Assembly (NCBI GenBank): GCA_039096225.1
Contig: JBBPEB010000027.1
Coordinates: 806,001 to 870,000, forward strand
DNA length: 64,000 nucleotides
Direction of reading: 5' to 3'
Source of the DNA: Blastocystis sp. Blastoise
Lineage: Eukaryota > Protista > Bigyra: Opalinata
Shown here: positions 1 through 64,000 of the stretch, one piece after another
Layout: every line of letters starts with the position of its first letter
Position numbering within the stretch: position 1 is the first letter of the stretch
Notes under the pieces: model-generated
The model's database searches: none
Told to the model about the DNA's origin: nothing
What the model saw: the letters and a program-made list of their open reading frames with translations, nothing else
Made by a program: the position numbers and the translations under genes

Positions 1-411
1 GTAAACACCATGAATATTGTTGATAGTGAAAAAGTAATTTTTTTTTTAATAAATAATAGTTATTAAAATTCAATTATAGTTTTTTTTTTTAATTCTATAT
101 ATATATATATATATAGACTGTAGATTTTATAAAAGCTGGTATGGAATGTCCTGTTCCTAAACCTGGTGAGAAATTCAGTATAAAAGGATATAAATTTGAA
201 CGTCCAATGGATATGGATGCTCCTCTTATTGATGTATATATATATATTATTACTATTATTATTATAATATTTATTATGTTTATTATTATATTTATTATTA
301 TATTTATTATTATTACTAATATAAATATATATAGATTAAATTGGCACCTCTTGTGTCTAGATTTGATGTCAAAACATTAACTTTAATTTTATCTGCTTTA
401 ATGTGTGAAAA

Positions 412-453
<42 letters not shown>

Positions 454-534
454 ATTATTATTATAGGCGTATTATTTTTGTATCTAAGAGTCTTTCTGTA
501 TTATCTGAAACTATTCATGCTGCAGTCGCTTCTT

Positions 535-578
<44 letters not shown>

Positions 579-579
579 A

Positions 580-641
<62 letters not shown>

Positions 642-1178
642 GGAATCCCTTTATATGGCATCATGTCTTTGTTCCTATTCTCCCTGCTCCTATGTTAGAT
701 GTTGCTTCTGCTCCTATGCCATTCCTTATTGGTATCAAAGAAGGACAAAGAAAAGTTATTGCTAAATTACCTTGTGAACCTGTATATATAATATTTATTC
801 TAATTCATTATTATTATTATATATTTTTTTAAATATATTAGATATTTATTTATTAATATTAATAATATAATTATTATAATATATATAGACTGTATATGTT
901 AATATTGATGAAGGTACAATTGAAAATCCTGAAGAAGAACCTATTATTGATATATATACAAAGGCTAATGCTCCTACTGTTTCTATGTCCTCAGTAGGTA
1001 AAAATGTTGCTATGCTTGGTAAGAAGATGGGTTATGATATGACAGGATTAAAGAGTGCTATGTCCGCTCTCTCTAGAGTGGGTAATACCATTAAACAAAC
1101 TGTTACTGGTGTTGATCCTGTTGATTTCTTAGTTAGAGCTCTTAAGTATATTATTATTATTAAATATGTTATTAAATA

Positions 1179-1221
<43 letters not shown>

Positions 1222-1502
1222 GTTATGCTAAGGAAATTGCTGTGGGTCGTGCTGTTTTAGAAGAAAAGAGATTATTCTTTAGTTACCTCTCTTTCTTCTG
1301 TAGTATATTTGGTTGTTATAATGATTATATGGCTCCTTCTGCTGATGATGATAGACTTGGTGAAGATGAATTTAGTCGTGAAGATTATTTATATGAATTC
1401 TCTAAAGCTGTTAAAGGACCTCTTAATGATGTATTAAAAGAATTCCAACATTCTCAAATGTTTGAACGTTTTATTGATCCTCGTGTTGTTGTATATATTA
1501 TA

Positions 1503-1544
<42 letters not shown>

Positions 1545-1728
1545 GCATAATATGGAAGATAATCCTGAACATTTTAAGGGTAAAGAACCAGTAGTATTAC
1601 AAGAAGGATTATTTGAAAGAATTGCCGTTATGACTGAAGGCTCTTTCTCTCCTACTGTTGTTAAAGATGCTGTTAGACAATTGTAATTATATACTATTAT
1701 TATTATTTATTGTTTTTTATGTGTTTTA

Positions 1729-1768
<40 letters not shown>

Positions 1769-2116
1769 GAAATCCTCCTGAAAAAGAGAGTGCTTATCGT
1801 AATTTTGTGTTTGAATTAACTTCAAATACACCTGCTCGTTTAAGTATACCTAAAACATTTAGTAAATTAGCATTAGGTAGTTATGATAGTTTATTATGTA
1901 AAGATATAATGGAATCTTTATTTTGGAGATTAACTGATACTGATAGTAATAATTGGAAACATGGATTAAAAGCATTACAATTATTATCTTATTTACTTAT
2001 TAATGGTAGTTATAGAGTATTAGCAGATTGTTTACAGAACTTAGATTTATTAGAACGTCATTTCTTTTATGTTAATAAAACTATTGAACATAGCAGACAA
2101 GAACAAAGTATATTAT

Positions 2117-2190
<74 letters not shown>

Positions 2191-5046
2191 AATTTTCTGT
2201 ATATTATAATTAAATATATATATATAAATATATATAGTTCGTTTATATGCTCAAAGAGTATATCGTTTAATTGTTGAAAGAAGATGGTTTATAAAAGAAA
2301 GAGAAATTATTAATAATAAGAAGAGAGAAATTTCTAGAATCTTAAAACAAACTACTACTGAAGAAGATGTTATTACTTTACATAAATTAGATCTTGAAAA
2401 GGTATATATTATTATTTATATATTATTTATATATTATTATTTTGTTTTATTAATTAAAATATTTGTAATAATAATATTAAATAATAATAATATCTTATAT
2501 ATATATATATATAGGTTGCTTCTGTACCTTTTGGTTATTTACAATTATCAGTTCGTCCTTATGGTTATGTATTAGATAGTGATTCTACTACTAATTTTAT
2601 GAATGATGAACCTAAAGTAACATTATCTGTTCATGAATATAATTTAGAAGGTTATGATATAATGCAAGCTATGGATTTAATGTTAGATGAAGAGAATGAA
2701 GGTAATAATAATGAACAAGATGAAGGTATTACTCCTCATACTCCTATGTTTGCTGGTGAAACACCTGATGGGGATGATAATGATAAAGATGAATATGATT
2801 TAACTGGTAATAGAAAGAGTTTAAGAAGTTTAGCTGATAAATTCTCTTTTAAGAAATCTACTAAACATATTGAAGAAATACCTGAAGAAGAAGAAGAAGA
2901 AACTAAAGAACCTGCTGTTGCTGAACCTGTTGCTCCTGCTGCTGAAACTGAAGAAAAACCAAAGAAGAAAGTTGTTAAGAAGGTTGTAAAGAAGGTAGTC
3001 AAAAAAGTTGAAGAGAATAATGATTTATTAGGTTTAGATACAAATTCTGAATCTGTTTCTGAAGAAAAGAAAGAAACAGAATCTACTCCTGTTGCTACAA
3101 CTGAAGGTGAAGAAAAACCTAAAAAGAAGATAGTTAAGAAGGTTGTAAAGAAGGTAGTCAAGAAGGTACCTAAGAAGGAAGATGAAGCTGCTCCTGCTAC
3201 TGCTACTACTAATGATAATGATTTATTAGGAATGGATACTACAACTGAGTCTACTTCTGCTGCTCCTATTACTAGTACTGAAGAAAAACCTCAAGAAGAA
3301 TCTGTACCTGCTATAGGTGCTGAAGATGATATCTTTGGTATTGGCTCTACTTCTGAATCTACTACTACTCCTGCTGTTGCTACAACTGAAAGTGAAGAAA
3401 AACCTAAAAAGAAGATAGTTAAGAAGGTTGTAAAGAAGGTAGTGAAAAAGGTAGCTAAGAAGGAAGATGAAGCTACTCCTGCTACTACTACTACTACTAA
3501 TGATAATGCTGTTGAAGATGATCTTTTAGGTATGGGTCCTTCTACTGAAGAAAAACCTAAAGAAGAACCTATTTCTGAAACTGCTCCTGCTCCTGTTGCT
3601 GCAGAAGATGATTTCCTTGGAATGGGTGCTTCTGAACCTACTTCTGCTCCTGCCGCTGAAACTGAAGAGAAACCTAAGAAGAAGATAGTTAAGAAGGTAG
3701 TCAAGAAGGTCGTTAAGAAGGCTGCTTCTCCTAAGGTTGCTGAAGAAGCTGCTCCTGCTCCTGTTGCTGAAGAAGATGATTTCCTTGGAATGGGTGCTTC
3801 TGAACCTGTTGCTCCTGCTCCTGCTACTACTGAAGAACCAGCTGCTAATGCTGTTCCTGTTTCTGAAGATGATTTCCTTGGAATGGGTGCTTCTACTGAA
3901 CCTGTTGAAACTGCTGAAACTGAAGAAAAACCTAAAAAGAAGATAGTTAAGAAGGTTGTAAAGAAGGTCGTTAAGAAGGCTGCTTCTCCTAAAGTAGAAG
4001 AAGCTGAGGATGATTTCCTTGGAATGGGTGCTTCTGAACCTACTACTGCTACTGCTCCTGTTACTGAAGAGCCTGCTGTTACTGTTGCCCCTGCTAATGA
4101 TGATGATATCTTTGGTATGGGTACTTCTGAACCTGTTGCTCCTGTTGCTGAAACTGAAGAGAAACCTAAGAAGAAGATAGTTAAGAAGATAGTCAAGAAG
4201 GTAGTCAAGAAGGCTGCTTCTCCTAAGGCTGCTGAAGAAGATGATTTCCTTGGAATGGGTGCTTCTGAACCTACTACTGCTCCTGTTACTGAAGAACCTG
4301 CTGCTCCTGCTAATGATGATGATATCTTTGGTATGGGTGCTTCTACTGAACCTACTTCTGTTCCTACTGCTCCTGCTAATGATGATGATATCTTTGGTAT
4401 GGGTGCTTCTACTGAAACTGCTCCTGTTGCTGAAACTGAAGAGAAACCAAAGAAGAAGGTTGTAAAGAAAGTAGTTAAGAAGGTAGTCAAGAAGGCTGCT
4501 TCTCCTAAGGCTGCTGAAGAAGATGATTTCCTTGGTATGGGTGCTTCTACTGAACCTGCTGCTCCTGCTCCTGTAGCTGAAGAAGATGATTTCCTTGGAA
4601 TGGGTGCTTCTGAACCTGTTGCTGAAGAAACTGAAGAAAAGCCTAAAAAGAAGGTTGTAAAGAAGGTAGTCAAGAAGGTAGTTAAGAAGGCTGCTGCTCC
4701 TGTTGCTGAAGAAGATGATTTCCTTGGAATGGGTGTTTCTAGTGAACCTGTTGCTCCTGCTCCTGTAGCTGAAGAAGAAGAAGAAGAAAAACCTAAGAAG
4801 AAGGTAGTTAAGAAGGTCGTAAAGAAGACTGCTTCTCCTAAGGCTGCTGAAGAAGATGATTTCCTTGGAATGGGTGTTTCAAGTGAACCTGTTGCTGAAG
4901 AAACTGAAGAGAAACCTAAGAAGAAGGTTGTAAAGAAGGTAGTTAAGAAGGTCGTTAAGAAGGCTGCTAAGAAAGAAGAAGAAGCTGATGAAGATTTAAT
5001 GTTTGGTGAAAAAGAACAATCTCTTGAAGATTTCTTAGGAATGTAA
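1..5046 (+). CDS. DENN-domain (Rab GEF) protein with an internal ENTH domain and a long repeat tail; 5'-partial, multi-exon
   Basis: Spliced exons give DENN core motifs (LSALMCEKRIIFVS...NPFIWHHVFVPILPAPMLDVASAPMPFLIG) and a dDENN-like EFQHSQMFERFI. An ENTH-like segment follows (ELTSN...IMESLFWRLTD..NWKHGLKALQLLSYLLINGS). The last exon (~2515-5046) ends at TAA. Confidence 0.85.
2950..5043 (+). repeat. Coding tandem repeats: EEKPKKKVVKKVVKKVVKK alternating with (E/D)DD(F/I/L)(L/F)GMG modules
   Basis: About 10 basic KKVV blocks and about 20 acidic DFLGM/DIFGM/DLLG blocks are visible in ORF 2599-5046. Confidence 0.95.
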
Positions 5047-5906
5047 ACATATTTATAATAAGAATTATATATTGTTGTATTCTATTTATATATTTTTTAG
5101 TTCTTTTGTTTTAATTACATATTGTTTTCTTATCATTTTTCATCGCTAGTTATATAGTATTTATTTATTAATATGATAATACTTGTTAGATTAAATGAAT
5201 AGCTTACCCATAATAGTAGTTGTTTGGTTGTGAATATTTTTATAATATGTATACTAATTATGAAAAAAGTAATTTTATTATTAACAAGAGTTTATTTTAA
5301 ATATAATCTCAAAATTAGTGAATATGTATTTATAACAAAACTATATATATTTATTAAGAAAAAAAACAGATATATAGAGTATTATAAAAATAAGAATGAA
5401 TGAGAATTATTCAATTAGTATAAAGAACACAATGGGAATGGAATATACATAATTGTCATAAACTTGGAAAAAAATCTCAAAAAGAATTATAAACAATAAT
5501 TATAATTTTAAAAAAAGGATATATATATATAATATATTTATAATAAAAAAGAAAACAATAATTGTTCAATAAAATTTCAAAAACAGAAAATATATATATA
5601 TAACGATATAAGTGTCATAATAAATATATAATTTTATATATATATATATCTAATATTAAAATAAATAATTATTCTTCAAAATTCATTTACATATAATTTT
5701 TATAAATAAAAAAAAGTATACTAATAATAATAATGAATATAATGAAATATATATAAATTATGAGAAGAATATATGATTTATAATTTATATATATAAAAAG
5801 TATAACAAAATAAAAATATATGTAATGAAAACGTATGTATATATTATATAGAAAAAAGAATTATATATGTATGTATATATAAATATAAATATATATATTA
5901 TATAGT

Positions 5907-11968
<6,062 letters not shown>

Positions 11969-12456
11969 TTTTCTCTTTTATTGATCACTACTTTTTGTTT
12001 AAATAGAATATAAATATTCCTTTTAAAATAGCTTTAAAATGATGAATAAAAGAACTAATTTTTTTTATCATCTATTTCGGAGAGTTTATACTGATTCCCA
12101 TAGAAATTCATTGTTTCATGGAAATCTAACAGAAACGTCTTTCTTTCTTGTGATTTTCATGTTTATTTTCTGAATGAAAACAAAATCGTAATATTTATAA
12201 AATGACTAAAAACAAAACGATAAAGAAGATTTGCAAAGAAATATAAGCTGTCAAAGCAATAATCAAGTGAAATAAATATATTGGAAATCAAAAATCAGAA
12301 ATAATTGTGGTTTTATGTAGAAAATTGTATGAAACAACCCCAAATAAATGTTTTTTTTAATAAATAATTTGTTTTATTTGCCAATGAAAAGTAATCATAC
12401 AGAATATGATGAAGATACTGAGTAAGTATGTTTGAAACACGAAATTTGAAATCTTT

Positions 12457-13892
12457 TTAGACGCTAAGTCCAATGATTTCTTTAGCTTTTTGAGTGACGA
12501 GCATTGTTGACGTTACTGCTTGAATTCCGCCACATCCTTTAGTTCGTTCCTGTTTAGTGCAAGGGCTTCTGTTTTTAAATTTATCTAAATAATATGAAAA
12601 TGGTTGACAATGAAGTTGTTCCTTTAAATGAAGACGATCTATATAAAAAAAATGAACATTTAATTATTTATTAACATGAAAAAGAAGAAGAGAATAATCA
12701 TAGAATAAATATTTACCAGTAATATTACCATAATTATATAAGGGTTCTCCTTCTTTATTTAATGGAATATTAGCTTCTTTATAGAAAGTCCTTATATAAG
12801 GTTCTCCCAACCATACTTTTGCTACACGAATATAATTTCTTTGTATATCTTTTGTATTCACCTAGGAAATAGTATAGAAATAGATATATGTTGTTATGAT
12901 TATTATGTTTATTATGTAGATTATAGTATTATATATTAAAATAATAATAATCTACATTATAATAATAAATAGTACATACAGGATAAGGAAAAGAACTTCT
13001 AAAAAGATGAGCAACATAACTATCTTTCGCTACCATAATACGACCTCCACATAACCAAGTTCTATATATATATATTATTATTATTATTATTATTATGTTC
13101 ACTATTATTATTATTATGTTCATTATTATTATTATTATGTTCATTATTATTATTATTATGTTCATTATTATTATCATTATGTTCATTATTATTATCATTA
13201 AAAAAAAAGAAAAAGAAAGAAAATAATATATATATATATATATATACCTTAAAGATATATCTACATTTTCTCCTCCCCACCTTACTAGTCCTTCGTCCAT
13301 CATCCCTTGGGACCACCAATATTTAGTTATGGCAAACATACCTATATATATTATTATTATTATTATTCTAAGTTTTTATATATACATAAATTATAACATA
13401 TAGAATAATATTTAACAATATTGTATATATGAAAAATAATAACGAATAATAAAATAAACTATAAAAATAATTAAATATATATAATAATACATAATAAATA
13501 TAATAATAATGATTATTATTATATATACCCATAGTAATGGGTGACTCTAAAGAATTCTCACTCCCTCCACCCCAAAACTGATGTAAATCCCATGTAATCC
13601 CCGCGGAACTATACATATATATATATATACATAATTAATTATACACATATATAGTTCATTATATATATAATACACTATATTTATATATATAATGAATTAT
13701 ATATATAATTATTCTATATATATATATATACATAATTAATTATACACATATATAATTCATTATATATATATAACATTATATACCTTCCGAATCCTCCAGA
13801 AAGAGCTTTTGATGAGAATGTTTTATCATCTAAAATAAAATTTATAAAGTTAACTACAGTTCTATTGTTCTATACATATATACATATATATA

Positions 13893-13928
<36 letters not shown>

Positions 13929-14324
13929 TATTATTATTATTATTATTATTCTTATTATTATTATTATTATTATTATTATTTTGTTACAAAAATTAGTATA
14001 GTTTCATATTTTAAATATACACAGAATAATATATATATAATAAAAGTAAAACAATAAACTAATAGTAATGAATCACCATGAACATAACATTTATACTAAG
14101 AAATCACATATATATATATATATATATATATACTTCATTTAATAATGCTGAAGGTGTTTTCAGCCAATATTTAGACACATGTACATGAGCATCTATAAAC
14201 GCTAAATATTTCCCAACAGCTAAATTCCCTCCCCAAATACGCGCTTTAATTAAACCTAAATTCTTAGCTATATATATATATATAGAATAACTATTAATAA
14301 TTATTATAAAACAAATATTAATTG

Positions 14325-14371
<47 letters not shown>

Positions 14372-14890
14372 ATTAAATATTAGATATACTAGGTCTAAAA
14401 ACACGTATAAGAGAACTTAAATTTGGAGGAATTGATACAGGAACAGTTGAACAATCATCAATAATAATAATCTATAGATATTGCTATTCATACTCTTATA
14501 CATAATGTATATACTTCTTGAAGATATCCTGGATCAGTATTATCAAGAACAGATTGAACTCTATATGTTTATTATAAAATAAATGCACATAAAACAAATA
14601 CAAAACAGAAATTCATAATATTATTTTTTATAATCTTACGTTTTATATAGAAGAGCCTCATTGAATGTAACGATAATAATAGAGAATCGATCAGTGTTTG
14701 ATGAGTTCAAACTAGATATTCCTTGTCGAATTCGTAAATTAGGAACATAATTATCTCCTATCTTACGCACCTATGGATATAATATAAATTATAAACCTAT
14801 TTTAATGAGAGAGTTTACTGAGAACATGGAAATAAACACAACAATCGAGACTAATAATGTCAAAAGAAAGATTTTTCGAGAAAACGACAT
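12457..14890 (-). CDS. GALNT: Polypeptide N-acetylgalactosaminyltransferase (GT27-like), no ricin lectin domain
   Basis: Has an N-terminal TM anchor, SIIIVTFNE, EIIIIDDCS, GLIKARIWG, a DxH motif (FIDAHV), WGGENVDISLRTWLCGG, VAHLFR, RNYIRVAKVWL and RLHLKEQLHCQPFSYYL. All introns are GT-AG. Confidence 0.9.
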
Positions 14891-15809
14891 TTCTTTTATA
14901 CTGATATATGTGCCACAAAAAAGTATATCTATAAGAAAAGAACTTTTGTTTTATCAATGAAACAAAATAAAGGATTCAATGGAATCATTAAAAGAACGAA
15001 TAAATCACGGTTTCTATTTGCGTTCCACAAGAAATTTTTCTTTTCGTTCTTATGGATTCATTTATTACATACTACTCAAATCAAAAACATTTTTATTTGT
15101 TCATATTCGAAAAAATCAGTCTTTCTTATATCCTAAAACTCTTACTATTATGTAAAAAAACATTTTTTTACAACCACTTTTTCATATTCTGCTCATGTTT
15201 TAGTGTGATGGTAGCATAAGAAAAATCTCTATGAATAAATACTTCAATCACCCATATAATATAATGTAAGAATTGCAGAATGCAATAATACACTATTATT
15301 GTTTTATGAATCATTTTTATAATTATGTCTAATCATTTTCATTATGTTGAACTATATTTTAGAATTGTAATGACAGAACAAAAATAATAGTAATAAAATC
15401 TACTTTCCATAGACTCAAATAATCTCATCCTAGGATTCCATGAATATTGATAACATCTCTGAGTATGCATAGGTTGCATACCATATATATAATATGGCGT
15501 AAATCAAAAAAACGTTAAAAACTTTCAGTTATTCACATTCCCGTAAAAAATCATCTGTATTTATAAAATAGAAAAAAAAATAAAAATCAATTCAACTAAG
15601 ATGAATAAGCCAATCAAAATGCATAATTTCAAATAGTCCAATGAAATTCCGGAAATCATTATAAAAAACACCTTAAATGAAAGAAAATAAAAGCCAATAG
15701 GAATGTACGCTTTCATATTATAGAGAATAAAAAGTTCATATTTAATTTTCTTGAGTAAAGAAGTTATTGTAGACTTTATCACCTCAGGGGTTTATTAATA
15801 AATATAAAA

Positions 15810-17150
15810 ATGCGTGAAATTATTTCTCTTCATATTGGTCAAGCTGGTATTCAAGTAGGTAATGCTTGTTGGGAATTATATTGCCTTGAACATGGTATTG
15901 ATAACGAAGGTCATCTTTTAAATCCTGGTTCTGAAACTGAAAATCTTAACACTATGTTTTCTGAAGCTGGTTCTGGTAAACGTGTTCCTCGTGCCGTTTA
16001 CGTCGATTTAGAACCTACCGTTGTTGATGAAGTTCGTACTGGTAAATACAAGAATATGTATCATCCTGAACAACTCATTACTGGTAAGGAAGATGCCGCT
16101 AACAATTATGCTCGTGGTCATTACACTGTTGGTAAGGAAATTGTTGATTTAGTTCTTGATAAGATTCGTAAGGCTACTGATGCTTGTAATTCTCTTCAAG
16201 GATTCCTTATTTTCAACTCTGTTGGTGGAGGTACTGGTTCTGGTTTAGGTTCTCTTCTTCTTGAAAGACTTTCTGTTGATTATGGTAAGAAGTCTAAGCT
16301 TGCTTTCACTGTTTATCCTTCTCCTCAATTAGCTACTTCTGTTGTTGAACCTTACAACAGTGTTTTCGCTACTCATTCTCTTCTTGAACATACTGATGTT
16401 TGTGTTGTTCTTGATAATGAAGCTATTTATGATATTTGTCGTAATAATCTTGGAATTGAAAGACCTTCTTACACTAATCTTAATAGACTTATTGCTCAAG
16501 TTATTTCTTCCATGACTGCTTCTCTTCGTTTTGATGGTACTCTTAATGTAGATATTAATGAATTCCAAACTAACCTTGTTCCTTATCCTCGTATTCACTT
16601 TATGCTTTCTTCTTATGCTCCTGTTATTACTGCTCAAAAGGCTGCTCTTGAAAACATGTCTGTTGCTGAAATTACTAACGCTTGTTTTGATCCTGCTTCT
16701 ATGATGTGTAAATGTGATCCTCGTCATGGTAAATATATGGCTTGTTCTCTCTTATATAGAGGTGCTGTTCTTCCTAAGGATGTTACTAATGCTGTTTCTA
16801 ACATTAAGAATAAGAGAACTATTCAATTCGTTGATTGGTGTCCTACTGGTTTCAAGACTGGTATTAACTCTGAACCTCAAAGACAAGTTGAAGGTTCTGA
16901 AATGGGTAAAGTTCCTCGTGCTTGTTGTGTCCTTTCTAACAATACTGCTATTGCTGAAGTCTTTGGTAGAATTGATAAGAAGTTCGATCTTATGTATAAT
17001 AAACGTGCTTTCGTTCAATGGTATGTTGGTGAAGGTATGGAAGAAGGTGAATTCACTGAAGCTCGTGATGATTTAGCTGCTCTTGAAAAGGATTATGAAG
17101 AAGTTGGTGCTGAAGAAGACGAAGGTGAAGAAATGGGTGCTGAATATTAA
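15810..17150 (+). CDS. TUBA: Alpha-tubulin (intronless, divergent)
   Basis: [13 protein letters not shown], the GGGTGSG signature and a C-terminal acidic tail ending in EY. Confidence 0.99.
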
Positions 17151-17340
17151 ACAATTCTATAACTCTAGTTTTCTAAACTATTTTTTTTTTAATAGTTAAA
17201 AAAATTATCTTCTTTGTTTTGTTTTATTATTATTATTATCATTATTTTTTAGTTTTTAATGTAACTAAACAATTCAATAAATAAGAGAGTAATGTAAAAT
17301 AATAAATAGATGAAATATTTTAAAGATTAACAGAAATATA

Positions 17341-18638
17341 TTATTTATTCTTGATCTTTTGCTTGTTTAGTAGCTTCTAATTCTTCAATTCGAACTTGTT
17401 CTAAAATAGGTATATCGGATAAATCATAGTTCTGCTCATAAGCTTTTTGTTTTATATGATCATTACATTTAGAATCAGTCATTAATATATTCAAACAATA
17501 AGCACATTTCTATAGATATAATTCTATATAGTATATAATATATATTACATACTTCATATAAATAAGCACCAATTTTTTGACGTTCTAATTCATAAATATC
17601 ATCGATAGTTAAACCTTCTTCTTTGTCTTCTTCAGATAATTGAACTTGTCCATTTAAAAAACGTTGTTCTAATTTATCATTCTATATATAAATAGTAATA
17701 TATATAATAATTTGTTAAATATATTTTATGATTTATAATAGTATATTATAGAATATATATATATTCGATATAATATATATTATTCATATATATACTTCTT
17801 TCTTATATTGAGCATATAACTCTAACATTCGATCTGTTTTCTCAAATCCTTTTTCCATAAACTTATTAATTATTCTTTTATAAGATATATCATTCTATAT
17901 ATATATATGTTAAATACACTTTTATTCTATATATATTTTTTAATTATTTTATTAGATATATATTTTTTTTTTATTATTTTATTATAATATATGCTATGTT
18001 TATAGAATTTTTATTTTATAAAATAATAATAATATAAATAGCAGTATACCTTATCATAAATAGAGAGCAAAGCATATATAATATTCACTAAAGATGACAT
18101 AAACTTTATTTTATCATCATCAGAAAATTCACGAAGAGGATGAGAATTATTCTATATATATATAGGGTAATATAATAATTCTTATCTTAACTAATAATAT
18201 ATACATATATTTATATAGAGTATTCTAATATTATGATATAATTAAATATATATATATATATATATATAATTAATATTCTAGTTGAATGATATTATTAAAT
18301 ATATATATATAAATTAGTATTCTAGTTGAATGATATAATGAACAATATATATATATATATATATACCTTTCCTAAGAAAGCAGGGAATAATGATTTAAGT
18401 CCATTTTTCTCCATAAAATCATCACAATTTTGTTTATTATTTTGAACAGAATAATCTATAGCCTATATAGTAATATATAGAAGAATATTTATATATAGAA
18501 ATAATAATAATAATAATAATTTGGTTAATAAAAAAGAAGAAGAAGAAGAAGAAGAATAAAGATAATAATAATAATTTGGTTAATAATAATAATTTGGTTA
18601 ATAATAATAATTTGGTTAATGATAATAGTAATAATAAT

Positions 18639-18682
<44 letters not shown>

Positions 18683-20865
18683 TTTGAAAGAAGGTACACG
18701 AGCATATTTGAACTTCGTGATTGGCATAAGGAATAGTTCCATCGCTTCATTCTCATGTAATAAGGATCGAATAGAATCATCTAACTATATATATATATAG
18801 AGAGAGAGAATAATAATAGTTAGAAATCAATATTATTTAACATAGAATATCAAATATAAATATATATAACCTAATAAACATATATATATATATATACTAA
18901 TAATTCACATAAAGTATTATAAACATTTTCACAGCATTCACATTCAGAAGCCGTTTGAGGATCTCGGTTTCTCCAGTACGCAACGGACTTTAACAGATCA
19001 TCCAAGGAATTCTATATATATATATATAAACAATTTTTTTATATACTAATTCTTATACATATATTCTATAAGTTATTCACAATTATATATATACAGGAAT
19101 AGATTTAAATTTCACAACACCATCTGTGTTCTGAATAAGAGTGAATAATAATTCAGCAGCGTATAATTTAATATCCGTGAATATTTTGACTTTTATACAG
19201 GATAATAAATAACTCATAATATTAGTTTTATTAATCACAGTAGAAACAGTTCTATATATATATATTATTATATATATTATTATTTGTATATATTATCAAT
19301 ATATATAAACAAAATAGATATATGTACTACTCAATATATATATGCTATATATTATATATTATATATATATAATAATACAAATCATTCTATATCATATATA
19401 TAAGCAATAAAAAAATAATATACAATATAAATAATACTATTCTATATATATATATATACTCTGTTTGGACTTCCATGATATTATCAATAATACTAAAGGA
19501 AGTATATATACCATCATCTTCATCATTAAGAGTGCTCATAGTAGTAATATCGGATGAAGCCAGTTTCCTGGTGTTTTCATCTAATCGCTTTATATTCTCA
19601 ATTACTATCTCTAATGCATTATATCTAATCTATATATATATATATAGATTAAGACTTATATTTGAATGTTATTTATAGAATAAGATTAATATTTGAATGC
19701 TATTTATATATAATAATAAGATTAATATTTGAATGTTATTTATAGAATAAGATTAATATTTGAATGCTATTTATATAATAAGATTAATATTTGAATGCTA
19801 TTTATATAATAAGATTAATATTTGAATGCTATTTATAGAATAAGATTAATATTTGAATGTTATATATATATATATAACATATTAGAGAGACTATACTAAA
19901 ATAACAACAATATTCATACATATATATGTTTTCTCTCTTATATACATAAATAGTATTACTTATAAATATAGATAAATAATGCTTATAATAATATATACCA
20001 TGTCTTCAAAGATACAATCTGTTTCTTCATATTCCATTGCGACTTCACTATCACTTAAATCATTTCTATATATATATTATATATATAATAACTATATTTA
20101 TAACAATATATATATATATAAATTACATATAATTATTATATATCATAAATATTAATAATAATTACTATAATCTATATAAATAGAGGATATACAATAATTT
20201 AAGAGCATCAATAGAAATAAGTATATTTTCATGAGCTACTAAACTAATTAATGTTTCCATAAATCCTAATTTTGACTAATAAAAAAATAGAGAAATAGAA
20301 TATTGTTTACATAATGATATAAAATATTTATATTATTAAAAAAAAAATAAAACTCTGAAACTTTATAAAATATATATAAATAAGCTTACAATAATAGGGT
20401 ATAATGTAGGAACAGTAGCAATGGCTGAACATTTCTGAATTTCATGATGTAATTCATATTCACTTTCTTCAAATCTAATTATATGTATGTTAAAATAGTG
20501 TTTCGATGTATAAATAAAAATACTTAATAGGATCATTTGGGTATTTTGAACGTAAATTATGATTTTGAGTTACTTTTCTTTCCAATTCTAATAGCAACTG
20601 CTTTAAACCACTTTGATCTAATGTTGGTTCCTAAACAAATAATGATTAGTAACTCACAGTCATATACATCGAAATTTGCAGCTTCATCAACCATCTTATC
20701 AATATCTTCTTTTGTTAAATGATCAAAATCTACTTCTTTCTCTTCTTCTTCCTCTTGTTCTTGGATTTTTTGTTTAGCAATGAAACCATCCTCATTATCA
20801 TAATCTCTTTTCAAACTAGAACTAGATGCACTAGGTGCAAAGATATCCTTGAATACACTATCCAT
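17341..20865 (-). CDS. CTNNBL1: Beta-catenin-like protein 1 (Prp19/CDC5L complex), multi-exon
   Basis: Spliced: LLLELERKVTQNHNLRSKYPNDPIKFEESEYELH...ATVPTLYP...LVAHENILISIDAL, plus WRNRDPQTASECECCENVYNTLC and GLKSLFPAFLGK. Confidence 0.88.
19657..19862. repeat. Intronic ~30-bp minisatellite, about 7 copies (ATATTTGAATG[C/T]TATTTATA..ATAAGATTA)
   Basis: Tandem copies are directly visible inside a CTNNBL1 intron. Confidence 0.9.
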
Positions 20866-21727
20866 TGATGACAATATCCAAAACTAATTTAAAAATAACT
20901 TTGAAATAACAAATAATAATAAAAAAGATAAAGTTTTGTATTTTAGACGAAATTCATTTTTTTATTTTTTTATAATATATACTTTCTTCTGATTTGAAAT
21001 AATAATTTAAAAATATGCATTAAGAATATTATATATGTTTGTTTCAATGTATCAAGTGAATATTTAAAAATCACTCTAATAGTAATTTTTGAATGGCAAC
21101 ATTGTCAATATATATTTGAAATAAGTACTGATCTATGATCTATATTATATGTATGCCATTTTCTAATTAACAGTATTTCTTAATTTTCGTTAAATCACAA
21201 ATAATCTTTTGTTTTTTTTTCAAATGTTTAAATTATATAACATTTCATATTCTATGAATCAAAACAAGTCATTTCAGATCAATTACAATAATCTTTCTCA
21301 TGATATTGATAATAAAATATAATTTTGTTTTTATAAAAATAACATCACGAACAAATTTTATTGTAAAATAAACTGTAGGTATTTCGTTGAATCTAATTAC
21401 AATACAACCAGACCCAAGTATCGAGTTAATAAAAAATTAAAAAATATTTCATCGCCTTTAGATGTTTATATTATATTTCTTTCCAAGTATATCACTCTTT
21501 AAGTCTATTCATAGCATTTTCATTTCTGTCACATTGATATATTTACTGAAAAACACATAAGAAGACAAAAATAATTCACCTGAAATTTCACGGGTTTTTA
21601 ATTTTTGGTTATTTATTTCTCATTGTTTATATTCTGAAGTATCAGAACATTATCAAAGGAAATATTAACAATGTATCTCAAGCATATCTTGATATAAAAT
21701 ACGATTATATTAGTAAATAGATAAATA

Positions 21728-22466
21728 ATGCCAACAAAAGTACAAGCAAAAGATCAGAAAAAGAAGTATTTATTGTTTTTAAATGATTATATTGATTTAT
21801 ATTTATTCTAGACGACCCAATAGTCAAGTTCTTGAAAGTTTAAAGATTCTTTCCTCGTTTGAATCTAAAAAAGAAGAGTATTTTATCATTTCACAGTATT
21901 CTAATATTAATGTCTATTCTATATTAGTGTTGATGAATATGTAACAAGTGGCTATAGAGTATTTTTTTGAAATTATTTAGCATTTAACATTTTAAACATT
22001 TCTTTTTAGAGAAAAACAAGTTGTGAACAATATTTCTTTTCTCCATTAAGATGGATATTATCTGCTATAGTTGTTCTTCTTCAAATTATTGATCCTATTT
22101 ACGTTGTTGTCATTTGTATCATGTGTATGACAAGTGATATAGCTACATTTGTCTCTGTTCTCGTTATTACTGTCGTTGCCTATGCACTTATCAGCTTTAT
22201 TAACTGTACGAAACAATTCACTTTTGTCGTTATTGAACTCATATGCGTATATATATATATATAATATATTACTATATAACTTATTTGACAATAATATCTA
22301 TTTTCTAAAGCATATGATCTTAAGAATTGTTAGTATTTGCTTACGATCAAATTCAACAATCGATATCGTGACGACTTCCTATATCATTTCTATGGTTTCT
22401 CTTTTCATTTTGATTGTTTTCATCATTTATGAACAAATCAGCGAGTGCTGTCACTGTAAGGCTTAA
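21728..22466 (+). CDS. Small multi-pass (about 4 TM) membrane protein of unknown function, 5 exons
   Basis: ATG at 21728. Four GT-AG introns join in frame (MPTKVQAKDQKK...GYRRKTSCEQYFFSPLRWILSAIVVLLQII...), with hydrophobic helices and a stop at 22466. Confidence 0.6.
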
Positions 22467-23003
22467 TTCATTTCTTTGGTGTCAGCAGTTATTCTCATTC
22501 GATAGTTTTCATCTTCATAATTACTAAAGTTCACCGTATTTTGTTTTATTAGTTGTTTCATTTCAATTCTCTCTGTTTCTTACTCTACATTATTTATATA
22601 TTTTAAAAATTCTTGAAAACAAATTGTGTATTGATCTATTTCTATGACATATTACTCATTTCCCTTTGTTTATTAATGTTTGTTAAAACTTAGCTTTTAT
22701 CTTCTCTACGACACTACTGTCTTTCATTTCAATGAAGAGAATTATTCATCAATAAGAATTTATCTCAAAAATAAGAACTTATTTATAAAGGCAAGTAATA
22801 AGAAGAAACGTTCAGTTGTTTTTCTAAAAACGAAACAAATACGAAATTTTAGTGATAGTCATTAATTTCCCGTGAAAACATACTTTTTTCCTTTTATAAT
22901 TTCTATGAGTTGCATGTTCAGTGATTCGTGACTTTCAAATAAAAAAATAATTTAGATTTATTATCGATCTATATTTACCTATATTTACATAACTTTTATA
23001 CAT

Positions 23004-23964
23004 ATGAGTATTGAAGATAAAGATCTTGTGAGTTATGAAGATGTTGAAGATCTCAACGTTGCTAATCCTCTTGAAGAAGAACAAGTTCAAACCGATGCTA
23101 TGTTCTCCGGTATAAACAATGCTACTTTCAAAGATTTCAACTTACGTGATGAATTATTAACTGCCATTAGTAAATGTGGTTTCGAAAATCCATCTGAAGT
23201 TCAACAACAAGCTATTCCCAAAGCTATTGCTGGTAGTGATCTCCTTGTCCAAGCTAAGTCTGGTATGGGTAAAACTGCTGTCTTTGTTTTAGCTACTCTT
23301 CAAAAATTAACTGAAGGAGACTATGTATATATTAAAGAAAATTATTATTATTATTTTTTGTTTTGTTTATTATTAGTAGTAGTTTTAGCATTTTGTATAT
23401 ATTTTTATATTAATTATGATATTATATATAGGTTGATACTCTTGTTTTATGTCATACTCGTGAATTAGCTTATCAAATCAGACAAGAATATGAACGTTTC
23501 AGTCAATCTTTAACTAATGTCCATACCGCTGTTTTCTTTGGAGGTATATATAATTAATGTTATATTTACTTATATTTTTATTTATTTATATTTTTTTATA
23601 TTTATTTTTATTTATTTTTATTTATTTTTATTTATATTTATTTATTTTTATTTATTTTTATTTATTTTTATTTATTTTTATTTATTTTTATTTATTTTTA
23701 TTTATTTATATTTATTTATATTTATATTTATATTTATTTATTTATATTTATTTATATTTATAATATATATAGGTGTTCCAGTTGTAAATAACCAGAATGA
23801 TATCAACAGTATTCATCCTAATATAGTAGTAGGTACTCCTGGTCGTATTCTTGATCTTGTTAACCGAAAGTGTTTAGACCTCAGTCATATTAAACACTTT
23901 ATTGTTGATGAATGTGATAAAGTTATTGATGATATTGGTATTTTTATTATTATTATTATTATTA

Positions 23965-24000
<36 letters not shown>

Positions 24001-24932
24001 TCTTTATTCTCTTTATTCTCTTTATTCTCTTTATATTACTTATTATGTTTCTAGATATGCGTAGAGTAGTTCAGGATATCTTCAAGCAATCTCCTCGTGA
24101 TAAGCAAGTGATGATGTTCACGGCTACCCTCAATGAAGATATTGCTATTCAATGCCAAAAATTCATGGTCAATCCTGCTAAGCTTGTAGTTCTTGATGAA
24201 AAGAAAGATTTCAAGGGTCTTAAACAATATTACTTTGAATGTCCTGCTGATGATAAATTAAGTAAATTAGAAGATTTATTGGATCATGTGAATTTCAATC
24301 AAGTTGCTATTTTCTGTAATAGTACTTATTCTGCTAAATCTGTGTATAAATATTTAATTGACCGTAGTTTCCCTCCAATGGTTTTGATTTATGGCGGTTT
24401 AAATCAACAACAGAGACTTCATCGTTTTGAAGAATTTAAATCATTTAAAGCACGTATACTTATATCTACTAACTTATTAGGTAGAGGTATTGATGTTGAA
24501 AAGATTAATTTAGTTATTAATTATGATTTCCCCCAAGAAGCTGCTACTTATTTACATAGAGTAAATTATTTATTATTATTATATGTTATTATTATTATTT
24601 ATATTTCTTTTAATTGTATACTATTTTATAATTAATAATAATAATCATAATTCATTTTATCATAATTGATATTTATAATAATAATAATAATCAATATATA
24701 TCTATATATAGGTTGGTAGAGCTGGTAGATTTGGTACTGAAGGTATTGCTATTAGTTTTATTGCTACTCCTGAAGATATGAATATTAAAGAAGAAGTTGT
24801 TAAGACTTATAATACCGTTATTAATCCATTACCAGAAAATATTGATGCTGATATCTTACGTATATATATATATTATTATTATTATAAATATTTTATTCTT
24901 ATTTCTCTATAGTTCTCCAAGAACAACATTAA
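23004..24932 (+). CDS. SUB2: DEAD-box (DECD) RNA helicase UAP56/SUB2
   Basis: [39 protein letters not shown] and [11 protein letters not shown]. Confidence 0.95.
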
Positions 24933-25081
24933 ATTGAAACATAAATCATACTTACTTTATACAAAATAAGATATTTCTATTGAAACATATATTTGCAATT
25001 TTGTTTTGTTATCATAATCATCGTTTTCTTTTTATCAACAAAAATTTTAAAATATTTTTCTGAATTTAACCTTTTATTAAA

Positions 25082-27063
<1,982 letters not shown>

Positions 27064-27654
27064 CTTTAAATATACATCAAAATATATGTATTTATTTATA
27101 GACATACCTGTATATAATATATACTATATATAGTATACAATTATTTTTTTTAATAAATGAATATAATTGTTTATTATCTCTATTATATATTTATTATGAA
27201 CACACTGCTTATTGTTAAATGAAATATCTTTAATATACATTCGTGTTAACATATGCTTGATCTCTTTTACAAAATAATATATATATATATATATATATTA
27301 TATTTATTTATAATAAGAAAATAAATAACATATAAACCAAACGAATAAGTCACAGAGATACAAAAAAAATTCAAAATGATAATAAAACATATAATAAGTA
27401 AATTAAAAATTAAATACAAAATTAATAAATATTAATAATAATCGCTTAAAATTAAAAAAAAAAAAAAAGAAAAATAGGAAAAGAGTAAAATAATAAAAAA
27501 GCCGTAACTGTACATAAAAATAAAAATTAAAAAAAAATTCAAATAAAAAGTTCAAGATATATAATTAGTTAAACAAATTGGCGCTATTAAGATATATATA
27601 TATAATATTGATTCTCATGTATATATAATAATATATGAATATATATTCTTGCGA

Positions 27655-27721
27655 TTATTCATGCTCTAAAAAGAGTTTATGATGAAGAAGTTCTGACGCG
27701 TGTGGACGGCTCTCTGCGTTC

Positions 27722-27752
<31 letters not shown>

Positions 27753-28529
27753 GATAATAATGATAATAATAATAATGATAATAAATATTTATAATTATTT
27801 ATAACAGAGTTACCCAAACTATATATATATATACATTTCGATAACATAGTTCATAAAAATTAATAAATGAAGTTGAAAAGAAAGATTCATATTTTGGCGG
27901 GAAAGGTTCCCCAGGAGTATCTTGATTTGAAACTTTTAATAATTCATATCGAGTTTTAGAATCTAGAATAGAGACATTCCCACGGGGCATTTGATTCGTA
28001 ATCATTTGAAATACTGTAGCACCAATACTAAATATATCACTTCTTAACGTAGGAGCACTTAAAACTAATTCTGGAGCAGCATAAGCAGGAGTATATCCTT
28101 GTGGTTCTGATTGGGTGAGATAGGACCAATCACTGGGGGACGAGAGGGACTAGAAGAGGGAGATATATGGAATAGTATTACAGGCAGAGAATAGATATAA
28201 AGAATATAGAAAAAATATAGAAAAAATATATAGAAAAGAATATATAGAAAAAATATATATAGAGTTAAGAAATTACAGAATAAAAACACTTTAAGATAAG
28301 ATGATTTGAAATATAATATAATATGGAATAAAATAGTATTTATTAATGAAACAGAAAAGAGATATAATATAAATTGAATAAAATAATTACGTTAACAATT
28401 TCTGTAGCCGTACCAAAATCAATTAATTTGATTTGTTGCTGAGAATTAATAAGTATGTTACCTGGTTTAATATCCCTATATATATATATATATGTAGCAT
28501 AAAAAACAATAATTTATAGAGAAAGAAAT

Positions 28530-28569
<40 letters not shown>

Positions 28570-29174
28570 GAGCAATTCCTATTGATTCCAAATAAGCAAC
28601 TGCTTGTAATAATTGTCGAATAATCGGGATTATTTCATATTCTCGAAGCCCGGGTAATTCTTGTTGGCGGGAAGCAGTGATTGTTTGTATATACGTTACC
28701 AGAGACGTGCCTTCAAAGAATTCCATTAGAAAACCAGTAATATCTGTAATACGTGGAATGCAGATTGTTTTGATATACCGTACAATAAGATTGTGATGAG
28801 CACGTGATAGCATTAAGGCTTCTTGTTGAATGCGTGAATATAACATCGAAGCGTGCTCGTGAATAGGTTTATTGACTTTTAGCGCTAATGAAATTGGCGG
28901 GGAAGCTAATGACGAATAATAATCACATAGAAATACCTATATATATATATATAGATGTATATATATATATAGATGTATATATATACTAAAGCCATTCCTC
29001 CCATTCCAAGAAAATGTTGAATAATGACGTAGTGTGTGTCATCAATATCAATACGACCTATAGAATAGTTAAATATAATAATAATAATAATAGATAGTAT
29101 AATAGATAGAATAATAGATAGAATATATATATATATACTTCCATAAACACTAACTGATATATCATCCTAAAGAA

Positions 29175-29208
<34 letters not shown>

Positions 29209-30089
29209 CGCAATCAATAGACTCTAGTCTTGACGAAGAATTCTATATATATATAATGATCTAAAATCTATATATATATACATAGAGTAAAAAAGTTATT
29301 TTTCTTCCTGACGCATCCTGCGTCACTTCTTTTATTGGGGGTTGATCTTTCGAAATGATTGGTTCATAATTATATTGTGAAATAATATTTCGTGAATTGA
29401 GATTAGAAGCATGTGACATAGAGGAAGGAGATGTTAACGAATCTGTTTTCCCACGGGAATTAGATAGAGAATTTGAGAGCATATCGAATGAAGAATCATA
29501 TTTATAAAATGAATTATAAGGTTCAATAGAAAGTGATTCACATTGTTTAGTGGAATTATTCGAGTTATTTTCAATAATTTTTTCTTTAGATTGATTTTGT
29601 ATTGCTATTCTTTGATCGAGATCTGTCTATATATATAATTGTATTAACAAGAATAAGTAAAGTGAAAAAGAAGTATCACTAATATCCTTCGACATAAATA
29701 TGATAAAATATATGTAAAACATATATAAACAAATAAAAAATACTTTTTGAGAACAAAGAACTTTAAATTGAGCTTCTTTCTGATAAAGTTGATCTTGTAA
29801 TGATGAAAATATAGTTCGTATCTCCTCTAAACTCCGTTTAGGAACAGGGTATAACGTTGGATATAACGATTTCAACTGATTGATTTGAGATCGAATAGCA
29901 TCTATTCTTGCTTTTTTAATTGGATCATCTGGTTTTATATCTCTATCATTTCCGTTATGAGTAAATATGATAAAATAAAAAATACTTTAAAGAAACTGTA
30001 GATTGTGACTGACATTTCGATATCAAAGCATGCCTTTTGATCTGTTGTGAAGACAGATCTTGTCTCTTTCGATCTCGAGAGAACTGCAT
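27655..30089 (-). CDS. Ser/Thr protein kinase (non-RD, HMD catalytic loop), multi-exon
   Basis: LGMGGMALVF G-loop, ALK, HMDIKPGNIL, DFG, GYTPAYAAPE, SDIFSIGA and RPHASELLHH. The start could be 30287 instead of 30089. Confidence 0.88.
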
Positions 30090-30167
30090 CAAATTTCTGG
30101 AAGAAAGAGAACAAACAACAACAATAAGGAAACCAGTAAAGATATTTACGGGGATCTCGTTGTTTAC

Positions 30168-30311
30168 GGGGCGTAATTCACACTCAGCATAGTAGAAGGT
30201 GTTTTCTTTAGAGTATGCATAGTAGACCAGGCCAATAGGCGGGTAGCCTATTGGCCATACTATGCTGAGCATGAATTTTTTCGTCATACTATGCTGAGCA
30301 TAAATTATCCC
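30168..30311. promoter_or_regulatory. Nested inverted/direct repeat element in the divergent kinase/DCP2 promoter
   Basis: Perfect 11-bp stem GGCCAATAGGC(30230-40)/GCCTATTGGCC(30246-56). CTCAGCATAGTA (30183-94) is complementary to TACTATGCTGAG at 30258 and 30287. A 17-bp direct repeat lies at 30256 and 30285. Confidence 0.7.
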
Positions 30312-30398
30312 TGTTTACGGTTTTCATAAGATGAATAATTTGCAAACTCTTTTTTTGTTTTTCGTTACTTAGAATAGTGCTAAGATTCAACAACAACT

Positions 30399-30898
30399 AT
30401 GGTTGAACAGAAAGATCGGCTAGGTTTGCTATATGACAAGTATATTTATTTTATTTACGACTTTGAACTGATGTACATTAGGTATATTGGCTGTTTATCA
30501 GAAGACACAAAGAAAAATATAAATCTTATCTTTGCTGAACTACAGAATGCTTATTATTTTTATCAGGATACAATGGTTCCTAAAGAAAATTGTCCATCGT
30601 ATAAGAAAAGACAGATTTTTTTCCAAAAGATGTGGGAGATGACACCACTTAAGACTCTTGTCCCAGATTTTGATGCTGCTATGCAACAATATCATTATCA
30701 TTTGCAACAACTTCCAGTTTATGGTTGTATTATTTTATCTAGTGCATTAAGTCATGTAGTTCTCGTTCAAACTGAAGATCACAAGACATGGATGTTTCCT
30801 AGAGGCAAGATGAATGAAGTATATATATATATTTTTTTATGTTATTATTATTTTAATTTTTTTTTTTTTTTATTGCTTTATTTTTTTTATTATAAATA

Positions 30899-30950
<52 letters not shown>

Positions 30951-32023
30951 TGAGAAGCCTTGGGTGACAGCTGCTCGTGAAGTTAAAGAAGAAACTGGCT
31001 TACAAGTGTTTAAATATATAGATAGAAATTTATTTATAAAGAAAATAATCAATAAAAAGCCAATAACCTTATATATTATTACTGGATTTAGTCTTCAAAC
31101 GAAATTTGCTACACAAGAACAAGAAGAAATCGGAGGTATTCAATTTTTTCCTCTTACCGAACTACCTAGTAAAATGTATTGTGTTGAAGAATTTATTCCT
31201 GAAATAAAAGAATTTGTAGAACGTTATAAAGATACATGTCCTCCTTATCCTGTTCCCTATAATCAAAAACAAGTATATATATATATATATATAATTTTAA
31301 AATGTTTTTTAATTTATATATATATATGATATATATTATTATTATTATTCAAAGTAGATAAATATATTTACTATTATATATATATATATATATATATATA
31401 GATGATAACAAATGATTTAAGTATCCCTGAGGATTGTTTAGTATCCTTAGAAGAAGAAGGAGGTGAAGAAGGAGATAATAAAGGATGGAGTATAGAAGAT
31501 ATGTGGAAGGCAAATGAAAATTTAAGAGGTCGTAAATTTAGTTATGATGGGAATCCTCAATGTTTTGGAAATAATACAAATATACCTCATAATAAATTAT
31601 ATTTTACTGAAAAGAAAATAGGACAAGAAAAAGGAAATAAATTGAATTCTTCAAATAATAATAATAATAATAATAATAGTAATAATAATTCTGAAATGAA
31701 ACCCTTAAATTTATCTTCTCTTCTCACTCATACACAAAATATTAATAATAATAATAATAGTAATTTAAATAATCTTACTTCAAAGTCTTTAAAACAATCC
31801 ATGAATAAAGTATATTCTTCTATTCCTCTGTATTCTTCTGATTTAGAAAGTAGCCTTGATATTAATCCTATTCCTATTAGTAATAATAATATTAATAATA
31901 ATAATAATAATGGTAAACGCAATAGTACTATAATATCTAGTTCAAATCCTGAATTATTATTAAAGACTGCTTTATTAGGTAGTACAAACAAGACTACTCC
32001 AAAGAATTCTTTTTCTATTAGTC

Positions 32024-32061
<38 letters not shown>

Positions 32062-32349
32062 TCTCAAAATAATAATAATAATAATAGTCAATCTAAATCT
32101 ATATTTACGAATAAATCTACGAATACTTCAACTGTTTCTTCATTATTTGAAGATGATGCTATTACTTCTATATCTACTAATGATATTACTACTATTTCAC
32201 CTACTCTGCAATCTAAAAACATTATGAAATCATCTATTAAAGAATCTATAAAAGAACCTTATTCTATACCTAAAATACCTTCTTTTCAAATACAATTACC
32301 TAAATTTACTATTAATATGGAAGCAGTCTATTCAGCTATGAAAAAGTAG
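30399..32349 (+). CDS. DCP2: mRNA decapping enzyme DCP2 (Nudix)
   Basis: Box A-like LQNAYYFYQD, LPVYGCIIL, the Nudix box FPRGKMNECEKPWVTAAREVKEETG and EEIGGIQFF, then an Asn-rich disordered tail. Confidence 0.9.
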
Positions 32350-33036
32350 TTGCTTTCATTATTATTTTTTTTTTCTTTTTTCTCTTTTTTTTCTTTTTTC
32401 TTTTTTTTTTTCTTTTTTTACTTTTTTTTTTTTCTTTTTACTTTTTTTTTTCTTTTATTTTTTTTAAAAGATCTAATCACTTGGTAGAAACGTTTTTTTT
32501 TCCTCTTTACTATTAATTTTAAATACATATTTACATATATTCATCTTTATTTTTCATTTTAATCTTTATTTTTTCATTTTATTCAATGTTATTTATATTT
32601 TTGAAGGTTTCTATTTTGCTTTTTTTTTTGTCCTTATTTTTTCCGAGGTAATAAATATATTGTTCAACATTTTATCTGCCTCTAGACTAATGGTGCAGTT
32701 CTGTTTTTCTTTTTTTTTTTTGCTATTTCTTTGCATATGGCTTTTTTCATATGTATTGTTTTGTTTTATTTAATCTCATCCATATAGCTCATTGTATGAA
32801 ACTTGAAAGACTTGGATTATTTATGAAAGAGACACTTTATGCTTATTTAAAAGTAATATTTTGAAATTAAAAAAAAATAATATTATACAGTAATAAACAA
32901 GAGATAACCGTGATAAAATGTCAAACCAGAAAAACAACGTTTTTTTATTTTTATTTTAAAACGATTCCTTTTCATCTTTTTCTTTTTTGTTTTTCATTTT
33001 CGATATATATTTCATATCATAAATTCGATAAGAAAC

Positions 33037-33479
33037 ATGAATAACTATAGTTTGAAAGCCAAAACACTTTTTTCTGTTAGACAAAACGCCATCCACATGA
33101 TCCAAAAGAGAGGATATGTTGTGAACCACGCTGTAGAAAGCGAAACTTTAGACTCTTTTATTGAAACTGTATGTTTATTTACTTTATCAATTAATAATAA
33201 CTATGTTTTATTTATTATAGTTTGGAGCTGAACCTGATTATGAGAAACTTCAAGTTGATGTATTTATTTTTATTATTATTCATGAATTTATGTAATGTAA
33301 ATATATATTCTAGGGTATTCGTGTAGATGACCTTAGTGATAAGATTTCTATTTTCTTTGTTAATGATCCTCATGTTGGTATTACAAACTTAAAACCTATT
33401 GTTGATAAAATGCAAGAAAATTCTATTCATACTGGTATTATTATTATTAAGAATAAGATTTCATCCTTTGCTAGACAAG

Positions 33480-33510
<31 letters not shown>

Positions 33511-33800
33511 TATTATTATATATAAATAATATTATATAAAGATAATATTATTAACATGAATCTATAGGCCATAGTACGTTTTGAGCCATTATTTCATTTG
33601 GAGTTATTTATGGAAACAGAGTTATTAGTTGATATTACTGCTCATTTTATGGTCCCTGAACATATAGCTATATCTGAATATGAAAAGAAAGAATTATTAA
33701 AGAAATTAGCTATTCATGAAGAACAATTACCTTTATTAAAACTAGATGACCCAATTTCAAAATATTATGGATTTAAGAGAGGACAAGTATATATATATAA

Positions 33801-33834
<34 letters not shown>

Positions 33835-33901
33835 GGTTATTAAGATTACTAGAGAATCTAAAATATCAGGTCGTTCTATTGGTTATAGAATTGTTTTATA
33901 A
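33037..33901 (+). CDS. RPB5: RNA polymerase I/II/III common subunit RPB5
   Basis: ELFMETELLVDITAHFMVPEH, QLPLLKLDDPISKYYGFKRGQVIKITRESKISGRSIGYRIV. Five exons. Confidence 0.95.
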
Positions 33902-34380
33902 AACTTTTTTCTTCTTCTTTATATATATATATATTCAAAATTTTTTACTTTTATTTTTGTTTTAACTTGTTTGTTGTTTTTTTTTTAAATCCATTTATAT
34001 AGTATATACTTATAATATTATTCATTCTTTCTATTCCTTTTTGGTTAAGTTTATCATATAGATTAGCTTTTTATTATACATAAATAATTATCTATATATA
34101 TAACTATATATGTATTTGTTAAGAAATACAATACCTACATAATTTTCTAAAATAAATATATATTTTTTATTTAATGAAATAAAAAATAAAAGATAACAAA
34201 ACAAATGATGAATTAGTATATTTCATTTTATAGTTTATAGTAAATAAATAATCATATAAAAATAGTATGTATAAAAAAAAGCAGTAGATTTAAAAATAAA
34301 TTTGAAATATTTATATAGTTCAATAGACAAAAAAAAATAATTAAAAGTAAAAAAATATATATATTTCTATATAAATTCTT

Positions 34381-35507
<1,127 letters not shown>

Positions 35508-36510
35508 TGTTCTACATATTCAAATAGAGAGTTGTTTAATATATGAGATTTATGAAATATACCTTGAAGTATAACAAAAGGATAAGAATATTTGTTTTAA
35601 GATAAGGTCATTTCCTTCCTCGTTTTTCTCTCTAATTTTTTTATATAGGTTCGAGTGTGATCGCAGAAAAAGTATAATCATGGGGATTTTAATAAGGTCG
35701 TTAGAGATATTTGGATTTCCATGATTATAAACGTTCCCTTTTTTTGTGTTTTCATTTATGATGTTTATCTTAATAAAAACTATGGATATACATATTCCTA
35801 GATAGGAATGAAAGTTTCTTCTTATTTAGATGATATATGTTGTTTGAATGTCAGTAATTTTTAGTCATTTACGATCTCTTTATTTTGATCTATTCCTTTC
35901 TTTCTTTATATAATTAGTGAAACTATTATGTTCGATCTTTTTATAAAAGCTAGATAACGTATTTATGCAACTAAGTAGTTTTATACGTTGGAATTTAAGA
36001 AATGTCAATACTTTTCAGAAAGAAGAACAAAATAGGATGATTAATGAAATTAATTAACTCTACATTTCTGGTTAATAAGAAAAATATATCTAGAATTAAA
36101 ACAATGAAAGATAAAGTTGAAATAATAATCATAATGTAGAACTACAAGCAGTAGTCATTGATTTTTTATACAATAGGGTTAAAACAATATAAATAGAAAA
36201 AGAAAGAAAATAGTCAAGAAAGTAAAAAAAAAAAATCATTATGAATAAACAAATAGTTTAAATTTTTGAAAAGTGAAAAAGAATAGAATAGAATTATATA
36301 AGATTAAATAGATATGAATATATATACATATGAAATATTGGATAATATAGATATAATAAAGATTATTACAGGATATATATACAATAAGAAAACTTTGAAT
36401 AGATGACATAAAATACAAGTTATAATATATTATTCTATATATAAATTGTATATATATAATGGGAAATGTATATATATATACGAAAAAGTATACTGACTAT
36501 AAAAAAGCGT

Positions 36511-37019
36511 TTATTCCCTTGGGACAAGAGGAATAATATCAAAATGAGATTGAATCACGTGATCTTTAAAGAGGTCACATGGATCATGACGCACTCTTAT
36601 AGTTGGTGTATAATAACGTGACACCGCACATGACGAAGCATCAATATCCCAATAATTCGAAACACAATAAAAAGGGAAAGTAATTGTGTCTACTTCTTCT
36701 CTTGGTATATATCTCCATTTTCGACATTTTGGATTATGGCATTGTATCCAAACTTCATTACCCTATATAATATATATTATATATATTATATATACATTAT
36801 ATATATTATATATATACCATAATACTAAATTTATTGTTTCCAACTCTATATATATAATGTATATATAATATATATATTAATATATATATACTTCCAAGTT
36901 CCTTGGCTTTCTTTATTAGTATCTTTTTCTTTCTAAAGATATATATAAATAGTATTATATATATAAAAATATATAATATACCTTGATTTTATAGTCTGAA
37001 ATAGGTATAATCTCAAAAC

Positions 37020-37052
<33 letters not shown>

Positions 37053-38832
37053 TATATATATATATATACGAGCATTTATTTTCTTCATTATCTTCTTCTT
37101 CCTATAATAATAATAAACATAATAAAGTTAATAAATATAATAAAGTTAATAAATCTAATAAACATAATAATACATACTGTCAAGCTATCATGATCAGAAA
37201 TTGATAAATCTAAATCGATATCTCCTTCTTGGGAGGGCATACTTGTTTGTCTAGGTAAGGCAGTATTATTATTACTATTACTATTATTACTATTATTACT
37301 ATTACTATCTTTATTATTATCTTTATTATTATTAATAGTAACAATAGTAGTAGGAACATCTATATTCATTTCATCTTTAGATGGATCTTTATCTACAAAT
37401 ATCGTAGCTTTATTATTATTATTACTATTCATATTGTTTGTAACAGTAATATTATTCTTCATACTGATATTATTATTACTATTAGTATTTGTAACAACAT
37501 TATGAATAATGTCATTAATATTACTACCTGTACTTGAAGAAGAAGTAGAAGAAGATGAAGATGAAGAGGGTATATATACATTCTTAGCTAGGGGTTGATA
37601 AGAATTATTTTTCACATTATTCATTATTTTATTGTTATTACTGGTATTAGTATTAGTATTATTATTATTAATAGTATTCATATTATTATTATTATTATTA
37701 ATAGTAGGAACAGTAGTAGCAGCATTAATAGAAGGATAAGGAGTTCGAGAAGTCACTTGAGATGATGTCATAACCGCGGGAATCGGAGAAGCGGTAGAAG
37801 CTAGGCCATTCATATTATGAATTCTATAGAATAATAATAGCATTTTATGTTCTATTAGAGATGAAATAATATATAAAATATGTATATATTCAATAACAAT
37901 ATATAGATAGAACTAGAATGATAAAAAAATAAATTGTCTAAAAAACAAAAATCTTCAGTATATATATATACCTATTTATTCCTTGATCTTTTGAAGGCAT
38001 TAGTTTCGAGGAATAATCATTTTCATAATGATAATTCTTCTTTTCTTCTTCTATATATATATAAATAAAGGCATAATCATATATTATTTTAAGATATAAG
38101 ATAATATTTAAAAAAATGAAGATTTATTATATATATAAAATAAAATAATAATATTTTATTTTCAAGAACATATAATATAATATATAAAATAAATATCTAT
38201 TATATATATAAAATAAATAAATATCTATTATATATATACTAGTAGCATCTCGACCAATAGCAATATTTTTATTTGACATATCTATTTTAGGACTCATAAA
38301 AGTATCGATTGATTCACGATATGGTTGTTGAGCCATTTGCATATCTATAGAATTCATAGAGATATACATTGGAAAGAATATCTATTTAAGAACATACATT
38401 GAACACGATTCTGAGCATTAACACCCATTCCATATAAATCTTCAGAAGGATCTATATTCATTTGTTGTCTCAATCCTTGCATATTCGCATATGCTGGTCT
38501 ATAAATAATTTAAGATAATAGAGATCAATAATCTTGAGAAAAATAAAACAAAAATACATTTGACCTTGTCTTGAAAATTGTTGAGGCTAAAGAAATATAT
38601 AAGTTGATATAACGATATAAGACAGTGAATTACATACCATATAAGAATATGGACCAGGAATAGGTCTTCCCGAATTCAACATATTAGCATAGTAGACAGA
38701 CATATTAGGATCTTGCATCTGATCATATTGACTCCATGCAGCAGCTTGCTGAGCTATGGGTTGACCTACGCCGTTTGTGTCAAAAGTCTCCGAAGATAAC
38801 ATATAATTATAATAATGACCTTTCTTATCCAT
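36511..38832 (-). CDS. CW-type zinc finger protein (putative H3K4me reader) with a low-complexity N-terminus
   Basis: The last exon gives VWIQCHNPKCRKWR...FYCVSNYWDIDASSC. The upstream exons are Q/M/N/S-rich. One junction is 1 nt out of phase. Confidence 0.75.
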
Positions 38833-39930
38833 TAAATAGATAAATCAATAAAGTACCAAAAAAGTATACTAATAAAAATTCAATTACTATTTCAATAAAT
38901 AACCAGATTAAGATGAAATTGAAGAGGAAAACCAAATACACACACAAATCTGAAACAGCACCAATTCTACCCTTAATACGTTTACCGTGGGAAACACATC
39001 AAAAGTCTCCATTTCTTTATTGATTTTCATATTCTTTCCAGTTTAATTTAAAGAAACAACGCATTCTTATTCATTCATTGGCTAAATTAATTAAATTTCA
39101 TGAATTTCTATGGTTAGAATTTCTATGTCGAATTGGGTACATTTTATTTTTATTGTTCCTTTGTTTTTCTCTTTTATCATTTATAATCTTTTAACTTCTC
39201 TTCGTTTTCTTTTCCTTTTCTACATTTTAATAATCTTTATTTGCTCACACTATATTAACATACGACACGTATCTTTATAGAAATCCAGTTTCTTGACTAT
39301 TATTATGCGACCATTTGCTTTTAAATAAAGTTATAATTAATGAAAGATTATTAAAATAAGTTTCTTAGACGTACTAGAATATGATGAACATTATAGAACT
39401 AAAATTGTGCACATCATTCTTTGTAATATATGTTGTTAAACGCTACTAAACGATATGTGAAGTCATGTATGTACGTCTATTCTATACATATCACAATTAT
39501 TATAGAATAAAAATGAGAAAACAATTCTACATCTGTGTTTCCCTTACAACTAGTCTTTACAAACATATTATTAAGATTCTTGATTTTATCTCTATGCAAT
39601 AAAATATTTATTTTAATTGATTATTGAAAAACAGATGAAAGTCTGAAAAAACGAATGAACATATTTTTTACTTGTTTAACTCTTCAACTTTGTTTTCTAA
39701 CTTCCATTTCTTATTTAAAAATAATAATAACTTAAACTATAATAAATAAAGAAGAATACAAAGAATGAATCCTTTTTTCTTTAAAACAATACTACCCATA
39801 AAAGAGCCGACATGTCCCGTGGTTATTCAAGAAAAAGATCTGATTAGAAATTCGTGTTTATCTGATCAATTTTCAATTCTTTGAAGTGAAGATATTAAAT
39901 AGTTCTTTATTTAAAAGTCACTTATCATTC

Positions 39931-40807
39931 ATGAATAAAGTTTTCTTATTATTATGTACGTTGTCTGTAGTTCTGGCTTGTATTCCTCCTAATGGTCCTG
40001 AACTTGTGACAAAAGGAAATAAGCACCTTGTTTGTGTAACAATTAATGGAAGTCGTAGAAACGTTTTCAATCCTGTAGTTGATGAATTTACTCGTGTCAA
40101 CTATACAAACTCATACACTGATAAGGAAACTTTGTATGTTGATGATGATCATACGTATATTTCTGTTTCTACTGCTACTTCCTTAAAGAATGTCAAATCT
40201 GTATCAAAATTATATCTTTATGGTCGTAAATATTATCCTATATTAACAGCAGTTATTTCTGTTGAGAAAGGTGAAGTTGTAGCAATTACTTGGGATGATG
40301 GTTGTTACTCATGTCAAGAAGGATGTGAACAAAATAGTATGTATCTTGAAGATGGTGAAATCCAAATCATTCAAGCAAATGACCCTAAGTATAGTGTCTG
40401 GGCAGGCCAAAGTTGTTATTTAGATCAATCTTGTGATGCAACAAAGAAAAATTGTGACCTTAAAGTATTTTTTATTATTTATATTTATTTTATGTTTATA
40501 TTTATTCTATTTATATTATATATTATATATATTAAGTATTACATTATATATTATATTTATTCTATTTATATTATATTATATTTATTCTATTTATATTATA
40601 TTCTTTATTATATTTATATTATATATTATTTTTATTCTATTTATATTAAATTATATTTATTAAAAATTACATTATATTATATAATAGTTATATATTGTTT
40701 GGTCAGGTACTGATAAAGATGGAAGACCTCTTTCTTCTTCTAATATGAGATTCTCTCGTTTTGATGGAGCTACTTTATCGTCTATATATAATACTATAGT
40801 CAATTAA
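39931..40807 (+). CDS. Secreted Cys-rich protein of unknown function, 2 exons
   Basis: Signal peptide MNKVFLLLCTLSVVLA, ITWDDGCYSC and spliced CDLKLYIVWSGTDKDGRPLSS. Stop at 40805-40807. Confidence 0.75.
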
Positions 40808-41494
40808 TTTCATTTATATATATATAATATTAGAATTTTATTTTATAATTTTAAAAAAATCTGTTGCTTTTAAATATATATTTATATCATGTAAAACAAA
40901 TTATTTATTTGTATATTCAATCAAATAGAATTTATTTTTATTTATTTTACTTATTTTTACACATTTTTTATGTACTATTCTTATATTTAACATTTTATTT
41001 TTTTTTAATTCTAATAATATATTCATAATTTGGTTTGCTTTTCACATTCTCAACATTTCACTATTTTATAGAATTAATAAACATATATATATAAATCTCA
41101 TCTTTGAAAATAATAAAGAACAACAAAATATAATAGGAATAGAATTATTAGCAATTCTCTATGTTCATCATATATAATCATTAATATAATATATATATAT
41201 ATATTAAAACAAATATTGACAAATTATAAATTAAAATAATATATATATATATATATACTTATATACTTATAAATATAGAAATAGAATAAGAAATGTTAGC
41301 AACCGTGACAATAGATAAAAAAAGAAAAGGAAATAAATAATTTACGAAATATTAATAAAGAGAATAATAGTTTGAATATATATATATGAAATGTTAGAGA
41401 AAAATCATAAAAAAGGACACAATAATAATAATAAAAGAATATTTATATAGATTATTGATATATATATAATATATATGATATATAGTATTCAATA

Positions 41495-45175
<3,681 letters not shown>

Positions 45176-45601
45176 TTCGAGAAATTAATTTATGTTTGAA
45201 GCGTAGATTCTACTATAATAATTAGACAATTACTTTAAGAATATATATAGTTACATTAATAACGATTAGGATAGGACTTTCTAAAAAAATATTAAAAAAA
45301 AAAAGAATCCCGTTTTTTTTAAATGAATAACATTATTTCTTTATAAAACTTGTTTTTTTTTAATTTAGATATATACATTCAATTGGGATATTTATTATTA
45401 ATTTATTTTCGTCTAAATAAAAATAAAATAAAACAAAACAATGATAGTTGTCACAATGAAGTTATGCCTCAGAGGATAATATATGATTATATAAGATTAT
45501 ATTACATTCAGGATACAATATACATATATGAAAACAATAAAGAATTACTAAATATATATTTTATATTATTAGAAATAAGAGGAATCGCAAAATAATTTGC
45601 T

Positions 45602-47681
45602 TTAGAATTTGAAGATACCGAAAGCATATAAACCATATAAGCAAATAATGACAGCATAAGTAACAAAGAGAACAATACCCTTCATCTTATTTAAGATAAT
45701 CTTAGGTTGTCTGAAAACGAGCATACATCCGATGGTAAGAACGAAGAAGACGATCATACCAGTAAGATGGAAATAGAAGGTTTTCATGGTAGCAGTAATA
45801 TCACCAAAGGGAAGATTACCATCATCATCAAAGAAGGTCATTAATAACCAAGGGAAACCAAGACCAACACCAATATTGACAATTTGAGAACCAATGGAGT
45901 TAGCAAGAGCCATAGAGGCGAGACCCTTCTTGGCGACAGCTAAGGATTGAATGGTATCAGGGACGGCACTACCCCAAGAAATAACAGAAAGACCAAAGAG
46001 AGATTGAAGACCAACCATGTTAGGATATATAGATATATTAATATATATATAATTATTCTGAAAAGAAATATGGAGAATATATATAATAATAATATAAATA
46101 TACATTAATTTCTTCTAAGATTTCACACCATCTTTCAATAATAGTAGCAGTAATAAAAGAATAAATAGCAATCCAAACGAAAGATAAAAGCATAGTAATA
46201 AGAGCAATATAACTGAAATCACCATTCTCTATAAGGTTATATGATAATAAGTATTTATCAAATAATAAAACAAGATATTGAATAATGTAATATATATATA
46301 TATACTCTTATGAGGTTCAGGAACAGTCCATTTAGTGAAGAATTCAGTAGGAATAGTACAAGATTTAGTTAAAACCATTATAATCATATCAATAACATAA
46401 GCAACTTGAACAGCAGCTTTATGAGGCATGCATTTCTCTAATAAGGTTTGAGTCTTGGAAACAGATCCACCAATCTTATTTTCAATAGGAGTACTGGGAG
46501 TAGTAGGAGTATTTAATAAACCGTCGGCATCAGGCTCATCATTAGTATGTAAACCACCTTCATCATGATCTTCACCACCCTATATACATAGATATATAAG
46601 GATAAGAGTAAGAATCACGAAATATCAAAAAATAAATAAATAAATAAAAAAATTAAATCAATTTAAAAAGTAATAAATAATCGTATTTTCTTGATAAGTT
46701 AAAAAATAATAATATATATTATAAATTAAATAATTTCCTTAATATATAAATAGAATTCAAATATATATATATAATAATAATAATTACATCCACAACAAGA
46801 TTTGAAAACAGTCTTTCTTAAAGTAGGATAGTAGATAATGAATAAAATATAGAGAATATAAACTATAATTAAAGAAAGACATTCCCATCTGCTGACAAGA
46901 CCATCTTGAATAGCAAGTAAAGTTAAGAATAACTCTACATAATAACTATACAAATATAATTATAAGAAATGTATAATAGTAAAAACAACATTAGAATGAA
47001 TGAAATCTTTAAAATAATAATAATTCAAAAAATAATAATAATTCAAAAAATAATAATAATTCAAAAAATAATAATAATTCAAATAAATTAATATTCAAAT
47101 AAATTAATATTCAAAACAATAATAATTCAAAAAAAAAAAACATAAACAAGACAATCACGAACAAGAGCTCTTCTCTTAATTTGAAGGGCTTCAGGAGCAC
47201 AGACGGCACAAAGACCAGGAACGACTAAGAAACCCATTAAACCAGAACCAAAAATGGAACTGACACCAAGTTCAAGAGAATCACCACCTTCAATAGCAGT
47301 AATAGTACTAATAACAATTTCAGGAGCAGCAGAACCAATAGCTAAGAAAGTAGCACCGGCAACATCTTCCTTCATATGCCATCTATCACAAAGAGCTTCA
47401 AGAGAAGGAACTAATTTAGCATCGACAACCTATAAATCAATAAATGATAGTCATGAGATATAGATTTAGAAATATTCAAAAAAAAATATGTTAAAAAAAT
47501 AAAAACGTACAGCACCAACACCAACAAGGCAGAAGAAAATAAGCCAAATTTCGACAAGTATACCAAAGAAGTTACCATCGATAAGATTTAAACATAAACC
47601 ATCAAAGAAGTTTTCACATCCTGTGGTAGCTTGTTTAGCAGCCATAAGGAATCTTCTTGCAGCAGTATCAGGGTAGTTCAT
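45602..47681 (-). CDS. K+-dependent Na+/Ca2+ exchanger (NCKX/SLC24, CaCA family); three introns have non-canonical ends
   Basis: Alpha-1 repeat DVAGATFLAIGSAAPE...GVSSIFGS and alpha-2 repeat GLSVISWGSAVPD...MALANSIGSQIVNIGVGLGFPW. Confidence 0.9.
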
Positions 47682-48672
47682 TCTTTCTTCAACAAGATAG
47701 CAAGAATAGATATATAAATGCAAAATTTCTATCTTACATTTCCATACAATATTGAAAGCAAATTGGATCTTAGATGTATTAACAGTGATTCCAGATTAAA
47801 CATAAATATTATGATGATTATCCATTTCTAAAAAAGGAAGATTATGAGGCTATATATAAGAAAGAGACCCTAATCAAAAATTTTTTTAGATTAATGACGG
47901 AAAAGCAAAGAAAATTATAATTTGAATGGCTCCTAATAGGGTATTCCCAAGAAAAGAGAACGTCGAAAAGAGAGAGGTTACGGCCCATTTATAGGTTAAA
48001 AAGGAGATGTGTCATTCATCCATCCGAAAATTCTGATTTGATTTGTCAGCATAAACAAGCAAACCAATTATTTCTCGAAAAATTGATAGACACATTTATT
48101 TTGATAACCTCATTACTTCCTTTTAAATGGCGCAATATAAGGATATATTCTATTTTCCATTGTCTAAGGTCCATTTGTTCTTCATGTTTATATAATATAA
48201 ATTATATATTTAATAAAAAAGTCATTTTTACTGGTTAGAAAAAGAAATGACTTCTATTAATGTGTTTTTTGTTATTCTCCAATAACTATTACGTTTATTA
48301 GAAAATTATATTTCTTATTTATTCCATATATGTAAATTATAGTGACTTGCGCTTAATTTCAACTGAAAAATAATAAATTTTTTCTTTGATAGAATCTATA
48401 ACTTTTTTGAATTTAGAATATAGAAATACTTTCATTAAACCATATTTTTTTATATGAATTTGTGGAAAGAATTAACGATTAGTAGTGATTTGAAGCAATA
48501 TACACTTGAAGAGCAAATATTTTTATCAAAGAATATTTTCAATGGATATATTTGAAAGTAAACTATATTACTTAATATTCATAATATCATTGAGATACCA
48601 GGAAAAAGTGAAAATGAAAAAAGCATAAGAAATAATGGTTATAATAAAATAATAATAATAAATTGTGGAGAT

Positions 48673-50814
48673 TTAGTTCATTTCATGATATGTATTCATG
48701 GATAATAGTTGGAAAAGGCAATCTAAAGAAAAATTATAAAATAGAGATTTTATGTTATAATTAGATATTAAAAGACATACCAATAATATATGTATAGACT
48801 TGTGGTATTTCATTAGTAGGTACATCATAATAGACTCCATTACAAATATAAAAATAATTACTATCCGTAGTAATTGTACCAAGATATAAAGTATCATTGT
48901 TTCGTAATGATTGTACGGTGTTCTCATGAAGGCGAGATGCAAGAGCTTGTTTTTTACTCTATAATGGTATAGATCATGATTATTATATTATTATTATAAA
49001 TATATTTAGTAGAACTGTTATTATAATAAGTATATAATAAGTATTATAATAATGATTTTATAAGTATTATAATAGGTATTTAATAAGTATTTAATAAGTA
49101 TATAATATATTTAATAATAATGATTTTATAAGTATTATAATAATATAATAATAATGATTTTATAAATAATATAATAATATAATAATGATTTTATAAGTAT
49201 TATAATAATATAATAATATAGATACTCTCCCTCCAAAGTTAGCTAGATGCATGTTAATGACGCACCCCAAGATCTTTACGTTAGAAACAGATTGTAACAA
49301 TAAAGATAATTGGATCGTACGTAACACAGATGTTGTCTATATATAATTATAAATAGAGAATATCTATGTTATATATAATTCTATTCTAATATCAATAATT
49401 TAGATAAATAACAAGTATTATTTTATACATATACATATATTGCTTAGATTATTAATAATAATAATAATAGTTATATATATTATATAATATAATATATATA
49501 TACATATATATATACATGTGGAGAAGTAATAGTAATACACTGAATAGGACCATATTTACATAATAATTCAATTAACCGCTTAACACGCATATTTCCATTT
49601 GGCACTATATATATATATAGCATATATTCTATATATATATATAACATACATAAAAAATATAATAGATATAACATACATAATATATATAACATCATAAAAA
49701 ATATAATATACATAATATATATAATATACATAATATATATAACATACATAATATATATAATAAATACAATATACATAATATATATAACATATATTTATAC
49801 TATATAGAATTCAATAAAAACAAAAATATTGATGATAATATAAAATATAATATATACTATGAATATTATATATATATAAAAGTATTGATAATAACATATA
49901 TACTATCTACAATAAGAACTTGAGTGTTTTGCCATTCACTCATTTCAATCATTTTCATAAATAAAGCTAAAAAGACAATTTATATATAAAAACGAAATTG
50001 TTATTTATAAATATAATTTATAATAAAGATATACGAAAAATAATTATAATCAAAAATAATATATTTATAATAATTTAGCAATGATACTTTCTCTTGTATT
50101 TTCATCCCATTCGGGTATTTGACGATTTTCTGTTTCTGAAAGGAAAAAACTATATGATAATACTTTGAGATCTGCATTCTTATTGGGCTATGATTAAAAT
50201 ATGTATATAATATGATAAAATATATATATATATAATAAAATATATAATATATAATAAAATATATATAATAAAAATATATATAATAAATATATAATAAAAA
50301 TATATATATAACAAAAATATATATAATAAATATATATAATAAATATATATAATAAATATATATATAACAAAAATATATATAATAAAAATACATATATAAT
50401 AAAAGAAAATAAGTTTTCTATAAAAATAACTATAACTATATATACAATTGTCCATTTCCCATTAGAATCTACATGAATATCTGTATTAGCCAAGTTGAAT
50501 ATATAGCCTACATTAGGATCATCACAATCAGCAGATAAATATCCAACCTATTCAAGAAAAAGTCAATTAGAAAAAAATAAAAAACATTTTTTTTCTAAAA
50601 ATACCTTAATGGAATTCATAGAAAGATATTTCGACAAACAGTAAGAAAGAATCCCTTTTCCTTGACCACCACAACCTACATCAATAATCAAAAAAAAATA
50701 TTTAAGAAGTACCAGAAACAATTGGAATGATCATTTTAAACTGCACAATACCTTTAATCATTTATATAAACTATTTATATAGTTAAAGTTACTTTCTTCA
50801 TCTGATGGATGCAT
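48673..50814 (-). CDS. Degenerate Nbp35/Cfd1 (NUBP/Mrp-family) P-loop NTPase-like protein, about 10 exons
   Basis: Spliced: IIPIVSGCGGQGKG, KVGYLSADCDDPNV, LKVLSYSFFL, EWQNTQVLIVDMPNG, ITITSPH, ILGCVINM and LYLGTITTD. These follow the NUBP motif order. The 3' exons are less certain. Confidence 0.7.
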
Positions 50815-51683
50815 TTCAGAATAATAGACGGTTGAAATATATTAGTATATATGTACAGTATATATGATAGATATACTAAATGCTATTTAAGAAATAAAAT
50901 GCAAAAGAAATATTAAAAAAAAAAAAAGAATTAAAATTCTAAAAAAAATTATTTTCTACTATTGTTGATCATACTGCCTTTTCTTTTAACGGATTAAATA
51001 AGTAAAAATTATGTTTTGAAAATAATATATCATCATATGAATATATATGAAAGGATATTCTTTTTCCTATCAATATATTCTTAATTGTGAAATTATTTGG
51101 ATTTAAAAGTCATTTTCTTGAGGTTATATGCATATAACTAGGACAGAAAACAATTATTTATGTGTTCTATCTAGATGTATTCGATTTTCAGAACAAAAAA
51201 TTACTAGAAAAATGTAGGCTCAAAAATTCATCATAAAAAATAATATATATTTTTATAAAAACGTATTTTACATGCTAATATGGAATTCATATATTAAAAG
51301 AAAAAAGTCAATTTCAAATGTCAATTACAAAAACACCAAAAGTACTATCATATTTATAAAGCATATAAAATTTTTTTTTTCTCGTTAGTCAGCTTATGAT
51401 TATTATGCTTATAAAAAGATAGACTATGTTCTGTACAGAAAATTTACAACTTTTTAATAGTTTCAGTATTATTTCTAAATAAGGAAATTACTACATTTCA
51501 GCAAAATATAATCCAATAAGAATGTCGAATTTCAGGATTTAGGTTTTTGATTCGATAAAAGGTGGAGTTCAGCCACACTTAAGAGTTCTTCTTGAAGTCA
51601 TTCAGAATTTTTCGAGTTTTATAGATTTCATTTATTTTTTAATTAATAATTAGTTTAGTCGCTATTATTGTACGAATTTGAAG

Positions 51684-52772
51684 ATGTTTGGAAGATTATT
51701 TGGTAAGAAGCCTGCTCCTGAGCCTGAAAAGAAGCAACTAGATCCTGTTGAAGCTCAAATCAAGTCTAATGAAACTATTCAAACGATTAACAACGCTATC
51801 AGCGGTATTGAAGCTAAGATTGATGCTGTTCAGAAAAAGATGGATGAAGCTCAAGATAAGGCTAAGGAAGCTGTTATCAGCAAGAACACTGACTTAGCTA
51901 AAAAGTTTCTTGAAGATAAAAAGAGATTAGCTGCTCAGATGGATGGTTTAAGAGTATATATATATATATATCAACATATATGATCTCTTTTTATTGTTTA
52001 TAGTATATTTATTATAATATATAGAAACAAGTGATTGCTTTAGAAGGTAATAAAGCCCTAGTTTCTTCTGCAATTGATTCTCAAACACTTCAAAATATTC
52101 AAATTCTTGTAGCTGATACTATTAAGCAAATTGCTGTCGATCCTGATCAAGTTTCTGATGCTCTTGATGATATTAATGATTTTAAGTTAAAACAACAAGA
52201 AATTCAAATGACTTTAGATCAATTCTATGCTTCTCCTGATGCTGAAGCTGATGTATATATATATTATTTATTTTATTTTTATTATTTTATATATTTATTA
52301 TTATTATTATTATTTATTATTATTATTATTTTATTATAATTTTATTATTATAATTATATATATTTTCTATATTCTTTTACTAGTTACATTAAATTCCTTC
52401 TTTATTAAATATACTAATAATACTATATAATTAATATCAATAAAAATTACTATATTCTTATTCTTTATTATTCTCTATAGGAAGAAATTGATAAAGAATT
52501 AGCTGAGTTACAACAAGAAGTAGCTATTGAACAAACAGCTGCTGCTCCTTCCGTTAATACTACTGTTCCTCAAAAACAATTATCTCCTGAAGAAGAATTG
52601 AATAATGTATATTATTATTAACTTATTTTTATTATATCTATTATTATTATATTTTTTAATATTAGTTTTCTTCTTATAATAATAATTATTAATCTTATTA
52701 TTTCTTTCTATATAGATGCAAAAAGCTGAAGAGGATGAATTATCTAGATTAGCTGCTGAATTAGGCATGTAA
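51684..52772 (+). CDS. SNF7: ESCRT-III Snf7/Vps32/CHMP4-like protein
   Basis: MFGRLFGKK N-terminal amphipathic helix, a coiled-coil core, EEIDKELAELQQE and a C-terminal EEDELSRLAAELGM. Confidence 0.85.
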
Positions 52773-53243
52773 ATGAATTTTATATTGCTCTATATATATA
52801 TATATTTAATATTATTATATTCTTTCATGTTGCTATCTAACAATAAAAATCCTTTTTATATAAATAATTTTGTATTTTAAGTATTATGTATCTATTATCT
52901 ATACATTTTGTTTTCGTTGTTTATTTCATTCATACATAATACTTTTCTTTTTTACAATTTTTTTTGTAATCCATGACATACAAATTTTAAAAATATGTAC
53001 ACTCTATTCTATTAACGCATACACACTCTTTATTTAAGCATTTTCTTGCCATTCTTTTATTGCAAAAACATTTATTTATATCAATAATTCAATAAAATAA
53101 TAACATACATAAACACTGGAAGCTCATCCATATTTCCATGGAAATTTCTTTTTTTTCTTCTCCATCTAAAATTTTTTCTGTTTTAAAAAAGAAACTTTAA
53201 AAAGTACATTACTAATATTTTTTGATTTCCACCAAGTTTAGAA

Positions 53244-54640
53244 ATGAAGATCTTTTATATTTTTGTTTTTTTACTTATTATAGTCACTGCTGAAAGAGAT
53301 TTCTATGCTATTTTAGGTGTTAAAAGGTATGCTTTATCGATTGAGTTCGCTTTAGATGTTTTTGTTTGATTTCTATTCTTGTTATTACTTTATATATCTT
53401 TTATTTATTATAGAGATGCAAAGGAGAGTGCTATTAAACGTGCCTACAGAAAATTAAGTTTACAATATCATCCAGATAAGTGTAAGACTGAAGAATGTAA
53501 AGCTAAGTTTATTGATATTCAAAAAGCTTATGATGTTCTTTCTGATGATAATCAAAGACGTGTATATGATAATAAAGGTGAAGCTGGTTTAGAAGAAAGA
53601 GAAAAACAAAAACAAGGTGGTGGTGGTTTTGATCCTTTTGGAGGTTTATTTGGTAATCATTTTGGATTTGGTGGAAATCGTCAAAGAAATCAAGATACTC
53701 AGTTATCTTTGAATGTTGCTTTAGAAGATTTATATAATGGAAGAGAATTTGAAATTAAGATTAATCGTCAAGTTATTTGTAAGAAATGTAGAGGTACAGG
53801 TGCTGATGATCCAGATCATGTTCATAAATGTCCTGTATGTAATGGTTCTGGTGTTCAACTTGTTCGTAGACAACTTGCTCCTGGTTTTGTTACTCAAATG
53901 CAACAAACTTGTCAAAAATGTGGTGGTAAAGGTACAATCTTTGATCATGTTTGTCCTATTTGCAGAGGTAACAAACTTGTTCAAGAAACTCATCCTCTTA
54001 CTGTCACTATTGAACGAGGTATGGCTAATGGTCAACAATTAACTTTTGAAAATGAAGGTAACCAACATCCTGATCTTGATCCTGGTAATGTCATTGTTGT
54101 TTTACAACAATTAAATCATCGTATTTTTACTAGGGATGGTGATAATCTTAAGATGAATATGAGTATTACTTTGAAAGAAGCTCTTCTTGGATGGAGAAAA
54201 ACATTTAATCATCTCGATGGACGTATTGTTGAAGCTGGAAAAGATTCTATTACCAAACCTGGTATATATATATGTTTTTTTAAATATTTTATTTCATTAT
54301 ATATATTTGTTTTTTTTTTTTTTGCTTTTTAAAAGTTTTATTTCATTATATATATGTTATTTTATAATATGTATTTTTTAAATTTTCTTTTTTAATATAT
54401 ATATATATATTACTATTTAAGAATTATTATAAAATATTCATATTCTGTTTATGACTTTGAATAATTCTTATACTATATGATTATCTATATTATATAGGTG
54501 AAGTCATTCGTTTAGAAGGAGAAGGTATGCCTCAACATAATTTCCCATCTCAAAAAGGTGATTTATTTATTACCGTTACTGTTGTTATGCCTAAATCGCT
54601 ATCAAATAAACAAAAAGAAGTTGTCCAACAATTCTTCTAA
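53244..54640 (+). CDS. ER-lumenal class A DnaJ (Scj1/ERdj3-like)
   Basis: Signal peptide, J domain with HPD, G/F region, four CxxCxGxG-type zinc motifs and C-terminal GEGMP...KGDL. Confidence 0.92.
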
Positions 54641-55006
54641 GTTGGTCATGTACTTCTTATTTTTAACTCTTATTATTTCTTTTCATTTTTGATCATTATA
54701 TATTATTTATTACTTTTTTTTAAAACTATGTTTTTAAGTTTTTCATTGTTTTTTTTTTGATTATTTTTTAAAAATAGACATCAATTGATCTCATTTCAAC
54801 AAAATAAATTCATTACATTTCATTAGATATATCTCTACATTTATTAAATATAAGCAATATATTTTTAAATCTCATTTTCTTATCAAAGGACTTATATTTT
54901 ATAAAATAAGCATTTTATATTTGTATTCATCTTTGTAAGAACAGAAATGTACACAAAAAACCATTCATTTTTCAACATTATTTTCTATTTTATTCAATAG
55001 TTTACA

Positions 55007-56791
55007 ATGGAACTCAATACATATTCTATTTTATTTATTATAGGATTCCTGATCTCTATCTTCTTCATCATCTTTCCTTTCAAAATTCATATAAAAAAAC
55101 ACACGATTCCTCTAGATTATTCTACAATTCCCATTTTGGTCGTTTTTATACTTGTAATAAGTGGATGTATACCTATCGAAGTATTTGTACGAGGTATTCT
55201 GGGAAAAGCTACTCCAGATTCCATGAAAGATATAGAAAACACAAGTCAACTTATTCCCCTTACTGTCATAGCTCTATTTATGTCATTAGCATATTTCTGT
55301 ATGTCTTCAGAACAAACAGGTATTTTTCAAATTGTTGGTAATCAGTTGTCTTCAATTGCTATGAAATCAAAATATCCTGATTTAATTGGCCTTATTCTAG
55401 TGTTTTTATTTTCTGCAATTCTTACACTTTGTACAAGTAGCGATATTACTATATTAACATTAACTCCAATTATTCTTGAATTTAATAAGAAAATTAATTC
55501 AAAGATTCTAGTTGCGTTGCTTATTACACAATTTACTACAGCTAATACATTCTCTACTGCTTTTTTGAGTGGAAATCTATCAAATTTCATTTTAACATCT
55601 GCTTTTGGAATTGATTTCTTAAGTTATCTTAAATATATGTTTATACCATCTCTCATTAGTGGATTCACTGTAGTTATATATTCATTATTTGTTAGTTTCC
55701 TATTAAAACGTAAAATACTAGATACTCTTCATGAACCATTATTATCTGATTCTAGTGTTATTGTGGTTAATACATCCGAAATAGAGAATACTAAAGATAT
55801 ACAATCAAATACATATATAAACGATGATAAAGATGTTTTATCCTCTATATCTGCTGATAATAATAAAGATAATAATAAAAATAATAATAAAGATAATAAT
55901 AATGTTGATAATAATAAAGATAATAATAATAATGGTATTACTACTATTACTACTATTACTTCTACTACTACTATTACTACTACTACTAATAATAATAATG
56001 CTAATAATAATAATAATAATGATAATAATAATAATAACACTATTCCTCCTCCTACTACTGATACTCTGACTGTGAATACACCATCTCAATCTCAATCTTC
56101 ATCTTCATCTCCATCTCCTTCTATTTCTCTTAATGGTAAATTATCTGTTTTATTCCTTTTTCTTATGCTTCTCTGTTTCTTCTTATCATCTACATTTAAA
56201 TCATTATGGTCTTCGTTTGAATTCTGGTATATAGCTGTTTTCTTCTGTTTTCTAGCTTTATTAAAAGATAGTATTTTAACATGGACATCTCATTCTGTTA
56301 ATATTCCTCTAATTCTTAAACAATTACCGTGGAGTGTACCTTGTTTCTTATTAGCTATGTTTGTCTTAGTTGAAAGTCTTCAATATTATCATATTATACA
56401 AGAACTCTCCAATTTATTAATTAATTATATTATTATTCCTATTTTACAATCTACAGGAATATATACATTACTCCTTGTTATGTGTTTACTTACTTGCTTT
56501 ACTTGTTGTTTATTAAATAATTTACCAGCAACAATTCTTCTATCCAGTATTTTATTAAATAAAACAACTCAATCTACATTAAATGAATTATTAATGCCTA
56601 TTACATTAGCAGTTGCAATAGGTACTAATATTGGTGCTATTATATTTCCTCATTGTGCTTTAAGTGGCATTGTTTGGTCGTCACTAATTCCTTATAAACA
56701 TGAACTTCATATTGTTTGGAAACAAGGAATATTATTATGTATTCTACTTTCTGTTGTATTCACATTCTTATTATATTGTTTTTGTTGTTAA
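55007..56791 (+). CDS. ArsB/NhaD (ion transporter superfamily) membrane protein, intronless
   Basis: About 12 TM helices. TSSDITILTLTPII, ANTFS...GNLSN, LPWSVPCFLLAMFVLVESL, NNLPATILL and AIGTNIGA...ALSGIVW are typical of ArsB-like permeases. Confidence 0.8.
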   Translation: MELNTYSILFIIGFLISIFFIIFPFKIHIKKHTIPLDYSTIPILVVFILVISGCIPIEVFVRGILGKATPDSMKDIENTSQLIPLTVIALFMSLAYFCMSSEQTGIFQIVGNQLSSIAMKSKYPDLIGLILVFLFSAILTLCTSSDITILTLTPIILEFNKKINSKILVALLITQFTTANTFSTAFLSGNLSNFILTSAFGIDFLSYLKYMFIPSLISGFTVVIYSLFVSFLLKRKILDTLHEPLLSDSSVIVVNTSEIENTKDIQSNTYINDDKDVLSSISADNNKDNNKNNNKDNNNVDNNKDNNNNGITTITTITSTTTITTTTNNNNANNNNNNDNNNNNTIPPPTTDTLTVNTPSQSQSSSSSPSPSISLNGKLSVLFLFLMLLCFFLSSTFKSLWSSFEFWYIAVFFCFLALLKDSILTWTSHSVNIPLILKQLPWSVPCFLLAMFVLVESLQYYHIIQELSNLLINYIIIPILQSTGIYTLLLVMCLLTCFTCCLLNNLPATILLSSILLNKTTQSTLNELLMPITLAVAIGTNIGAIIFPHCALSGIVWSSLIPYKHELHIVWKQGILLCILLSVVFTFLLYCFCC

Positions 56792-57333
56792 TTCTTCTTT
56801 TTTTTATGTATATAAATCCATTTATCATTAGTTGATTTCATTGCTTTCCCAATACTCTTGTTTTGTTTAAAAGCATTATATATGTATATAAATTATTAGA
56901 ATAAATGTTGTCAATGTAATACAGGATATAGAAGAACAAAACAACATAGAAATGAAAATACTATACAAAAATAACATTGCTATACAAGGTAAATATTTAA
57001 AATAAATGAAGAGGAATAAAAAAATAGAGTCATAAAATATGAAAAAACAACACAGCCATGAAGTTATTAAAGAGAATAAAAATAGAATATTTGTTGTGTA
57101 TAAATATAAATAATATATATATATAATATAATTAAGGTTATTAATATATAAATATAATTATATCTAGAAGAGAATAATAGTAGAAAATTATTATAATAAA
57201 CAAAACAAAAAAATAAAAATAAAAAAAAAAAATAAAATAATTAAAGAAAAGAAAAAGTGAATAGTATACGATTATATATATGTACATAAATATAGATAAA
57301 ATAAAATAAAATAAGATTATATATAGGAATAAT

Positions 57334-57469
57334 TTAAGCTTTAGTTTCTCTTAATACAGAAGGATGTGATTTATAATATTGTTCATGCCATTTCTTTGTA
57401 CATTCCTCTAATAATTCTGGCTTATAACTACGAGCAAGTAAACAACACTATATATATATATATGGATAG

Positions 57470-57520
<51 letters not shown>

Positions 57521-57837
57521 GTAATAATAATAATAGTAATAACAATAACAATATATATATACTTCAGCATATTTACCAATAGATTCTAGATAATGAATAC
57601 AGCCATCAATATCACCCATAGAGAAAAGAGAAATAAACGCTAAATTCTCTATATGCTTCTCTTTACATAATTGTACTAATTGTTCTATTCCTTGTTTATC
57701 CCCTGTAGAGAGAGCTAATAAAAGAAGGAATGGGTAATCATGACCTTTGGTACTGTATATCTATATATAGAGAAACAATATATATATATTGTTAATATAA
57801 TTATGAAGAATAACATTTAGATATCATAATAATAAAC

Positions 57838-57905
<68 letters not shown>

Positions 57906-57930
57906 CACAATAATAATAATAATAATAAAC

Positions 57931-57965
<35 letters not shown>

Positions 57966-58519
57966 CATAATAATAATATATATATACTTTAGCATGTTCA
58001 ATATCTCCTTTTTTAAGGCATAATTCACTTAATCGATTCCAATATTTACTAATTTCAACACTATCATTATTCTCGCGGGAATCCAAGATATTTAAGAATT
58101 CAGTAGCCTTCTATATATATATATATATATAGATATTCAATGATATATAATATATTCTATATAAAAGCAAATAATTCAGAATTAAAAAAATATAATTAAA
58201 TAAATATAAATATAATTAAATAAATATAAATAGAATAAAATAAACATAAATATAAATAGAATATAATAAACATCAATAGAAAACAATAAATACTTCAATC
58301 ATTTCTAATTCAATAGCAATATCAATCTTTTTAAATATATCAGTTGATAATTCCATAGCTTCTGCTTTATATCCTTGACCTTCTAAGAATTGACTTAATT
58401 TATTGATATCCCCCGCGGGAATTGAAGGAAGTAATTGATTTGCAGATTCAATATCCCCACGAATAATTAATACTTGATATTGAAGAAGAGAAGTAGATAA
58501 CGAATGGGATATAATATTA

Positions 58520-58556
<37 letters not shown>

Positions 58557-58950
58557 AGAATATAAAAAGATATTTATAGAGTATTCACTTGAATATATAG
58601 AAAATTAAATAATAATAATTAAATAATATATAAATAAAAACATATATATATATATATATACTTCACCATCAACTAATAATAATTTATTTTCTTTTTCTAA
58701 AAATCCTAATAAAGTATAATTCGATTGAATATGAGTCACAACAATTAATTCCCCACCAATATAATACTTTACACATTTTGGAGTACTATATAAAAACACA
58801 TCTTCGACCCACGTGCCACCTGTAACAATATCCGTTACTTCTGTAATGACGGCGAATGCGTCATCTGCAGAAAGAGAGGGATTATATTCTAATATATAAT
58901 AAGTATCTTGAGTTATTATAGAGACATAACTACCATATTTATTCCAATAT

Positions 58951-59011
<61 letters not shown>

Positions 59012-59594
59012 GAATAGAATTCATTATTATAATAAATATAATAATAAAAATGTTAAATATATATATAAAATAAACATTATAATAAGAATACTATATATAT
59101 ACAGTAGCAATAACATCAATTTTTCTCTCCATGGAGCCAGTTTCCCAATTATAAAAACAAATAAATCCATTCCCGCGTATTCCAAGTAAGTGCCCGCCAA
59201 AAAGATGATCGACAATAAAAGGAGCGGTAATCGTTACTGTTTCTTTGAAATTAGAGAATATCTTAATAGTATTAGTACTCTATATATAGTTATTTATATA
59301 GTATACTTGAATTAAACTAAAAATAATAATTATATTCAATTTAATATATATATATATTAAAAAACAATAAATTAAGCATACTGTGCGAATAGCATAATCA
59401 CCCGCTCCTGAATCCCTCCAAACCCCCTCAAGACCCTCACCGTAACATTTATTTCTGATTTGTCTACTGGTACAAATAGAATATTCACCATCACCTACAA
59501 TCATAAGGAAACGACCATTCGCATTATGAGCAATAAACCGCGGGAATAACTCACTACGACCTAAGTAATATTATTAAGGAATAGATAAAGAATA

Positions 59595-59681
<87 letters not shown>

Positions 59682-60564
59682 TATATATATATAATAAGGA
59701 TATATCTTTATAAGGTATTTGAAGTATTTCTTCATCTTTTGTATTTTCATCGATTTTAATGATTCCCCCGCGAATATCGTTACAATCGCATTTAATAAGA
59801 CGACCTCCTTCTTCTAATGAAATGATTGGCTTCTCAGAACCCATTTGAATGACGAGTGCACCGTCATCACAAGCAATACCAATCTATATATATATATATA
59901 ATTATTTATTTGAAGAAATAGAAAAATATAAGTCAATAAAATGATATATATATGAGAATAACAACTAATAACAAATAATAACAAAGAATAACCGTGAAAA
60001 TAGATACTTTATTATTGAATGTTGTTCCAGAAATACTCCAAACACGACCCATCGAGTAATTTAAGGTCATTTCACATCTATATATAATATATAGAATATA
60101 AAGAAACATATAATATATAATATATAAAATATATACTGATAAGTAATACTATTCCAAATACGAACGGTTCCATCTTCAGATCCACTAATAATAAGAGGGA
60201 GTTTATTATGAAAGAGAAGTGTTGAAATATTATCAGTATGACCTGAAAGTGTCTGAATACAGGTCTTTGTTTGATAATCCCAAACTTTTATAGTCTATAT
60301 ATAAATGTTATAATAATATATATATAATAGAATATATATAATAGAATAATAGTATATAGAATAGAATATATAAATAGAATAAATAGAATAGAATAAACAT
60401 AAATATGATATATAATAATACTATATATATATACATGATCATCAGATCCAGAAATAAGATACGGTTTATCGGCACGTGGATAGTACGCAATGGCGTTAAC
60501 GCTCATCTTATGATCACGCAGTGTGAAGAATGGTGTCGGATTATTTAATCCCCAAACCTATAAA

Positions 60565-60600
<36 letters not shown>

Positions 60601-61326
60601 CATAATAAACATAATAAACATAATGATAATAAAACAAAATCAATTTTATAAATAAACAATAGCAATAAAATTAAAAATACATTAATAGTGGAGTCAAGAG
60701 AGCATGATGCAAACACATTAGGATCTTTTGGATTGAATTTGACTTGCATTACATAATGACTATGACCATCAAATGTTTTAGTACAATTCCAATTTTGTTC
60801 CCAATTCCAAAGTTTAATTTTAAGATCATCACCACAAGAGAGAAGATAAGGAAGCGTTGGATGAACATCAAGACTACGAATATAATCTGTATGAGCTTCA
60901 AAATCAGCAACCTAGAGAAAAAAAAATATTATAAAATAATAAAATAATAAAAGATGATAATATACTTTATCAATTGTATTGTAGTTATAAACACGAATAT
61001 GTAAATCATCGCAACCTAAAGCAAACCATTGTTTTCTTTCAATGAATTTACAAGTTCTAATGGGAACTTCAACGCATTCAAAAGATTTTATTAATTCTGC
61101 AGTCTCATAATTATATATAAAGACTCTTCCAGAAAATAAAGACATTAAAATCCATGGTTCTGTAGGATGTAAATCTACACATTTAACTCTTTCAGAATGT
61201 GTAATCAGTTTTTTCTATAGAATAAGGAATTAAAACTAGTTTACTATGCACTGTTACCTCAATATCGATTTGAAATGTCTATAAAAAAGGAAAGTTAGTA
61301 ATAATTTCATTTATATAACATACCAT
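57334..61326 (-). CDS. COPB2: Coatomer subunit beta' (Sec27/COPB2), multi-exon, includes a U12 AT-AC intron
   Basis: [56 protein letters not shown] and [16 protein letters not shown]. Confidence 0.96.
59565..59703 (-). other. U12-type (minor spliceosome) AT-AC intron
   Basis: 5' end ATATCCTT, branch point TCCTTAAT (59573-59580) and 3' end TTAC. Removal gives PYKD|LGRSELFP, matching beta'-COP. Confidence 0.93.
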
Positions 61327-62147
61327 TTGTATATTATTATATTGACAAAATAATTATTCTCTTTGAAGAAAGAAATAAAGCTGAAAATATTATAACACTC
61401 TATAATATATACAAAATGTTAAATTCTTATTCATTTTACAGATTTATATCAGAAGCCTTCATGATTTGTTCCATGATTATTCTCATTTTATTCGCTCTCT
61501 TCACAATCTCCCCACGATTCCAAGCCTTTTGCGGGATTTTATCAATGCCTCTCTTTTTTTGTTAGAGAGAAAAACATCGTTTTGTTTTCATTCTCTATTC
61601 AAATAATTCTTGTTGTTATGTATTGAGGATATTCTTATTTAATAAAAATGTTCATAAACATTCAGAATCGTCGCTTTTTGTTATGTTTATTTGCGTTTTG
61701 GCTGACATGAGTTGAAATGTCGTTTATTGTTATGTTATTGTTATATTTATATTATTCTCAATCATAAAAAAATGCTTTGTATTTCCAAATATTAATATTG
61801 ACTCATATAAACACCTTTGACAAAGCTGATAACAAAATCATCATAAATTCTTCTATTATTGTAGTTTTTTATTCAATCTACTTTATGCCAATAACAAGAA
61901 TCTCATGTAGTAAACAGATAATAAACAAATAATCATATTTCTCATGAAACTATTGCAAAAAAAAAAAACACTATACTAACACTCATTTATGGAAATTTTG
62001 ATTTTTTTACTTGAAAAGTATCTTTTTATACGGATATTTTTAATTAGTCTATAGGTCGTTTATATATTTAATTATTTTTCTTTTGAAAATTGAATTAATC
62101 GAATAGGAGATACATTTTCTTAAAAAGCAAAATAGATCAAATCTGTA

Positions 62148-64000
<1,853 letters not shown>

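What the first reader, a model, noticed from the sequence alone, without database searches (positions are those of the whole stretch)
46025..47145. NCKX gene: three introns with TT-AG, GG-AG and GT-AT ends, each deviant base matching the adjoining exon
Intron 46946-47145 starts TTATGT instead of GTATGT, and the next exon starts TTAT. Intron 46580-46791 starts GGATGT, and the next exon starts GG. Intron 46025-46103 ends TATAT, and the previous exon ends AAT. These junctions give the expected NCKX spacing (RDCLVYYVELFLTLLAIQDG; KSCC|GGED; EEIN|PNMVG). Together with NDUFB9 this makes five cases of one rule, all in genes with strong codon bias. It points to mRNA sequence being written into intron edges, either in silico or in vivo. 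If it is real in DNA, it would be an undescribed RNA-templated editing or tolerant-splicing system.
Basis: partly seen in the sequence, partly recalled or inferred. Interest (0 to 1): 0.78.

Follow-up and report, generated by a model that had tools for sequence, protein, structure and literature searches.

The report
Intron edges overwritten by RNA reads
Five introns in two genes of a Blastocystis genome lack the normal GT or AG end in this assembly, RNA shows that the three tested are still cut out exactly, and the odd letters were likely copied in from spliced RNA reads when the assembly was polished, so this is likely a data error that breaks the public gene models rather than new biology.

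Summary
The three odd intron ends (TT-AG, GG-AG, GT-AT) are in the sequence as described. RNA contigs from two studies join the exons exactly there, and a homolog fits that protein without gaps. Two NDUFB9 ends (GT-TC, GT-AA) follow the same rule and are backed by homologs, not by RNA. In all five the changed letter is the first one from the junction where a canonical intron would differ from the spliced mRNA, and it equals the mRNA letter (chance 0.001-0.003). Otherwise these are typical U2 introns; they fail U12 and introner tests, and 109 of 116 curated introns in the window are GT-AG. The two genes rank first and second of 18 in two codon-bias measures. Best reading (0.86): spliced RNA reads overhanging into introns outvoted DNA during polishing. 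No DNA or unspliced contig covered the sites, so the genomic letter is unseen and in-vivo RNA-templated change (0.05) is not excluded. The public models P0001 and P0005 skip exons at these sites. COPB2 holds a true U12 AT-AC intron.

The parts
45602..47681 (-).
47430..47510 (-). intron 1, canonical GT-AG, 81 nt
   Evidence: joint in X1, X2, X3
46946..47145 (-). intron 2, TT-AG, 200 nt; deviant letter at 47145 (+1, T where G is the norm) equals the first letter of exon 3
46792..46945 (-). exon 3, present in RNA contigs, matches PF01699 weakly (E 0.005) and P0002 without gaps; skipped by public model P0001
46580..46791 (-). intron 3, GG-AG, 212 nt; deviant letter at 46790 (+2, G where T is the norm) equals the second letter of exon 4
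   Evidence: (bridging records)
46229..46305 (-). intron 4, canonical GT-AG, 77 nt
46025..46103 (-). intron 5, GT-AT, 79 nt; deviant letter at 46025 (-1, T where G is the norm) equals the last letter of exon 5; public model P0001 uses the upstream AG at 46059-46058 and gains 11 residues
34735..35236 (-). NDUFB9 intron, GT-TC, 502 nt; two deviant letters (34736, 34735) equal the last two letters of the upstream exon; 5-letter direct repeat
34679..34734 (-). NDUFB9 56-nt middle exon, conserved in homologs, skipped by public model P0005
34516..34678 (-). NDUFB9 intron, GT-AA, 163 nt (slides to TA-AG); deviant letter at 34516 equals the last letter of the upstream exon
   Evidence: homology only

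Best explanation
These are likely ordinary GT-AG introns whose edge letters were likely overwritten in the computer: spliced RNA reads that ran a few letters past an exon were likely aligned straight into the intron, and in highly expressed genes those overhangs would outvote the DNA reads during polishing. Shown: the odd ends in the assembly, exact splicing at three of them, and that each odd letter is the mRNA letter at the first point of disagreement. Inferred: that the cell's DNA has GT/AG there, that RNA (or cDNA) reads entered the polishing, and that a two-letter change came from two rounds.
For: (1) Putting GT/AG back in silico and letting kept overhangs win reproduces the observed 8 edge letters in 5 of 5 ends: 4 after one round, the NDUFB9 GT-TC end after two (a BWA-MEM-like clipping rule of my own, not a real aligner). 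(2) Outside the end dinucleotide the five score like the other introns, and restored they read GTATGT or TATAG, among the commonest ends in the window. (3) All 109 canonical introns of the curated 116 start GTA and end TAG, so the organism shows no sign of loose splice sites. (4) The five ends are five different pairs set only by the neighbouring exon. (5) The two genes are first and second of 18 in C-ending F/Y/N codons and lowest in A-ending codons (p 0.007); by CAI they rank 1 and 4 (p 0.04). (6) X1 contig depth is 2400-4850, which gives roughly 20-290 kept overhangs per edge, depending on read length. (7) Splicing is exact in two strains with no intron-retaining or alternative joint listed. 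(8) Exonic reads misaligned into introns are a known source of false calls (PMC8640037 passage). (9) Blastocystis ST1 has 98.3% GT-AG plus GC-AG, GA-AG and U12 classes, and none of these five pairs is named (PMC5608401 section 8).
Against: The genomic letter was never seen: no contig covered introns 1 or 4 or showed another letter at the odd sites, and two metagenome scans and one genome scan found no eukaryotic relative. How the assembly was polished is unknown here. The overhang model predicts the letters but not which ends change: 3 of 5 ends with 2 or more kept overhang lengths changed against 2 of 9 with one (Fisher p 0.20), and both NDUFB9 donors are unchanged. No hidden change beyond the dinucleotide was found in 0 of 31 ends where it could show. 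The first-mismatch pattern is also what a short cDNA conversion tract would leave. X1 may be the assembly's own RNA and is then not independent. The 109-of-109 strictness is partly circular, because my gene finder was trained on such ends.
Confidence: 0.86

Rival explanations
1. The letters are real in DNA: reverse-transcribed mRNA recombines with the gene and converts one or two letters into the intron edge (aborted intron loss), and the spliceosome tolerates the result.
For: It gives the same first-mismatch pattern and would scale with expression. Exact splicing is seen at three sites. No DNA read contradicts it.
Against: It needs two new things at once. Loss of G+1, T+2, A-2 or G-1 normally blocks splicing (established knowledge, recalled), and selection against it should be strongest in highly expressed genes. 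All 109 canonical ends in the window are GTA..TAG. Conversion tracts would have to stop after 1-5 letters five times and never remove an intron. The ST1 survey names no such classes.
Confidence: 0.05
2. The letters are DNA consensus errors of the long-read kind that happen to match the exon.
For: The window has other ends that look like a letter lost inside a TA repeat (DENN 536/539, LRR near 26245), so plain errors likely exist.
Against: Match to the exon in 5 of 6 or 7 has p 0.001-0.003; clustering in two genes has p 0.004; the five are substitutions, including T to G and G to C, which are rare letters in these introns (G 3.7%, C 4.8%).
Confidence: 0.05
3. They are a natural known class: U12 introns with variant ends, or introner elements bounded by direct repeats.
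For: Blastocystis has U12 introns and one sits in this window. All five have 2-6 letter direct repeats at the junction, against a mean of 0.95 in canonical introns, as introners do (PMC7789003 passages).
Against: U12 donor match is 2-5 of 7 and branch match 5-6 of 9, the background level, against 7 of 7 and 8 of 9 for the COPB2 intron. Terminal inverted repeats are 6-9 letters in four (canonical median 7) and 17 in one, made of TA repeat. Each keeps one canonical end and U2-like flanks. The direct repeat is created by the changed letter itself.
Confidence: 0.03

Closest known systems
False variant calls from RNA-seq reads overhanging into introns (the problem GATK SplitNCigarReads clips; PMC8640037 and PMC6067683, passages)
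   Same: Exon letters laid over the first intron letters give a wrong base at the intron edge that equals the mRNA base.
   Different: There the error is a variant call; here it would have been written into the reference. None of my 9 paper searches (listings only) listed a paper that describes this for assembly polishing.
Blastocystis ST1 intron classes: GT-AG 98.3%, GC-AG 0.5%, GA-AG 0.16%, U12 346 introns (PMC5608401 section 8)
   Same: Same genus by P0001's label; U2 majority and a U12 AT-AC intron in this window; the DENN intron may be GA-AG.
   Different: TT-AG, GG-AG, GT-AT, GT-TC and GT-AA are not among the classes named; here they are 5 of 116, each once.
U12-type introns with non-canonical ends such as AT-AA and AT-AT (PMC10639083, passages)
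   Same: Ends one letter away from a canonical pair.
   Different: No U12 donor or branch motif in any of the five.
Non-canonical introns and introner elements of Amoebophrya (PMC7789003, passages)
   Same: Short direct repeats overlapping the exon-intron boundary; RNA-supported odd ends.
   Different: There over 60% of introns are odd, with no end signature and 8-20 nt inverted repeats in the introners; here 4%, one end always canonical, U2 flanks intact.
Intron loss or sliding by cDNA recombination (search listing only; mechanism recalled)
   Same: mRNA sequence is written into the gene, more often in highly expressed genes.
   Different: The known outcome is a removed or shifted intron with working ends, not a kept intron with a broken end.

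Membership tests
U2 GT-AG intron | GT and AG terminal dinucleotides | tested here: not met
   One end is off in each of the five in the assembly; the genomic letter is unseen.
U2 GT-AG intron | Donor +3..+6 and acceptor -7..-3 fit the organism's consensus | tested here: met
   the flanks next to the five odd ends lie at the 91st-100th percentile of canonical introns; the opposite ends lie at the 17th-91st.
U2 GT-AG intron | Removed precisely from mRNA | tested here: met
   for the three exchanger introns; the two NDUFB9 introns only by homology.
U12 intron | RTATCCTT donor (motif recalled) | tested here: not met
   2-5 of 7 at +2..+8 against 7 of 7 for COPB2.
U12 intron | TTCCTTAAC-like branch site near the 3' end (motif recalled) | tested here: not met
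   5-6 of 9, as in 83 of 109 canonical introns; COPB2 8 of 9.
Introner element | 3-5 nt direct repeat at the boundary | tested here: inconclusive
   Junction ambiguity 2-6 letters, but made by the deviant letter.
Introner element | 8-20 nt terminal inverted repeat | tested here: not met
   6, 7, 9, 6 and 17 (TA repeat); canonical median 7, 95th percentile 16.6.
Introner element | Repeated family across the genome | not testable with these tools
   No whole genome is held.
RNA-overhang polishing artefact | Changed letter is the first mismatch from the junction and equals the mRNA letter | tested here: met
   5 of 5.
RNA-overhang polishing artefact | Confined to highly expressed genes | tested here: inconclusive
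   Codon-bias proxy supports it; RNA depth was obtained for one gene only.
RNA-overhang polishing artefact | Raw DNA reads show GT/AG | not testable with these tools
   No DNA run holds the introns.
RNA-overhang polishing artefact | RNA or cDNA reads entered the polishing | not tested

The most novel reading that the evidence does not exclude
In this Blastocystis lineage, mRNA-derived cDNA rewrites the first or last letters of introns in highly expressed genes, and the major spliceosome still cuts exactly at TT, GG, AT, AA and TC ends, so exon identity rather than GT/AG defines the cut. These would be snapshots of intron loss stopped halfway.
Probability: 0.05. Interest if true: 0.88.

Novelty: not a real feature. 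Interest (0 to 1): 0.15.

Why it matters
If the artefact reading holds, it is a practical warning. The most expressed genes of this assembly carry false splice-site losses, and the public models built on it are damaged: P0001 lacks 50 residues of a membrane segment and gains 11, and P0005 lacks about 20 conserved residues. [quoted passage not shown] If the letters are real in DNA, it would be a new route of RNA-to-DNA information flow together with a spliceosome that ignores its invariant letters.

Tried and rejected
No whole genome is held, so no genome-wide count. The look-up of sequencing runs listed 6 runs, 3 holding part of the stretch. X3, guessed as DNA, carries spliced joints at depth about 4, so it gave no genomic letters; X4 gave only distant pieces. 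Introns 1 and 4 had no cover in X1; that is no evidence either way. Two metagenome scans found 0 relatives among 452 and 400 pattern hits. The genome scan found 2 weak bacterial matches of 358, not used. The first gene-finder run over-split introns and was discarded. From the second run (130 introns) I dropped 21 rows and added 7 by hand, leaving 116. Ten of the dropped rows were flagged non-canonical: 3 were re-placed by hand, 1 resolved as canonical (g2), 5 were judged mis-calls near gene ends, and 1 (LRR) is uncertain. Canonical alternatives: the AG at 46059 in intron 5 and the in-frame GT at 46809 are not used by any listed contig; GT sites near intron 2 lie 1 or 2 letters out of phase with the real donor. 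Reads from a hidden intronless retrocopy were considered and rejected by reasoning: at DNA depth their overhangs would be far fewer than true intron reads. Rfam found 0 matches in the window, so no snRNA could be inspected. PMC8226300 (passages) did not bear on the question. Earlier-findings look-ups gave nothing on splice ends.

Full report
Setting. The window is AT-rich eukaryotic DNA with many introns. The last exon of the gene in question is identical to a public protein labelled Blastocystis sp. (P0001). Exons 2 and 6 pass the Pfam cut-off for PF01699 Na/Ca exchanger. No whole genome is held.

Observation. The gene lies on the minus strand, 47681-45602, with five introns. Introns 1 and 4 are GT-AG. 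Spliced this way the frame is open for 476 residues and aligns to homolog P0002 without gaps across junctions 2 and 5 and through exon 3 (262 of 412 identical).

RNA. Six runs were listed, three holding part of the stretch; four were laid, all as assembled contigs. X1 matches the exons with no other letter, at depth 2400-4850. X2 is a different strain from another study. Both show the 79-base and 200-base skips at introns 5 and 2, and both bridge intron 3 with the 5 letters expected for a 46580-46791 skip. No listed joint uses the canonical alternatives; contigs drop rare forms, so this shows the main form only. X3 carries spliced joints and is therefore not a DNA control. No contig covered introns 1 or 4 in X1, and none showed a different letter at the odd sites. 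The genomic letter was not seen. X1 may be the assembly's own RNA.

NDUFB9. Exon 1 matches Complex1_LYR. Its two coding introns end in TC (35236-34735) and AA (34678-34516), and in both the odd letters equal the end of the upstream exon. The protein joined at these ends aligns without gaps through the middle exon to 12 of 14 homologs that I picked from the 150 listed; the other two (P0006, P0059) diverge there. These junctions were not checked with RNA.

Background. A gene finder of my own gave 130 introns in 18 genes. After dropping 21 rows and adding 7 by hand, 116 remain: 109 GT-AG, all starting GTA and ending TAG; the five above; one AT-AC; and one AT-AG or GA-AG. The finder was trained on such ends, so the strictness is partly built in. 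The AT-AC intron (COPB2, 59703-59565) has a full U12 donor and an 8-of-9 branch site and serves as a positive control. The five have neither. Their flanks score as normal U2 sites and their terminal inverted repeats are at background level, apart from one TA repeat. The DENN intron at 536/539-642 is open in either reading. It lies in a TA repeat and a single exon-letter substitution does not give its sequence, so it is either the GA-AG class known in ST1 or a lost letter.

The rule and chance. In each of the five, restoring GT or AG and then replacing the first letter that differs from the spliced mRNA gives the observed edge: four in one step, the TC end in two. A random substitution at an invariant letter would match the exon 18% of the time; 5 or more of 6 has p 0.001 and 5 or more of 7 has p 0.003. 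Five introns falling in two or fewer genes has p 0.004. The two genes rank first and second of 18 for C-ending F/Y/N codons (0.52 and 0.42; tubulin 0.42) and for avoiding A-ending codons, but first and fourth by CAI. DnaJ, DENN, Snf7 and UAP56 are also biased and show no exon-matching change.

Mechanism. A spliced read that ends one to four letters past a junction can be aligned straight into the intron, because one mismatch costs less than clipping. At the depth of X1 that would be about 20-290 reads per edge (rough, read length unknown), enough to outvote modest DNA cover in a polishing step, and repeated rounds would move a second letter. The step from pattern to pipeline is inferred. Against it: the model does not say well which ends change (3 of 5 against 2 of 9, p 0.20), both NDUFB9 donors are unchanged, no hidden change was found in 0 of 31 ends where it could show, and neither DNA reads nor the polishing method were available.

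Rivals. cDNA-templated conversion would leave the same letters, but it needs a spliceosome that ignores its invariant letters in the genes where splicing matters most, in an organism whose other ends are uniform (0.05). Unrelated consensus errors probably exist in this assembly but do not explain the exon match (0.05). U12 and introner readings fail their motif tests (0.03).

What is known. Misalignment of exonic reads into introns is a recognised cause of false calls (PMC8640037, one passage; PMC6067683, passage). Blastocystis ST1 has 98.3% GT-AG, 0.5% GC-AG, 0.16% GA-AG and 346 U12 introns (PMC5608401, passages and section 8); none of the five pairs is named there. U12 introns with variant ends are described in PMC10639083 (passages) and introners in PMC7789003 (passages). 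Nine searches listed no paper on splice sites overwritten by RNA-based polishing or on in-vivo editing of intron edges; I saw listings only for papers not named here and read no supplements, where such notes could stand.

Consequence. The public models avoid the odd ends and are wrong by RNA or homology: P0001 skips exon 3 (50 residues) and adds 11 residues at intron 5, and P0005 skips the NDUFB9 middle exon.

Verdict. The pattern is real in the assembly and well beyond chance. It is most likely an artefact of the assembly (0.86), not a feature of the cell. Interest 0.15; one DNA pile-up would settle it.

Noticed in passing
window 59703-59565 (-), COPB2 (beta'-COP-like, name by recalled likeness): A true U12-type AT-AC intron, 139 nt, phase 0, with full U12 donor and a branch site about 17 letters before the AC; much longer than the roughly 40-nt U12 introns reported for ST1.
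   Followed up: partly
window 536/539-642 (+), DENN-domain gene: Donor lacks GT inside a TA repeat; reads as GA-AG (a class known in Blastocystis ST1) or AT-AG; both keep the frame.
   Followed up: partly
window about 26240-26390 (+), LRR gene: An intron seems to begin inside a long TA repeat with no GT; likely a letter lost in the repeat.
   Followed up: partly
whole window: Introns are long for Blastocystis (median 107 nt, 37-369 among canonical ones) against a 30-nt peak in ST1, and are filled with TA and TTA/AAT repeats; ends are very uniform (GTATAT 73 of 109, TATAG 89 of 109).
   Followed up: partly
window 2515-5046 (+): DENN gene ends in a long repetitive exon with repeated KKVVKK and DDFLGMG motifs, which look like endocytic adaptor-binding motifs (recalled).
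   Followed up: no
window 15810-17149 (+): Alpha-tubulin gene without introns in an otherwise intron-rich region.
   Followed up: no
window about 35520-35560 (-): NDUFB9 appears to have a short canonical intron in its 5' untranslated part just before the ATG at 35507.
   Followed up: no
genes annotated: The complete genes modelled here end in a genomic stop codon; no case of a stop made by polyadenylation, known from other Blastocystis, was needed.
   Followed up: no
run X3 on window 45300-47900: Listed as a guessed DNA run of another organism but carries spliced joints of a relative about 97% alike at depth about 4.
   Followed up: no
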